Origin: Anaerolineae bacterium | Lineage (GTDB): Bacteria; Chloroflexota; Anaerolineae; Anaerolineales; Villigracilaceae | DNA length: 60,981 bases | Reading direction: 5' to 3' | NCBI GenBank assembly: GCA_041488995.1 | Contig: JBGPQJ010000001.1 | Span: forward strand, 1 to 60,981 | Program-made: the position numbers and the translations under genes | In this document: one piece after another, positions 1 to 60,981 of the stretch | How positions within the stretch are numbered: position 1 is the first letter of the stretch | Layout of the letters: every line of letters begins with the position of its first letter | The notes under the pieces: model-generated | Databases searched by the model: none | What the model was told of the DNA's origin: nothing | What the model saw: only the letters and a program-made list of their open reading frames with translations

Positions 1-1
1 G

Positions 2-526
2 CCTTATGGTGGATCGAGCCCCACGGGTGCGCTGGGTTATGCGTTCGCGATGGAGGAATTTATCCTTCAAGGTTTCCATGCGGACTGGATTGTATTTGCA
101 TCCTCGTCGGGTGGGACTCAGGCTGGAATGGTATTAGGAGCGAGGCTGTTTGGATATAGGGGTAATTTATTGGGGATCAGCATTGACGAGCCGCAGTCTG
201 CTTTGCAAGCCCATTGCGCAAAACTGGCTTCGGATACTTCTGAAAAGCTTGGGGCACGGATTGATTTCACTCCGGAAGAAGTATGTGTCAATGCCGATTA
301 TTGTGCGGCAGGTTATGGGATATTAACAGATACGGAGCGGGAAGCTGTCCGTTTATTTGCGAAAACGGAAGGATTGCTGCTTGATCCCGTGTATACGGGT
401 CGTGCTGCAGGTGGTATGATTGATTTGATCCGCAAGGGTTATTTCAAAAAAGATGACACGGTGTTGTTCTGGCATACCGGTGGTACGACAGCGCTTTTCG
501 CCGATATTTACCAAAATAAAATCTAA
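2..526 (+). CDS. PLP-dependent D-cysteine desulfhydrase / ACC deaminase family protein, C-terminal fragment (5' end outside window)
   Basis: The frame stays open from position 2 (PYGGSSPTGALGYAFA...). Family-typical C-terminal motifs are present: SSGGTQAGM, LLLDPVYTGRAAGGMIDLIRKG, FWHTGG. Confidence 0.8.
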   Translation, partial: PYGGSSPTGALGYAFAMEEFILQGFHADWIVFASSSGGTQAGMVLGARLFGYRGNLLGISIDEPQSALQAHCAKLASDTSEKLGARIDFTPEEVCVNADYCAAGYGILTDTEREAVRLFAKTEGLLLDPVYTGRAAGGMIDLIRKGYFKKDDTVLFWHTGGTTALFADIYQNKI

Positions 527-540
527 CAGGAGGACATCGC

Positions 541-1068
541 ATGCAGGACAACTCACTTGTCGCAGTCATTTTGATTTGTGCCGGGAGCTGTCTGGCGCTC
601 TTATTCGTGGCGGGTGGCGGATTCATGATTTTCCAGAGCCGTCGCAGCCAGAAGAAAGCGGATGCCAGCCAGGTTTGGCCAAGTACCCGTGGTACCATAG
701 TAGAAACGAAGGCAGTCAGGGATTACCATAGCAGCCTTGATGATGATTCAGATGTGAATACATATTCTCCGCGGTTGAAATATACATACCGCGTGGGGGA
801 CATGGAATATTCTTCCGATAAAATTGCTTTCGGGTATAGCAAGAATTTCAAGTCCGAGTTGGCTGCGCTGTCATCCATTCAAAAATATCCACAGGGCGGA
901 CAGGTGACTGTCTATTACAATCCGGAGAATCCCAACGAAGCCGTATTGGAAAGGAAATCCAGTTTGTTAGGGTGGGGGATGGTGGGAGGGGTTCTCTTGA
1001 TGGTCCTGGGATTATGCTCGGCATGCCCGATGATCATAGTCGGGGTGATTTTTGCGACGGGCAAATAG
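541..1068 (+). CDS. DUF3592-like membrane protein
   Basis: ATG is preceded by AGGAGGA. It has an N-terminal TM helix, a central beta-rich segment (WPSTRGTIVETKAV...YSPRLKYTYRVGDMEYSS...VYYNPENPNEAVLE) typical of DUF3592, and a C-terminal TM helix. Confidence 0.65.
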   Translation: MQDNSLVAVILICAGSCLALLFVAGGGFMIFQSRRSQKKADASQVWPSTRGTIVETKAVRDYHSSLDDDSDVNTYSPRLKYTYRVGDMEYSSDKIAFGYSKNFKSELAALSSIQKYPQGGQVTVYYNPENPNEAVLERKSSLLGWGMVGGVLLMVLGLCSACPMIIVGVIFATGK

Positions 1069-1106
1069 CAAGGTCTGGTGAATAACTGACCAGGATACCC
1101 GCGCCG

Positions 1107-1370
1107 TTAGAAATGCGTGGGTATCTTTTGTTTTCTCAATATCTTAATAAGCGTGAAGAGCGCGATGACTATCCATGCGATATTAACCCCGACAGAGGGA
1201 TACGCTCCAAAGAAGCAAGAGTTGACGATCAGCAGCAACGCACCGATGATGTTAAGAGTCTGGTAAGAGACTGAATCTCCTTCACACCGTCTGGTGGAAA
1301 CAAGCGCGTAAGCCAGTAGAAGCATGGCAACACCAGTCCAACCGAGGATATTTATAAGAAGTACTGTCAT
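1107..1370 (-). CDS. small integral membrane protein (about 3 TM helices), function unknown
   Basis: 87-aa ORF that is hydrophobic throughout (LLINILGWTGVAMLLLAYALVS...). I recognise no catalytic motifs. Confidence 0.5.
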   Translation of the reverse strand: MTVLLINILGWTGVAMLLLAYALVSTRRCEGDSVSYQTLNIIGALLLIVNSCFFGAYPSVGVNIAWIVIALFTLIKILRKQKIPTHF

Positions 1371-1470
1371 GGAGTTAAGTTTCCTTTAAAAAGAAATTGC
1401 ATTTCTTGTATTCATAAACCATTGATGCGTTTAAGGAAAACTATGCATCAATAATTTTTTCGTCCGTAAT

Positions 1471-3564
1471 TCATGACCGCATTTTGATTCTGACATCCAC
1501 CGCGACTGCCCCCTTATCCAGAACTCTCAGAGGGTTGATCTCACATTCGGTGATTTGTGGATGATTGAACGCCAACCAGGATAAATTAACCAGCGCATCC
1601 ACAACGGCTGCCCGGTCAACAGGAAGCAGGTTGCGGTAGCCGGATAGTTTTCGTCCTGCCCACGTTCGCTGAAGAAGTTTTTCCGCTTCGTGTGGAGCGA
1701 GAGGTGCAAGCGCAAAGGCGATATCCTTCAGTCCTTCCACGTCGATTCCTCCCGAACCGAACATGATCAACGCACCGAACTGCGGATCTCGAACTACGCC
1801 AAAAATGACCTCCTGACCCGGAGGAATCTGTCGCTGAAGGGTGATACCCTTGATACGCGCGGTAGGTTGCTTCTCCCGGGCGCGTTCGAGCAGAACCCCG
1901 TAAGCCTCGTTCACTTCCAGAGGCGAGTCCAGTTCAAGCAGGACGCCGCCGACATCCGATTTGTGCAGAATATCCGGGCTGGCGATTTTAGCGACCAGCG
2001 GGAAGCCAAGCTCGCGTGAGATTTGTTCCGCTTCTTTTTGCGATCCAGCCAGTCGAACGGGAACGGTCTGGATGCCAATGGCCTCCATGAGACGGTATCC
2101 AAGATCAGGGTCGTATGCATCGCGCCGAATCAGCGACAGGATTTCTGAAATCGCCTGGTCGTTGAATTCCGGTGGGGACGGGACGCTGATCTCGATCTCT
2201 TTGAGAAAATCCGCCCTGTCTGCCAGCCGGGCAAGGGCTGAAGCGGCACGTTCCGGAAATGGGTAGGTCGGGATGTTGTGGCGGTTGAATTGCTGGAAGG
2301 TGTTGTGGATCAATTTCGAACCCATCAGGATGGGGATGACTGGCTTCGATGTTTTTTTAATGAGAGGGATAAGTGCTTTTGCGATGTGATGTGTCGGGTA
2401 AACAGGAGAGGGGGGAATGATAACGAAAATCGCGTGGACCTGGGCCTCGTCAATCAGGAGGCTCAGGCAGGCGGCGTAGTCAGCGGGGGAGGCAGAAGCG
2501 AGCATGTCCACCGGGTTTTGGGCGCTGGCAGCGGAGGGCAAGCGATCCTGCAGGGCAGTGATGGTATCCGTGCTAAGAGAAGCAAGCATCAACCGATGGT
2601 CCGTGAGAGCGTCTGCCGCAATTACCCCTGGGCCGCCGGCGTTCGTCAGGATGGCGACACTGCGCCCAGCTGGAAGTGGGAAGCAGGCCAGTGCGCGCGC
2701 CCAATCAAAGAGTTCTTCGCACGTTGACGCACGCTGGATGCCGGCTTTTTCGAAGGAGGCGTTGACGGCGGCCTCCGTCCCCGCCAGCGCACCGGTATGC
2801 GATGCGGCTGCTTTCTGTCCACTGGCGGTACGCCCGACTTTGAGGGCGACGATCGGCATTTCAGGGGTGATGCGTCGTGCGGCTTCAAAAAAACGGATGC
2901 CATCCGGAATGGTCTCCAGGTATAAGGCGATGGACCGGGTGTGAGGGTCGTCCGCGATTGCTGGAAGAAGGTCGGTCTCGGTTAAATCCGCCTGGTTGCC
3001 CAGCGAGACCAGCCGTGAGAATCCAAATCCTTGCCGGCGGGACCAATCGATGACTGCGGCACAGAAGGCACCCGAATGGGATAGGAAAGCAATATTCCCC
3101 GATTGCGGCGGGGGCGGTGGAAGAAATGTAGTATCCAGTGGCAGGTGCGTGTCGAGCAAGCCAATGCAGTTGGGTCCGATCAACCGGATGCCATTTTGCC
3201 TGCAAATCAACAGGACTTCTTCTTCCAGGGCAGCGCCTTCTTCTCCTGTTTCTCGAAACCCACCGGATGTTAGAATGGCGGTGCGGATTCCACGCGCGCC
3301 GATATCTTTCAATGCCTGAGGAGCAGCCGGTGCGGGCACAATCACTACGGCCAGGTCTACCGGGTCGGGGACATCCAGAACAGAGTGATGTAAGGTGCGG
3401 TCAAACAGCCTTCCCCCTTTGGGGTTGACGAAATGTACTGCACCCGGGTATCCGCCCTGGACCAGGTTGCGCGCGACAGCATACCCGAGCTTTCCCGGGT
3501 CACTTGAGGCGCCGAGGATGACGATGCCCTTTGGGTTGAACAATGCTTCCAAAGAATTGCCCAT
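1471..3564 (-). CDS. ADP-forming acetyl-CoA synthetase / acetate--CoA ligase family protein (fused CoA-binding, succinyl-CoA-synthetase-like and ATP-grasp domains)
   Basis: 697 aa. N-terminal CoA-binding signature (IVILGASSDPGKLGY...NPKGG). Ligase-CoA domain (GPNCIGL, SHSGA, HTGALAG). C-terminal ATP-grasp (GFPLVAKIASPDILHKSDVGGV). Confidence 0.85.
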   Translation of the reverse strand: MGNSLEALFNPKGIVILGASSDPGKLGYAVARNLVQGGYPGAVHFVNPKGGRLFDRTLHHSVLDVPDPVDLAVVIVPAPAAPQALKDIGARGIRTAILTSGGFRETGEEGAALEEEVLLICRQNGIRLIGPNCIGLLDTHLPLDTTFLPPPPPQSGNIAFLSHSGAFCAAVIDWSRRQGFGFSRLVSLGNQADLTETDLLPAIADDPHTRSIALYLETIPDGIRFFEAARRITPEMPIVALKVGRTASGQKAAASHTGALAGTEAAVNASFEKAGIQRASTCEELFDWARALACFPLPAGRSVAILTNAGGPGVIAADALTDHRLMLASLSTDTITALQDRLPSAASAQNPVDMLASASPADYAACLSLLIDEAQVHAIFVIIPPSPVYPTHHIAKALIPLIKKTSKPVIPILMGSKLIHNTFQQFNRHNIPTYPFPERAASALARLADRADFLKEIEISVPSPPEFNDQAISEILSLIRRDAYDPDLGYRLMEAIGIQTVPVRLAGSQKEAEQISRELGFPLVAKIASPDILHKSDVGGVLLELDSPLEVNEAYGVLLERAREKQPTARIKGITLQRQIPPGQEVIFGVVRDPQFGALIMFGSGGIDVEGLKDIAFALAPLAPHEAEKLLQRTWAGRKLSGYRNLLPVDRAAVVDALVNLSWLAFNHPQITECEINPLRVLDKGAVAVDVRIKMRS

Positions 3565-3645
3565 TTAAAAACTTCCAATGTTATTCGGGATTAATGTTCT
3601 TGGGAAGGAAAAAACACAGACCGCTAAGAAAGCGGTCTTGTTATT

Positions 3646-4158
3646 TCACCATCTGTCCCAATGGACAACTTCATCGAATCCCCGGCGCCCGCCTTTTTTG
3701 GGTGCAGCGCTCAGTTGTTTTGCGTCCAGCGGGTATCCGAATGATAATACAATACGTAGATGCCATCCGGCAGGAAAACCCAGAATTATCCGGGCTTTTT
3801 CCGGATCATAAATGGATGCCGGACACGAACCCACGCCCAATTCCCAGGCCGCCAGCTGCATAAAGGCTGCCGCCTGACCGGCGTCAAACATCGTCTGGAA
3901 CTTCTCGGCAGGGTTGGGGGTCAGGATCGCCACTCCCAGGGCAGCACCCGCCAGATGCTTCGCCCACGTCCCACATTCTGCTAGCGATTTCAGGATAGAC
4001 TTGTCACGAATCGCCACGAAATGCCATGGCTGGGTGTTCTTCGATGACTGCGATCGCCTGCCTGCGTTGAGGATCGCGCGAACGATCTGATCCGGGAGTG
4101 ATTTATCTTGAAACTCTCGAATTGCGCGCTTGGTACGAATGGCTTCAGAAACGTTCAT
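3646..4158 (-). CDS. nitroreductase family protein
   Basis: 170 aa. RRSQSSKNTQPWHFVAI and the AIREF N-terminus are typical of FMN nitroreductases. Confidence 0.85.
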   Translation of the reverse strand: MNVSEAIRTKRAIREFQDKSLPDQIVRAILNAGRRSQSSKNTQPWHFVAIRDKSILKSLAECGTWAKHLAGAALGVAILTPNPAEKFQTMFDAGQAAAFMQLAAWELGVGSCPASIYDPEKARIILGFPAGWHLRIVLSFGYPLDAKQLSAAPKKGGRRGFDEVVHWDRW

Positions 4159-4233
4159 TATCGCCTCGCCTCTTGAAAAGCCCCAAATGGATATGTCGAT
4201 TCTACTTCAATATCTGCGAGTATAATTCATTGT

Positions 4234-4686
4234 ATGGATGACAAACAATCTTTTCGCCCTTATCTAATCCCTGCCATTGTGATGGCTTCCATTGGCTGGC
4301 TTGGACTCATTATCCTTTTCAATGTCACTCTTCCGACCCTCTGGCCACGCTGGTTGTTATTTACTTTGCTGATCCTTGCGCTCACCGGGGCCACGCTGCC
4401 CGTAACATGGTTCTTCAATCTGCGTTTTCCGTCCAACCCACCCGCTGAGCCGTATGTCATTGTGCGACAAGCCATCTGGGTTGGCGTATACGGGTCCACG
4501 CTGGTCTGGCTGGAAATGGGTCGCATTCTGACCTTTGGGATGGGGCTGGCGATAGGCGGGGGTGTGATTGTGATCGAATACCTGATCCGCGTTCGTGAAT
4601 GGTCGCAGAAGCCGAGCTTTAAGTCCACCGATAAACCGGAGGAACCACCCGCCTCCCCAACTGGAAAAGAAAACTTCGTGGGTTAA
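4234..4686 (+). CDS. hypothetical membrane protein (4 predicted TM helices, Pro/Glu-rich tail)
   Basis: 150-aa ORF with clear hydrophobic helices. No recognisable family motif. Confidence 0.5.
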   Translation: MDDKQSFRPYLIPAIVMASIGWLGLIILFNVTLPTLWPRWLLFTLLILALTGATLPVTWFFNLRFPSNPPAEPYVIVRQAIWVGVYGSTLVWLEMGRILTFGMGLAIGGGVIVIEYLIRVREWSQKPSFKSTDKPEEPPASPTGKENFVG

Positions 4687-4727
4687 CTTCCACCCTTCCG
4701 GGTGCCGAGAAGACATATTCAACCCGC

Positions 4728-6089
4728 ATGAGCCTTCGTAATTTACCGTCTGTCGAACAGTTGTTGAAAACATCCGCCGCCGAAAAATGGGTGGCGGATT
4801 ATGGTCGTCCGCTGACTTTATCCGCCATTCGATCGGTCCTGGACGAAATCCGTGTTCAGTTCAATTCGGGAAAAATGACCGATGTCCCCCGAAAAGAAGG
4901 GATCCTGTCCCGAGTCGACTCCCAGTTACTGGCATGGACGTGTCCCACACTGCTGCCTGTCATCAACGCAACAGGGGTGATCCTGCATACGAATTTGGGG
5001 CGAGCCCCCCTCGCCGGTTCTGCAATTGCCGCAGTTGAGGCGGCTTCAGCGGGCTATTCCAACCTTGAGTTTGACCTCCCAACAGGCAAACGCGGCTCAC
5101 GTCTGGTCCATGCAGAAACGATTTTGCAGTTGCTGACCGGCGCGGAAGCAGCTTTGGTGGTCAACAACAATGCTGCCGCAGTCCTGCTTGTCCTTTCAGT
5201 GCTGGCGAAAGGCAAACGGGTCGTCATCCCGCGCTCGCAGCTGGTTGAAATCGGCGGCGGCTTCCGCGTGCCGGATGTGATGAAGCAATCCGGGGCGAAA
5301 CTGGTGGAGATCGGCACCACCAATAAGTTGCGCCTGTCTGACTTCGAGGAAGCGCTCGCCGAACCGGCGGGTCTGGTCATGAGGGCTCACCGATCGAATT
5401 TCAAGATGATCGGTTTTACCGAAGAGCCTCCCCTGAACAAGATTATTGATCTTGCGCATCAACACCAGACGCCGTTCGTGGATGATCTGGGTTCTGGCGC
5501 ATTGATTGATACGGCAAAATATGGAATGGAACACGAGCCGATGGTTCAAGAATCCATTTCAGCGGGTGCGGATGTGGTATGTTTCTCCGGTGACAAATTG
5601 CTCGGAGGTCCACAGGCGGGAATCATCATTGGCAAAGCAGACTTGATCGCCAGGATCAAGAAACATCCCCTCGCGCGAGCCCTCCGCGCAGACAAGCTGT
5701 GTTTGGCTGCGTTGACAGCCACACTTCTGCTCTATCTTAAGAATGACGCGGAGAGTGAGATCCCAGTCTGGCGCATGATCGCCAGACCCCTCAAGGATGT
5801 CAAGGCAAGCGCGGAGTCCTGGCGACGGGAACTAGGAACAGGTCAAGTGATCCGGTCTGAATCTACAGTCGGCGGAGGATCGCTGCCCGGGGAGTCAATC
5901 CCCACTTATGTGCTGGCGTTTACTGTCAAATCGCCGGACCGCTTTTCAGCCCGGTTGAGGATCCAATCACCCCCGGTGATCGCCCGCACAGAAAATGACA
6001 TGGTTCTGCTTGATCCAAGGACGGTGTTGATCGACCAGGAGAATGAGCTTCTTTCTATTTTAAAAACTTTGCTCTCGGAGACGAAATGA
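4728..6089 (+). CDS. selA: L-seryl-tRNA(Sec) selenium transferase
   Basis: 453 aa. N-terminal LRNLPSVEQLL SelA signature, NATGVILHTNLGRAPL, and a PLP-lysine context FSGDKLLGGPQAG. Confidence 0.9.
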   Translation: MSLRNLPSVEQLLKTSAAEKWVADYGRPLTLSAIRSVLDEIRVQFNSGKMTDVPRKEGILSRVDSQLLAWTCPTLLPVINATGVILHTNLGRAPLAGSAIAAVEAASAGYSNLEFDLPTGKRGSRLVHAETILQLLTGAEAALVVNNNAAAVLLVLSVLAKGKRVVIPRSQLVEIGGGFRVPDVMKQSGAKLVEIGTTNKLRLSDFEEALAEPAGLVMRAHRSNFKMIGFTEEPPLNKIIDLAHQHQTPFVDDLGSGALIDTAKYGMEHEPMVQESISAGADVVCFSGDKLLGGPQAGIIIGKADLIARIKKHPLARALRADKLCLAALTATLLLYLKNDAESEIPVWRMIARPLKDVKASAESWRRELGTGQVIRSESTVGGGSLPGESIPTYVLAFTVKSPDRFSARLRIQSPPVIARTENDMVLLDPRTVLIDQENELLSILKTLLSETK

Positions 6090-7339
6090 AATCAGACCTT
6101 GATGCGCTTATGCATAACAAAAATCTTGACGCGGTTATCATTGTTGGTCATGCTGAGCACAACCCGCCTATGTATTACCTGACCGGGGGCGGACACGTCA
6201 GCCATGCCACGCTGATCAAGAAGCGGGGGGAGCCGGCGGTGCTGTTCTGTAACGACATGGAGCGCGAAGAAGCTGATAAATCAGGTTTGAAAATTGTCCC
6301 GTACAGTACTTACCCGTATAAGGAATTGCTCGATAAGGCGAATAGCGATGTGGCGCTCGCGGGGGCACTGCGCTACCAGCGCATGTTCGTCGATTGTGGC
6401 TTTACCGCCGGCCGGGTGGGCATTTACGGCACCTATGATGTTTCAACTGTTATTGCCACCCTCGATCATTTGCGCCTCCTGATGCCGGAACTTGTCGTTG
6501 TCGGTGAGACCCGGGAAGACTCACTTTTTATGTACGCGATGGAAACCAAGGACGAATCTGAAGTCAACCGGATCCGCCAGGTGGGCAAAGCCACCACCGA
6601 AGTAGTGGCAATGACTGCGCAGTACCTTACCAATCGAGACGTTCGCACGGATGAAGTCCTGCTGAAGGATGACGGTTCACCTCTTACCATTGGGGACATT
6701 AAAAGCAGGATCAATTTGTGGCTTGCTGAACGCGGCGTTGAGCCTGCTGAAGGGTTTATCTTTGCCATTGGACGGGATGCCGGCGTGCCGCATTCCACCG
6801 GCAACCCGGCAGATTTGATGCGTCTTGGGCAGACCATCGTCTTTGATATTTACCCGGCCGAGCAAGGGGGTGGGTACTTCTATGATTTCACCCGCACATG
6901 GTCGCTGGGTTACGCAACGCCGGAAATGGAAAAATTGTACAGCGAAGTCAAGTCCGTTTACCAGAAAGTTGTCGGTAATCTCGATCTAAACGCATCTTTT
7001 AAAAACTATCAACGCCTTGTTTGTGAAGAATACGAAAAGAATGGGCACAAGACTCCACTCAAGGATCCTGAAACAACTGAGGGTTACGTCCACTCCCTCG
7101 GTCATGGAGTCGGATTGAATATCCATGAAAGACCCTGGTCAGGTTTGACTTCCGGGGATGACAACCTGCTCAAACCCGGCGTGGTCATCACCATTGAGCC
7201 AGGTTTATATTATCCTGAAAAGGGCATGGGTTTCCGCATCGAAGATACCTACTGGGTGCGCCCCGACGGTAAGATCGAACTGCTGGTAGAATACCCTTAT
7301 GATTTTGTGTTACCGATGAAGAAGTGGAAGAAGAATTGA
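6086..7339 (+). CDS. M24 family metallopeptidase (Xaa-Pro aminopeptidase/dipeptidase-like)
   Basis: Overlaps the selA stop by 4 nt (ATGA). Pita-bread metal ligand motifs are present: FDIY...YFYDFTRTW, HSLGHGVGLNIHE, ITIEPGLY, FRIEDT. Confidence 0.85.
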   Translation: MKSDLDALMHNKNLDAVIIVGHAEHNPPMYYLTGGGHVSHATLIKKRGEPAVLFCNDMEREEADKSGLKIVPYSTYPYKELLDKANSDVALAGALRYQRMFVDCGFTAGRVGIYGTYDVSTVIATLDHLRLLMPELVVVGETREDSLFMYAMETKDESEVNRIRQVGKATTEVVAMTAQYLTNRDVRTDEVLLKDDGSPLTIGDIKSRINLWLAERGVEPAEGFIFAIGRDAGVPHSTGNPADLMRLGQTIVFDIYPAEQGGGYFYDFTRTWSLGYATPEMEKLYSEVKSVYQKVVGNLDLNASFKNYQRLVCEEYEKNGHKTPLKDPETTEGYVHSLGHGVGLNIHERPWSGLTSGDDNLLKPGVVITIEPGLYYPEKGMGFRIEDTYWVRPDGKIELLVEYPYDFVLPMKKWKKN

Positions 7340-7343
7340 CCAA

Positions 7344-8375
7344 GTGATAACCGACCTGCCTCCCGCCCGCATCCTCGCCATTGAGACCTCCTGCGACGAG
7401 ACCGCTTCTGCCGTCATCGAGAACGGACGCGCATTGCTGGCTTCAGTCGTCGCATCCCAGATGGATATCCACGCCCGGTATGGTGGTGTCTTCCCGGAGG
7501 TCGCTTCGCGCCAGCATGTATTGAGCATCATCCCCGTTGTAGAACAGACCCTCGTTCAGGCTCACCTTGCCCTGACGGATGTGGACGCTATTGCTGTCAC
7601 CCAGGGACCGGGCCTGGCGGGATCGCTGGTCGTCGGACTGAATATGGCAAAGGGGCTGGCGCTTGGTGCGGGTCTTCCGCTGGTGGGGGTCAACCACCTT
7701 GAAGGACATATTTATTCAGCCTGGGTGCATGATTCCGGCGAGGAACCTCCCTCAGCGCCGCAGTTCCCCTTGTTGGCGCTGCTGGTTTCGGGCGGCCATA
7801 CCGAGCTTAACTTCATGGAGGATCACCTGAGCTACAAGCGTCTCGGTGCGACACTCGATGACGCTGCCGGGGAAGCTTTTGACAAGGTCGCCAGGTTGCT
7901 CGGGTTGCCTTATCCTGGCGGACCCTCCATCCAAAACGCTGCCGAAGAAGGCAACCCGAAAGCATTTACCTTTCCACGTGCCAGGACAGACAGCGCCTGG
8001 GATTTCTCCTTCAGCGGTATCAAGACTTCAGTCATGCGGGAAGTGCGACGGATTGAAGAGAAAGGTATTCCCCTACCCGTGTCTGATCTGGCAGCCTCGT
8101 TTCAAGTAGCGGTGGTCGATGTCTTGTTTACCAAGACCCTTCAAGCGGCACGCGAATTCAAAGCAAGGGAAATACTGGTTGCCGGGGGAGTGTCTGCCAA
8201 TAAAGCGTTGCGCACTGCCTTCCTTGCGCAGGATGAATTCAAGGTTCATATCCCGAAGCTGGCCCTGTGCACCGATAATGCTGCCATGATTGCAGCCGCA
8301 GGATATTTCCGCTATGCCCTCGGGCACCGCGCTGCCTTGGACATTGATGCGCTCCCGACCTGGCCTCTTTCCTGA
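7344..8375 (+). CDS. tsaD: tRNA N6-adenosine threonylcarbamoyltransferase
   Basis: GTG start. ILAIETSCDETA, HARYGGVFPEVASRQH, GVNHLEGH and LLVSGGHT are hallmark Kae1/TsaD motifs. Confidence 0.92.
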   Translation: MITDLPPARILAIETSCDETASAVIENGRALLASVVASQMDIHARYGGVFPEVASRQHVLSIIPVVEQTLVQAHLALTDVDAIAVTQGPGLAGSLVVGLNMAKGLALGAGLPLVGVNHLEGHIYSAWVHDSGEEPPSAPQFPLLALLVSGGHTELNFMEDHLSYKRLGATLDDAAGEAFDKVARLLGLPYPGGPSIQNAAEEGNPKAFTFPRARTDSAWDFSFSGIKTSVMREVRRIEEKGIPLPVSDLAASFQVAVVDVLFTKTLQAAREFKAREILVAGGVSANKALRTAFLAQDEFKVHIPKLALCTDNAAMIAAAGYFRYALGHRAALDIDALPTWPLS

Positions 8376-8377
8376 AA

Positions 8378-9475
8378 ATGATCAAAGCTGAAATTCTTGT
8401 CCCTCTGCTCAATGCCAATGAGCCGGAAGCGCGCCTGGTGGGTATCCATGTCAAGGATGGGCAGCCTGTCGACAAAGGTGCGCTGTTGTTTACCCTCGAA
8501 ACGACCAAGGCGGCCGCCGATGTGGATTCCACCGAAAACGGTTATGTGCGGTTGATGGCTCGCGAAGGCGACATTCTATCAGTAGGGGACAGGCTTGCTC
8601 TCATCACCGAATCATTGGACGAGTCTCTCGAATCAAGCACGGTGAAACCTGGTCCAACTCCAAAGTTCGAATCGCAAATTTCAGCGTTTCGCATTACGAA
8701 ACCTGCGAGAGCGCTTGCCGAGCAAATGGGATTGGATCTCTCTCTATTGCCATTGGACCAGCTGGTCACTGTAGCAGTTGTCCGCCAGATCGCAAACTCA
8801 TCCACCGCGTTGATCATCCCCGACGTTCACTATAAAAGCGATCATATCCTTATTTATGGAGCTGGCGGTCATGCCAAAGCCGTGATGGAAATGGTGCAGG
8901 CCATCGGGACTTTCCAGATCGCGGGTATCCTCGATGACAAGGTTCCAGCGGGAACCCGCGTATTGGACATTCCAGTGCTGGGTCCGCGCGAGATTATCCC
9001 TCAATTGGTTGAACGGGGTCTCCATCAGGCGGCCAACGGGGTCGGCGGAATAATCGACATCAATATTCGCGTTAAACTATTCGAACTGTTGGAAAACCTG
9101 GGGTTGGTATTGCCCAGGTTGATCCATCCCCGGGCTGCGGTCGAGCCGAGTGCGTCGGTTGGAGATGGCGTGCAGGTCTTTGCGAACGCCTATGTCGGCT
9201 CAGCAGTGGTGTTGCAGCCTAAATGCATGATCAACACCAATGCGGTCGTCTCGCACGATTGTGAGATCGGGTCTTATACGCATATCGCTCCCGGGGCTTT
9301 GCTGGCCGGGCATGTCCATGTGGGGGAGCGTTCACTGATTGGGATGGGCGTCACCACCGCGATTGGAATCAAAATCGGAAATGGCGTGCGCATAGGCAAC
9401 GGGGCAGTGATCTATGCCGATGTTCCGGATAGGTCCATTATCCCCGCCGGAAAAGTATGGGCGGGGAAGGATTAA
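8378..9475 (+). CDS. fusion protein: lipoyl/biotinyl-attachment-like domain, PSBD-like segment and NeuD/PglB/VioB-type left-handed beta-helix acyltransferase
   Basis: Residues 1-76 resemble a lipoyl domain (VKDGQPVDKGALLFTLETTKAAADV...GDILSVGDRLALI). Residues about 103-135 resemble an E3/peripheral-subunit-binding domain (ITKPARALAEQMGLDLSLL). Residues 156-365 are NeuD-like (ILIYGAGGHAKAV..., hexapeptide repeats, SHDCEIG). Confidence 0.75.
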   Translation: MIKAEILVPLLNANEPEARLVGIHVKDGQPVDKGALLFTLETTKAAADVDSTENGYVRLMAREGDILSVGDRLALITESLDESLESSTVKPGPTPKFESQISAFRITKPARALAEQMGLDLSLLPLDQLVTVAVVRQIANSSTALIIPDVHYKSDHILIYGAGGHAKAVMEMVQAIGTFQIAGILDDKVPAGTRVLDIPVLGPREIIPQLVERGLHQAANGVGGIIDINIRVKLFELLENLGLVLPRLIHPRAAVEPSASVGDGVQVFANAYVGSAVVLQPKCMINTNAVVSHDCEIGSYTHIAPGALLAGHVHVGERSLIGMGVTTAIGIKIGNGVRIGNGAVIYADVPDRSIIPAGKVWAGKD

Positions 9476-9490
9476 GAGCGCAGGAAGTCT

Positions 9491-9535
9491 GAAAAAATCA
9501 AGAGAGTGTTCTTTTTGAAGAACACTCTCTTTTTA
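9491..9535. terminator. bidirectional intrinsic terminator between convergent genes
   Basis: Perfect 13-bp stem AGAGAGTGTTCTT / AAGAACACTCTCT with a 4-nt loop. An A-run lies upstream and TTTT downstream. Confidence 0.6.
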
Positions 9536-9598
9536 TAGAATTCATATGTCGGAATCGCAGATAAGTCGTTATTGCGGAATCAGTATCAGGAACGACCC

Positions 9599-11020
9599 TT
9601 ATTCGAAGCTGTTCAGGTAATCCAGCAAAAGCCGAACACCGAATCCCGTCGCGCCCTTGGGACAATACGGCATGTCTTTTTCCGTGTCCGCCACGCCGGC
9701 AATGTCGATATGTGCCCAGGGGACATCATCGGAGACGAATTGCTTTAGGAAGATCCCACCGATGACGGGATGGGCTTTTCTCGCACCAGAGTTCTTCATG
9801 TCGCTGTCATCGCCTTTGATGAGCTCAAAATATTCATCATCAAGTGGCAGCCGCCAAAGGCGTTCAAAGGAGCGCTCACCGGATGCCGCCAGGGCTTCTG
9901 CCAGCGATTCGTTATTGGCCATGAAACCTGCCCGGACTGATCCAAGTGCGACCACGACCCCACTGGTCAGAGTTGCCAGATCCACCATGGCACGCGGCTC
10001 AAAATTCTTCTGAGCAAAAGACAGCGCATCGCACAGTACCAGCCGCCCTTCGGCATCTGCCGAGATGATTTCAATCGTTTTACCATTCAACGTCTTTACG
10101 ATGTCATTTGGTCGGTATGATCCTCCGGAAATCATGTTTTCGGCAGCGGCGACAACCCCGACCAGGGGAGTTTTCAATCCGAGCCGTGCGGCGGCGACCA
10201 ATGTCGCAATCACGGTCATCCCGCCTGATTTGTCATATTTCATCCCAACCATGCCTTCGCCGGTCTTGATACTGTAACCACCGGTGTCAAAAGTAATCGC
10301 CTTGCCTACCAACGCGACCGGTTTTTCTTTAGACTTCCCTGCATATTCCAACACGATCAGGCGTGATGGAGTTGCCGAGCCTTTTCCAACGGCCACGATG
10401 GCACCCGCTCCCATCTCGGAGAGTTGCTTATCGTCGAAAACCAGACAGCGCAATCCAACTTCAGCCGCCAGCTTCTGAACACGCTCGGCAAGTGTGACCG
10501 GATTGATGACATTCGGAGGTTCATGCGCCCATTCGCGTGAAAGATTCACAGCTTCAGCAGTGACTGCTGCTCGTTCCACGACGGGTTCCAGCACACCCGC
10601 ATCCTGGTCCTTGCTTACCAGCAGGTTCACCACGGACGCAGTTTCATCATTACCTGATTTATAGCGTCCGAAAGTAAACGCACCAAGCAGGAGCCCTTCC
10701 ACTAATGCTGCAGTGCCTGAATTGAGGGGTAGTTTGCTTTCTGTCAGGGAAGCAAGGTCAATGCCTGCTTCGCTGACTGCGTTTTTCGCAACCCATTTGG
10801 CAATCGCACCGCCAGCGCGCCTGGCCATTTCAAGATCGACCTTTTCCAACTTGCCCAGTGAGACAATAGCTGTCTTGTCTGCCGGGTTCAATCGGATTTC
10901 CCCGGCTTCTTTTCCCGCGGAATCATAGGTCACTTTTTCCGGGGCGGCAGCAAATCTGAATACCAACCCCCCTTTCCATTCAGACGATTTTATAAGATTG
11001 ACAGATAGGTTTCCAGGCAT
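9599..11020 (-). CDS. pepA: leucyl aminopeptidase (M17 family)
   Basis: 473 aa. VGKAITFDTGGYSIK, MKYDKSGG and DAEGRLVLCDAL are M17 active-site motifs. Confidence 0.9.
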   Translation of the reverse strand: MPGNLSVNLIKSSEWKGGLVFRFAAAPEKVTYDSAGKEAGEIRLNPADKTAIVSLGKLEKVDLEMARRAGGAIAKWVAKNAVSEAGIDLASLTESKLPLNSGTAALVEGLLLGAFTFGRYKSGNDETASVVNLLVSKDQDAGVLEPVVERAAVTAEAVNLSREWAHEPPNVINPVTLAERVQKLAAEVGLRCLVFDDKQLSEMGAGAIVAVGKGSATPSRLIVLEYAGKSKEKPVALVGKAITFDTGGYSIKTGEGMVGMKYDKSGGMTVIATLVAAARLGLKTPLVGVVAAAENMISGGSYRPNDIVKTLNGKTIEIISADAEGRLVLCDALSFAQKNFEPRAMVDLATLTSGVVVALGSVRAGFMANNESLAEALAASGERSFERLWRLPLDDEYFELIKGDDSDMKNSGARKAHPVIGGIFLKQFVSDDVPWAHIDIAGVADTEKDMPYCPKGATGFGVRLLLDYLNSFE

Positions 11021-11079
11021 GATATTCTCCTCAGCAATTCTTATATCAAGTTTTTGGCATCAAAACACTCGTGTATTTC

Positions 11080-11724
11080 CTAAAAAATATACGGGATGAA
11101 TAATTTAACTCGTTTCTTGTACTCTGCGAATTCGGGGTAGCGGCTTAGCGATTTTTCCTTTCGTTTGATATTGGGACCCCAGATCAAAACCAAGTAAAGT
11201 GCGATCACCGCGAAGGGGATCCAGTTCACTGCCAGCAGGGCATAAGATCCATAAATCAGGAATTCACCGAAGTAATTTATATTTCGAGAATATGCCATCA
11301 ATCCATCGGTGATCAATTTACCCGGGTTGTACTTGAGCTCGATATACTTCTGCATATCTGACGTGTAATGGAGGAATACCCCAAAAATGTAGATGACCAG
11401 CGCCAGCGCGAGATACCATGGCGCGACCTTTATCCCTCGCGATGTGATCAGCCACGGGGTGATCCAGTAAAGGGACAGACCAGCCCAAATATATAATCCA
11501 TTCCACAAGCTGCATTTTTGTTCCCATTGTTTATCGGGAAAAATACGGCTTTTCATTACCCACATCAACCCATATAAACCGTGCATGGCAAGGTAGACCC
11601 AGGCAGTGGCATTGCCCCACTGGTGATAGATTGCCATCATGGTCAATATGAAAATAAAAGTTACTCCTTTATGACTGTCGATGAAAAACTTTTGCTTCAT
11701 GGGCTGCTCCTGACTGAAATCCAA
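11080..11724 (-). CDS. DUF1295 / steroid-5-alpha-reductase / ICMT-like membrane protein
   Basis: 214 aa, polytopic. SRNINYFGEFLIYGSYALL matches the RHPNYFGE-type C-terminal motif of this superfamily. Confidence 0.65.
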   Translation of the reverse strand: MDFSQEQPMKQKFFIDSHKGVTFIFILTMMAIYHQWGNATAWVYLAMHGLYGLMWVMKSRIFPDKQWEQKCSLWNGLYIWAGLSLYWITPWLITSRGIKVAPWYLALALVIYIFGVFLHYTSDMQKYIELKYNPGKLITDGLMAYSRNINYFGEFLIYGSYALLAVNWIPFAVIALYLVLIWGPNIKRKEKSLSRYPEFAEYKKRVKLFIPYIF

Positions 11725-11801
11725 GTTGGCAATTCCGGTGGGATCGATAATACTTTAAAAATAGTGACTATCTTATGACGAAATGATGTGAGTACGGATC
11801 A

Positions 11802-12044
11802 TCAGTGTACCTTATGAGGCGATGTGTTTCGATCACAAAGCTGGAAGAATTCATTAGCATCTTTTGCCCTGGCTATCAAATTGGGAAGCTGTTGCTCAGT
11901 AACCTGTTTCGCACCACAGCCCGAACAGGTAATATAAGAATCAATCATTTCCTCGTCGGTAAGTGCATCAACCAGAGCTTTTGCAACTAGCTTTTTCTTG
12001 TATTGACGCTCCCTGAGTTCTTGTGCCAATTCGTGCTTGAGCAT
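11802..12044 (-). CDS. hypothetical 80-aa protein, distal gene of a two-ORF cassette
   Basis: Its ATG overlaps the stop of the upstream small RHH ORF (TAATG). Predicted to be helical and acidic, with a CSGCG motif. No family recognised. Confidence 0.45.
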   Translation of the reverse strand: MLKHELAQELRERQYKKKLVAKALVDALTDEEMIDSYITCSGCGAKQVTEQQLPNLIARAKDANEFFQLCDRNTSPHKVH

Positions 12045-12184
12045 TATTTCACGTCCTCTTGTTTAGCCTTCTCGCGTATCAGGACTTCCAGCATAGCCGT
12101 TTGGCTAATGCTGTACTTCTCGGCCAGCTTCGCCAGCAACTGCTTGGCTTGTTCGGATAGGGTGTAACTCGTTCGTTTTTTCAA
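12044..12184 (-). CDS. ribbon-helix-helix (CopG/Arc-like) small DNA-binding protein, 46 aa, not in the ORF track
   Basis: My manual translation of the minus strand gives (TTG)KKRTSYTLSEQAKQLLAKLAEKYSISQTAMLEVLIREKAKQEDVK. The pattern is a short beta strand followed by two helices, as in RHH proteins. An alternative in-frame TTG start lies at 12220. Confidence 0.5.
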   Translation of the reverse strand: MKKRTSYTLSEQAKQLLAKLAEKYSISQTAMLEVLIREKAKQEDVK

Positions 12185-12314
12185 ACTGCCTATAGTAGCG
12201 CATATTCGTAGTACAGCCAACCCCTCTTTTGGCTAAAGCTTGCGAGAAACCCGCCTATCCAGCTTGACTAAAGCCCGGAGGCTTGCGGCGGGTACCGCTC
12301 CGGTCACTACTGGG

Positions 12315-12902
12315 TCAAAGAATTTTATATATTGTCGAATGACCTCCGGGAGATTGAACCAGAATATCGATGTAGAACGGATCGCCAAATGCAATTCCAT
12401 CGGGACCGTAGGCTTGCCATGTGCTTCGATAAATTCTATTTTCGGGTGGGGCAATGAAGATGATTCGTAGTTCTGCCTGTGTACCGGGGCGTGCCGGGTA
12501 GAGGGCAAGTTCCACGGGGGCACCAAGTTGATCACCGCTTGCCAGTCGCAACCTGTAGCGAGAATCCCAGCTGCAGGTCCCGTTGTTTTCTACTCGCCAG
12601 ATTTTTTCAATTTTTTCGCCTGATCTGACTACGGTTCCATCAGGGATTGTGATGTCTTCGATGAACCGCAAACTATTGGAGCATGTGGTCAAGTCGCCGG
12701 AAAACCCGGGGAGGATGGGAGGAGAGGGCGTATCGCCAATGGCGGTCGGCTGTGGGGGCGGCGTGTAAACAGCTGCGCCAACTGTCGCGGCAGCAGTACC
12801 GCTGACCGGCGGGACAAAGGGAGAATCCGTCTTCTGCGGAGTGCAGGCATTAACCCAAAGAACCAGTGCGAGAATAGTGACTGCTAAGGAAATCATTCTC
12901 AC
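12315..12902 (-). CDS. lipoprotein with NBR1-like Ig-fold domain
   Basis: Signal peptide with lipobox (LVLWVNAC), then a Pro-rich linker. FIEDITIPDGTVVRSGEKIEKIWRVENNGTCSW...LRLASGDQLG resembles the NBR1/FW-type domain. The true start may be the ATG at 12896. Confidence 0.6.
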   Translation of the reverse strand: MRMISLAVTILALVLWVNACTPQKTDSPFVPPVSGTAAATVGAAVYTPPPQPTAIGDTPSPPILPGFSGDLTTCSNSLRFIEDITIPDGTVVRSGEKIEKIWRVENNGTCSWDSRYRLRLASGDQLGAPVELALYPARPGTQAELRIIFIAPPENRIYRSTWQAYGPDGIAFGDPFYIDILVQSPGGHSTIYKIL

Positions 12903-12953
12903 GCTGGCTCTCCTTTTGGGAAATGACTGAAATATTGTTATAGACTGAGAAGA

Positions 12954-14048
12954 TTATTCTTCATCGCCACCGCTATCGTCTTCGGTGGAGCCGCCAATTG
13001 GCAGGACGAGTTCGCCGCCGAGTGCCTTCTGGCGGATAACCGTCTCGATCTCATTGGACACATCCGGGTTCTGACGCAGGAACTCCTTGGAGTTTTCGCG
13101 TCCCTGACCCAAGCGCAGGTCACCATAGGAGAAGAAGGCACCCCGTTTCTGGATGATCTCAAGCTGGGTGGCAAGGTCTAGAATGTCACCGGCTTTGGAG
13201 ATGCCTTCGTTGTACATGATGTCAAATTCTGCGGTTCGGAAAGGCGGGGCAACCTTATTTTTCACGACACGGACCCGCGTGCGATTACCGATAATTTCCG
13301 CGCCTAGTTTGATCGCCTGGATACGACGCACATCCAACCTGATTGATGCATAGAATTTCAATGCCTGACCACCGGTTGTAGTCTCCGGATTACCAAACAT
13401 CACGCCGATCTTCAGGCGCAACTGGTTGGTGAAGACCACCGAGGTTTTTGTCTGGTTGATGGCGCCGGACAGCTTTCGCAACGCCTGGGACATGAGTCTC
13501 GCCTGGACACCCATCGTCGCATCGCCCATATCGCCTTCCAGTTCGGAACGCGGGACAAGTGCGGCGACTGAGTCGATGACGACGATATCCACCGCTCCAG
13601 AACGGACGAGGGTTTCGGTGATTTCAAGTGCCTGCTCCCCGGTATCAGGTTGGGAGACCAGCAGGTTGTCAATGTCCACACCGGTACGGGCAGCGTAAAC
13701 CGGGTCGAGCGCGTGTTCCATGTCAATATACGCCGCTGTCCCGCCCATCTTCTGGGTCTCGGCTACGATATGCTGGCAGATGGTCGTCTTGCCGGAGGAC
13801 TCAGGGCCATATATCTCAGTGATTCGACCGCGCGGAATACCGCCAACACCCAGAGCGATGTCCAACGACAAAGAACCAGTCGGGATGGCCTCGATCTTCA
13901 TGCTGTGGGCTTCTCCCAGTCTCATGATGGATCCATCGCCATAGCGTTTTATAATATCTCCGAGAGCCTTATCAAGTACGGCGCGTTTTGCGTCGTCCAT
14001 CAGAGGTTGGGAAGGAATGGGTTCATGGGGTGAGGATTTGCGTGCCAT
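12954..14048 (-). CDS. recA: recombinase RecA
   Basis: [16 protein letters not shown] (Walker A), VVIDSVAAL, and full-length colinear RecA sequence with an acidic C-terminal tail. Confidence 0.97.
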
Positions 14049-14125
14049 ATTTTCTTCTCCATAATTTTGTTTAAAGGTAACTATTTGTCTAAAGCGAGTT
14101 CAGTATAGCACAGATGTTCAGTAAG

Positions 14126-15256
14126 TCAAGGGGTGGGGGTTAAAGAGTCCAAACCTGGAATTGGCGGTGGATCATCAAAGAATCCCTTGAAGCCTTTGAA
14201 TTTGAAGTAGGTCACCTGTCCGGGAGCGATAACTACTTCATGATCAAAGAGTGAACCGAGGTAGGGGACCAGCACCCGGTACCGGCCGGCAGGCAGGTCG
14301 CTCAGGACAAGGTTTTCCCCGTAATAGTCATCCGGTTGGACAGCTTCTTTCCCGTAAGTATACACGGACCAACTCTGGTTGTTATCCATCGATTGCACGA
14401 AAACCTTTTGACCGTCATGCAGTGCACCATATGTTGTAAGGACACTTCCAACCAGCACGCCCCAACCTTGCGGTGGCACCAGCCATAATTCCGGGTTCCG
14501 GGTGGCAAAATAGCTGTCGATATCTATGCGGACTTCAAAATGCAGGTGGGGACCGGTCGTAAATCCGGTATCTCCGACCAACCCGATTTGTTGTCCAGTG
14601 TCCACCCACTGGCCTTCGGTAACTTCAATTTCACTGAGATGTGCATAGACGGTAAGAAGCGCTTTTCCCTTATACCCAAAATCATGTCGGATAACGACTG
14701 CTTGTCCGTAAGGATCCTTCGTATTGGATTTACGTTGGCTGTAGAGGCCGTATCCAGCCCAAACGACAGTGCCAGGCGCAGCTGCAAGCACCGGCGTACC
14801 ATAATCGGCAGGAATGTCGATGCCTGTGTGGACAATGTCTGTATCCTGGAACAATCCTCCATAGCGGTAATCCGGGAGAATAAAATCGATATGGTTGGCT
14901 GCGATGGGACGTACGAAGAAAAAATGGTCAGTCGGGGATACCGCCCATGGAACCGGGTAGAGGGGCGGACGCCATGCGGATACCGGCTCCCCATTTGATT
15001 GGGGTAAAACGAATTGCAGTGTTGACTCCGGGGTAACAGCCAGACTAGGAGTCGAATTAGGAGTAGGACAGTTGTTCTCCGGGCAGAGCGGGATGGAAGT
15101 CAGCAGAGGAGTCAGGTCTGGCTCGGGAGTGAAGGAATCTTGAGTGATGGGTGAACTCGCAACTGGCAGGGTTTGATTCACCTGTTCTGCGGATGTCGGT
15201 GCACAGGATGCCAGGAATATACTTAAAACAATAAAAGGAAAATTGCGTATCTTCAT
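14126..15256 (-). CDS. M23 family (LytM-type) metallopeptidase, secreted
   Basis: Signal peptide/lipobox (LASC). HTGIDIPADYGTPVLAAAPGTV and GDTGFTTGPHLHFEV are M23 zinc-ligand motifs. Confidence 0.85.
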   Translation of the reverse strand: MKIRNFPFIVLSIFLASCAPTSAEQVNQTLPVASSPITQDSFTPEPDLTPLLTSIPLCPENNCPTPNSTPSLAVTPESTLQFVLPQSNGEPVSAWRPPLYPVPWAVSPTDHFFFVRPIAANHIDFILPDYRYGGLFQDTDIVHTGIDIPADYGTPVLAAAPGTVVWAGYGLYSQRKSNTKDPYGQAVVIRHDFGYKGKALLTVYAHLSEIEVTEGQWVDTGQQIGLVGDTGFTTGPHLHFEVRIDIDSYFATRNPELWLVPPQGWGVLVGSVLTTYGALHDGQKVFVQSMDNNQSWSVYTYGKEAVQPDDYYGENLVLSDLPAGRYRVLVPYLGSLFDHEVVIAPGQVTYFKFKGFKGFFDDPPPIPGLDSLTPTP

Positions 15257-15258
15257 GA

Positions 15259-17109
15259 TTAAGGCGCAGTAGTAAATGTGGGTCGGGGTGTCTCCGTCCG
15301 AGTTGGTGTGGGTGTTTTGTATCCCCAGGGGGTGCGGGTTGGCGTGAAGGTGGGAGGAATTACAGCGGTAGCGGTGACGAGTACTTCAGGCGGATATATC
15401 TCAAGCATGGCGCGCTCCCAGTCCAGTCCATTGGTAAGCGCAAATTCATTAAAACGCGTTCCTTTAAAATAAGTACGCCAATTGTCCAGCGCGGGTAACC
15501 TTTCCCACCCATAGTCTCCGGCTAATTCTGTGAGGTCCACCCAATAGCCAGAAGGGATGTCGTCCATCAATCGTCCGCCCTGATCATAGGAAACGGGATC
15601 AAGATTGTAGCGTGCGTTCAAGTCCCACGGATGATGAACAAGCGGTTCTCCCTGTGAACCATCCTGCGCGCTCGGGCGAAGGTAAACATGCCAGTATACA
15701 TAATTTCCAAAATTCTCACGAACCACCAACAACCAGCCAGCATTCATCAGGACAGGGTTTAGCGCAAACGCACGACCTGTGTAAAGCCAATCCTTTCCCA
15801 GGGCTGGATCGGGAGGCGAAGTGAGGGGTACGAAGGCGTTCTCCAAGTTGGCGAGCACATCCCAACCTGTTTCCCGGATCAATCGCTGGCGCAGGGCAAC
15901 AAAAGCTTCATTGGTCATATCGTTCAATTGAGGGTAGGGTGCTTGCACATTCTTCAATGGAACCAGCCCAACACGCCCCGGTGGTATATTCTTGCCAACA
16001 CTCTCCAGCGCAGGTGTCCAAATGGGGGTCGGATCTACAGCAGCTTGTTTTATCGTTTCCGGCAGCAGGCTTGGCAGGACAAGTGTTCCCAAGCTGAAAC
16101 CTTGTAACATCCCCGGGAGAGGGGTCAATGGTAAAGCAAGCAACCCCTTCACATCATATGCTGTCAAATAGGTATCATTGGGCGTGGTCAAACTAGTGGC
16201 AACTTCACCCTTGCTCGATGACCAGACTGGCTGGTCGCCAGCTCCCAGGTAAAAAGGAAGGGATCCGGGTTGGGATAGGTCGAAGGAGTAGATACCTGCC
16301 GCAGCATTTCCGCCCGAACTGGACCACGCCAATCGCGTTCCATCTCCCGACCAGGCAGGGTGGGATTCGTCGCCCTGAGGTCGATTGCTGGCATTGATGA
16401 ATTGTCCGGAACCCGCCTGATCCAGATTCGCCACCCAAATTTCATCATTTCCGGTTCGATTTGAAACAAACGCTACTTGCCTGCCCTGAGGGGACCAGAC
16501 CGGGGAGTTGTCTGCAAATGCATCACTTGTCAGTTGAATAGGAGCCTGGTCTGGATCAACCGCCGAGCGAATCTGGATGTCGAGATATCCGTTTTCGTAG
16601 GTTTCGTAAACAAGCCATTGACCATCAGGTGACCAGGAAGGGGAAGCATCATACGCAAGCGAATCCGTGATGCGCGTTGTGGCGCCGTTATCGAGATCCA
16701 GGATGTAAATATCAAAAAAACCGTTACGGCGCGAAGCAAATGCAATCCGCTTTCCATCGGGGCTGATGGCGGGGGTGATATCATCCCAGGTCCCATTGGT
16801 GATGCGGCGCAGGGGGACTGCCTGAGGAGAAAAAATGAAAAGGTGCTGAAAGCCATTGTCCGCCAGAGAAAGCACAAAGTACTCATCCGCACCCGGTGGC
16901 AGGGTAGGGGACGATAAGGTGTTGGTGGGGATGAAAGTCGCAGTGGGCGTTTGTGTCGGTGTGGTGGAAGGAGTCAGGGTGCGACTTGGAACAACCAAGG
17001 TTTGTGTAAGTGTAGGTTCAGGCAGAGTCGGTGAGCAAGCCTGTACAACCAACAAGACTACCGGCAAAAATAAAAATCTGACAGGAATTTTTCCAGGGTG
17101 ATGATTCAT
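15259..17109 (-). CDS. PD40/TolB-like beta-propeller protein with a C-terminal domain of unknown function
   Basis: Start reassigned to MNHHPGK (ATG 17109), because the track ORF overlaps the upstream gene. Signal peptide, PT-rich linker, and repeated PD40 motifs (PAISPDGKRIAF, PSWSPDGQWLVY, PVWSPQGRQVAF, PAWSGDGTRLAW). A C-terminal domain of about 250 aa is unassigned. Confidence 0.75.
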   Translation of the reverse strand: MNHHPGKIPVRFLFLPVVLLVVQACSPTLPEPTLTQTLVVPSRTLTPSTTPTQTPTATFIPTNTLSSPTLPPGADEYFVLSLADNGFQHLFIFSPQAVPLRRITNGTWDDITPAISPDGKRIAFASRRNGFFDIYILDLDNGATTRITDSLAYDASPSWSPDGQWLVYETYENGYLDIQIRSAVDPDQAPIQLTSDAFADNSPVWSPQGRQVAFVSNRTGNDEIWVANLDQAGSGQFINASNRPQGDESHPAWSGDGTRLAWSSSGGNAAAGIYSFDLSQPGSLPFYLGAGDQPVWSSSKGEVATSLTTPNDTYLTAYDVKGLLALPLTPLPGMLQGFSLGTLVLPSLLPETIKQAAVDPTPIWTPALESVGKNIPPGRVGLVPLKNVQAPYPQLNDMTNEAFVALRQRLIRETGWDVLANLENAFVPLTSPPDPALGKDWLYTGRAFALNPVLMNAGWLLVVRENFGNYVYWHVYLRPSAQDGSQGEPLVHHPWDLNARYNLDPVSYDQGGRLMDDIPSGYWVDLTELAGDYGWERLPALDNWRTYFKGTRFNEFALTNGLDWERAMLEIYPPEVLVTATAVIPPTFTPTRTPWGYKTPTPTRTETPRPTFTTAP

Positions 17110-17128
17110 GGGATAGGTGACGGTCGTC

Positions 17129-17482
17129 TTAAGTCGCCTTGATCTCAAAATTGAACTCTTTCTGGTCAATATCCGCCTGTTCCGGGTAAAACAGCCGCGC
17201 GATAAGCTTGTACTTTCCAACAGATTCTGCGCGACGGATATGCATGGTCAATTCAATTTTGTAGTTAAGTGGTTCAATGATACTGGCAGTGGTCACTTCC
17301 TCATCTTCTGAATCAAGCATAACCAATTCCAGCCAGGGGCGTTTCTGGAAGGGCGTCATTTCCAGTGTGACCCGAACGCGTTGTCCTTCCGGATAAGGTT
17401 CCGCATGAAAACCCGTTATCCGTACTTCCTCGGGTGGCAGAGGCGTGGCTTCGGTGCTATCGAAGAAGAAGGCATTGTTCAT
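17129..17482 (-). CDS. hypothetical protein (117 aa)
   Basis: ORF sits directly upstream of the TolB-like gene on the same strand. No signal peptide and no recognised motif. Confidence 0.45.
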   Translation of the reverse strand: MNNAFFFDSTEATPLPPEEVRITGFHAEPYPEGQRVRVTLEMTPFQKRPWLELVMLDSEDEEVTTASIIEPLNYKIELTMHIRRAESVGKYKLIARLFYPEQADIDQKEFNFEIKAT

Positions 17483-17499
17483 GACGTAATTATAACCAT

Positions 17500-17528
17500 A
17501 AACCCGTCCTCAAAAGGGGGACGGGTTT
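17500..17528 (-). terminator. stem-loop downstream of serC
   Basis: 10-bp stem AAACCCGTCC / GGACGGGTTT located between the serC stop and the next gene. The U-tract is weak. Confidence 0.4.
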
Positions 17529-17551
17529 GCATTTTGTGAATGAGAACGAGA

Positions 17552-18649
17552 TTACCCGTTCTTCTGTTGGAATTCTTTCATGAACTGGACAAGAGCTTGC
17601 ACTCCGACGACAGTCATCGCATTGTAAATGGAGGCCCGCAAGCCGCCGACAGATCGGTGACCTTTGAGACCAATCAGGTTGTGTTTTTTGGTGTCGACAG
17701 CGAAGGTTTTTTCCAGTTCTTCGGTTGGCAGGCGGAAGGTGACGTTCATCATGGATCGGTCTGCTTTTGCATGGCCGCGGTAGAACCCACCGCTATCATC
17801 GATGGTCTTATAGATCAAACCGGCTTTTTCCTGGTTGCGCCGCGCAATTTCGGCCAGACCACCGATTTCCTTAACCCATTTCAGCACCAGACCGACTATG
17901 TAGACGGCAAAGCAGGGTGGTGTATTGTGCATTGAACCGCTTGCTGCAAGTAATTTGTAATCGAGCATGGCGGGCAGGTTATTCGGAACACGCTCCAACA
18001 AATCGTCCCGTATGATGACAATGGTAACACCTGCAGGTCCGGCATTTTTCTGCGCCCCGGCATAGATCAAACCGTATTTCGATACATCCACCGGACGGCT
18101 GATGAAATCTGAGGATGCGTCACATATCAACGGCACATCTGCAGGTGGAATTGGTTCAGTGAAATATTCCACACCATGGACAGTTTCGTTCGAGGTGAAG
18201 TGCAGGTAGGCAGCTTTAGGATCGAGTTTTAGTTCTTCCTGGGAAGGGAGATGATTAAAGCTGCTGGCTTCGGTGTTAGCTGCTGATTTTGTCTCACCGA
18301 GTTTTTGTGCTTCTTTGAAAGCGGTTTTACTCCAGGCGCCAGTTAATATATAATCCGCTGAGACGCCTGCCGGACGAAGATTCATTGGCAGCATAGCAAA
18401 TTGCAGACTGGCTCCCCCTTGCAGGAAAAGAACTTTAAAACTCGTCGGAATTTGCATCAGGTCGCGTAAGTCCGATTCAGCAGTCTGGATGACACTCTCA
18501 AATTCCTTTGAGCGGTGGCTGATCTCCATCACTGACATTCCGGTGCCATGGAAATCCAGTAGTTCCGCTTGAGCTTGTTGCAGAACAGGCAACGGCAACC
18601 CAGACGGACCGGCATTGAAATTGTGAGCGCGTTTTAATTCAGTGGGCAT
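17552..18649 (-). CDS. serC: phosphoserine aminotransferase
   Basis: 365 aa. NFNAGPS N-terminus, FLQGGASLQF and the overall class-V aminotransferase layout are typical of SerC. Confidence 0.92.
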   Translation of the reverse strand: MPTELKRAHNFNAGPSGLPLPVLQQAQAELLDFHGTGMSVMEISHRSKEFESVIQTAESDLRDLMQIPTSFKVLFLQGGASLQFAMLPMNLRPAGVSADYILTGAWSKTAFKEAQKLGETKSAANTEASSFNHLPSQEELKLDPKAAYLHFTSNETVHGVEYFTEPIPPADVPLICDASSDFISRPVDVSKYGLIYAGAQKNAGPAGVTIVIIRDDLLERVPNNLPAMLDYKLLAASGSMHNTPPCFAVYIVGLVLKWVKEIGGLAEIARRNQEKAGLIYKTIDDSGGFYRGHAKADRSMMNVTFRLPTEELEKTFAVDTKKHNLIGLKGHRSVGGLRASIYNAMTVVGVQALVQFMKEFQQKNG

Positions 18650-18737
18650 GCTTCATCTCCTATTGGATATTTGTTATAAGTGTCGAAAGATAAACGAAAG
18701 ACCTGACGAGTGTTCTATTCGATATCTTATACACAGG

Positions 18738-18766
18738 ATTATATCCCACCGTTAATTTCTACCCAA
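18738..18766 (-). promoter_or_regulatory. candidate sigma70-type promoter for serC
   Basis: The minus strand reads TTGGGT, a 17-nt spacer, then TATAAT. This would leave a leader of roughly 80 nt before the serC ATG. Confidence 0.45.
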
Positions 18767-18851
18767 TGGATAAAAATCATCTTTTAACAAAGGTTCTAAC
18801 CGTAATAAAAGTTATAATTATTGTGTGACAAATGGCAGTGAAGGATGTCAG

Positions 18852-18880
18852 TTGACATCAGTTATACTGGTTGTTACAAT
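18852..18880 (+). promoter_or_regulatory. candidate sigma70-type promoter for the serA-like gene
   Basis: TTGACA (18852-18857), a 17-nt spacer, then TACAAT (18875-18880). The leader before ATG 18977 would be roughly 90 nt. Confidence 0.5.
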
Positions 18881-18976
18881 GCCATCGTTGTGATCGATAA
18901 AGACTTTCAGTCGGGGTATGCGGGCGGGTTCCGCGTGTGCTCCAATTTCCTCTTTTAAATGACATGGAGATGGTTC

Positions 18977-19882
18977 ATGAAAATTCTGGTTTGCGACAAA
19001 ACCGAGAATGAGTGCATCGAGCAGATGCGTGCTGCCGGTCTGGAAGTGGATGTGCAGGATGAGATCACGCCTGACGAATTGATGCTTACTCTGCCGGCTT
19101 ATGAGGGAATAGTCGTACGCAGCCGTACCAAAGTTCGACAACCGTTAATTGATAACTGTCCCAATCTCAAAGTGATCGTCCGCGGTGGAGTCGGTTTGGA
19201 TACGATTGATGCTGATTATGCCCAGTCCAAAGGGATCACCGTGATGAACACCCCGCAAGCCAGTTCGGCTTCAGTGGCTGAGTTAACCATTGGTTTCATG
19301 TTTGGGCTGGCACGGTCAATCTATCAGACAACCGCTTCGGTAAAGGCGGAAAAATGGGAAAAGAAACGCTTCGTAGGCGATGAGATTGGCGGTAAAACTC
19401 TTGGTCTGATTGGCGTTGGCAACATTGGCAGAGAAGTTGCCAAACGCGCTTCGGCGCTCGGTATGACAGTACTGGCTTTTGACCCTTACATAAAGGAGTT
19501 GGAAGACGGGAGGCTGGTCCCGTTGGATGAATTGCTGGCTCATTCTGATTACATCAGCCTTCACCTGCCAATGACCAAGGAAACTCAAAATATGATTGGA
19601 CCAGAACAGTTCTCCAAAATGAAAAACGGTGTGCGGATTATCAACTGTTCGCGTGGTGGCATAATCAACGAGGAGGCACTCTACCAGGCTTTAACCAGCG
19701 GAAAGGTGGCTGGTGCTGCTCTGGATGTGTTTGCTGAAGAACCCCCCACCCATTGGCAATTGATCAAACTTGATAATGTGATTGGTTCGCCACATGTCGG
19801 CGCCGCCACCAGGGAAGCCCAGAGCCGGGTCGGTGCAGAAGTGGCTCAGAAATTGATTGAATTTGCACGAACACACTCATAG
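18977..19882 (+). CDS. serA: D-3-phosphoglycerate dehydrogenase-like 2-hydroxyacid dehydrogenase (short form, no ACT domain)
   Basis: Start set at MKILVCDK, preceded by GGAGA. NAD-binding GLIGVGNIGREVA. Catalytic region CSRGGIINEEAL...AALDVF...PHVGAAT. Confidence 0.85.
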   Translation: MKILVCDKTENECIEQMRAAGLEVDVQDEITPDELMLTLPAYEGIVVRSRTKVRQPLIDNCPNLKVIVRGGVGLDTIDADYAQSKGITVMNTPQASSASVAELTIGFMFGLARSIYQTTASVKAEKWEKKRFVGDEIGGKTLGLIGVGNIGREVAKRASALGMTVLAFDPYIKELEDGRLVPLDELLAHSDYISLHLPMTKETQNMIGPEQFSKMKNGVRIINCSRGGIINEEALYQALTSGKVAGAALDVFAEEPPTHWQLIKLDNVIGSPHVGAATREAQSRVGAEVAQKLIEFARTHS

Positions 19883-19924
19883 TGTTTGTGAAGCGAATAT
19901 TATTTCACATTGCAAAACTTCTAT

Positions 19925-21244
19925 ATGAAAAATATCCCCGACCTTGGAATTCAAATCCCTCAGATTTACCTGCCTATACCTGGAACGGACTTGACCCGTT
20001 GGGCGGTTATCGCTTGTGACCAATTCTCTTCCCAACCAGATTACTGGCAAAAAGTGGAATCCCTTGTTGGCAATGCACCTTCCACCTTGCGACTGACCTT
20101 CCCTGAGATTTATCTTGAACAAATCGATGCTCCAAGGCGGATCGAGAATATTCAATCGACCATGGGTCAATATCTCGATGAAGGTATTCTGCGGGCATGT
20201 GAAGGGTTAATATATATCGAAAGAACCGTGAATGGAAAGACTCGCAAAGGCGTTGTCCTTGCGCTTGACCTGGAATGCTACGACTACAATAGGGGTTCTT
20301 CCAGCCTGATACGAGCCACAGAAGGGACGATCATCGAACGATTGCCTCCTCGCATGAAGATCCGTGAAAATGCAGTGCTCGAGCTGCCGCATATCCTCGT
20401 GCTTATCGATGATCCAGATCGTACGGTTATCGAACCGCTTGAATCCGCAAAAGCTCATCTCGAGAAAATCTACGATTTCGATTTGATGCTTGATAGCGGG
20501 CACCTCGCCGGCTACCGGGTCGATAATGCTGACTTGGAAGATGGCTTGCTATCGGCTTTAAGAACCCTTGCCCGCCCTGATCTTTTCTCTGCAAAATATA
20601 ATGTCAGCGCAGACCAGCACGTTTTACTCTTCGCGATGGGGGATGGCAACCACTCTCTCGCTACCGCCAAAGCCATCTGGGAGAAAATCAAGCCAGAGGT
20701 GGGGATGGACCATCCTGCTCGTTTTGCTCTTGTTGAAATCGAAAATGTCCACGATAATGCACTCTCATTTGAACCCATCCATCGGGTGTTGTTCGGATTG
20801 AAAAAGGATTTCTATGCTTCTCTTGAATCCACATTTGGGCAGAACTACAGTTACTTTCCTGCCGCCAGCACCGAAGAAATGATCAAACGCGTCGATCTGG
20901 GAGATTCTAAGAAGCAGCTGGCAGGGATAGTCGGCGGCGGAAGAGCATTCGGTGTGGTCGAATTTTCCAGACCCACCTCCAATCTTGTGGTAGGAACCAT
21001 CCAGACTTTCCTCGACACTTTCATAACAGAGGGCAGTGCGGAAAAGATTGACTATGTCCACGGAGCGGATGTGACCGTACACCTCGGCACTCAGCATGGC
21101 AACTTGGGCATCTACCTGCCAGGAATGCACAAGGGCGACTTGTTCCAGACAGTGATCTTGGATGGTGCACTGCCGCGCAAGACTTTCTCAATGGGTGAAG
21201 CCCGAGAAAAGCGATTTTACATGGAAGCGCGGAAGATCGCATAA
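19925..21244 (+). CDS. DUF1015 family protein
   Basis: About 439 aa from ATG 19925 (the track start is a TTG at 19910). The N-terminus (WAVIACDQFSSQPDYW) and GDGNHSLATAKA match my recollection of DUF1015. Confidence 0.75.
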   Translation: MKNIPDLGIQIPQIYLPIPGTDLTRWAVIACDQFSSQPDYWQKVESLVGNAPSTLRLTFPEIYLEQIDAPRRIENIQSTMGQYLDEGILRACEGLIYIERTVNGKTRKGVVLALDLECYDYNRGSSSLIRATEGTIIERLPPRMKIRENAVLELPHILVLIDDPDRTVIEPLESAKAHLEKIYDFDLMLDSGHLAGYRVDNADLEDGLLSALRTLARPDLFSAKYNVSADQHVLLFAMGDGNHSLATAKAIWEKIKPEVGMDHPARFALVEIENVHDNALSFEPIHRVLFGLKKDFYASLESTFGQNYSYFPAASTEEMIKRVDLGDSKKQLAGIVGGGRAFGVVEFSRPTSNLVVGTIQTFLDTFITEGSAEKIDYVHGADVTVHLGTQHGNLGIYLPGMHKGDLFQTVILDGALPRKTFSMGEAREKRFYMEARKIA

Positions 21245-21324
21245 ACACCGAAGAATAAAGTTTATCCTACAATTCTTTCCTTGGCGTTTATTATTCTGTA
21301 TTTCTTCAATTTTGACTCGCATAT

Positions 21325-21972
21325 TTATCCCTGCAATTTGAGGATGGCTTGCGCAAAATCAGCCGGGTAAGAGGTTTCAAAGGTCATGCGCTGACCGGTA
21401 TCCGGGTGGGTGAGTGTCAATGAAAGAGCATGGAGTGCTGGGCGAGCGATTAAATCGGTGGACGGGGCACTGTAGAGGATGTCCCCAACCATAGGATACC
21501 CCAGCGCATAGGCGTGTACTCGGACTTGGTGAGTCCTGCCCGTCGAAGGCACAGCCTCCAACAACCCGCAGCTTTCATACCGATGAAGAACCTTGAAATG
21601 CGTTTCAGATTTTTTCCCCTTACTATGGTCGACGACTGTTCGATGGCGGTGTCCTACGTTGATGCGCAGCGGATGGCGGGCGATATGTTCATCCCATTTT
21701 GGGACTCCATTGCATAAGGCGTGGTATACCTTCTGAGCTGTGTGTTTTTCAAATTGCGTGTTCAGCGCACGGTGGGCTTCCGCTGTGCGGGCAAAGACCA
21801 TTACGCCACTGGTGACTTTATCCAGGCGGTGGACAACCCAGAGTTTCGCGAACTCTGCCTCGAGTTGTTGAACCAGATATGGGGCATCAGGCTCCCAGCC
21901 ATCGGGCAGGACGGGTATGCCGGCGGGCTTATTGATGATGAGCAGGGAAACATCCATGTAGATTACATCCAC
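21325..21972 (-). CDS. RluA family pseudouridine synthase
   Basis: HRLDKVTSGVMVFA catalytic-Asp motif, TGRTHQVRVH and LHA motifs. Confidence 0.85.
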   Translation of the reverse strand: MDVIYMDVSLLIINKPAGIPVLPDGWEPDAPYLVQQLEAEFAKLWVVHRLDKVTSGVMVFARTAEAHRALNTQFEKHTAQKVYHALCNGVPKWDEHIARHPLRINVGHRHRTVVDHSKGKKSETHFKVLHRYESCGLLEAVPSTGRTHQVRVHAYALGYPMVGDILYSAPSTDLIARPALHALSLTLTHPDTGQRMTFETSYPADFAQAILKLQG

Positions 21973-22051
21973 AAGACGATTTTACCTCTCAAATTTCTTT
22001 TTGCGTTTTCTCTCTTGACATTAACGTAACGTCAGGGTTTATATTAATCCC

Positions 22052-22798
22052 ATGTTCACTGTCAAACAGCTTTCCGACCTCGCGGGTGTCACTCCGCGCA
22101 CTTTGCACCACTATGACCAGATTGGGCTGCTCAAGCCGTCCCGAATCGGCGAGAACGGTTATCGCTATTACGGAGATGAGTCGCTGCTCAAGTTGCAACA
22201 AATTCTGTTCTACCGGGAACTGGGTTTGCCGTTGGAAGACATCAAGAAAATCATGGGACGCCGTGGTTTCGATGTGCTGAGAGCGTTGGAAGATCATAGA
22301 AGTGAAATCCAGAAGCATATTGCGCGGCTGGAGCGTCTGAACGAGACAGTGGACAACACGATTTCACACCTGAAAGGACAAAAAGAGATGAGCAAGAGAC
22401 AATTATTCGAAGCCTTTAGCGATGAACAACAGGCTGAATACGAAAAAGAAATTTTGCAGAAGTATGACCCCGCGACGGTGAAAGCTTCCATCAAGAAATG
22501 GAAGAGCTATAGTCCTGCCGATAAGCAGCGCATCGCGGACGAAGGCAATGATGCCTACGAAGCCATCCTGGCTGCCATGCCCAAGGGTGCCTCCAGTCCC
22601 GAAGCCCAGGTCGGAGTTGAACTCTGGCGCAAGCACATGGACTATTTCTGGACGCCGAACCTCGACCAGTTGGTAGGCCTGGCAGAAATGTACAACGACG
22701 ATCCGCGCTTCATGGCTAATTTCGACAAGATTGACCCGCGATTGGCAGCGTTCATGTTGGAAGCAGTGAAAGTATATGTTGCTAAACAGAAGAAGTAA
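22052..22798 (+). CDS. MerR family transcriptional regulator with TipAS-like C-terminal domain
   Basis: N-terminal MerR HTH (FTVKQLSDLAGVTPRTLHHYDQIGLLKP). C-terminal TipAS-like region (MAEMYNDDPRFMANFD). Confidence 0.85.
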   Translation: MFTVKQLSDLAGVTPRTLHHYDQIGLLKPSRIGENGYRYYGDESLLKLQQILFYRELGLPLEDIKKIMGRRGFDVLRALEDHRSEIQKHIARLERLNETVDNTISHLKGQKEMSKRQLFEAFSDEQQAEYEKEILQKYDPATVKASIKKWKSYSPADKQRIADEGNDAYEAILAAMPKGASSPEAQVGVELWRKHMDYFWTPNLDQLVGLAEMYNDDPRFMANFDKIDPRLAAFMLEAVKVYVAKQKK

Positions 22799-22810
22799 GA
22801 GAGAAAAGAC

Positions 22811-22842
22811 AGAGAGCCAGTGGAAAAACCCACTGGCTCTCT
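22811..22842. repeat. 32-nt hairpin element, copy 1 (perfect 13-bp stem)
   Basis: AGAGAGCCAGTGG-AAAAAC-CCACTGGCTCTCT, between two convergent genes. It is 28/32 identical to the element at 25008-25039. Confidence 0.6.
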
Positions 22843-22865
22843 CCAATGCTCAAGAGTCGCTGGAT

Positions 22866-24671
22866 TTAACTCCCTGGTCGGTGATACAGCTTGAGTGTGC
22901 CAGACTCGGTAATGCCCAAGCCTGCGTCGTCCTTGATCCATTCCTTGCTGGCCATCAGTGCATCGCCAGGGGTAATGGTCCAGCTATCGGCAAAGAACCC
23001 GCCATCCGCGGGCATTTCTGGCGCCGGCATAGCCGGGAGGGTTCCAGCCTGTAACCCAGACAGATCGGGCATGGGGGGCACACCCCCCGCCAGGGAGCCG
23101 ACGCTGCCAGCGTTTAATTCATCCTGATGCAGAACGAAGAAAATTCCAGACCAATAGCCGCTTGGCGGAGCGGCTAAATCCTCATAAGTTTCATTCTTGT
23201 TGGAATCATAGAGGATACAGTGAACGTTGTAGCTCTCACTCGTTACGCCCGGGAAATAGAGCATATTGAAATCGCGCACATACGGCTCCGGATCGGTCTC
23301 TGAGCGCGTGTCCTGAACGTAGACCAAGTCCTTCACTTCAAAGGTTCCACCGCCCGTCTTACTGTCGGCAGTGCATGTCATGCCTTTGCCGGGTTTGCCC
23401 GCGTCATATTTGAAAGACAAGTTATCAAGCGGCCCGCTGCCCTTGATGGTGAAAGAGCTAGGATCGAATCGAAGCGTTATCTTACCATCCACGACCGACT
23501 TGTATCCGCCATCGCCGGTGTCAAAACTGCCTTGAGAATGGAATTGCAATTCAAAGGTCAAGCATTTTACAGTCAGGTCACGAGCAAGTACAAGATTTTC
23601 CGGTTCGGGAATGCTTGCCCCACTCCCCTCTTTTTCAATTTCGTCCTGGCGCAGCTGGTCAATGTAGAGAGGGATCATGCCATTGATGATATGCTGATCC
23701 ACACAGCGTTGGTACTCCTCCTTGATGCACTTAGTCGCTCCGCTTTTTAACAGGTCTACTACTTTGGCCATGGTGGCGGATGAGGTATCCATACCTAGGA
23801 TTTGACGCATTTTTTCCTGGTCAAGAAACTTCCGCATCGCCTCTTTCCCAGCCGCACACGAATCACCTGCCGACTCGAGTGCTGGATTGATCACTTCCCG
23901 ATCCCACTGGTCCATAAGGTCCAGGATGGTCTGTATCTGTTGGGGATCAACCGAGTCGGTTCCATTTTGTTTGTCTTCGCGCATCTTCGCGATCACCTCA
24001 GCTGTGAGGCTTTGAATGGCTGCTTCGGTGTCGCCTCCCAACTGCCCCTGGATGGTCGCGCTATCCAAATCAGAAAGTTCGTGAACATCACCACCGGCGG
24101 GGACCCCATTGCCCACGGCCGAGATGTCCGCGCTAACACCGTAACCGCTGAAATGCATCAGCCGGATCTTGAGTTCCTTCGAGTCCACGACTGGGATAGC
24201 GAGACCGACCGTATTACCATCACCCTTGTAGCTAAAAAAGAGTTGCTGGGCTAAGGGTATCGGCTTCGCAGGGGTGATTGTAAGAATGGCATCGTAGTAC
24301 AGATAAAGTCCTTCTGGTTCCACCTGCACAGCATAGGTCGTTTTGCCGTCGAAGGGTTGACCCGAAACACTTGAAATCGGCGTGAGCGTAATCGTCGTCG
24401 CGCTGGTCAAAGCTTTTTCAGGGATGTCCAGGGTATAAACGGTTCCATCGGCTCCTGTAGCGCTGACCTGTCCACCGTCCGGCCCGATGATGACCTGAGC
24501 ACTGTGGTCTTGATCCAGTTCGAGGCCGAGATGGATCGGGTTGGTGGGTGCCTTGAAAATATACTGGTATTTATTGGCTTGGCCACCGCCACCGCCCAGT
24601 TGGGTTGCAAACCGACAGGCTGACAGTGTCATGACGGCTATGAGCAAGTAAATGAGCGTGCGCTTTTTCAT
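22866..24671 (-). CDS. large lipoprotein of unknown function
   Basis: Start set at MKKRTLIYLLIAVMTLSAC (lipobox), preceded by GGAGGTG. About 600 aa with no recognised catalytic motif. Confidence 0.6.
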   Translation of the reverse strand: MKKRTLIYLLIAVMTLSACRFATQLGGGGGQANKYQYIFKAPTNPIHLGLELDQDHSAQVIIGPDGGQVSATGADGTVYTLDIPEKALTSATTITLTPISSVSGQPFDGKTTYAVQVEPEGLYLYYDAILTITPAKPIPLAQQLFFSYKGDGNTVGLAIPVVDSKELKIRLMHFSGYGVSADISAVGNGVPAGGDVHELSDLDSATIQGQLGGDTEAAIQSLTAEVIAKMREDKQNGTDSVDPQQIQTILDLMDQWDREVINPALESAGDSCAAGKEAMRKFLDQEKMRQILGMDTSSATMAKVVDLLKSGATKCIKEEYQRCVDQHIINGMIPLYIDQLRQDEIEKEGSGASIPEPENLVLARDLTVKCLTFELQFHSQGSFDTGDGGYKSVVDGKITLRFDPSSFTIKGSGPLDNLSFKYDAGKPGKGMTCTADSKTGGGTFEVKDLVYVQDTRSETDPEPYVRDFNMLYFPGVTSESYNVHCILYDSNKNETYEDLAAPPSGYWSGIFFVLHQDELNAGSVGSLAGGVPPMPDLSGLQAGTLPAMPAPEMPADGGFFADSWTITPGDALMASKEWIKDDAGLGITESGTLKLYHRPGS

Positions 24672-25007
24672 TGAACACCTCCAGGTGTTTTGAAACTTGT
24701 TTTCTATGCTCGGTTTCAAACTTAGAAATTTTAAGAGATTTTCTCTCCATCTGGTTTTGCTAACAACTTATTTATTTGTAGGCCAATTGATAAGGTTGAA
24801 ATGAAAAAGGAATGGGGCAATTCTGAAAAATTACTAATTGGGTCATTATAGCACTATTAAAAAAAGATGATTGATTACACCTTCCACTTCTTACACTTGA
24901 AACCTGCTACGCCATATTTAACTTCAGCTTCGCCTACTCCCCGAATTTCGATTGGAGGCTGGGGAAATTTATGGTAATAAATGTAATAAGAAATTAAGGA
25001 TTATGAG

Positions 25008-25039
25008 AGAGAGCCAGTGGAGAAATCTACTGACTCTCT
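25008..25039. repeat. 32-nt hairpin element, copy 2 (one stem mismatch)
   Basis: AGAGAGCCAGTGG-AGAAATCT-ACTGACTCTCT, just downstream of the kynureninase stop codon. Same orientation as copy 1. Confidence 0.55.
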
Positions 25040-25063
25040 GAAATTAATTCCTACTTCGGGGAA

Positions 25064-26329
25064 TTATGTTACTGGTAGACGATCTTTTTGATATTTCTCA
25101 TATCGTTTTTCCTGCATCACGATCCGTACGCGCTCCACGGTCTGCCAGATTTCCCCAAAGGTGGTATACAACGGCGCTAGACCAAACCGGATGTTGTCCG
25201 GTTCGCGGAAATCGGGGATGACGTTCATCTCGTCGATCAGCGCGCGGTTGATGCGGTAACCTTCGGGGTGGTGCAGGCTGACATGCGATCCGCGTCTTTC
25301 AGGTATGCGCGGCGTCCCGAGGGTGAAACCGAGAGGCGTGAGGACCTCGTCGGTGAGGTCAATCATGTATTCGGTTATCAGCATGGATTTTCGACGGATG
25401 AGGTCCATCCCGGCTTCCAGGATCGGATCGAGCGCAGCTTCCATAGCCAGGAGGGAGAGCATGGGTTGCGAACCAGCCAGGAAACGGGTCGCACCCGGGG
25501 CGGGGGAGTAATCCAATCCAAAAGCAAAAGGCGCGGTTTGTCCCCACCAGCCCCAGATGGGAGAGGTGGCCATTGCCTGGATGTCCTTATTTACGTAGAG
25601 AAATGCCGGAGAACCAGGTCCGCCGTTGAGATATTTATACGTGCACCCGATGGCGAAATCCACGCCTGCCGCGTCCAGTTCGATCGGTACCGCCCCGACA
25701 GAATGGCTCAAGTCCCACAGCACCAGCGCGCCAGCCTGATGGGCTTTTTCGGTGATGGCTGCCATGTCGTAAAGAAATCCGCTTTTATACACCACATGAG
25801 AGAGAGTCACCAGGGCGGTGTTCTCGTCCATTGTGGCGGTCATCGTATCGAGGTCAGGGGTGAGGTCCCCATCCTTGGAACCGATGCGTACGATTTCATG
25901 CCTGCCGCCGAGCAATTGGACGAGTCCCTGCAGGATGTAGAGGTCCGAAGGGAAATTAAGTGTGTCGGTGATGATTTTCGTCCGCTGAGGACGAAGCTGC
26001 AAGGCGGCAGAAACAAGTTTGAACAGGTTGACTGACGTTGAATCACTGACCAGCACCTGACCCGGCGCGGCTCCGACCAGTGCGGCGATTTTTTCGCCCA
26101 CACGGCGGGGAGCTTCCCACCAGCTTTTGTTCCAGCCGCGGATCAAATCCGTGCCCCACTCATCAGCGACCACCAATTGCAAGCGAGCTGCTGCCACTTT
26201 TGGCAGGCGTCCCAGCGAGTTGCCGTCCATGTAGATCAGGTCAGGGTCGGTGATTACAAAGCGCGAGCGGTAGTCTCGCAGCGGGTCTTGTTGGTCGAGC
26301 TGAGAGGCAGTCTTTTGGTTTAATTTCAT
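25064..26329 (-). CDS. kynU: kynureninase
   Basis: 421 aa. YMDGNSLG, WDLSHSVGAVP and the CTYKYLNGGPG PLP-lysine context are typical of kynureninase. Confidence 0.88.
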   Translation of the reverse strand: MKLNQKTASQLDQQDPLRDYRSRFVITDPDLIYMDGNSLGRLPKVAAARLQLVVADEWGTDLIRGWNKSWWEAPRRVGEKIAALVGAAPGQVLVSDSTSVNLFKLVSAALQLRPQRTKIITDTLNFPSDLYILQGLVQLLGGRHEIVRIGSKDGDLTPDLDTMTATMDENTALVTLSHVVYKSGFLYDMAAITEKAHQAGALVLWDLSHSVGAVPIELDAAGVDFAIGCTYKYLNGGPGSPAFLYVNKDIQAMATSPIWGWWGQTAPFAFGLDYSPAPGATRFLAGSQPMLSLLAMEAALDPILEAGMDLIRRKSMLITEYMIDLTDEVLTPLGFTLGTPRIPERRGSHVSLHHPEGYRINRALIDEMNVIPDFREPDNIRFGLAPLYTTFGEIWQTVERVRIVMQEKRYEKYQKDRLPVT

Positions 26330-26344
26330 GGCAGGAGGCTTGCC

Positions 26345-27976
26345 TTATGCTGGAATGCTTAATTTTTCTGGCGAGGACAGTTTCGACGGTACCTTGCTCA
26401 TCGCGTATTCCGCCAGAGCAGTGATGGTCAGCGACGGGTTGACACCGGGGTTCGCGGGCATGACCGAGCCGTCGACGACATACAGACCGGGATAATTGAA
26501 AACCTGAAAGTCCAGGCCGATCATGCCTTCCTTGTCATCCCTGCCGAAAGGGACCCCGCCCATGAGATGGGCAGTGGTGGGGAAGTTGAACAGGCTGTCG
26601 GTGAAGGCCGTAGCCGGGATGCCGTTGACCTTTTCGGCGAAGGTGCGCGTGATACGGTTGGCGAGGGTCAATTCACTGGCGATGTGTTCCTTCTCAGGCT
26701 GGATGACCAGTCCCTTGCGCCCGAAGGTGAAGAAACTACGCCCGAGGCGGACGCGCGTCAGGTTTTCTTCGGTCTGCATGACGAGCAGGATGGTGGTGTA
26801 ACGCGCCCAGCGCGAGAAGAACTTGGCATACATGAAATCGAATGGATGGCGGATGACCTCCCAGAGCGTCTTGAGGATACGCGCCGCGATACTGTCCGCG
26901 CCCTCGATTAGCGGCGCGGTCAGGGCGCGGATGAAAGATGCTCCATCCGAGTAGCGAACCGGCTCGACGCGCGTGACTTCGTCCGCACTGAAAATGGAAG
27001 TTATGGCGATGCCCTGTGAGAAATCCACATCGCGTCCGCGGGCGGTGACACCGAGAATGTTTTCGCTGTTGGTGCGGACGCGGTCACCGAGGCGCGGCGA
27101 GATACGTGCCAGGGATTTGGTTACTTCGCGGCAACGGAAGAGCAGTTCAAGTGTCCCGATTGAACCGGCGGAGACGATCACATTGCGCGCCCGCACACGT
27201 GATTCGGGTCGGAACAGAAACGCCGTCGAGGAGGAATAGATCACTTCGAAGCGTGCCTCGTCGGATTGTCCCGCGCGAAGCGGCTGGATGTCGCGCGCTT
27301 TGACTTCGGGAATAACCTGCGCGCCCTGTTTTTCGGCGAAGTAAAGATAATTTTTGACCAGGGTATTCTTGGCATTGTAGCGGCAACCGACCATGCAACC
27401 GCCGCAGAAATTACAGCCTGTCCGCGCCGGACCTTCGCCGCCAAAATAGGGATCCGGAATGGTTTTATTTTCTTCGCCAAAAAAAACGCCCACAGGGAGC
27501 GGTTCAAAGGTGTCGCCATAACCGAGTTCCTCCGCGATTTCCTTGCACTTTTCATCGGCAGGCCAGAGACGCGGGTTGCAGGCTACACCTAGCATGCGAT
27601 GGGCGGTATCGTAATGCGGTCGAAGTTCATGTTTCCAATCGTTCAGATGTTTCCAGGATGGCGCGGCGAAGAGGCGGTCATCCGGCTCGATCAAAACGTT
27701 GCCGTACATTAAACTGCCGCCGCCGACTCCGCTTCCATGCAACGCGAGCAGGCCGTTCATGAAGGTCATCTCGAATGTGCCGAAGAAACGCAAAGCAGGG
27801 AGCCAGAGAAACTTTGGCAGATTCCAATTTGTCTTTGGAAAGTCGTGATCCTCAAAGCGTTTGCCGCGCTCCAGAACCAGAACTGAATAACCTTTTTCCC
27901 TCAGGCGCATCGCGCAGACCGACCCGCCGAAACCGGACCCGATGATGACATAGTCAAATGTATTGAGATTTTGCAT
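26345..27976 (-). CDS. GMC family FAD-dependent oxidoreductase (cholesterol-oxidase-like)
   Basis: Start set at MQNLNTFDYVIIGSGFGGS, preceded by AAGGAA. N-terminal FAD fold and a C-terminal GMC motif (VVDGSVMPANPGVNP). Confidence 0.85.
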   Translation of the reverse strand: MQNLNTFDYVIIGSGFGGSVCAMRLREKGYSVLVLERGKRFEDHDFPKTNWNLPKFLWLPALRFFGTFEMTFMNGLLALHGSGVGGGSLMYGNVLIEPDDRLFAAPSWKHLNDWKHELRPHYDTAHRMLGVACNPRLWPADEKCKEIAEELGYGDTFEPLPVGVFFGEENKTIPDPYFGGEGPARTGCNFCGGCMVGCRYNAKNTLVKNYLYFAEKQGAQVIPEVKARDIQPLRAGQSDEARFEVIYSSSTAFLFRPESRVRARNVIVSAGSIGTLELLFRCREVTKSLARISPRLGDRVRTNSENILGVTARGRDVDFSQGIAITSIFSADEVTRVEPVRYSDGASFIRALTAPLIEGADSIAARILKTLWEVIRHPFDFMYAKFFSRWARYTTILLVMQTEENLTRVRLGRSFFTFGRKGLVIQPEKEHIASELTLANRITRTFAEKVNGIPATAFTDSLFNFPTTAHLMGGVPFGRDDKEGMIGLDFQVFNYPGLYVVDGSVMPANPGVNPSLTITALAEYAMSKVPSKLSSPEKLSIPA

Positions 27977-28035
27977 GGGAAATTCCTTTAACAACAAAAT
28001 GGAGTGAACCATCCACGCGATGGATTTTATTTCAC

Positions 28036-28662
28036 CTACGAAAAGAATTTCACCATGATGACCACTTCGATCACCTCGTAGATTGCGGCAACCAGCAGGG
28101 TCAGCACAATGAGGATATAGATTTTCCAGGTGCGTTTCAGACCTTCACGATAACCTTGTCCGCGACGTTCCAGCCCCACCGTGCGGGGGAACAGGAAGGC
28201 TGAGCCTTGCAGGTATGCTCCAAACATGGCCAGGACATACGCCTGTCCTTCAAGGATCAGTGTGATGGAATGCGGAATCATGATCATCTGCATGTCCGGG
28301 TGGGCGGGGGAGAAGATCAAACCCCACAGGATCGCACGGTAAATGCCCATCAAAATCCCGATGAAGGGAATGATCAACGATGGGATGGTGATGTACAAGA
28401 ACGACGCGATGATCAGGTTAACCAGAAAAGTCAGGGCGATGGCGGTAAAGACCTGCGCATTGACGTAAGCCGAACCGACTGCGGAGAGCGGTCCGGTCAT
28501 AAATGCTTCGCCGACCGTGTTGATCAGAGAATCCTGGAGCGGCCGGTTGAAAGCCGCCACGACCATGAAAATGAGCACCAGGCCATAATAGACAGCGTTC
28601 AGCACGATGTAAGCGCGGCGGTTCCCCAGCAACAGCTCCCAGGCAGACTTGAGGTGGGTCAT
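28036..28662 (-). CDS. polytopic membrane protein, function unknown
   Basis: 208 aa with about 6 hydrophobic helices. The family assignment is uncertain (possibly SpoIIM/DUF95-like). Confidence 0.5.
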   Translation of the reverse strand: MTHLKSAWELLLGNRRAYIVLNAVYYGLVLIFMVVAAFNRPLQDSLINTVGEAFMTGPLSAVGSAYVNAQVFTAIALTFLVNLIIASFLYITIPSLIIPFIGILMGIYRAILWGLIFSPAHPDMQMIMIPHSITLILEGQAYVLAMFGAYLQGSAFLFPRTVGLERRGQGYREGLKRTWKIYILIVLTLLVAAIYEVIEVVIMVKFFS

Positions 28663-28741
28663 TTATTTTCCCTCCGGAATTAATATCCATCAACTCGCTC
28701 AGGTTGGAGTTGGTGAGTCGATACCTCATCACTACAACCGA

Positions 28742-29587
28742 CTAATACTTGTAAAATCCGCGTCCCGACTTCCTGCCCAGCCAGCCCGCATCCACCATCC
28801 GGCGCAGCAGCGGGGCGGGGCGGTACTTGTCTTCGCCGAGATCGCGCTGCAGCACTTCCATCACGAACAGCACCACGTCCAGCCCGACCAAGTCAGCCAG
28901 GGTCAGCGGTCCCATCGGGTGGTTCATGCCCAGCTTCATGACCGTGTCGATGGCCTCAGGCGTGCCGATTCCCTCCTGCAGGGCAAAAATGGCCTCGTTG
29001 ATCATCGGGCACAAAACCCGGTTGGAGATGAAGCCTGGCGAGTCCTTTGCTTCGACCGGTTCCTTGCCCATCTTGCGGCAGGTATCCATGATGGCGGCGG
29101 TCACTTCATCGGTGGTCGCCAACCCGCGGATCACCTCCACCAATTTCATCAGCGGGACCGGGTTCATGAAATGCATGCCGATGACCAGCTCCGGTCGGCG
29201 GGTGGCCGCGGCGATTCTGGTGATGGAAATGGATGACGTGTTCGAGGCCAGGATGACTCCCGGGCAGGCTTTTTCATCTACCTCGCGGAAAACTTTCAAC
29301 TTCAAGTCTGGGTTCTCCGTCGCCGCCTCGATGACCAGGTCCGCCTCCCCGATGTCTGCCATATCGCCGACGAAGCGGATCTGACCCGCGGCTTCCTTCT
29401 GCGCCGCATCGATTTGCCCCTTTTCCAGTAATTTGGCAGTGGATTTGGCGATGACCGCCCTGGCTTTATCCAGCGCTTCGGGGAACACATCCATGCAAGT
29501 GACGATGAATCCGCTCGTGGCCGCCGTCTGGGCGATGCCGTTGCCCATGGTGCCCGCACCGATGATGAAGAGATGCTTGATGTCCAT
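28742..29587 (-). CDS. hbd: 3-hydroxybutyryl-CoA dehydrogenase
   Basis: IIGAGTMGNGIAQ NAD fold, SNTSS, FMNPVPLMKLVE, and a 3HCDH C-terminal domain. Confidence 0.9.
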   Translation of the reverse strand: MDIKHLFIIGAGTMGNGIAQTAATSGFIVTCMDVFPEALDKARAVIAKSTAKLLEKGQIDAAQKEAAGQIRFVGDMADIGEADLVIEAATENPDLKLKVFREVDEKACPGVILASNTSSISITRIAAATRRPELVIGMHFMNPVPLMKLVEVIRGLATTDEVTAAIMDTCRKMGKEPVEAKDSPGFISNRVLCPMINEAIFALQEGIGTPEAIDTVMKLGMNHPMGPLTLADLVGLDVVLFVMEVLQRDLGEDKYRPAPLLRRMVDAGWLGRKSGRGFYKY

Positions 29588-29619
29588 TATCTGTGTCCTT
29601 CGTTGGAAATCTTTTTTGA

Positions 29620-30822
29620 TTATTCGATTTCAATTGCCATCGCCACGGCTTCCGCGCCGCCCAGGCACAGGCTGGCGATACCGCGCTTCAACCCGCGATC
29701 TTTCAGGGCATGGATCAGTGTGGCAGCAATCCGCGCGCCGCTCGCGCCGATGGGGTGACCCAGCGCGATTGCCCCACCGTTGACATTGACTTTTGCCCAG
29801 TCAAAACCCTGGTCCTGCAGGGCATATCCGTTTGCCAGCACCTGCGCGGCAAAGGCCTCGTTGAGCTCGAACAGATCCACGTCGGTCAGTGTCCAACCAA
29901 TTTTCTGGAGCAGTTTGGGGATGGCGTAGGCCGGGGCAGCGAACAGATACTTTGGTTCGAGCGCAGCCTGCGCGTAGCCAACAATATGTGCCAGGGGTTT
30001 GAGCCCATGTGCCTCAGCATACGCCCGGCTGGCGACCACCATTGCCGCGGCTCCGTCATTCAGGCTGGAGGCATTCCCGGCGGTGACCTTACCGTCCGGT
30101 TTGAAGGAGGGCTTGAGCTTTGACAGCGACTCGAGCGACGAATCCCGCCGCGGTCCTTCGTCGGTGGTCACCACGGTCACTTCACCTTTGCGTCCCGGGA
30201 TTTCCACCGGCACGATCTCATCCTTGAATTTTCCCGCATCCATGGCTGCGACGGCTTTCTGGTGGCTGCCGGCTGCATATTGGTCCATGGCTTCGCGGGT
30301 GACTTCGTACTCATCCGCGATGAACTCAGCTGCCATCCCCATGGCCCAGTTCTCGAACGGATCCCAAAGGCCATCGTGGACGAGAGCATCCTTCATTTCA
30401 ACGTGCCCGTAGCGCATCTCGCCTGTCCGCCCAGGGACAAGATAAGGGGCGCGTGACATGGATTCCATCCCGCCGGCAACAAACAACTGCCCATCCCCGG
30501 CGCGAACCGCCTGAGCGGCGGACATCGCCGCCTTTAACCCCGAGCCGCAGACTTTGTTGAAGGTGGTGGCTCCTACGGTAAACGGCAATCCCGAAAAGAT
30601 GGCTGCCTGGCGGGCGGGCGCCTGCCCGACACCTGCCTGAACCACGTTACCCATCAGCACCTCGTCAACCTCATCCAGCTTGGAAAGCCCGGCACGCTCA
30701 ACAGCAGCTTTGATGGCAATTGCACCCAGCTTCGGTGCGGGGATTCCGCTGAACGCACCCTGGAATTTACCGACCGGCGTCCGGACTGCACTCAGGATGA
30801 CTGCTTCAGTTTCCTTGCTCAT
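29620..30822 (-). CDS. acetyl-CoA C-acetyltransferase (thiolase II)
   Basis: VCGSGLKA active-site Cys, NEAFAAQ, GGAIALGHPIGASGARI, and CLGGAEAVA at the C-terminus. Confidence 0.92.
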   Translation of the reverse strand: MSKETEAVILSAVRTPVGKFQGAFSGIPAPKLGAIAIKAAVERAGLSKLDEVDEVLMGNVVQAGVGQAPARQAAIFSGLPFTVGATTFNKVCGSGLKAAMSAAQAVRAGDGQLFVAGGMESMSRAPYLVPGRTGEMRYGHVEMKDALVHDGLWDPFENWAMGMAAEFIADEYEVTREAMDQYAAGSHQKAVAAMDAGKFKDEIVPVEIPGRKGEVTVVTTDEGPRRDSSLESLSKLKPSFKPDGKVTAGNASSLNDGAAAMVVASRAYAEAHGLKPLAHIVGYAQAALEPKYLFAAPAYAIPKLLQKIGWTLTDVDLFELNEAFAAQVLANGYALQDQGFDWAKVNVNGGAIALGHPIGASGARIAATLIHALKDRGLKRGIASLCLGGAEAVAMAIEIE

Positions 30823-30900
30823 GATTCCTCCTGTTTGGTTTCATTGGCCAGTTCGTAAAACTCATTTTGAATTGGATATCAGTGTGAGAACGTGCCCTGG

Positions 30901-31587
30901 TCAAACGACTGCCTTCCGCCTCTCCAACCATTTGAGGGCTTCGCGTTTGCTGAGCGGATGAAGGGGAGTCTGCGCCACAAAGTTGCGCACCCCCTGTGGG
31001 TCAACACGGGAATACTGCCTTAACGCCCAGCCGATGGCTTTGTTGATAAAGAACTCCTTTGAACCGAGATTGTCACAGATCAGGTCGCACAAAAGGGGGA
31101 AATCGGTATCCTTTTTGTATCCCAGTTGAAAGAGCAGGGTGGTTCGCCTCAGCCAGATGTTCTCCGACTTGCGCCAGAGTGCCACGTATTTTTCCTTGAC
31201 GCGGGGATAGCGGCTGAAGTGCGTCCCGACTGGACCACCAGCGATGCTGTCCACCGTATCCCACCAGGATTTGGTCACCAACAGGTATTCCATCACAAGG
31301 ATGAAATCCGGCGGCAGTTCCTTTGACATCCTGCCCAAAATCCCTACCGCCACGTATTGATACTCGCGCTCCGTCAGCGTCCACAGGTCGCGCAGGATTT
31401 CTTCCAGGTCAGCGAGTTCCGGCAATCCATGCTCGGCAATGAACATCCTGTTGAGTTCAGTACTCTTAGGCGTCTGGATGCCCAGATATTCAAACTGGTT
31501 GCGCATGTACGCCTTCATCGGCGCTGCTTTCAAGGGGTCGGCGTGCTGCTGATACAGCTTTTGCAGGGATTTGGCGTATGGATGCAT
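30901..31587 (-). CDS. DNA alkylation repair protein (AlkD-like HEAT-repeat glycosylase family)
   Basis: Start set at MHPYAKS (ATG 31587, GAGGA 10 nt upstream); the track extends to 31659. I recognise the helical-repeat sequence with the conserved W/R pattern (WWDTVD, WLRR, INKAIGWALR). Confidence 0.7.
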   Translation of the reverse strand: MHPYAKSLQKLYQQHADPLKAAPMKAYMRNQFEYLGIQTPKSTELNRMFIAEHGLPELADLEEILRDLWTLTEREYQYVAVGILGRMSKELPPDFILVMEYLLVTKSWWDTVDSIAGGPVGTHFSRYPRVKEKYVALWRKSENIWLRRTTLLFQLGYKKDTDFPLLCDLICDNLGSKEFFINKAIGWALRQYSRVDPQGVRNFVAQTPLHPLSKREALKWLERRKAVV

Positions 31588-31740
31588 CGTGCGGTGATCC
31601 TCTTGATGCCAGGCTTTTGTTTCTGACTTTACTATAACCCGGATTGGTTTTAAGGACAATATTTCTTTACGAGTAAAATAATAAAAGAACAGGCTCTGGA
31701 GGTTTTCTACCAGAGCCTGTTGGATTTCAGATTTTGCGGA

Positions 31741-32988
31741 TTATTTGGAGCCTGCCGGTGCGTAAAAGCGCGCCAGCCACATGCCAGGCTCTTTTTCCTC
31801 CACATAGGAGGCGGGGGTCATCACATGCACCCAGGTATGTCCCGGTTTGAGGGCGATCGGGTTTCCATCCGCATCCACAAAGTGGATGGGTCGTCGCAGC
31901 CCGGTTTCTTTCTCGTAATCGCCGCTGACAGTGCTCCAGTAGATGGGGGTCATCTGTCCATCACGGAAAAGGTAGGCTTTGCCCATGTTGCCGATGCCCA
32001 GCTGGATATCGATGATGGTCGGTTTCACAGCTTTATGCGGCGCGATCAACACGATAACATTTTCAAAGTGGAGCTGCTCTCCGGTTAACCGGTCGGTGGC
32101 GGGATAAAATTTGCCGGAGCCATCGGCTTTATCTTCGAAACGCAGGTAGGTTGCGGCAGAGGGGTCATACTGCCACTGGGCCTGATTCTTGTAGCTGTAA
32201 AAGATATTCAGTTTCTCGGCAGTCTGCCCACTGGTGAGGGGACTCGGATCGAACAGGTTGCCTGTGTAATTGAACGGATTCCCGTTGTCACTCTGGGCGG
32301 CGATTTCCTGCATGCGGGTGACGTTGAGCAGGGCGCTATTGATGTTATTGGCGTCGCTGCCGTAGACGATCGCGCAGCCGCGCAGCTTGGCGCGCAATTC
32401 CTCGGTGGCGCTGGCGTAAACCAGGCAGGAATTCTGGAAGAAATCACGGATGTAAACATAGGGCAGGCGCCCGGAGCGGATGGGACCAATCTCCGGCGCG
32501 GGGCTCTGATCGCCATTCCCGGTGCCCTGGTCCCCGGCTTTCGGGTATTCGCCGTAAAAAACAGTCAGGAAGCGCGTCATCCCTTCGGAGATGTAAATCT
32601 CAAAGACGAAGGGTGAAAATGAAAGCCCGGCTTGCGGACGCGCCGACGCAGGGAAATTCGTAATGGACACCAGCACTGCCGGAATGTCCAGGAAAGAAGG
32701 ATCACTGGCTGGCAACCCTGTCAACGGGTTGATCCCCTGAGGAAAATCCTCGAGGTCGGGGCCTAGCTGCTCGGTGACCTTGGTGGGTTCTTCCACTGGT
32801 ACAGGAGTGGGCGTCGGGGCGGTAGGCTCCACCGGGGAGAGGACAGGGGCTGTATCGATTTTGATTGATTCTGGCACTGTTTTGTCAGCCAGCGGGTCAT
32901 TAGCCTCCGCGTAGATGGCCGGTGCGCAGGCTGAAAAAAAGAAAGTACCGATCAACATCAGGCTCAGGATGACGTATATTTTTCTCAT
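31741..32988 (-). CDS. DUF3048 domain lipoprotein
   Basis: Lipobox (FFFSAC) and a Pro/Thr linker. IRSGRLPY and the overall layout fit DUF3048. Confidence 0.7.
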   Translation of the reverse strand: MRKIYVILSLMLIGTFFFSACAPAIYAEANDPLADKTVPESIKIDTAPVLSPVEPTAPTPTPVPVEEPTKVTEQLGPDLEDFPQGINPLTGLPASDPSFLDIPAVLVSITNFPASARPQAGLSFSPFVFEIYISEGMTRFLTVFYGEYPKAGDQGTGNGDQSPAPEIGPIRSGRLPYVYIRDFFQNSCLVYASATEELRAKLRGCAIVYGSDANNINSALLNVTRMQEIAAQSDNGNPFNYTGNLFDPSPLTSGQTAEKLNIFYSYKNQAQWQYDPSAATYLRFEDKADGSGKFYPATDRLTGEQLHFENVIVLIAPHKAVKPTIIDIQLGIGNMGKAYLFRDGQMTPIYWSTVSGDYEKETGLRRPIHFVDADGNPIALKPGHTWVHVMTPASYVEEKEPGMWLARFYAPAGSK

Positions 32989-32998
32989 AGGTTTCTCC

Positions 32999-33496
32999 TT
33001 ACTTATAAAATTCTATCCAGGCTGTGCGGACGCGTGTGTATGTCTCATCGATCGTCTCTGGCAGGACGCGCACCTCGCCCACAGAGGACATGAAGTTGGT
33101 GTCTCCCGTCCAGCGCGGTACGATGTGCAGGTGGACATGCCCCGGCACACCCGCGCCTGCCGCTTCGCCGATGTTCGCGCCGACGTTGAAGGCTTGTGGC
33201 TGGTAGACCTGTTTTAGCGTGACAATGCACTGCGAGACCAATTCCATCATCTCCGCGCGTGTGGCTGCACTGAGCTCTTCCAGATTGGCTTTATGGTCAT
33301 AAGGCGCGACCATCATATGCCCGCTCGTGTAGGGAAACAGATTCAATAGGGCGAACGCCACCTTGCCGCGGGCAATGACGAGATTGGCCGGGCTGTCTTC
33401 CTTGGTGAGCGCATTGCAGAAGACACATCCGCCTTCCTCGTTACCTTTCGTGTTCTGGATGTATTTCATGCGCCAGGGTGAAAAGAGTCGTTTCAA
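32999..33496 (-). CDS. HIT family protein (GalT/Ap4A-phosphorylase-like branch)
   Basis: Histidine triad HVHLHIVPRW. An N-terminal CxxC (CVFC) is typical of this branch. Confidence 0.85.
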   Translation of the reverse strand: MKRLFSPWRMKYIQNTKGNEEGGCVFCNALTKEDSPANLVIARGKVAFALLNLFPYTSGHMMVAPYDHKANLEELSAATRAEMMELVSQCIVTLKQVYQPQAFNVGANIGEAAGAGVPGHVHLHIVPRWTGDTNFMSSVGEVRVLPETIDETYTRVRTAWIEFYK

Positions 33497-33605
33497 GAAG
33501 TCTTACCTTTCTGGATTGTAGCAAATAATGAGCTTGAATCTCGGCACTAACAAAAATGTATATTGAATGGGATTAATATGTTTTGAAAGCCAGGAAAATA
33601 TATTG

Positions 33606-33634
33606 TTGACATGCAACTGCAACAAGAGTATCCT
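33606..33634 (+). promoter_or_regulatory. candidate sigma70-type promoter placing the xseA ATG at or near the transcript 5' end
   Basis: TTGACA (33606-33611), a 17-nt spacer, then TATCCT (33629-33634). Only 6 nt separate the -10 from ATG 33641, and there is no SD. Confidence 0.4.
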
Positions 33635-33640
33635 CATCAC

Positions 33641-34873
33641 ATGAGCCAGATCCCGCTTTTTGAGACTGCGCCGCACTGGACCGTCACCGAACTGACCCGT
33701 TATCTGCGCCAGGTGCTCGAGTCTGACTCTGCCTTGCAGGATGTGTGGGTGCAGGGGGAGGTCTCCAATTTCTCGCGCCCATCTTCCGGGCATCTCTATT
33801 TTACACTCAAAGATTCCAAATCGTCACTGCGCTGTGTAGTATGGAAGACCGATGCCTTGCGCCTGCGCATGACTCTGCAGGACGGCATGGCGGTGGAAGC
33901 ACACGGCACCATCAGTGTATATGAAGTCGGGGGGCAGTATCAGCTCTACGTCAATCTTATTAAACCGATCGGGGAGGGTGCGCTTTACCAGGAGTTCTTG
34001 CGGCTGAAGGCGCTGCTGGAGGCGGAGGGATTGTTCGATCCGTCGCACAAACGCCCCATCCCGGATATGCCTCGGCGGATCGGGATCATCACGTCGCCTA
34101 CCGGCGCTGCCTTGCGGGATATGCTTAACACACTTCGCCGCAGGCTGCCGCTGGCAGAAGTGATCCTAGCCCCGTCGCCCGTGCAAGGAGATGAGGCCCC
34201 TGCGCGCCTGGCGGCGGCATTGCATAATCTGAATTTGAAAGTCAACCTGGATGTGATCCTGTTGGCGCGCGGTGGAGGGTCAATCGAAGACCTGTGGGCG
34301 TTCAACGACGAGCGTGTGGTGCGGGCGGTGGCTGCGTCGCAAGTCCCGGTCATCTCCGGTGTTGGACATGAGACTGATTTCACTCTGACTGATTTTGCCG
34401 CTGACTTACGCGCTCCCACCCCCACCGCCGCTGCGGAACTGGCGACTCCCATCACAGTCGACGATTTGAAATATGCGGTCGGACAAGCGGAGGACAGGCT
34501 GCTTGAATCAGTTCAATCCATGCTGGAACGCCAGCGAAGCAATCTTGGCACCCTCAATTTCCGCCTGCGACAATTCTCTCCCGCGCGGCGCCTGCAGACT
34601 GACCGCCAACGGGTGGACGAGATGAACCACCGGATTGAGACGGCAATCCGTCACAGGCTGGAATTATCCCTCCTGCGTGTACAGGCGCTGGGTCAACGGC
34701 TGAAAGCGCTCAACCCGTTGGAAGTATTGAGGCGAGGCTATGCGGTTGTTAATCGTTCAAGGGATGGAAAGCTCGTCCATTCCGTGAAGCAGGTGAAGCG
34801 TGGTGATGACCTGCGAGTCCGCGTGACAGACGGAACTTTCGAAGTGAACGTCGCGAATATAGTAGACGGTTAA
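33641..34873 (+). CDS. xseA: exodeoxyribonuclease VII large subunit
   Basis: OB-fold N-terminus (VWVQGEVSNFSRPSSGHLYFTLKD), catalytic core (RGGGSIEDLWAFNDE, GHETD) and a coiled-coil tail. The track start at 33611 lies inside the putative -35 box. Confidence 0.88.
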   Translation: MSQIPLFETAPHWTVTELTRYLRQVLESDSALQDVWVQGEVSNFSRPSSGHLYFTLKDSKSSLRCVVWKTDALRLRMTLQDGMAVEAHGTISVYEVGGQYQLYVNLIKPIGEGALYQEFLRLKALLEAEGLFDPSHKRPIPDMPRRIGIITSPTGAALRDMLNTLRRRLPLAEVILAPSPVQGDEAPARLAAALHNLNLKVNLDVILLARGGGSIEDLWAFNDERVVRAVAASQVPVISGVGHETDFTLTDFAADLRAPTPTAAAELATPITVDDLKYAVGQAEDRLLESVQSMLERQRSNLGTLNFRLRQFSPARRLQTDRQRVDEMNHRIETAIRHRLELSLLRVQALGQRLKALNPLEVLRRGYAVVNRSRDGKLVHSVKQVKRGDDLRVRVTDGTFEVNVANIVDG

Positions 34874-34884
34874 GAGAGGTGGAT

Positions 34885-35115
34885 ATGGCAAAACAAAAAC
34901 TAGTGGCTGCTCTCTCGTTTGAAGAAGCTTCTTCAGAACTGGAAACCCTTGTCGCGACTCTTGAAAGCGAGCAGAAATCTCTGGAAGAAACAATGGCGCT
35001 GTTTGAACGCGGGCAAGCGCTGATCAAACGCTGTGCGGAGTTGCTCGACAAAGCTGAGCTCAAAGTAAAACATCTCACGGGTGATGATTTGACCAAGTTC
35101 GAGGATGAAACATAA
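34885..35115 (+). CDS. xseB: exodeoxyribonuclease VII small subunit
   Basis: SFEEASSELETLVATLES...LEETMALFERGQALIKRC is the canonical XseB helical hairpin. An alternative GTG start lies at 34879. Confidence 0.85.
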   Translation: MAKQKLVAALSFEEASSELETLVATLESEQKSLEETMALFERGQALIKRCAELLDKAELKVKHLTGDDLTKFEDET

Positions 35116-35576
35116 TGTCGTCGTCCAACATTCAGACTATTTTCCGGAATGAAATCCTGTTGATTGCGTTTATCACCTGGGCGATCGCGCAGGCTGTCAA
35201 GCCATTTATTGGTTACCTGATCACCCGCACATTTGATTGGCGGATGTTCTTCAGCACAGGCGGTATGCCCAGTTCACATGCCACCCTGGTGACTTCCGTG
35301 GCGATCGGGGTGGGTTTGATCGTTGGGTGGGCAACACCCTTGTTTGCGGTGGCTGCGGTATTGGCAGTGGTGGTGATTTATGATGCGGCAGGTGTGCGCC
35401 GGCAGGCTGGCATCCATGCCCAGACGATCAATGTACTTGTGCAGGAGGTCCTTCAGGGACACCCGATCTCAGAAACTCAATTACGTGAAGTACTCGGGCA
35501 TACGCCCATCGAAGTTTTTGGCGGAGTACTGTGGGGGAGCATTGCGACATTCACCCTGTGGTATGTGTGGCGATGA
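35115..35576 (+). CDS. divergent PAP2 family (DUF212) membrane protein
   Basis: ATG overlaps the xseB stop (TAATG). GGMPSSHATLV and YDAAGVRRQAG motifs. Confidence 0.8.
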   Translation: MSSSNIQTIFRNEILLIAFITWAIAQAVKPFIGYLITRTFDWRMFFSTGGMPSSHATLVTSVAIGVGLIVGWATPLFAVAAVLAVVVIYDAAGVRRQAGIHAQTINVLVQEVLQGHPISETQLREVLGHTPIEVFGGVLWGSIATFTLWYVWR

Positions 35577-35603
35577 ATTGATTCGAACCAGGAAATAACA
35601 GCG

Positions 35604-35632
35604 AATCCCCGCTCCTTGAACGGGGATTTTTT
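35604..35632 (+). terminator. intrinsic terminator
   Basis: AATCCCCG-loop-CGGGGATT followed by TTTTT, between convergent genes. Confidence 0.55.
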
Positions 35633-35659
35633 ATTAGATGACACGATATATCAATTGTT

Positions 35660-37237
35660 CTACTTCGCGAATCGCTGCTGGAGATAGCCGAGCAGGGTAC
35701 GGACCTCGGGGACGCGCAGTATGACCAGACTGAGACCGTAAGCCATACCACCCAGGGTGATTCCTCCCAACCCCACCAGCCACAAATTCATTTCACCGCT
35801 CAATTGCAGCCAAACGACGAGCACCGCACCCATTCCCACGCTGGTGATGGCTGCGATGAAGAATCCCCGCGCGATGCGCGTACCCTGGATTCCATTCATC
35901 CGGCGGCGCATGATGATAAAGAGTGTTATAGCCTCCAACGCAGTCGCCAGTGAATTAGCCAGCGCCAGCCCGCCGAGCGGAATCCAGCCAATTTTAGAAA
36001 ACAATGCCGAAAAAGCAAAACTAAAAATGACATTCAACCCCATCGCGATGGCGCCGATGACGACCGGCGTCCTGGTGTCGTGAAATGCATAAAAAGCTCG
36101 CGAAAGGATTTCCAGCACCGAGTGGCCGACCAGACCGGCAGCGAACCACAACAGCGCCCAGGCGGTCATTGCGACGTATTGCCGGGTGAACGCTCCGCGC
36201 TCCAGCAGCATCGAGACAATCGGTTCGCGCAGCAGGATCAGGCCCAGGGAAGCCGGCAGCGCCAGGAATATCACGCCCCGCAACGTCGCAGCCAGCGAGG
36301 AGCGGATTTCATCAATCTGGTTCCGTGCCACCTGGGCGGAAAAGGTTGGCATGGCAGCGGTCGCGATGGACTGGGCAATCACCGCCTGCGCCATCAGCAT
36401 CAATGTGAAGCCATAGGTCAGCGTGGTCACGCTGCCTTCCACCATCCATGACGCCAGCCAGATGTTGACCCAAAAGTTGATCTGTACCACTGCGACGCCG
36501 AGGATGCGGGGTCCCATCAGGCGCAGGACTTCCCGGACAGCCGGGTTGTCCAATCCAAACCCGGGCAGGTAAGTCCGCCCTTTGAGTCGAAGAAGGGCAG
36601 GGACCTGGATCAACAGGTGCAGGCTCGCGCCTAATAAAACACCCCAGGCGAGGCCGTCCACCCCCAGGGTTGGCGCAAAAAACAACACGCCGATGATGAT
36701 GCCAATCGAATACAGGGACGGCGCGAGGGCGGGGACCAGAAACACCTGGTGGGAGTTGAGGATGCCCATCAGCAAACCGCTCAGCCCGAAGAGTACCGCC
36801 GAGGGAAGCATGATGCGCAGCAGATGGATGGTGAGCTGCTCGCGCGCCGGGTCACTGGCGAAGCCGGATACCAGAAAATAGCGGACGATCTGCGGTGCGA
36901 AGAAAGTCGCGATCAATGCCAGCAGGCTCAGGGTGAGCGTGACTAGGTTCCCGATCCCGGATGCCAGCCGCCAGGCGGACTCGCGGTCCTCCTTGACCAA
37001 AAATCCGGTAAAGGTGGGGATGAACGCCGAGCTGAGCGCGCCGCCCGCCACGAGCACGAACAGCGTCTCCGCCACACGGTTGGCGGCGATGTATGGATCG
37101 AGCGCGGTCCCGGCATCGAAAGCCCCGGCGACCAGGATGCTCCGTACCAGGCCGGTGATCTGACTCAGCACCAGGGCGAACATCACTGTCCCGGCGGCGC
37201 GGGCAATCTGGCGGTTGGCGGAGGATTGTTCAGTCAC
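35660..37237 (-). CDS. murJ: lipid II flippase MurJ
   Basis: 525 aa, about 14 TM helices. The N-terminal region (AAGTVMFALVLSQITGLVRSILVAGAFDAG) and the MOP/MVF layout fit MurJ. Confidence 0.88.
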   Translation of the reverse strand: MTEQSSANRQIARAAGTVMFALVLSQITGLVRSILVAGAFDAGTALDPYIAANRVAETLFVLVAGGALSSAFIPTFTGFLVKEDRESAWRLASGIGNLVTLTLSLLALIATFFAPQIVRYFLVSGFASDPAREQLTIHLLRIMLPSAVLFGLSGLLMGILNSHQVFLVPALAPSLYSIGIIIGVLFFAPTLGVDGLAWGVLLGASLHLLIQVPALLRLKGRTYLPGFGLDNPAVREVLRLMGPRILGVAVVQINFWVNIWLASWMVEGSVTTLTYGFTLMLMAQAVIAQSIATAAMPTFSAQVARNQIDEIRSSLAATLRGVIFLALPASLGLILLREPIVSMLLERGAFTRQYVAMTAWALLWFAAGLVGHSVLEILSRAFYAFHDTRTPVVIGAIAMGLNVIFSFAFSALFSKIGWIPLGGLALANSLATALEAITLFIIMRRRMNGIQGTRIARGFFIAAITSVGMGAVLVVWLQLSGEMNLWLVGLGGITLGGMAYGLSLVILRVPEVRTLLGYLQQRFAK

Positions 37238-37295
37238 GGTAGGGGATTATAACAGGCGGGGATGCCTATTTTTCAAGCGATGATGAAGACGTATA

Positions 37296-38495
37296 ATGGG
37301 TGAAGAAAATGACAGGAATCCGGATGTAATATTTACCGATTTTAGGTTATCCCATAACTCAACTTCTATAACGAAGGGAAAATCTCCGTTGCATAAGCTT
37401 CTGCGCATTTTCGCCCTCACCATCTTTTTGTTCGTTGTTGCCTGCACATCCACCGAAACTCCGGTGGGGATCCCGCCGTCCAGCTTGCCCACTTCTCAGG
37501 TTCCCGTGGAGATCCCGCTGAAAGTCGGGTATGGCGCGCGGGGCGACTGGTACGCTATCTATTTCACCGACCCCGCCAATCCCTTTTCGTCGCAGCTCAA
37601 CGGCGGCGTGGACGGTCCGCTGGTCGCGGCGATTGACTCCGCCCGGCAGAGAGTGGATGTCGCCGCGTACAGCCTGAGCCTGAACAGCGTGCGCAATGCA
37701 TTAATCGATGCCCACCGGCGCGGTGTCACGGTCCGTATGGTGATGGAAAGCGAGAACATGGATAACTCTGATCCGCAGAAACTAGTCGAAGCGGGAATAC
37801 CTGTGGTGGGTGACCGGCGCGAAGGACTCATGCACGATAAATTCGTGGTGATCGACCGGGCTGAAGTGTGGACCGGTTCAATGAACTTCACGGACAGCGG
37901 TGCCTATACCGACAATAATAATCTTGTCCGTATCCGTTCTTCCCAGATCGCTGAGAACTACACCCGCGAATTTGAAGAGATGTTCAAGGACGACATCTTT
38001 GGTCCCGAACCGGGGGCCTCCACACCCAATCCGTTGGTGCTTATAGATGGAACGCTCGTGGATAATTACTTCTCTCCCGATGACGGCGCGGCAAAGCGGA
38101 TCACCGAACTGCTCAATAATGCCAGCGAGAGCATCTACTTCCTTGCCTACTCATTTACAAACGATGAATTCGGGCAGGTGCTCATCCAAAAAGCCGGGAG
38201 CGGCCTCACGGTGTCCGGGGTCATGGAGCAGGAGCAGGTCACCTCCAACCAGGGCACGGAGTATGATCCACTCAGCCAGGCGGGCATCGCTGTCAGGCTG
38301 GATGGCAACCCAGATTTGATGCATCACAAGGTATTCATCATTGACGGGAAGGTGGTTATCCTGGGTTCGTACAATTTCAGTTACAGCGCTGAAAACACCA
38401 ACGATGAGAACGTGCTGATCATTTTCAATTCGCAGATCGCCCAGTTGTACCTGCAGGAGTTCCAGCGGGTGTACAACCAGGCTCGACAACCCTGA
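37296..38495 (+). CDS. phospholipase D family protein with two HKD motifs, probable lipoprotein
   Basis: LMHDKFVVIDRAEVWTGSMNFT and MHHKVFIIDGKVVILGSYNFS. Lipobox FLFVVAC. An in-frame TTG at 37389 would give a cleaner signal peptide. Confidence 0.8.
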   Translation: MGEENDRNPDVIFTDFRLSHNSTSITKGKSPLHKLLRIFALTIFLFVVACTSTETPVGIPPSSLPTSQVPVEIPLKVGYGARGDWYAIYFTDPANPFSSQLNGGVDGPLVAAIDSARQRVDVAAYSLSLNSVRNALIDAHRRGVTVRMVMESENMDNSDPQKLVEAGIPVVGDRREGLMHDKFVVIDRAEVWTGSMNFTDSGAYTDNNNLVRIRSSQIAENYTREFEEMFKDDIFGPEPGASTPNPLVLIDGTLVDNYFSPDDGAAKRITELLNNASESIYFLAYSFTNDEFGQVLIQKAGSGLTVSGVMEQEQVTSNQGTEYDPLSQAGIAVRLDGNPDLMHHKVFIIDGKVVILGSYNFSYSAENTNDENVLIIFNSQIAQLYLQEFQRVYNQARQP

Positions 38496-38522
38496 CGACC
38501 CATTGAGTCCCGTCAACCAGCG

Positions 38523-38558
38523 GTGGAGTGAAGATAACCTTCGCTCCACTTTGTGTTT
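38523..38558 (+). terminator. intrinsic terminator after the PLD gene
   Basis: 11-bp stem GTGGAGTGAAG / CTTCGCTCCAC (one G-U pair), a 5-nt loop, then TTTGTGTTT. Confidence 0.6.
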
Positions 38559-38695
38559 AAGAGGAATTCCATTACCCAAGCATTGATGCGCTATCGCAGG
38601 AAAAAAGAAGAATCGACGGTTTGAGCCCATAACTTTTTGACATACTGAGCGACAAATTAGATGAAACCTATCAACAGAAGTTTAAGGAGAGAAAA

Positions 38696-39793
38696 ATGAA
38701 TAAATCAACCCGTTTCATCGTATTCGGCTTTTTGTCCGTGGTGGCGGTCTTCTTGGCGGCATGCAATGCTGCATTGCCGGCTGGCGCAGAAGCCAAAGTC
38801 TCAGCGGATGGCAAGAGTGCGCAGGTGGAATTCACCGGCGTCGTTGATTCCATTGCCGCGAACCAGTGGATGATCTCGGGGCAGGCGGTACTGATCAGTG
38901 CCCAGACCGTCATTGACGGTGTCTTTGCCGCCGGTGATTCGGTAAAAGTTCATGCGACTGTAACTGCTGATGGCGCCGTGACCGCTGACAAAATCGAATC
39001 GCCTTCCGCTTCTTCGGGTGGAGATGACTCGCAAGCCACCCCCGGCGCTTTTAATGGCGACGCAAAAGAATTCACCGGTAAAGTGGATGCGATTACCGCC
39101 GAATCTTGGACGGTGGCGGGTCAGTTATTCGCTGTCAACGCCCAGACCGATATCAAGGGTAATATTTTGATCGGGGATATGGTCAAAGTCCATTTTGTGA
39201 AAAATGCCGATGGTACTTTCACCGCGACGAAGATCGAACTGGCGGGTGACCAGGCGGACAATTCCGAGCAGAACAACCAGGGCAACCAGGGCGAGGCAGA
39301 AATCACCGGCAAAGTGGATGCGTTCACCCCCGAAGCCTGGACAGTGAAGGGTCAGGTATTCGCAGTCAACACTCAGACCGAGATCAAGGATACTATCTAT
39401 CTTGGCGACGTGGTCAAAGTGCATTATCTGGTGAATCCCGATGGCACTTTCACTGCGACGGAGATCGAACTGGCGGGTGACAATCAGGCGCACAACTCAG
39501 AGAAGAAGCTTACAGGTGTGTTGAATGAACTCACACAAACCCAGGCAACAATCGGCAACATCGTGGTGCTGATCACCCCCCAGACCAAACTCGACAGCGG
39601 GCTGGTCATCGGCGAAAATGTGAAAGCTGTAGTGGTGACCAATCCGGATGGTTCAGTTACCGCCCTGGAAATCAAATCCTTCAACAAGTCAAAGTCGGAT
39701 GACGAAAACAGCCACAACAACAACGGTTCCGGGCGAGGCGATGACAAGGGCTCGAATGACCACAAGACTCCTGAACCCGGTGACGACGATTAA
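38696..39793 (+). CDS. secreted protein with four tandem DUF5666-like repeats
   Basis: AAGGAGAG RBS, signal peptide with LAAC, and four units of about 70 aa of the form (F/I)TGxVD...W(T/M)(V/I)xGQ...T(x)I...GDxVKVH...DGTFTATxIE. Confidence 0.75.
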   Translation: MNKSTRFIVFGFLSVVAVFLAACNAALPAGAEAKVSADGKSAQVEFTGVVDSIAANQWMISGQAVLISAQTVIDGVFAAGDSVKVHATVTADGAVTADKIESPSASSGGDDSQATPGAFNGDAKEFTGKVDAITAESWTVAGQLFAVNAQTDIKGNILIGDMVKVHFVKNADGTFTATKIELAGDQADNSEQNNQGNQGEAEITGKVDAFTPEAWTVKGQVFAVNTQTEIKDTIYLGDVVKVHYLVNPDGTFTATEIELAGDNQAHNSEKKLTGVLNELTQTQATIGNIVVLITPQTKLDSGLVIGENVKAVVVTNPDGSVTALEIKSFNKSKSDDENSHNNNGSGRGDDKGSNDHKTPEPGDDD

Positions 39794-39923
39794 CACCGTA
39801 CCCTTGCTCTAAAATATCCCCCATCCTGAAAGGGATGGGGGATAGGATAAAGGCTGGGTCAGCGATGGTATACTTTGCGAAATTCTATCCTTCAATGGTA
39901 ATGTTTCCAATACCTTTGCTGAC

Positions 39924-40466
39924 ATGTCAATCCCAGACGATAAGCAGGAATTTGATGGTTTACAACGGTTCGACCCGCAAGTGATCAGTTCGATATTCGA
40001 TCGCTTATTCCCCATCGTATTCCGCTACGTGCGTTACCGTCTGAACGATGTCACTCAGGCGGAGGATATTGCCAGCGACGTATTTGTGAGATTGCTCGAG
40101 GCGGTCCGCAGCGGGAAAGGACCGGAGACCAACTTGAAAGCGTGGCTGCTGGGGACTGCCTCGCACGCGGTCAATGACCATCACCGCAAGGCTTACCGCC
40201 AGCCGACTGAAGGAATTAATGAGTCCATCCGTGACTTCTCAGCAACTCCTGCTGAATCTGTCGAGCAGCGCGAAAAGCAGCGCAGAGTACGCCAGGCGCT
40301 TAACAAGTTGACCCCCGAACAACAACATGTGATCGCCCTCCGTTTTGGACAGGAACTATCCTTGGAAGAAACAGCGATTTTAATGAAAAAGAACGTGAAT
40401 GCCGTCAAACAACTCCAATTCCGCGCTCTGGCAGCGCTCAATCGTCAGATTGATGAGACGCTATGA
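39924..40466 (+). CDS. ECF-type RNA polymerase sigma-70 family factor
   Basis: Region 2 (FRYVRYRLNDVTQAEDIASDVF) and region 4 HTH (LTPEQQHVIALRFGQELSLEETAILM). Confidence 0.88.
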   Translation: MSIPDDKQEFDGLQRFDPQVISSIFDRLFPIVFRYVRYRLNDVTQAEDIASDVFVRLLEAVRSGKGPETNLKAWLLGTASHAVNDHHRKAYRQPTEGINESIRDFSATPAESVEQREKQRRVRQALNKLTPEQQHVIALRFGQELSLEETAILMKKNVNAVKQLQFRALAALNRQIDETL

Positions 40467-41701
40467 GTGAACAACTCTTCGTTGCATTAGACAATTGCCT
40501 AACCATGATGGATCAGGGTGCTGACCTAGAATCCTGCCTTGCGCGATATCCCGAGCTTGCCTCCGAGCTGCGACCGCTCCTGCTCGCAGCCATGGACGTC
40601 GAATCCCTCGCTGAGAAAGATGTCCCGGTCGATGTGATGCGCCGCAGCAAAGCCCGATTACTTAACGCAGCCGCTGAGATGCGCGAACAGAAATCAGCAA
40701 AGAAGAGGATGTATTTCTCCCCATTCGGGCGTGTTTTCCGGATTGGCTTCGCTGTACTGATCGTGATCACACTTATGGTTGGTATCGGCGGAACAGGGCT
40801 GGTACGCGCCTCGAGCGGGTCATTGCCCGGCGACCAGTTGTATCCCGTCAAGCGCACCTGGGAGAATTTACAACTCAAGTTGGCTTATGATCCAACGGAA
40901 CGCGAATCGCTTGAAGACCGGTTTGACCAGGAACGAGTCGTAGAAATCAACGAGCTCATCAATGCGAGCCGTTCTGAGCGAGTCAAATTCTACGGACAGG
41001 TCGAAGGAATTTTCCCGACCCAATATATCGTTTCTGGTGTGACCGTCACTGTCACGCCCGATACGCGTCTGGATGGAGATATCCAGATGAATGTGTGGGT
41101 GCGTGTCGAAGGGGCGACCCAGACGAATGGTGTTGTGGTGGCAGACAAAATCAGGGTTGTACCTGCCGGTTCCAGCGAGAGTGATCTAATCACGGGTGAT
41201 GGTTCGGGTGGATCTTCGAGCGGAGGGGATGACAACAAAGGCAGCGGAAACTCTGGTGGAGGTGAATCCGGAAAGAACGAAACCCCTGAGGGCGGGAAAT
41301 CGAAGGAGTCAGAAACGCGGATACCTGAATCGAGCAAGACTCCAGAACCAGAAAATTCGGATTCTGGGAATGACCAGTCCACCTCACAGCCGCAGCCATT
41401 CGAAATCGAAGGAATTGTGGCCAGCTACAACGGAAGCCTGATTGTTGTTGGCAATAAATCAATCTATATCGCCCCCGGAACCGAACTGCGCGGCGTCCCT
41501 TCAGAGGGTTCGAAGGTCAAAATTCGCGGTTATATCAACCAGGATGGCACACTTGTCGCTCTCCGTATTGAGGTGAAATCATCTCCCGGTTCAGGTGGGG
41601 GGGGTGAAGGCGGAAGTGGCGGCGATGGAAATGGCGGGGATGGTTCCGGCGGTCATGACCCGACGAAACCCCCCAAGCTGGATGAACCCTCGGATGATTG
41701 A
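40463..41701 (+). CDS. putative anti-sigma factor: single-pass membrane protein with two extracytoplasmic DUF5666-like domains and Gly/Ser-rich low-complexity regions
   Basis: 4-nt overlap with the sigma gene (ATGA), one TM helix (FRIGFAVLIVITLMVGIGG), and DUF5666-like units at YGQVEGIF...VADKIRVV and FEIEGIVAS...LVALRIEV. Confidence 0.65.
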   Translation: MSEQLFVALDNCLTMMDQGADLESCLARYPELASELRPLLLAAMDVESLAEKDVPVDVMRRSKARLLNAAAEMREQKSAKKRMYFSPFGRVFRIGFAVLIVITLMVGIGGTGLVRASSGSLPGDQLYPVKRTWENLQLKLAYDPTERESLEDRFDQERVVEINELINASRSERVKFYGQVEGIFPTQYIVSGVTVTVTPDTRLDGDIQMNVWVRVEGATQTNGVVVADKIRVVPAGSSESDLITGDGSGGSSSGGDDNKGSGNSGGGESGKNETPEGGKSKESETRIPESSKTPEPENSDSGNDQSTSQPQPFEIEGIVASYNGSLIVVGNKSIYIAPGTELRGVPSEGSKVKIRGYINQDGTLVALRIEVKSSPGSGGGGEGGSGGDGNGGDGSGGHDPTKPPKLDEPSDD

Positions 41702-41720
41702 TTTCTGCGATCGATAAAAT

Positions 41721-41760
41721 AAAGGTTGCGTGGAAAGATATGCGCAACCTTTATTTCTTA
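41721..41760 (+). terminator. intrinsic terminator
   Basis: 10-bp stem AAAGGTTGCG / CGCAACCTTT, a 12-nt loop, followed by ATTTCTT. Confidence 0.5.
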
Positions 41761-41848
41761 ATTCGTGCGCCATTAACCGATTGCCTTTTTTACCAAACTG
41801 GGGTACATTTTACAAAATATCATTGATCATCCCGGGGTTCTAAAGACT

Positions 41849-44392
41849 ATGACTGCAAACTTCTATCTCGGACGAACATTCGATCTCTCATCTGGCAAGC
41901 TTTCCGCTGAAAAGATCCTGTATAACCCGGCGGATCTCACCACGCACGCCGTCGTCACCGGGATGACCGGTTCAGGTAAAACCGGGTTGTGTATCGGATT
42001 GATGGAAGAAGCAGCACTTGAACAGATCCCTGCCCTCATTATTGATCCCAAGGGTGATTTGACGAATCTGCTGTTGCACTTCCCTGATCTGGCCCCACCG
42101 GATTTTCAACCCTGGCTGGATACGGATATGATCCGCCGGCAGGGAAAAACACTCGAACAAGCTTCCACCGAAACCGCCGGGCAGTGGAAGCAGGGACTTG
42201 CCGATTGGGGAATTACTCCCGACCGGATCCGTGACCTGAAGGACGCGGTCAACTTCTCAGTCTTTACACCCGGCTCGGATGCCGGACTGCGGGTAAACAT
42301 CCTTTCATCGCTCGAAGCCCCTTCCGTGCCGTGGGAGGGCAACCGCGAAATCCTGCGAGAAAAAATTTCCGCCACCGTCACCGCCCTGCTCGGTTTAGTC
42401 GGCTTCGAAGATATCGACCCGGTGCGTTCCCGGGAACACATTTTGCTCGCGAACATCTTTGAAAATGCGTGGAGCCAGGGCAAGAATCTCGATTTGACCG
42501 AGCTCATCCTGCAAACACAGACGCCGCCTTTCGAAAAGCTGGGCGCCTTCCCGGTGGAAACCTTTTTCCCGGAAAAAGAGCGCATTCCACTGGCGATGGT
42601 TTTGAACAACATCCTGGCTGCTCCCACCTTCGAAGCCTGGCGGGAAGGGCATCCGCTCGACATTCCCTCTCTCTTGTTTTCACCAGATGGCAAACCGCGC
42701 CACAATGTGTTCTACATTGCTCACCTTTCTGACGCCGAGCGCATGTTCTTCATCACCCTGCTGCTTTCCGCCGTTGAGACCTGGATGCGCACCCAGGCGG
42801 GTTCCTCCTACCTGCGCGCTCTGATATATTTCGACGAAATCTATGGCTATCTGCCGCCTACTCGTAATCCGCCCAGCAAACAGCCCCTCCTGCGTATGCT
42901 CAAACAGGCACGCGCCTTCGGTGTGGGGCTGCTGCTGGCCACCCAGAACCCTGTGGATGTTGACTACAAGGGGCTCTCCAATGCCGGGACCTGGTTTGTC
43001 GGCAAGCTGCAGACTGAGCGCGACAAAGAACGCCTGCTCGATGGCCTTGAATCCGTCGGCGGCGGGTTGAACCGCGCTGAGTTTGATAAAACCATTTCCG
43101 CGCTCGGCAAGCGTATCTTTCTACTTCACAATGTCCATGAGGGAAAGGCAGTCATTTTCCAGACCCGTTGGACGATGAACTTTCTCGCTGGCCCGCTCAC
43201 CCGCACACAAATCCCACTCCTCAATAAATTGGCGGGTGCCGGTGTTTTGTCAGTTCCATCACCGGTGGTTGAATCTGCTCCTCAAACGGATTCCAGCTCA
43301 AATGTCCCGCCCGGTAATGGCTCCCTTTCGTCCGCCTCCGCTATTCAGGCTGGTCCAGCCCTCCAGAAAGCGCGGTCTCAGACTGCCTCAAAAGGAAGTC
43401 TCACAAAACCGACCGTTCCTGCCGGGGTGGACGAATTTTTCCTGCCCCTGAGCTATTCGCTCACCGAAGCGTTTACCGCCGCCTCCGAACCGCTCCCCGC
43501 ACAATCACAGTTGTCGGCTGTCCTGTATCGCCCTGTTTTGCTGGCCACCGCCAAAGCGCGCTTCCTCGACCGGCGCTATGGGATCGACTCCGAACTCGAA
43601 TCGACGGCGCTGGTTGATAATCCCGATAAGAATGGCTCGGTTAGGTGGGATGATTTTACCTATCGTGGACCATCCCTGGACAGGCTGGAGAATTCTCCCG
43701 CTCCTCAGGCGATTTTTGAATCATTGAACAACCCGCTTACGGATCCAAAAACAATCGCATTGATGAAACGCGATTTCAGTGATTGGATCTACCGCACTGT
43801 GAAAATGACCATGCGCGAAAATAAGTTGCTCAAAGTAGTCACCCGCCCCGGAATGACGCAAGCCGATTTCATGACGGAGTGTACTAATGCAGCCCGCGCC
43901 GGGCGTGATCTTGAACTGGCGAAAGCATTTGCCAACCTCGACCGGCAGATTGGCTCGCTCGAGCGCAAACTTGAAAAGGAACAAGTCGAGCTTGAAAACG
44001 ACCAGGAGGAACTCAACAGCCGCACCTGGGAGCAAACACAATCCGTAGCTGATAATGTTCTGGGTGTATTCCGCAGGGGGCGTACCGGACGGTTGAGCCG
44101 GGCGATGGAAAAAAACCGCTTGAAAGGTCAGGCGGAAGCCAATGTGGAAGAATCAAAGGTTTCCATTGCTCAATTGAAAGAGCAAATTAACGAGTTGCAG
44201 AAACAGCGCGACCAGAAAACCCAGGAGATCACGAACCGCTGGGGTGGGTTGGTGGATAAAGTGGATGAAATCTCCCTGACCCCGCGAAAAAGCGATATTT
44301 TCGTCGATCGTTTCGGCATCGCCTGGATGCCCTTTTATCAGGTAAAAACAAATGAAGAATTGATCGAGTTGCCTGCTTTTGGGGGAGAGTAG
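41849..44392 (+). CDS. HerA/FtsK-superfamily P-loop ATPase with a long C-terminal coiled-coil extension
   Basis: Walker A is VVTGMTGSGKTG, followed by IIDPKGDL. Walker B-like segment is ALIYFDEIYGYL. LLATQNPVDVDYKGLSNAGTWFVGKLQTERD is typical of the HerA-like helicase/translocase core. Residues about 640-800 are heptad-rich and charged. Confidence 0.7.
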   Translation: MTANFYLGRTFDLSSGKLSAEKILYNPADLTTHAVVTGMTGSGKTGLCIGLMEEAALEQIPALIIDPKGDLTNLLLHFPDLAPPDFQPWLDTDMIRRQGKTLEQASTETAGQWKQGLADWGITPDRIRDLKDAVNFSVFTPGSDAGLRVNILSSLEAPSVPWEGNREILREKISATVTALLGLVGFEDIDPVRSREHILLANIFENAWSQGKNLDLTELILQTQTPPFEKLGAFPVETFFPEKERIPLAMVLNNILAAPTFEAWREGHPLDIPSLLFSPDGKPRHNVFYIAHLSDAERMFFITLLLSAVETWMRTQAGSSYLRALIYFDEIYGYLPPTRNPPSKQPLLRMLKQARAFGVGLLLATQNPVDVDYKGLSNAGTWFVGKLQTERDKERLLDGLESVGGGLNRAEFDKTISALGKRIFLLHNVHEGKAVIFQTRWTMNFLAGPLTRTQIPLLNKLAGAGVLSVPSPVVESAPQTDSSSNVPPGNGSLSSASAIQAGPALQKARSQTASKGSLTKPTVPAGVDEFFLPLSYSLTEAFTAASEPLPAQSQLSAVLYRPVLLATAKARFLDRRYGIDSELESTALVDNPDKNGSVRWDDFTYRGPSLDRLENSPAPQAIFESLNNPLTDPKTIALMKRDFSDWIYRTVKMTMRENKLLKVVTRPGMTQADFMTECTNAARAGRDLELAKAFANLDRQIGSLERKLEKEQVELENDQEELNSRTWEQTQSVADNVLGVFRRGRTGRLSRAMEKNRLKGQAEANVEESKVSIAQLKEQINELQKQRDQKTQEITNRWGGLVDKVDEISLTPRKSDIFVDRFGIAWMPFYQVKTNEELIELPAFGGE

Positions 44393-44456
44393 CCTGGATC
44401 CTTCTCATTTTCAGTTAACCATCCTCCATTAATATGTAAATTCTGGTCCTTTCATT

Positions 44457-45050
44457 ATGGGAACCCTTTTACTGGTTGTAGCGTCTGCACTCTGGGGACT
44501 GTTTCATTCCCTGTTCGTCTCATCCAGCGTCAAGGATGCAGCTCAACGTGCATTTGGCGATCCCGCCATGAATTGGTACAGGCTTGCATATAATTTATTT
44601 GCGGTAATGAGCTTCCTGCCAGTGATGGCGCTCGCTTCCCTGCTTCCGGACCGCCAAATCTACACGATCCCGGAACCCTGGGTGAATGTAACCTTATTCA
44701 TCCAGCTTATGGCGGTGGTTGCGCTGGTGGTCGGTGTTTTCCAGACGGATGTCTGGTCTTTCATGGGCTTGCGTCAGATAATGGGCGGCAAGTCGGAAAG
44801 CAGGATCATGACGGGCGGGTTGTATCGATATATCCGTCACCCGCTCTATACTGCCGGCCTGGTCTTTATCTGGCTTACCCCGGCGATGACCTTGAACCGG
44901 CTCGTGCTTTATTTCAGTCTGACCCTGTATATAATGATCGGCGCGTATTTTGAAGAGCGAAAACTATTACGCGAGTTCGGGAGCGATTATTACGAGTACC
45001 AGGCAAGAACTCCGATGCTGGTCCCATTCCTTCAAAAAAGACGTAATTGA
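44457..45050 (+). CDS. ICMT/PEMT-like membrane methyltransferase family protein
   Basis: GGLYRYIRHPLYTAGLVFIW motif and 4-5 TM helices. Confidence 0.7.
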   Translation: MGTLLLVVASALWGLFHSLFVSSSVKDAAQRAFGDPAMNWYRLAYNLFAVMSFLPVMALASLLPDRQIYTIPEPWVNVTLFIQLMAVVALVVGVFQTDVWSFMGLRQIMGGKSESRIMTGGLYRYIRHPLYTAGLVFIWLTPAMTLNRLVLYFSLTLYIMIGAYFEERKLLREFGSDYYEYQARTPMLVPFLQKRRN

Positions 45051-45069
45051 TATTTACTGAATAATTATT

Positions 45070-46959
45070 ATGACAACCTCTACACTCCCAGGAAGAAACC
45101 CTGCCCACCAAACTGCAAATGTAATCATGCAGTTCTTTGGGATTCTTGTGGGCGGGGCTTTACTATTTATCGTGGCCGTCGCCCTCATGGCGATCGGTTA
45201 CAACGCCTGGTACTTCGGACGCATTTTCCCGGGAGTTCGAATCACCGGCGTGGATGTATCCGGTTTGACTCGCGAACAGGCTGAGATAAAACTCAACCAG
45301 GTAGTGCAGTATCCATTGAGTGGAAAGTTACTGCTTAGAAATGGGCAGAATGTCTGGGTGGTAGCGCCGGCACAAATGGGGATGCTTTTTGACCCCGCAA
45401 CCACAGCAGCAAGTGCCTACCGGATGGGGCGTACAGGGAGCATCAAGAACCGCCTGTCCAACCAGTTGCGTGCATTCCAATCCGGGATGGATGTGGCGCC
45501 CGTGGTCATCCTGGACGAGCGGGCTGCCTATCGTTTTCTGCAATCATTGGCTGACCAGGTGGATATCCCGCCGGTGGAGGGCAGTCTTGAAATTCAAGGT
45601 TTAAATGTCATCGCCAATCCCGGTCAAGTTGGGTATTTGGTGAATGTGGATAAAACTCTCGAGGCTGTGTCTGCCCAGATGCAAACATTTAAAGATGGTG
45701 AAGTCTCACTGGTAATAGATGAGCGCGCCCCTGAAGTGCTTGATGTCAGCAAACCGGCCGAGTCTGCCAGACGTATTCTTGAAACTCCTCTGAACATCGT
45801 TATGCCAAACCCCCAACTGGGTGAACCGGGTCCGTGGCAGATAGACCCCTCCACGCTGGCGACCATGCTGACGGTTGAAAAGGTCAAGAATGGAAATGGC
45901 ACGGGAGAATACCGCATTTCGGTCAGTGATCAGATGATTCGGCCTTTCGTGATGGGGATTGCCCGTGAGTTGGATAAACAGCCGAAGAACGCCCGGTTTA
46001 TCTTTAATGATGACACCCGCCAGTTGGAATTGATCGAACCTGCGGTGCTCGGCCGGAAGTTGAGGGTCGATGAGACGATTACCGCAATTAATAACGCCAT
46101 CAATGAAGGCCAGCAGGTGATCACATTGGCGGTGGACACCACAGAACCGGCGGTTAAAAGCGACGCGACCGCTGCATCGTTGGGGATCACAGAAAATGTG
46201 ATCACATATTCCACGTATTTCCGTGGTTCGGGTACTCCTCGCATCCAGAATATCAAGATAGCTACTGGATCCTTCCATGGTTTGCTTATCGCACCCGGTG
46301 AAACATTCTCGATGGGACAGGTGCTTGGCGATATAAGCCTCGATAACGGTTATGCCGAAGCCTTGATTATTTACGGCAACAAGACCATCAAAGGCGTCGG
46401 CGGCGGTGTGTGCCAGGTCAGCACAACGCTTTTCCGTACTGTCTTCTTTGCCGGTTATCCGATTGTCGAACGTTCCGCGCATGCATATCGTGTTTCGTAT
46501 TACGAACAGACAGAGAACGGCATCAACCCTAACTTGGCGGGGCTGGATGCGACGGTTTACTTTCCGCTGGTGGATTTAAAATTCTTGAATGACACCCCTT
46601 ATTGGTTATTGATGGAGACGTATGTCAATGTGGGAGCTCGGCGAATCACCTGGAAATTCTATTCCACAAAGGACGGTCGCACCGTTGATTGGGAAACAAC
46701 CGGCCCATTCAATCGGGTGCCTGCGCCTGATCCCGTGTTCCAGGAAAACCCTGACCTTGAACCCGGTGCCATCAAGCAGACGGACTGGGCGGCTGAAGGC
46801 GCTGATGTTCAGGTAGTGCGGCGGGTTACCCGCGGCGGTCAACTGATCAATCAGGATTATTTCAATACGCATTACGCCCCATGGCAGGCTGTGTGTGAAT
46901 ATGGTCCTGGGACTGAAGATCCGAAAGCACGTGCTGAAGAGGAAGGACTGTGTCAGTAA
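45070..46959 (+). CDS. VanW family protein
   Basis: N-terminal TM anchor. VanW core: GLLIAPGETFSMGQVLG...GYAEALII...GGGVCQVSTTLFRTVFFAGYPIVERSAHAY. Confidence 0.85.
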   Translation: MTTSTLPGRNPAHQTANVIMQFFGILVGGALLFIVAVALMAIGYNAWYFGRIFPGVRITGVDVSGLTREQAEIKLNQVVQYPLSGKLLLRNGQNVWVVAPAQMGMLFDPATTAASAYRMGRTGSIKNRLSNQLRAFQSGMDVAPVVILDERAAYRFLQSLADQVDIPPVEGSLEIQGLNVIANPGQVGYLVNVDKTLEAVSAQMQTFKDGEVSLVIDERAPEVLDVSKPAESARRILETPLNIVMPNPQLGEPGPWQIDPSTLATMLTVEKVKNGNGTGEYRISVSDQMIRPFVMGIARELDKQPKNARFIFNDDTRQLELIEPAVLGRKLRVDETITAINNAINEGQQVITLAVDTTEPAVKSDATAASLGITENVITYSTYFRGSGTPRIQNIKIATGSFHGLLIAPGETFSMGQVLGDISLDNGYAEALIIYGNKTIKGVGGGVCQVSTTLFRTVFFAGYPIVERSAHAYRVSYYEQTENGINPNLAGLDATVYFPLVDLKFLNDTPYWLLMETYVNVGARRITWKFYSTKDGRTVDWETTGPFNRVPAPDPVFQENPDLEPGAIKQTDWAAEGADVQVVRRVTRGGQLINQDYFNTHYAPWQAVCEYGPGTEDPKARAEEEGLCQ

Positions 46960-47026
46960 TCCGGCGGGCGTGGTAAAATTCGCTCTCGGTGGTTCTCTCT
47001 TTCTCGATAGCCAATTAAGGAGAGTT

Positions 47027-47245
47027 ATGGTCAGTAAAGACTTGCTCGAAATTCTGCGCTGCCCGGCTTGTGTCCGTGAGAAAGACGGTCTGCTCACACT
47101 TTACAAGGATGCCTGGCTTGTGTGCCAGGATTGCGCCCGGAAGTATCCCATCGTCGATGAAATCCCCGTAATGCTAATCGACGAGGGAGATAAATGGGTA
47201 AGCACTGCAGTGGATTCACTTCCTGTCCCGCCCCCCCCGCGGTAG
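47027..47245 (+). CDS. Trm112 family zinc-ribbon protein
   Basis: Start set at ATG 47027, preceded by AAGGAGAG. LLEILRCPAC...LVCQDCARKYPIVDEIPVML is the Trm112/DUF343 signature. Confidence 0.8.
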   Translation: MVSKDLLEILRCPACVREKDGLLTLYKDAWLVCQDCARKYPIVDEIPVMLIDEGDKWVSTAVDSLPVPPPPR

Positions 47246-47246
47246 T

Positions 47247-47822
47247 ATGTCCGAGCTCCCACGTTTGCTTGCCGACCTCACTTCCGGGGATGATGATCTT
47301 GCCGAGCGTGCCGTCTCGCAGCTAATTGTTCTGGATAAAGAAGCGATCCCTGACCTTCTCATTATGAGAGGTAAGGAAAATGAAGATGTACGTTGGTGGG
47401 CTTTCTGCGCCCTGGCGCAAATGCCGGGGGCAGATGCGACATGGTTTATTCCCGGACTTCAAGATCCGTCCGGAGCTGTACGCGAGAGTGCTGCTATGGC
47501 GCTGTGCCTCCATCCTCACCCGTCTGTTGCACCCCGATTAATTGCAACGCTCGATGACCCTGATAGAATGGTCGCCACACTGGCAACAAACGCATTGATT
47601 GGAATTGGTAAGGATGCTACTCCTGAACTATTATCCGTTATGGAAAATGGCACACAGGCAGCACGCATCGAGGCAGCCCGTGCTCTTTCCGAAATCCGTG
47701 ACCCACGCGCAATCCCTGTGTTCATGAAGGTGCTGGAAAACGACTCTGTATTGGTCAGGTACTGGGCTGAGCAGGGACTTGAGAATCTCGGTGTGGGTAT
47801 GGTTTATTTCAAACCTGATTAA
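47247..47822 (+). CDS. HEAT-repeat (PBS-lyase-type) protein
   Basis: Repeating units of about 31 aa, such as DPSGAVRESAAMALC, DPDRMVATLATNALIGIG, AARIEAARALSEIRDPRAIPVFMKVL and NDSVLVRYWAEQGL. Confidence 0.7.
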   Translation: MSELPRLLADLTSGDDDLAERAVSQLIVLDKEAIPDLLIMRGKENEDVRWWAFCALAQMPGADATWFIPGLQDPSGAVRESAAMALCLHPHPSVAPRLIATLDDPDRMVATLATNALIGIGKDATPELLSVMENGTQAARIEAARALSEIRDPRAIPVFMKVLENDSVLVRYWAEQGLENLGVGMVYFKPD

Positions 47823-47850
47823 TTTTTCGACAGAGATTAAAACAAACACT

Positions 47851-49242
47851 ATGAAACTAAATTGGAAACATTACCTCATTTTGGCAATTTCAATCGTTTT
47901 GGCGGTTGGGGCGTTTTTCCTGATGCGAGGGATTATCGTATCATGGACATTTACCGATTTACCCGGGATTGCCATCACCGATAATGGCAGTTCAAATAAC
48001 GATACACAAGCACAACCCAATCTCACCCCTGAGGCAGTCGTTCCGCCATCGAACCTGCCGCCAACGTGGGACGGCGCTTCACGTGTTAATATTCTCGTGA
48101 TGGGGCTCGATTTCGCCGATTGGTCTAAAGACCGCAATGGTCCTTCGCGTTCAGATTCGATGATTCTCTTAACCATTGATCCCATTACTAAAACCGCCGG
48201 GATGCTTTCAATCCCGCGCGATCTGTGGGTAAACATTCCCGGATTTGACCATGGAAAAATCAACACTGCTCACGCCCTGGGAGAGGCGTACAAGCTCCCG
48301 GGTGGAGGCCCTGCGCTCGCTGCCAAGACCGTGGAAAATGTGATCGGGGTTCCTGTGCAGTATTATGCGGTGATTTCTTTTGATGCATTTACCCGCATGG
48401 TGGATGAACTGGGTTGCGTCCATATCTGGTCCTACCAGGAAATGGACATCGACCCTGTTGGAAAGGGTAATACCATTCATCTTAATAAAGACAAGGGTTA
48501 CTGCATGGATGGCGCAACTCTGCTGGCATATGCTCGCAATCGCCACACCCAAGGCGGTGATGTGGATCGCGCTCATCGTCAACAGCAGGTGATTCTGGCC
48601 TTAAAAGATAAGATAACTAACCCGGCTAATTTCCCCACTCTGGTTGCAAAAGCCCCGGCCATTTATCAAGAACTGGCTTCTGGTATCCACACCAATCTCA
48701 CGCTTAATGACGCCCTCAAGCTGGCAATGCTGGCAAAAGATATCCCAAGTGAGGAGATCAAGACCTCTATCATCGACTACAAGATGGTAACTCTGGCAAA
48801 TGTTGTGGGCAAGGATGGGCAGGTAATGAGTATCTTTGTGCCCATACCTGATAAAATCCGAGAACTACGCGACCAGATGTTTACCGATGGGGGCTCGATC
48901 AACCCTCTGGCAAAAGGTGAACCAGTTCAACTCGCAATTGACGAAGGTGCTTCTCTTGAAATTTTGAACGGCACATATACAGCGGGTCTGGCTGGCAAGA
49001 CGGGTGACTACTTTAAATCGTTGGGGATGAATGTCGCCATCGTAGGCAACCCGCAACAGATCGGCTATCCTCGCACCGTTATCATTGATCACCGCGGCAA
49101 GCCCTATATGACCAAATACCTGTTTGACTTGTTCAAGGTAGATGCAGCAGTACAATTCCAGATAAAGTTCGAAAGTTCATCACCAGCCGATGTAACGATT
49201 ATCCTAGGTGACGATTGGGCGTACAACAATCCGATGCCATAA
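47851..49242 (+). CDS. LytR-CpsA-Psr (LCP) family protein
   Basis: Start set at MKLNWKHY. TM anchor. NILVMGLD...SRSDSMILLTIDP...SIPRDLWVNIP...KINTA...RNRH are LCP core motifs. Confidence 0.85.
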   Translation: MKLNWKHYLILAISIVLAVGAFFLMRGIIVSWTFTDLPGIAITDNGSSNNDTQAQPNLTPEAVVPPSNLPPTWDGASRVNILVMGLDFADWSKDRNGPSRSDSMILLTIDPITKTAGMLSIPRDLWVNIPGFDHGKINTAHALGEAYKLPGGGPALAAKTVENVIGVPVQYYAVISFDAFTRMVDELGCVHIWSYQEMDIDPVGKGNTIHLNKDKGYCMDGATLLAYARNRHTQGGDVDRAHRQQQVILALKDKITNPANFPTLVAKAPAIYQELASGIHTNLTLNDALKLAMLAKDIPSEEIKTSIIDYKMVTLANVVGKDGQVMSIFVPIPDKIRELRDQMFTDGGSINPLAKGEPVQLAIDEGASLEILNGTYTAGLAGKTGDYFKSLGMNVAIVGNPQQIGYPRTVIIDHRGKPYMTKYLFDLFKVDAAVQFQIKFESSSPADVTIILGDDWAYNNPMP

Positions 49243-49383
49243 ATTGATCCTTTTAATTTCGAATTCCCCGCCAGTTCTTATTCGACGGGGAATTTTGATT
49301 CGTGACCATTTATGTTCCAATGTGTTCTATCATCAGCAAAGTTACCCAATGCATATTCGCCATTCCCACGCCAAGGAGGAGAA

Positions 49384-51978
49384 ATGTCACCCAGACTTCG
49401 TAAGTTCTTGATCGGTTTTTTCAGCGTGCTTGTTATCATTGTACTTGTCGCCGGTGTGTTCGGATTCATAAATGTGCGCCGTTCATATCCATTGACGGAT
49501 GGCGAAATAAAAATGAACGATGTGGAAGGTTTGTCGGCGATGAATGTTCAGGGGATTGATAACCCTGTGGATATATATCGCGATCAGATGGGCATCCCAC
49601 ATATTTATGCGTCCACCCTCCATGATTTATTTTTTGCCCAGGGATATGTGCATGCCCAGGATCGCTTCTGGCAAATGGACTTTTGGAGGCATATTGGTTC
49701 AGCGCGTTTGTCGGAGATGTTTGGCGATTCCCAATTGGAGACCGATGCCTTTCTGCGGACTTTGGGCTGGCGTCAAATCGCCGAGACGGAATGGGAAAAT
49801 TTCACCCCTGAGTCTAAAGTGATCCTTCAAGCCTACATTGATGGCGTAAATGCCTATCTGGCTGACCACTCCGGCACGGCGCTGAGCCTCGAATATGGTG
49901 TACTCAAACTCATCAATCCGGGTTATGTCGTCGAACCCTGGACGCCTGTCAACTCCCTGACCTGGGCAAAGGCGATGGCCTGGGACCTGCGTGGAAATAT
50001 GGGCGCAGAAATAGAGCGGTCCATTTTGTTGAAGACCCTGACATCGGAACAGGTGGATGAGCTCTTTCCACCTTATCCATCGGACCATCCTGTCATTGTC
50101 CCGGGGATTGGTGATTTTACCAATTCCTCCACTCCACTGTTCGATTATACAAATGAAATGCAACCAATCCTGGGACTTTCCAATTTTGAAAATATCAAAA
50201 ACAACTTCGCCTTGCTTGATTTGGTTCTGGGTCCTTCCGGGGCTGGAATCGGATCGAATAGCTGGGCAGTCTCCGGTACTCGGACAGAATCCGGGAAACC
50301 GCTCATCGCCAATGATCCTCATCTGGTGATCCAGATGCCATCCATCTGGTACCAAATCGGATTACACTGCAAACCCAAAAGCGATGCCTGCCCCTATGAA
50401 GTGGGTGGATTCTCTTTTGCCGGTGTGCCCGGCGTTGTGATTGGACATAATGACCAGATCGCCTGGGCTCTCACGAATGTTGGCCCGGATGTCATGGATT
50501 TGTACATCGAAAAGGTGAACCCTGATAACCCAAACCAGTATGAGGTAAACGGTCAGTGGGTGGATATGGCCCTGCATGAAGAAACCATTAAAGTTGCGGG
50601 GGGCGATCCGGTTACCATCACGGTCAGGGCTACCCGGCATGGTCCGGTGGTTTCGGATACTTACGGACCGCTCCTGCAAACCGTAAAGCCGGTGAAAGGA
50701 GCAACACCCGTTAAACCCTACACAGAACAGACGGGCATTCCCCTGCCTGACCCGTACGTTGTCTCTCTACGTTGGACAGCCCTGGAACCCGGGAGTGTCT
50801 TTGAGGCAATCTGGGGCTTTGACAAAGCCCGAAACTGGGATGAATTCCGAGAAGCAGCGCGCGGGTTCGAAGTCCCGGCCCAGAACCTGTTGTATGCCGA
50901 CACTTCAGGGAACATCGCGTATCAGATGCCCGGGAATGTTCCCATCCGCAAGAACGGCGATGGCCGGCTCCCCGTCCCAGGCTGGACAGATGATTACGAA
51001 TGGACAGGCTATATTCCATTTGACGAATTACCGTATCAGGTCAATCCGTCAAGCGGTTACATCGTCACCGCCAATAACCAGGTTCCGCCGAACGATTACC
51101 CCTATCTGATCAGCACAGATTGGGACTACGGTTTCAGAGCCAAGCGCATCGTGGATATGATTGAGAACGCTCCCGGCCCGATTGATATTGCCTACTTCCA
51201 GAAAATGCAAGGGGACGATAAGAACCTGAACGCTGAAACGATCGCCCCTTCGCTGCTGCAGCTCAAGGTGGATGACCCCAAACTGGACGAAGCCAGAAAT
51301 GTGCTCACCGGTTGGGATTACCAGGACACAATGGAATCTCGCCAGGCGGCGTTCTTTGAGCGCTATTGGTGGTTCCTGCTTAGCGATACCTTTAACGATC
51401 AACTCCCGGAGGATTATGCAGCTGCCGGGGGAGCGCGATGGTACGAAGTCATTCGAGAGATAGTCAATCAGCCAGATTCTGCCTGGTGGGATGATGTGAC
51501 TACCGAGGACAAGGTTGAAACACGTGACGACATCTTTGCAAAAGCGCTGGCGGATACCGTTGAGAATTTGAACAAATATTATGGAAGTGTTCCAGCCAAA
51601 TGGCCAACTTGGGGCGAAATGCACACGGCCACTTTCCGTAACCAGACGCTTGGCAAGTCGGGAATTGCGCCGATTGAAGCCCTCTTCAATCGTGGTCCAT
51701 TCCCAACTGCAGGTGGAAAGAGTATCGTCAATGCAACAGGATGGGACGTGGGTGATTCATATGAAGTAAACTGGCTGCCATCCATGCGCATGATCGTGGA
51801 CCTGAGCAACCTGAACAACTCGGTTTCTGTCCACACGACAGGCCAATCGGGTCATGCGTATAGCGAGCATTACATTGACATGGCTGATTTATGGCGGAAA
51901 ATCCAATACTATCCGATGTGGGGAGAAGAACAATCCATCATCGATAATTCCGAAGGGCACTTGAGGTTGGTGCCATAG
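49384..51978 (+). CDS. penicillin acylase family Ntn-hydrolase (possible acyl-homoserine-lactone/beta-lactam acylase)
   Basis: Start set at MSPRLRKF after AAGGAGGA, with a signal anchor. GIPHIYA, and the autoprocessing site GIGSNSWAVSG (Ser nucleophile) followed by ANDPHL. Confidence 0.88.
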   Translation: MSPRLRKFLIGFFSVLVIIVLVAGVFGFINVRRSYPLTDGEIKMNDVEGLSAMNVQGIDNPVDIYRDQMGIPHIYASTLHDLFFAQGYVHAQDRFWQMDFWRHIGSARLSEMFGDSQLETDAFLRTLGWRQIAETEWENFTPESKVILQAYIDGVNAYLADHSGTALSLEYGVLKLINPGYVVEPWTPVNSLTWAKAMAWDLRGNMGAEIERSILLKTLTSEQVDELFPPYPSDHPVIVPGIGDFTNSSTPLFDYTNEMQPILGLSNFENIKNNFALLDLVLGPSGAGIGSNSWAVSGTRTESGKPLIANDPHLVIQMPSIWYQIGLHCKPKSDACPYEVGGFSFAGVPGVVIGHNDQIAWALTNVGPDVMDLYIEKVNPDNPNQYEVNGQWVDMALHEETIKVAGGDPVTITVRATRHGPVVSDTYGPLLQTVKPVKGATPVKPYTEQTGIPLPDPYVVSLRWTALEPGSVFEAIWGFDKARNWDEFREAARGFEVPAQNLLYADTSGNIAYQMPGNVPIRKNGDGRLPVPGWTDDYEWTGYIPFDELPYQVNPSSGYIVTANNQVPPNDYPYLISTDWDYGFRAKRIVDMIENAPGPIDIAYFQKMQGDDKNLNAETIAPSLLQLKVDDPKLDEARNVLTGWDYQDTMESRQAAFFERYWWFLLSDTFNDQLPEDYAAAGGARWYEVIREIVNQPDSAWWDDVTTEDKVETRDDIFAKALADTVENLNKYYGSVPAKWPTWGEMHTATFRNQTLGKSGIAPIEALFNRGPFPTAGGKSIVNATGWDVGDSYEVNWLPSMRMIVDLSNLNNSVSVHTTGQSGHAYSEHYIDMADLWRKIQYYPMWGEEQSIIDNSEGHLRLVP

Positions 51979-51996
51979 TTGTTCGTGCAGGGGATC

Positions 51997-52035
51997 AAAA
52001 AAGGCTGGATGCTCTAACATCCAGCCTTTTTTTTT
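51997..52035. terminator. bidirectional intrinsic terminator
   Basis: AAAAAA-GGCTGGATG-CTCTAA-CATCCAGCC-TTTTTTTTT, between the convergent acylase and DedA genes. Confidence 0.7.
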
Positions 52036-52044
52036 CTTCCATTC

Positions 52045-52709
52045 TTATTTTGCTTGTATAGATTCTGCCTCGACCTTTTTTTCCATCCTCGACCTTACGA
52101 TTTCGTAAACGGCCGGTACCACCGAAATCAGGATGATGGCGATAATCACCAACTCGAAATTTTTCTGGACGAAGGGGATATTTCCAAAAAAGTATCCCAA
52201 CCCGAGGAAGATGCTCACCCACAATATTCCACCAACGACGTTATAGGTGATGAAATATCTATAACTCATCTCTCCCACGCCAGCTACAAATGGCGCGAAA
52301 GTACGCACAATAGGAACAAAACGCGCCAGTACGATGGTCTTCCCGCCGTATTTCTCGAAGAAGGCATGTGTCTTATCAATATATTCCTTCTTGATCCATT
52401 TTACTTCTCCGGTATAAGCACGCGAACCGATGCTATGACCAATCCAATAGTTTACCGTATCCCCAATATGGCAGCCAGTGAAAGGGATACAAACAGTATA
52501 AGAGGGTTAAGCCAACCTCGGGCTGCGAAAGTGCCAGCGGCAAAGATGAGAGAATCTCCGGGCAGGAAGGGCGTAACTACAAAACCCGTCTCGGCAAAAA
52601 TGACGAAGAACAACAGGATATACGTCACTGCGCCAAACTGCAGGATGATCTGTTCCAGATATTGATCGAGGTTTAAAAACAGGTCTACAAGGTTTTTTAT
52701 TGTATCCAT
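52045..52709 (-). pseudogene. DedA family membrane protein interrupted by a single-nucleotide frameshift
   Basis: The N-terminal piece (52452-52709) ends ...LSLAAILG. A third frame reads [59 protein letters not shown] and continues into the 52045-52308 piece. The switch occurs at the CCCC run at 52461-52464. Confidence 0.8.
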
Positions 52710-52806
52710 GAAAAGAATCTCAAATAGTATGTTATGTAAAAGCCAAGAACGAGGGCATGCGCTTAAAACACAAGATGCGATTATACCGCCGATTCATCCG
52801 GGATTA

Positions 52807-54045
52807 CTAAGATTTCATTCGGTCGATTGGTTCCACCCCGATCGTATCAATTTGAATTTGAGATGGAGAAGTCTCTCGTAGTATCCTGTTTGCTCGAATC
52901 AGAATAGAGAAATTGAGTAAAACCAACATCATCAATCCGGTTACAGAAATCACTGGCAGGCTTTTCAACCAGGGCGATGGATTTGACATATATCCAATGG
53001 CTATTCCAACTGCGGATGACAATGACAATGCATTCCAAATGCCGTGGAGCAGGACAACGGCGAGATAAGTCAGACCAAGCTGGAGATATTTTCTCTCCCG
53101 CCAGGCACTCACCAGCGCCCATCCCATCAACCCGGTTGTGACAATATGCAATAAATCCGATCCAGCCCGTGCTATGGAAAGCAGTCCCCAGGCGTTAGAA
53201 CTGCTCGATAAGGCTCCCAGACTCTCCACAAGTGTATATCCTGCGCCGCATAATGCCCCGAAAGCAAATCCCTGTTGAGGAGTGATTATCTGGTTTGAGC
53301 CGAGCCATACACCCAAAGGCTTTAAGACTTCCTCGATGAGTGGAGTGAAAACCGAGAAGAAAATCAGACCAGTGATGATTACTGCCGGGTTAAGAAGGTA
53401 GGGAGTCAAAATTCTCACTAACGCATCAGGGTTGCTGGTGTACATCAATCGCGCGCTTAAAGCCTCGATAGAGTGCAACAAGGATGGATTTAGGCTAATC
53501 CATATAATTGCTACGATCCCAATGAAAGCAATTATCATTATTTCCGCAATTCCGATGAGAAATGGGACAATCGCCATCCCAACTGTGATTGTTCCCCAGC
53601 GACGCTCATTCGATCCGACATCCAGGCCGTGTAAAGCAATTCGAGCGAGGATCCAAACCGGCAATACCACTGTCAACAAATTCAAGGGTAACAGTAGAAG
53701 GAACATGGATTCCTGTTTCTCCAAAAGCAACCCGAGACCGGCTGCAGCGATCCAGACTATGATCAACGCTGTCGTTGGGATTCTCTGCAAGGGCAAGTCT
53801 GCCTCGGGCTTATTTGAGATACGCATAAAGCTGTAATACACAGCTGGCAAGAAAACCGTGCCCAGGAACAATAATCCCGCAGAAAGCATCAGCGTTGATT
53901 TGGCAAATTCGACATTCCCCGACAAATATTCCATGAGGCCGGTAAAACCCATCACTGCTCCAGCACCGAAACAGATCAGGGAGGATAATGAGCTCAAAAA
54001 GAGCAGCAGGATCGAAGTCCAGGGCGTATTTCTGCGGTTTTGCAT
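52807..54045 (-). CDS. PrsW-like intramembrane metalloprotease family protein
   Basis: Polytopic, 412 aa. Motifs are spaced as in PrsW: EEVLKP (EExxK), FGALCGAGYTLVES (FxxxE) and LLHGIWN (HxxxN). The ATG overlaps the upstream stop (TAATG). Confidence 0.65.
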   Translation of the reverse strand: MQNRRNTPWTSILLLFLSSLSSLICFGAGAVMGFTGLMEYLSGNVEFAKSTLMLSAGLLFLGTVFLPAVYYSFMRISNKPEADLPLQRIPTTALIIVWIAAAGLGLLLEKQESMFLLLLPLNLLTVVLPVWILARIALHGLDVGSNERRWGTITVGMAIVPFLIGIAEIMIIAFIGIVAIIWISLNPSLLHSIEALSARLMYTSNPDALVRILTPYLLNPAVIITGLIFFSVFTPLIEEVLKPLGVWLGSNQIITPQQGFAFGALCGAGYTLVESLGALSSSSNAWGLLSIARAGSDLLHIVTTGLMGWALVSAWRERKYLQLGLTYLAVVLLHGIWNALSLSSAVGIAIGYMSNPSPWLKSLPVISVTGLMMLVLLNFSILIRANRILRETSPSQIQIDTIGVEPIDRMKS

Positions 54046-55277
54046 TACCTCTCCTCAATGGTCACACTGATGAGTTTATCTCCTGGTGGCGGTGAAGTGC
54101 CGGATTTCGGATCGCGAGCAGTTAGCTGATACAAGACATCCATGCCGCTAATGACTTGCCCAAAAATCGTATACCCTCCATCGAGATTAGGTGCAGGGAC
54201 GAAGGTAATAAAGAACTGACTCCCATTCGTGTTTGGCCCGGAATTTGCCATTCCGACCACCCCGGGTTTATCATATTTTAGAGACGGGTCTATTTCATTA
54301 TCGATGTAGTAGCCTGGATTTCCCATGCCGGTGCCTGTCGGGTCTCCAGTTTGAGCCACAGCTCCCGCAATCACGCGATGAAAGGTGATCCCATTAAACC
54401 AACCGTCATTGGCGAGGAAAACGAAATTATTTACTGTGTTGGGAGCCTTATCAGCATACAGTTCAATGACTACCTCGCCCTTTTCAGTTTTAAGCCTTGC
54501 TATATATTGTTTGGAAGGATCTATTATTAAAGGTGGACAGGTTTTATACTGCCTTTCAGCAATGGAAAGCAGATTGACTATTTGGTTTAAACTGGTGTAA
54601 TCAAGAGGGCCGCCGTAGATCTGACCATTAATAAGCACGAAAGGTGTTCCAGGCAGCCCGATTTTTTTACCATTTTCCCATGCTTCGTTTACTTTTTTGA
54701 CGATGTCCTCACGGGTCAAATCGATCTTGAACTGGGCTGCATCCAACCCGAGGGTGATTGCCTGCCCGGGCAGCCATTTAGAAAATTCATCAGAGGTGAA
54801 GGCACTCCACTCCTGTTGTGTGGCAAAGAGAAAATCATGCATTTCCCAGAACTTGCCCTGCTCTCCGGCAGCTTCTGCAGCTTGGGCAGATAGGGCGGCT
54901 TTGTCGTGGATGGTTTCGAGCGGAAAATTGCGGTAGACGAGGCGGACTGTATCAGGATTCTGTTGTTGGAGTTGCGCCAGCACGGGCGCAAGGTAAGCGC
55001 AGTAGGGTCATTGAAAATCGCCATACTCGATGATGGTCATCGCGGCATCTTTCGGTCCGACGACGTGGTCATCATCACTTACTGCCGGGAAAAGAGATGT
55101 TTCCTTGGCATCCGGGGTAGGTTCAATGCTGATTCTTTGGCAGAGAGCCTCAAAGGTAGGAGATGGTTTCGGCGTGAGAGTGGGGAGCCGTGTGGCAGTT
55201 GGAGCGGAAATCCCATTTCCGCAGGCTGCCAGCACTAAAAGTACAAGAATGCTAAAGATTGGAATGAGAGTGCGCAT
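54045..55277 (-). CDS. candidate selenoprotein: lipoprotein with a DsbA-like thioredoxin domain (UxxC) fused to a cyclophilin-type peptidyl-prolyl isomerase; TGA at 55008-55010 read as Sec
   Basis: Track ORFs 55008-55277 and 54045-54983 are in the same frame and separated only by TGA. The joined sequence reads ...AAMTIIEYGDFQ-U-PYCAYLAPVLAQL...GKFWEMHDFLF...GLPGTPFVLINGQ (DsbA family), followed by a cyclophilin domain (FHRVIAGAVAQTGDP...GVVGMANSGPNTNGSQFFI). The N-terminus is a lipoprotein signal (LVLAAC). Confidence 0.78.
54972..54991 (-). promoter_or_regulatory. candidate bacterial SECIS-like stem-loop
   Basis: The mRNA reads UUGCGCC-CGUGCU-GGCGCAA, a 7-bp stem with a 6-nt loop containing GU. 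The stem begins 17 nt after the UGA, so the loop lies 24-29 nt downstream. Confidence 0.5.
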
Positions 55278-55360
55278 GTTTCTTTCCTCACCTGTCGATT
55301 AGAACAAGAGACGACAATGAAAACAGAATTACGAAACCTAATTTGTATTCGGCAGTTTCC

Positions 55361-56644
55361 TTATTGGACGGCTACCTTTAGTTCATCAAATGAAGTCATC
55401 CAGGCGACGCGATATATAAATTCAGCCAGTGTCGCACTGCGTTCCCGCAGCGCACGGACTGCTGGACCGACCGGGTCTTCACCGGCTGCACCACCCGGGA
55501 CGTCTGCATAAGCACCGTAAAAAGCGAAATAAGCCTGGTTCAGTTTTCGCAGGGCATAGCCATTATCCCAGAATAGTTGACGGCGTGAATCCATATAGTT
55601 TTCAGCTTCTTCAATTTTACCTTCCGAAAGAAGCTGGTCTACTGTGACCCGGGTCTCGTGCATCTCCACTCGAAAATCAAACGGTTGGCGAAAATCGCCT
55701 GGGTTTGGTCGCCCATTGGATTGTGAAACCAGCCCGGAGGCGGTTTGTTCCCGCGCGATCAGTTCAGGGTAGTATTTCTCAATGACACGCTGCCCGATCT
55801 CTTTCCCAGCGATGCTGGCAGTAGTCTCATTCATTGTACGCAATTCTGGTGTGGTGTCGTATCGAATTCCGAGGGGACGCAGGGTCAGGAAATTGTGAAT
55901 CCATTCGTGCGCGACAACTTCGGTCAGCCATCTCAAATCGCTCGTGCGCATTACCATGGTGGGGTATGCGCCGATGCCGCCAACCGGGACGATGAGCGAT
56001 GATACATTGAGCTGTTTATCCACCTCTGTCTCGAGGATTTCGCGCTGTTCAACGGTCAGGTCGGGGAGCAGCGAGAGGTTGGCATCCTGTTGGACTTTTT
56101 CGCGAGGAGAAATGATCAATGCCAGCGGGAGAGGTGAAACTTTATAAAGCACCGAAGGAATCGGTTGCCCGCCGGTCGTCAATCCCATTTCCGAAGCGAC
56201 CGAGCCGACTTGATCTTGTATCACCGATTCGGTGAAGGGTGCCAGGTTTTGCTGCTGGTGGGTTAGTTCGTTCAATTCCTTCCGCAAGGGTGCGGAAGAA
56301 GCGTCCTTGTCTATAATGGCGGGGTCGGCATAAATTTGATCCAGATCGCTCTCACGTTTCTCAATATCTCTCGTAATCTGAATATAGTCATAGACCACCT
56401 GTTTGCGTTGATCATTATTGAGATAATAGGGCATGCTCATTGCGCTGAGCTGGAGTTTCTGCCAGGCAGCATTTACTGTCCAGGTAAAGTAATCAAACTG
56501 CACATCTGAAGACAGCATTCCAGCCTGTTCAGGGATGGTGCCTGCTTGAGCGGAGCTGGTCGTCATATTGCCAAACACGGCAATGATGATCGCCCAGAGA
56601 ATGGGGTGGCGAAGGATTGCATTCACAGAAGGCATTATAACCAT
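55361..56644 (-). CDS. secreted/membrane-anchored hypothetical protein with an HExxH motif (putative zinc metallopeptidase)
   Basis: N-terminal signal/anchor (ILWAIIIAVFGNMTTSSAQA). VVAHEWIHNF contains HExxH. No further family recognition. Confidence 0.55.
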   Translation of the reverse strand: MVIMPSVNAILRHPILWAIIIAVFGNMTTSSAQAGTIPEQAGMLSSDVQFDYFTWTVNAAWQKLQLSAMSMPYYLNNDQRKQVVYDYIQITRDIEKRESDLDQIYADPAIIDKDASSAPLRKELNELTHQQQNLAPFTESVIQDQVGSVASEMGLTTGGQPIPSVLYKVSPLPLALIISPREKVQQDANLSLLPDLTVEQREILETEVDKQLNVSSLIVPVGGIGAYPTMVMRTSDLRWLTEVVAHEWIHNFLTLRPLGIRYDTTPELRTMNETTASIAGKEIGQRVIEKYYPELIAREQTASGLVSQSNGRPNPGDFRQPFDFRVEMHETRVTVDQLLSEGKIEEAENYMDSRRQLFWDNGYALRKLNQAYFAFYGAYADVPGGAAGEDPVGPAVRALRERSATLAEFIYRVAWMTSFDELKVAVQ

Positions 56645-57000
56645 AAAGAATAGTATTACATCGCAATGTCAGACAACTTGACGCTGAAAATACAGGCAAA
56701 ACTGCTTTTGGAAGCTATATTTGGCGTCAGTTTGCCTGCTCGGTAAGGCTAAAATCGGCAACTTTGCGTTGTAATAATAGATATATCAGTATCATCTCAA
56801 AAAGTAGGGGAAAGCGCCAGGTAAATTGGATGATTCCCAAAAAGCAGATTAACAGGTAAACTAACGTTACTCAGCTTTGCCCTTTCTGGCAAACCACGTT
56901 TTTTTGAGATGATAAGCATCTCCTGACTTTAAGAAGGTTGTGGGAGTGTCAGCCTTGTCTCGAGCAGATATTGTGTTCTCTTGCGGTGCGGATGGGTACA

Positions 57001-58803
57001 TCACAGGCGACTCGCTCTTAAGTTCTCAAAGCCCTGGCGCGCCTTTTCCAGCGCAGCGGGGTCTTTCCAACTCGAAGGCACCTTCAACTTCTTTTCGTCA
57101 AAAGTATTCCCCTGGCGAATTTGAAAATAACGCACCTTGTTCTTCGGAACACGGTACTCATCCAGGAACATAGCCAGCAAACTGTTTGCCTGCCGATCAA
57201 CATCATCACGCGGGAGATAAACCATCCCGTCTTCCTGGCAGTCCTTACCTTTTTCACATCGGCAATACACCGCAATCCCAGTTTCAACCAGTTTCCACCC
57301 ACGCATGCACAGTTCGCGTTTTTTGACCATTGCGTAAGCCGTAATTGTGCCGGACAATGGGTCAGCGTAGACTTCCACATAGTCCGCGAGCGGTTTGAGC
57401 GGGACAGTTTTCAGGCGAGATGGCCGGGCTGTGAGCTTTTCCCGTTTCGCGGACGTTTTTGGCAGGGGGGTCGCTTCCGTTTTTGATGTGGCTATTTTCT
57501 TCCCGTCGCTTACTTCTGGTAAGACGGAGTTTTCATTTTCGGGAAGGATTTTGCGAGGCTGCCCCTGATCAGCGTGACATGCGCCCACATGCTCGCTGCA
57601 GGTCGACCGCTTGCACTCAACACAGCGCACAAGGCTGTTGACGCACACCGGGCGCTCGCACACGACGCAGGCCTGCACTTCATGGGCGCACTTCTGGCAG
57701 TATGTGCGTTTGCAGTCCACACACTGCGGCGCAAGACATCCCGTGTGCGCCAGATGACCGTTTTCACACAAAAGGAGCGACTGCCCTGCCTGGCCGCACA
57801 CATCGCAGCACAGCGACTCAACGCCATGCAGCAGCGGATTCCAACTCGTCACCCGTTTAATCGTCACCGCACGCTTACGGATTTCCACTGTCAAATCCAG
57901 CTTTGGCAAGGCGACGATGGCGAGATTCAGTAGTTCCAACTGGATGCGTAGGTGATATTTTTGGGCTGCATCGGCCAATTTCGCTTCACGTTCAACAGCG
58001 ATGGCCGCAATTTTCGATTCCAACGCGTTGCGGCGGTCGTCTTCGGCTTTTTGCAGACGGCGCTCGGCGTCTTTCAACAGGTCAGCGTAGTAATCGGTGA
58101 GGCGAGCGCGGTCAAGTTCCAGAAAACGTCCTAGGCGTTTTTGGAGGTGCGCCAGTGTCTCGCCCAGAGTCGGTGGCACCGATTGGCGTGCGCGCTCCAG
58201 CAGCGCCGCCAGTGTTTGGGGGATAAGCGGCGGCTGATTGTTCCAAAATACGTTGGCGGATGGAACGTTGTGATGCTCACTCTGCGTATCGAGAATGGCC
58301 ACTCGCTCAATATCAGCCCCGGTAACGGAGCAGCCTCGTTGCACATCCATCCATACAGGCAGAATCAGTTCGCGTTTTTCATCTGCAATCAGACTGACTT
58401 TGAAGTTGAAACGGGCGTAGTGGTGCATGCGCACCTGTGTTGCCGCGCCAGGCACAGGAAACATTTTGGCGTTGGGTAAAGAGGTGGCTTTTTCAATGAC
58501 GGCATATAATCCGGGCTTTTCAGGGCGCACATTGTTGATGAAGAATTGCCCGTTGGGGTTTTGCCAGCGCAGTTCATTGACGATAGCTTCTACGAACGCG
58601 TGGCCGTAATGCAAAAAAGTAACGCCAGGCTGGCTGTTGGCGGCATTGAAGGTGAGACGCTGGTGCGGCGCAACACCCCAGCGGGCGGCTACTTCATCTG
58701 GCAGCAGGGTTTCGTAGATGCCATAGGCGGGTGGATCCACCCAGCCGCCCATCTGGCGGCAAGCGCCGAGCACGAGTTGTTCGAGAGTGGTATCTTGATC
58801 CAT
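57001..58803 (-). CDS. hypothetical 600-aa protein with a central cluster of five CxxC motifs (multi-zinc-ribbon), operonic with the SNF2 helicase
   Basis: Starts 3 nt after the helicase stop. Residues 332-409 read CCDVCGQ...CENGH...CLAPQCVDCKRTYCQKCAHEVQACVVCERPVCVNSLVRCVECKRSTCSEHVGACH. A coiled-coil-like segment spans about 215-300. The N- and C-terminal domains are unassigned. Confidence 0.65.
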   Translation of the reverse strand: MDQDTTLEQLVLGACRQMGGWVDPPAYGIYETLLPDEVAARWGVAPHQRLTFNAANSQPGVTFLHYGHAFVEAIVNELRWQNPNGQFFINNVRPEKPGLYAVIEKATSLPNAKMFPVPGAATQVRMHHYARFNFKVSLIADEKRELILPVWMDVQRGCSVTGADIERVAILDTQSEHHNVPSANVFWNNQPPLIPQTLAALLERARQSVPPTLGETLAHLQKRLGRFLELDRARLTDYYADLLKDAERRLQKAEDDRRNALESKIAAIAVEREAKLADAAQKYHLRIQLELLNLAIVALPKLDLTVEIRKRAVTIKRVTSWNPLLHGVESLCCDVCGQAGQSLLLCENGHLAHTGCLAPQCVDCKRTYCQKCAHEVQACVVCERPVCVNSLVRCVECKRSTCSEHVGACHADQGQPRKILPENENSVLPEVSDGKKIATSKTEATPLPKTSAKREKLTARPSRLKTVPLKPLADYVEVYADPLSGTITAYAMVKKRELCMRGWKLVETGIAVYCRCEKGKDCQEDGMVYLPRDDVDRQANSLLAMFLDEYRVPKNKVRYFQIRQGNTFDEKKLKVPSSWKDPAALEKARQGFENLRASRL

Positions 58804-58806
58804 GAG

Positions 58807-60630
58807 CTATTCTGCCGAAAAGTCTTCGCCGAACAAGGCTTCGTCGTATTCCTGGGCTTGCTGGTGCGCCTGCCGCGCCTGGACAAGGCTCTCGCCCAGT
58901 TGGGTAAACCCGGCACGCAGTTCTTCTGCGCTCTGAGATCCCACCCAAACATCGACCAGCAGGTCTTCAAAATCACCCTCGTCAGAAAACTGCCCCAAAA
59001 TCATATCCATTTCGCCGATGACCAGTTCAAACATGTTGAGTTTTTGGTCGAGTATCTCAAGCAGGTAATCCTCCACTGTGCCACGTGCCGAAAGATTGTA
59101 GATGCGGACGTCGCGGGTCTGTCCCACACGATGAATGCGCCCAACGCGCTGTTCTATGCGCATGGGGTTCCATGGAATGTCGAAATTCACCATCGTCCGG
59201 CAAAACTGGAGGTTGCGCCCTTCCCCTGCAGCCTCGGTGGAGAGCAAAACGCGGGCGCGTTTCTCAAACGTTTCAATGGCCTGGTTTTTGGCGCTGATAT
59301 CCATCTCGCCGTGATAGGTGACGAAATCGATATTCATTTGCCGCAGAAGCTCCGAGAGCCGGTCGATGGTGCGGCGGAAGTGGGTGAAAATGATGATCTT
59401 CTCGGTCGGGTCGCGCAGAATGGTTATGAGTAATTTTTCGAGCGCATCGGCCTTAGCCCAAGCGCGGATTTGTATAGACTGGTCGGCTAGGCTGAGTAGG
59501 ACGCGGCGGGCTTCATCGTCGCGAGCGCGGGCTGCCAGGGAGCGCAGCATCGGCTCGGCAGATTGAGGACTGCTGCCGATTTCGCGCTGAAGAGTGAGCA
59601 AAGCAAGCCGGTCCACCTGGCGCAAGCCGGCGTTTTCTCCCCTGCTCCCGATCGCTTCCCCATTAGATAACGGGGTCTGAGTGAGAGATGCGCGGATATA
59701 AGCGCTGACGGCCTGGTAAAACGCGCTTTCCTCCGCAGAAAGATTCAGACGGATGGTATTGGCTTGGCGCGGCGGGAGTTTGATATTGACCTGACTGCGG
59801 GTGTGGCGCACCATCACATCACCTAGCAGTTCGCGCAGTTGGCCGCGGTTTTTTGGCAAACGAGGATCCCCACTGACCACAAACTGTTTGCGGAATTCAC
59901 GCGGTGTTTTCAATTGCCCTGGCTTGAGCAAGGTAATTAAGTTATAAAGTTCGTCGAGGTTGTTCTCAACAGGGGTGGCGGTGAGTAGTAAAATGTACTT
60001 GTGCTGTAACTCGTTGACAAATTTCCATGAGGCACTGTTACGGTTTTTGAGATGATGAGCTTCATCCACCACGATCAAGTCGTAGGGGATTTGGGCGAGA
60101 CGGGCGCGATTTTCAGCCCGTCTCGCGGTAGCCAGCGAGGCAATCAGCAGCGGGAAGCGTTCCCAGGCCTCGGCTCCTGCGGCGCGGAACTCAGCGTCGG
60201 CGCTTGTAACGAAACCGGGTAGGTCAAATTTGACAGCCAGCTCATCGCGCCATTGTTCCACCAGCGCGGCGGGTGTGACCACCATCACACGCTGAACAAT
60301 GTTACGAGTAAGATACTCTTTGAGCACCAGTCCAGCTTCGATGGTTTTGCCCAGCCCGACTTCATCGCAGAACATGCCGCGCCCGCGAAAACGACGCAGC
60401 ATAATCTGAGCAGCATGCACCTGGTAATCGAAAGGCGCAAACTTGAGCAGGTCGAGGCAAATCAACTCGTCGAATCCTCCCACCAGCACGGCATGTTCTG
60501 CCAGCAGGCGCAGATGGTAAAGTTCGCGGCTGGCGAATTGTCCGCCGCTGATGGCTTTGAACAAGCTAGCATCCACCGGCAACAGGCGGATGTCAGTAGC
60601 GGGGAATTTGAGGGATGTGTCAGGTGGCAT
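58807..60630 (-). CDS. SNF2/RapA-like superfamily-2 helicase/ATPase
   Basis: Motifs DEVGLGKTIEA (I), VVDEAHHLKN (II), LLLTATPVENNL (III) and LLSTEAAGEGRNLQ...NFDIPWNPMRIEQRVGRIHRVGQ (V-VI). Start given at ATG 60630 (MPPDTS); the track uses TTG 60642. Confidence 0.88.
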   Translation of the reverse strand: MPPDTSLKFPATDIRLLPVDASLFKAISGGQFASRELYHLRLLAEHAVLVGGFDELICLDLLKFAPFDYQVHAAQIMLRRFRGRGMFCDEVGLGKTIEAGLVLKEYLTRNIVQRVMVVTPAALVEQWRDELAVKFDLPGFVTSADAEFRAAGAEAWERFPLLIASLATARRAENRARLAQIPYDLIVVDEAHHLKNRNSASWKFVNELQHKYILLLTATPVENNLDELYNLITLLKPGQLKTPREFRKQFVVSGDPRLPKNRGQLRELLGDVMVRHTRSQVNIKLPPRQANTIRLNLSAEESAFYQAVSAYIRASLTQTPLSNGEAIGSRGENAGLRQVDRLALLTLQREIGSSPQSAEPMLRSLAARARDDEARRVLLSLADQSIQIRAWAKADALEKLLITILRDPTEKIIIFTHFRRTIDRLSELLRQMNIDFVTYHGEMDISAKNQAIETFEKRARVLLSTEAAGEGRNLQFCRTMVNFDIPWNPMRIEQRVGRIHRVGQTRDVRIYNLSARGTVEDYLLEILDQKLNMFELVIGEMDMILGQFSDEGDFEDLLVDVWVGSQSAEELRAGFTQLGESLVQARQAHQQAQEYDEALFGEDFSAE

Positions 60631-60735
60631 TTTGCTCTTCAATTGACGGGATAAATTATTGCCTAGCGATTATACCTTTGATTCTTGCGAGAAATTTTGG
60701 TGTATGCTTTACAAATGGACTTGATTAATAAATTC

Positions 60736-60776
60736 TAACAAAACACCTGGCAGATGGTCGATCATCTGCCAGGTGT
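60736..60776 (-). terminator. intrinsic terminator of the upstream (right-hand) gene
   Basis: Perfect 14-bp stem ACACCTGGCAGATG / CATCTGCCAGGTGT. On the minus strand it is followed by TTTTGTT. Confidence 0.6.
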
Positions 60777-60835
60777 CCTTCTTTGCAGCGCCCTCAACCC
60801 GCTGTATATGCGGTTCCATTAATAATTAACATTAG

Positions 60836-60981
60836 TCATTTGGAGTTTAGATATTCATCAATTGCCCAGCCAGCTTTTCGACCTGCCACCATGGCAGTCA
60901 CGACCAGGTCTGGTCCGGTCACATCGTCGCCGCCAGCAAATACGCCTTCCCGGGTAGTCTTTCCGGTTCGGTTGTCCACAA
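60836..60981 (-). CDS. C-terminal fragment of a glutamate synthase small-subunit-like (GltD / pyridine nucleotide-disulfide oxidoreductase) protein; 5' end outside window
   Basis: My manual minus-strand translation gives VDNRTGKTTREGVFAGGDDVTGPDLVVTAMVAGRKAGWAIDEYLNSK-stop. The GVFAxGD...VxAxxxGRxAxxxI pattern is typical of the GltD-like FAD C-terminus. Confidence 0.5.
   Translation of the reverse strand, partial: VDNRTGKTTREGVFAGGDDVTGPDLVVTAMVAGRKAGWAIDEYLNSK

Follow-up and report, generated by a model that had tools for sequence, protein, structure and literature searches.

An in-frame TGA within a 60,981-nt stretch of Anaerolineae DNA (the window) is, as judged from sequence comparison, a strongly supported selenocysteine (Sec) codon. 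The Sec would be the nucleophile of a UxxC motif in a fusion of a DsbA-like domain with a cyclophilin that is predicted to be exported. We put the probability that the two open reading frames (ORFs) separated by this TGA are one gene, encoding a 410-residue exported protein with Sec in its redox site, at roughly 0.88. A sequence-only reading of the window had proposed the same UxxC selenoprotein, and this core claim is now sustained by Sec/Cys pairing at the TGA column, by retention of the TGA in 10 lineages, by a hairpin with bacterial SECIS (bSECIS) geometry, by selA in the window and by the lack of TGA reassignment. The UxxC protein is a further member of a long-known class of bacterial selenoproteins, and the recoding mechanism appears entirely canonical.

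The gene occupies a single minus-strand frame from an ATG at 55277 to a TAA at 54047–54045, and its sole interruption is the TGA, in the context EYGDFQ-TGA-PYC; additional stops or frameshifts were not found in it (Table 1). ORF calling divides it into an 89-aa ORF (55008–55277, minus strand), ending in TIIEYGDFQ and the TGA, and a 312-aa ORF (54045–54983, minus strand) with a GTG start. Both ORFs lie in the same frame, and the gap between them consists of the TGA plus 24 nt encoding P-Y-C-A-Y-L-A-P. Retranslation returned the same coordinates for the split and the continuous frame that the sequence-only reading had described. Its joined length of 410 aa was also correct, whereas its joined translation had counted the GTG twice, as the V of ‘PYCAYLAPV’ and as the M of ‘MLAQ’. 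It had also expected that annotation would split the gene, and every database entry is in fact the 312-aa fragment.

Table 1. Coordinates of the predicted selenoprotein gene, its parts and related features in the window.
Feature	Position	Strand	Remarks
selA, L-seryl-tRNA(Sec) selenium transferase	4728..6089	+	TIGR00474, 546.7 bits (cutoff 267.9), full-length
PrsW-family intramembrane protease gene, downstream	52807..54045	-	ATG overlaps the selenoprotein TAA (TAATG)
Complete predicted selenoprotein gene	54045..55277	-	410 codons including one UGA (Sec); same layout in orthologues
Predicted order of parts in the selenoprotein			Lipoprotein signal peptide, linker, DsbA/Thioredoxin_4 domain (UPYC), cyclophilin PPIase domain
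Cyclophilin-type PPIase domain, ~residues 261–410	54048..54497	-	PF00160
DsbA-like/Thioredoxin_4 domain, ~residues 68–245	54543..55073	-	Spans the TGA; cis-Pro loop G-T-P (LPGTPFVLING)
Predicted bacterial SECIS hairpin, UUGCGCC-CGUGCU-GGCGCAA	54972..54991	-	7-bp stem, 6-nt loop
In-frame TGA, codon 90, predicted Sec	55008..55010	-	First position of U-P-Y-C; TGA in 10/10 Sec lineages
Signal peptide, lipobox L-A-A-C, residues 1–19	55221..55277	-	C19 predicted lipidated Cys
427-aa conserved protein, upstream	55361..56644	-	N-terminal hydrophobic segment, HEWIH motif

The lipoprotein signal peptide recognized in the sequence-only reading is a prediction that all relatives share through a conserved lipobox with its Cys at position 19; C19 is invariant and L16 nearly invariant among 42 homologues, and all Sec-form relatives have L[AST]AC or MTAC. 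The Thioredoxin_4 family (PF13462) matches residues 68–234 (E = 1.7e-24, 87.3 bits against a threshold of 23.2) and spans residue 90, and the DSBA family (PF01323) matches with a lower score (59.6 bits, threshold 25.6). Sequence matches of this domain in the PDB include 3gyk, ScsC-type proteins and BdbD. The alignment with 3gyk, a solved DsbA-like protein, covers both CPYC and G-T-P and places the TGA column on the first Cys of CPYC; the TGA thus falls, within one Thioredoxin_4 domain, exactly on the nucleophilic Cys of the CxxC motif, where the sequence-only reading had put it. In an AF2 model of the Cys orthologue P0002 (pLDDT 84.6), strand beta1 precedes CxxC, helix alpha1 begins at CxxC and a helical insert follows, so the 312-aa fragment alone would be without part of the fold. 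By sequence and by this model, the predicted protein has the features of the DsbA/Thioredoxin_4 family, with the first Cys replaced by a UGA codon. The C-terminal part matches the cyclophilin family (PF00160) at E = 1.1e-44 (152.9 bits, threshold 21.7), with Foldseek TM-scores to cyclophilin structures of up to 0.86. F299-H300-R301, Q309 and Q354-F355-F356 are invariant across the 42 homologues, giving an FHR...Q...NGSQFF pattern, and in the window protein Ala stands at the equivalent of F60 in human CypA, where members of the Sec clade differ. With its catalytic Arg and Gln/Phe pocket residues retained, this domain is a predicted PPIase. A structural disulfide between C46 and C247 is proposed, which would link the segment encoded before the UGA to that encoded after it.

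Compared across orthologues, as the sequence-only reading had suggested, codon 90 is TGA in 10 independent lineages (49–86% identity), never TAA or TAG, and is TGC in a syntenic Cys orthologue (P0002/L172). The same TGA at the same column in 10 independently assembled lineages is attributable neither to chance nor to sequencing error. CxxC stands at the site in 38 of the best 120 homologues listed, and Ser or Ala also occur at this column; 21 of the 120 best database clusters listed begin exactly 9 codons past the TGA, i.e. are truncated. The pN/pS ratio is 0.27 over the 60 codons upstream of the TGA, 0.24 in the downstream DsbA part and 0.135 in the cyclophilin part, with synonymous sites near saturation (pS ~0.75). 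These comparisons indicate that purifying selection is acting on both sides of the TGA, and they bear out the earlier argument from conservation past the TGA that the gene is not dead. A profile search of genome contigs with the whole joined protein was dominated by the generic cyclophilin motif NTNGSQFF and returned distant relatives only. When metagenome contigs were searched with a DsbA-only alignment, the matches listed were mostly relatives of ≤ 54% identity, among them a divergent Sec form (L089) and redox-dead DxxS forms.

The candidate SECIS hairpin is formed by a 5′ arm at 54991–54985, a loop at 54984–54979 and a 3′ arm at 54978–54972. Published bSECIS criteria specify a loop of 3–9 nt, a stem of 4–16 bp, a UGA-to-loop distance of 16–37 nt and an MFE of ≤ −7.5 kcal/mol, as well as a G in the first two loop positions (PMC13188914). 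The hairpin agrees with all four, with a 6-nt loop, a 7-bp stem, G then U at loop positions 2–3, a stem starting 16 nt and a loop starting 23 nt from the UGA, and a folding energy of about −11 kcal/mol. Its folding energy is not significant relative to shuffled sequences (z = −0.64 over 71 nt, −1.25 over 51 nt; an equally good fold was reached by 29 of 200 shuffles), so the significance of the hairpin reported in the sequence-only reading rests on its conservation. The loop CGUGYU and an energy of about −11 kcal/mol are kept across all Sec forms. Among 328 segments of the gene, the one with the hairpin codons shows the least synonymous divergence (0.10 versus a mean of 0.56). Thirteen sites of the gene are codon-invariant, and 9 of them fall between codons −4 and +17 relative to the TGA (P = 1.1e-8). 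Because these codons encode the conserved residues APVLAQL, part of the conservation is at the protein level, for which the synonymous-site analysis controls. Stem pairing is maintained in 70 of 70 cells across the Sec forms, including one compensatory change, from C-G to A-U in L089; covariation amounts to this single event, and as much was reached in 41 of 500 shuffle-control trials. In a Cys revertant nested within the Sec clade (L172) the hairpin is broken, with a stem change of GCG to GCU, scoring 42 bits as against 70–78 bits in the Sec forms, and it is absent at other Cys or redox-dead loci (≤ 22 bits). No Rfam SECIS family was detected above noise, either in the whole window at the gathering threshold or in a permissive scan of the junction; this is weak evidence because Rfam has little coverage of bacterial SECIS elements.

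The selA gene that the sequence-only reading had noted in the same window is intact, with second support from a Pfam SelA match (2.9e-133), and is the sole Sec-insertion component found within the window. An NCBIfam scan of 20 larger ORFs in the window gave no selB or selD, ARAGORN found no tRNA at all there and hence no tRNA-Sec, and the 431 nt of contig beyond the window edge contained nothing new. TGA is the stop codon of 15 of the 48 long ORFs in the window, so TGA is not generally reassigned. A scan of the whole window revealed no other TGA-interrupted gene with a redox-motif context.

The locus could instead comprise two genes, for an 89-aa secreted lipopeptide and a 312-aa protein initiated at the GTG; in a softer variant the output would depend on selenium, the truncated product being made under Se scarcity and the full-length one whenever there is Sec-tRNA. 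In favour of two genes, every pipeline calls precisely these ORFs, the GTG is conserved in all lineages, and bacteria normally show some termination at Sec-UGA codons. However, the GTG is invariant because it encodes a Val conserved in full-length Cys homologues and is part of the hairpin loop, and the sequence before it has no Shine–Dalgarno-like purine run (GCTTACCTTGCGCCC). In all lineages the P-x-C motif and the frame are preserved across the 8 codons from the TGA to the GTG, one Thioredoxin_4 domain and one predicted fold cross the junction, and the 312-aa product would have no signal peptide, no strand beta1 and no catalytic residue. We consider a two-gene arrangement very improbable.

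Insertion of a standard residue, with the UGA read as Cys, Trp or Gly owing to a suppressor tRNA, a near-cognate tRNA, a variant code or a Cys-charged tRNA(Sec), appears very improbable, even though Cys, Ser or Ala at the codon-90 column is compatible with function in homologues and termination at a UGA is weak when C comes next. The ordinary use of TGA as a stop elsewhere in the window speaks against it, and a conserved hairpin of SECIS geometry would be needless for simple suppression, whereas the hairpin here decays once the TGA becomes TGC. The intact selA also counts against it; to our knowledge, the only role of SelA is Sec-tRNA synthesis. Moreover, the account in PMC5424206 describes no Chloroflexi system that recodes UGA to Cys. 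A nonsense mutation in a former Cys gene, or an error of sequencing or assembly, would account for a single in-frame stop in an otherwise intact gene whose full-length product is annotated by neither NCBI nor JGI. This explanation is effectively refuted by the comparative data, given that the TGA is shared by 10 separately assembled lineages of such divergence, that pN/pS stays at 0.14–0.27 on both sides with pS ~0.75, and that no further stops or frameshifts have arisen in a gene that keeps its signal peptide and operon context.

With the TGA read as Sec, the ribosome would start at the ATG and meet the UGA at codon 90, where the hairpin 16 nt further on may act as a bacterial SECIS and recruit SelB-GTP with Sec-tRNA(Sec), by analogy with E. 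coli fdhF. Sec, synthesized by the SelA whose gene also lies in the window, would then be inserted in place of termination, and the predicted Sec-spanning peptide is EYGDFQ-U-PYCAYLAPVLAQLQQQNPDTVR. The signal peptide would direct export of the product, and a lipid anchor at Cys19 would then hold it to the outer face of the membrane. In the DsbA-like domain, U90-P-Y-C93 could form a selenenylsulfide/selenol–thiol couple for thiol–disulfide exchange with exported proteins, and the cyclophilin domain would isomerise prolyl bonds of the same clients, which would make the protein a bifunctional extracytoplasmic foldase. Faster exchange chemistry and resistance to irreversible over-oxidation would be expected of Sec over Cys. 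The redox direction (oxidase, isomerase or reductase) and the cooperation of the two domains are aspects that we infer. The overlap of the selenoprotein stop with the start of the PrsW gene, together with conserved synteny (kept in L081, L165, L166, L168, L171 and L172), suggests that the PrsW gene is probably in the same operon. The upstream HEWIH protein is syntenic in all relatives and has no match in Pfam or NCBIfam.

The Chloroflexota DsbA-cyclophilin lipoprotein family as a whole may have had Sec as its ancestral state, a tentative proposal that we hold to be possible but on balance doubtful; it is suggested by the occurrence of the same hairpin at 49–54% identity (L089, L174) and by the nested Cys revertant with its fossil hairpin. 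If true, an ancient selenoenzyme would have been downgraded repeatedly to the abundant CxxC, SxxC/AxxC and redox-dead DxxS forms, and a natural U → C → S/A → dead series would exist in one orthologous, syntenic context. On the same proposal the family would also provide the first case of physical fusion between a selenoprotein and a prolyl isomerase, i.e. an extracytoplasmic seleno-foldase. The bacterial selenoproteome would gain a predicted exported, lipid-anchored and PPIase-fused enzyme, and selenium use in Chloroflexota would extend past the few families named in reviews. For this gene and for at least about 20 related clusters, current annotation wrongly gives a truncated 312-aa “peptidylprolyl isomerase” and an orphan 89-aa ORF. 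A model built for the family would correct this across Anaerolineae-like MAGs; the existing NF041057 model will not do so, since the family scores below its cutoff. Because close Sec, Cys, Ser/Ala and redox-dead variants occur together with a recent Sec-to-Cys revertant whose SECIS is decaying, the family is a convenient natural system for asking what Sec gains over Cys in a DsbA-type active site. Current understanding is not overturned by these findings.

UxxC selenoproteins of the DsbA-like and DsbG-like types have been known since 2005–2006 (PMC1088965, PMC1794560), and the DsbG-like selenoprotein (PF13462, UxxC) was reported by Zhang et al. (2006; PMC1794560) and appears also in PMC9312934 and PMC13188914. 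The corresponding NCBIfam entry NF041057, the ‘Rcas_1661 family thioredoxin-like (seleno)lipoprotein’, is a curated Chloroflexi family named after a Chloroflexi locus and has in common with the window protein a Thioredoxin_4 domain, UxxC and a lipoprotein signal peptide; the features of this type in the window protein are the LAAC lipobox with invariant C19 and UPYC within PF13462. Residues 10–235 align with positions 3–245 of the 247-position profile at 86.8 bits (E = 1.7e-24), below the curated cutoff of 190, and the protein is thus a relative rather than a member of NF041057. It differs in carrying an extra C-terminal cyclophilin domain of ~165 residues and in belonging to a separate orthologous family whose synteny is conserved (HExxH protein, selenoprotein gene, PrsW). 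The DsbA-like selenoprotein form 1 of the Sargasso Sea selenoproteome (PF01323/COG2761; PMC1088965) likewise has a thioredoxin fold with Sec first in the redox motif and was predicted by the same logic of Sec/Cys pairing and bSECIS. However, it represents another subfamily (FrnE-like COG2761), reported as a stand-alone domain and not known from any PPIase fusion, whereas the window protein matches Thioredoxin_4 best (87.3 versus 59.6 bits for DSBA).

The sequence-only reading had called the domain architecture unusual, which does not hold: the DsbA-cyclophilin fusion is common in Anaerolineae-like Chloroflexota, with thousands of Cys-form and redox-dead fusions already named by JGI as ‘cyclophilin family peptidyl-prolyl cis-trans isomerase/protein-disulfide isomerase’. 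The Cys-form fusions (e.g. P0002 and Ornatilinea apprima L001) have the same two domains, the lipobox and the invariant C46 and C247, and P0002 is 69% identical to the window protein and shares its synteny. Cys-form and redox-dead fusions differ in having TGC/CxxC, SxxC, AxxC or DxxS in place of UxxC and in missing an intact hairpin. With the E. coli fdhF SECIS and the general bSECIS model, the window hairpin shares a stem-loop in the coding region right after the UGA, a small apical loop and G-U at loop positions 2–3. It does not resemble fdhF in sequence and has no evident bulged U, and its binding of SelB is a prediction. The solved structures of DsbA-like oxidoreductases from Gram-positive bacteria and of other extracytoplasmic ones (3gyk; the ScsC-type 4gxz, 6nen, 6mhh and 4xvw; Bacillus subtilis BdbD, 3eu3; Staphylococcus aureus DsbA, 3bci), which match with sequence E-values of 1e-13 to 1e-6, are all Cys proteins with a single domain. 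They share with the window protein the thioredoxin fold with its helical insert, C-P-x-C at the N-terminus of alpha1 and the cis-Pro ‘GTP’ loop, and the CPYC of 3gyk is the counterpart of UPYC in the window protein.

The minus-strand frame that opens 3' of a plausible ribosome-binding site, GGTGAGGAAAG, runs without any break other than one TGA, as the sequence-only reading had proposed, and around that codon it reads T-I-I-E-Y-G-D-F-Q-TGA-P-Y-C-A-Y-L-A-P-V-L-A-Q-L. In the ORF track the locus appears as an 89-aa ORF that stops at the TGA and a 312-aa ORF that starts at a GTG (Val) 24 nt downstream; the first reading counted the GTG codon twice, but its length of 410 residues for the joined translation holds. 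With Cys in place of the stop, the joined protein matched a single Thioredoxin_4 domain (PF13462, residues 68-234, E=1.7e-24), which spans the TGA at residue 90 and also matches DSBA (PF01323), and a single cyclophilin domain (PF00160, E=1.1e-44). The TGA column aligns with the first Cys of CPYC in the solved DsbA-like protein 3gyk. The N-terminus, MRTLIPIFSILVLLVLAAC, carries a lipobox whose C19 is invariant in 42 homologues, in line with the lipoprotein signal predicted earlier.

Coordinates of the features discussed, as positions in the window
Feature	Position	Strand	Remarks
Candidate selenoprotein gene	55277-54045	minus	ATG at 55277, TAA at 54047-54045; sole interruption TGA at 55010-55008
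C46 (EALCQRIS)	about 55140-55142	minus	encoded upstream of TGA
GGC-GAT-TTT (G-D-F)	55011-55022	minus	codons -4 to -2 before TGA
Candidate SECIS hairpin UUGCGCC-CGUGCU-GGCGCAA	54991-54972	minus	begins 16 nt after UGA
C247 (QYKTCPP)	about 54537-54539	minus	encoded downstream of TGA, in DsbA-cyclophilin linker
PrsW-family intramembrane protease gene	52807-54045	minus	ATG overlaps selenoprotein stop (TAATG)
427-aa HEWIH protein gene	55361-56644	minus	N-terminal hydrophobic segment
SNF2-family helicase gene	58807-60642	minus	NF038317, 245 bits, below cutoff 610
selA	4728-6089		full-length; TIGR00474, 546.7 bits vs cutoff 267.9

Two further cysteines, C46 and C247, show no variation across the 42 aligned homologues, redox-dead ones included, and are candidates for a structural-disulfide pair that would link the segments encoded before and after the UGA. 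In the cyclophilin domain, the hydrophobic-pocket position that corresponds to F60 of human cyclophilin A (residues about 303-308, FHRVIAGAVAQTGD) is Ala in the window protein. The family consensus there is Phe, but the Sec clade varies among F, I, S, T, A, E, K and Q, and its PPIase pocket may be relaxed or altered.

In a database search with the joined protein, about 20 of the closest clusters (71-86% identity) were each called at exactly 312 aa and aligned to the identical C-terminal 76% of the query, whereas farther homologues (53-69% identity) are full-length at about 405-430 aa. Splitting by automatic annotation had been anticipated, and the gene is systematically mis-annotated in public data. 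DNA was obtained for the 312-aa relatives (loci L081, L083 and L164-L171): the same codon is TGA in 8/8 distinct lineages and TAA or TAG in none, and in all eight the upstream frame is intact, with a lipobox (L[AST]AC or MTAC) and an equal 24-nt gap. Two more contigs, for which gene layout only was available, also show ORFs of 89 and 312 aa separated by 24 nt. When the eight Sec lineages were aligned by codon, synonymous sites were close to saturation (pS about 0.75) and pN/pS was 0.27 in the 60 codons upstream of the TGA, 0.24 in the DsbA part downstream and 0.135 in the cyclophilin part, indicating that both "ORFs" are under purifying selection as a single frame and bearing out the argument from downstream conservation against a dead gene. 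P0002, the nearest orthologue with Cys, was modelled with AlphaFold (pLDDT 84.6, pTM 0.73); in the model, strand beta1 (TIIEYSD) lies immediately before CxxC and helix alpha1 begins at CxxC, so the 312-aa fragment alone would have neither the catalytic residue nor the export signal, and its fold would be incomplete. The GTG "start" lacks a Shine-Dalgarno-like sequence ahead of it, and the Val that it encodes is conserved among homologues of full length. These comparisons make it very unlikely that the locus is a pseudogene, a sequencing error or a pair of separate genes.

The same column holds Cys in full-length homologues (DFQCPAC, DFQCPQC, DFQCPSC). P0002 (69% identity), encoded at L172, has TGC precisely at the others' TGA position and shares the synteny of the window: an unknown ~430-aa protein, this gene, PrsW, a VTT/DedA protein and penicillin amidase. 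Asked whether orthologues carry Cys or TGA here, the data thus give TGC in P0002 and TGA in the eight lineages and in two strongly divergent Sec forms, L089 (49% identity, DFQ-TGA-PYC) and L174 (54% identity; L174:1-1641, NCBI GCA_964443795.1, CAYUFY010000321.1), which encodes P0011. The L174 form has UPYC, an identical hairpin and, in the 488 aa that follow the TGA, two cyclophilin domains in tandem; a GAF/PAS histidine kinase gene lies next downstream instead of PrsW.

The hairpin fits the published bacterial SECIS model, as quoted in PMC13188914, throughout: a loop of 6 nt (published 3-9 nt), an upper stem of 7 bp (4-16 bp), a G at loop position 1 or 2, with G or U usually next (here C-G-U), a UGA-to-loop spacing of 23 nt (16-37 nt) and an MFE of about -11 kcal/mol (<= -7.5 kcal/mol). 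It is suitable, as first suggested, although its energy is unremarkable against chance (z = -1.25); the evolutionary signal is strong. Only 13 of 187 codons with an invariant, degenerate amino acid are also codon-invariant, and nine of the 13 sit close to the TGA, between codons -4 and +17 (hypergeometric P = 1.1e-8). Among 328 windows of 8 codons along the gene, synonymous divergence is lowest in those over the hairpin (0.10 vs mean 0.56), and 70/70 stem cells are paired in a 10-sequence alignment. At the fourth pair, L089 has A-U in place of C-G (5' GCG to GAG; 3' GCG to GCU); this compensatory change is a single event matched by 41/500 shuffles and, alone, modest evidence. At L172 the stem is broken, with GCU and CGG-UUG where Sec forms have GCG and CAA-CUC. 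A covariance model trained on Sec forms, which themselves score 70-78 bits by construction, gave 42 bits on L172 and L173 (L172:4184-4237, L173:5277-5330), no more than 22 bits on a further set of about 80 loci of Cys-form or redox-dead type, and one match only in the window. The presence of an intact hairpin tracks the TGA, and the decayed hairpin at the P0002 locus looks like a fossil SECIS left by TGA-to-TGC reversion, comparable to the SECIS remnants of PMC1794560. The G-D-F codons ahead of the TGA are synonymously invariant in 8/8 Sec lineages, with AGC at the first of them in the Cys orthologue; recoding may depend on this codon context as well as on the downstream hairpin.

A rough NJ tree places the 312-aa (Sec) clusters and the window protein in one clade with P0002 nested within as its only Cys member; this position and the fossil hairpin indicate that Sec reverted to Cys recently. 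Despite their deep branching, L089 and L174 share the hairpin, and Sec may therefore be old in the DsbA-cyclophilin family. Across the top 120 homologues, the window and L089, the column states were 38 CxxC, 55 DxxS, 2 AxxC (P0042, P0063), 1 SxxC (P0023), 23 Sec or presumed Sec, and 2 without an aligned residue. The DxxS proteins (55/120 top clusters; P0025, P0040 and P0113 among others; loci L084, L085, L087, L088, L091 and L092) form a large sister clade in which D-x-x-S (DYQD[LPV]RS) replaces CxxC; their DsbA-like domain is predicted to be redox-dead, with the cyclophilin domain and the two other Cys invariant.

The selA noticed earlier in the window proved to be a full-length match; selB, selD and tRNA-Sec were not found within the window, and an NCBI contig with identical SelA (GCA_041489885.1) extends 431 nt past it. 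TGA is the ordinary stop of 15/48 non-overlapping long ORFs in the window, so the standard code is in use. Judged on these sequence comparisons, the TGA feature is real and its first interpretation as Sec is very probably correct.

The stop-start overlap with PrsW, together with synteny kept in both Sec-form and Cys-form relatives, suggests translational coupling. In every relative examined, the selenoprotein gene is adjoined upstream by the gene for the conserved HEWIH (HExxH-type) protein, which has no match in Pfam or NCBIfam and may be an uncharacterised secreted metalloprotease of the same operon; this arrangement suggests an envelope protein-quality-control operon. Farther off, the SNF2-family helicase resembles DISARM DrmD and may belong to a defence system at the right window edge.

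If recoding proceeds as in the E. coli fdhF type, the hairpin would bring SelB with Sec-tRNA(Sec) to a ribosome that has stalled at UGA-90, where Sec would be inserted; the lipobox predicts export and lipid anchoring. From domain homology and selenoenzyme chemistry, the U-P-Y-C selenenylsulfide/selenol-thiol couple would perform thiol-disulfide exchange on exported clients, as oxidase, isomerase or reductase, while the fused cyclophilin would, by domain homology, isomerise prolyl bonds of the same clients.

UxxC selenoproteins of DsbA-like (PF01323/COG2761) and DsbG-like (PF13462) type were described in 2005-2006 (PMC1088965, PMC1794560) and appear in 2022 and 2026 reviews; the main text of the 2026 review does not mention cyclophilin, peptidyl-prolyl, Chloroflexi or Anaerolinea. 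Our literature search found no paper joining "selenoprotein" and "peptidylprolyl isomerase", and no PDB entry matched both DsbA-like and cyclophilin domains. The architecture, at first supposed to be unusual, is not: DsbA-cyclophilin fusions are common, and Cys forms are already named cyclophilin/protein-disulfide isomerase by JGI. The window protein aligns to nearly the whole NCBIfam profile NF041057 ("Rcas_1661 family thioredoxin-like (seleno)lipoprotein") at 86.8 bits vs a cutoff of 190, and is a relative rather than a member, differing by its C-terminal cyclophilin domain. The recoding mechanism, as read from sequence, is canonical and the protein close to known selenoprotein families, among which the PPIase fusion arguably makes it a variant.
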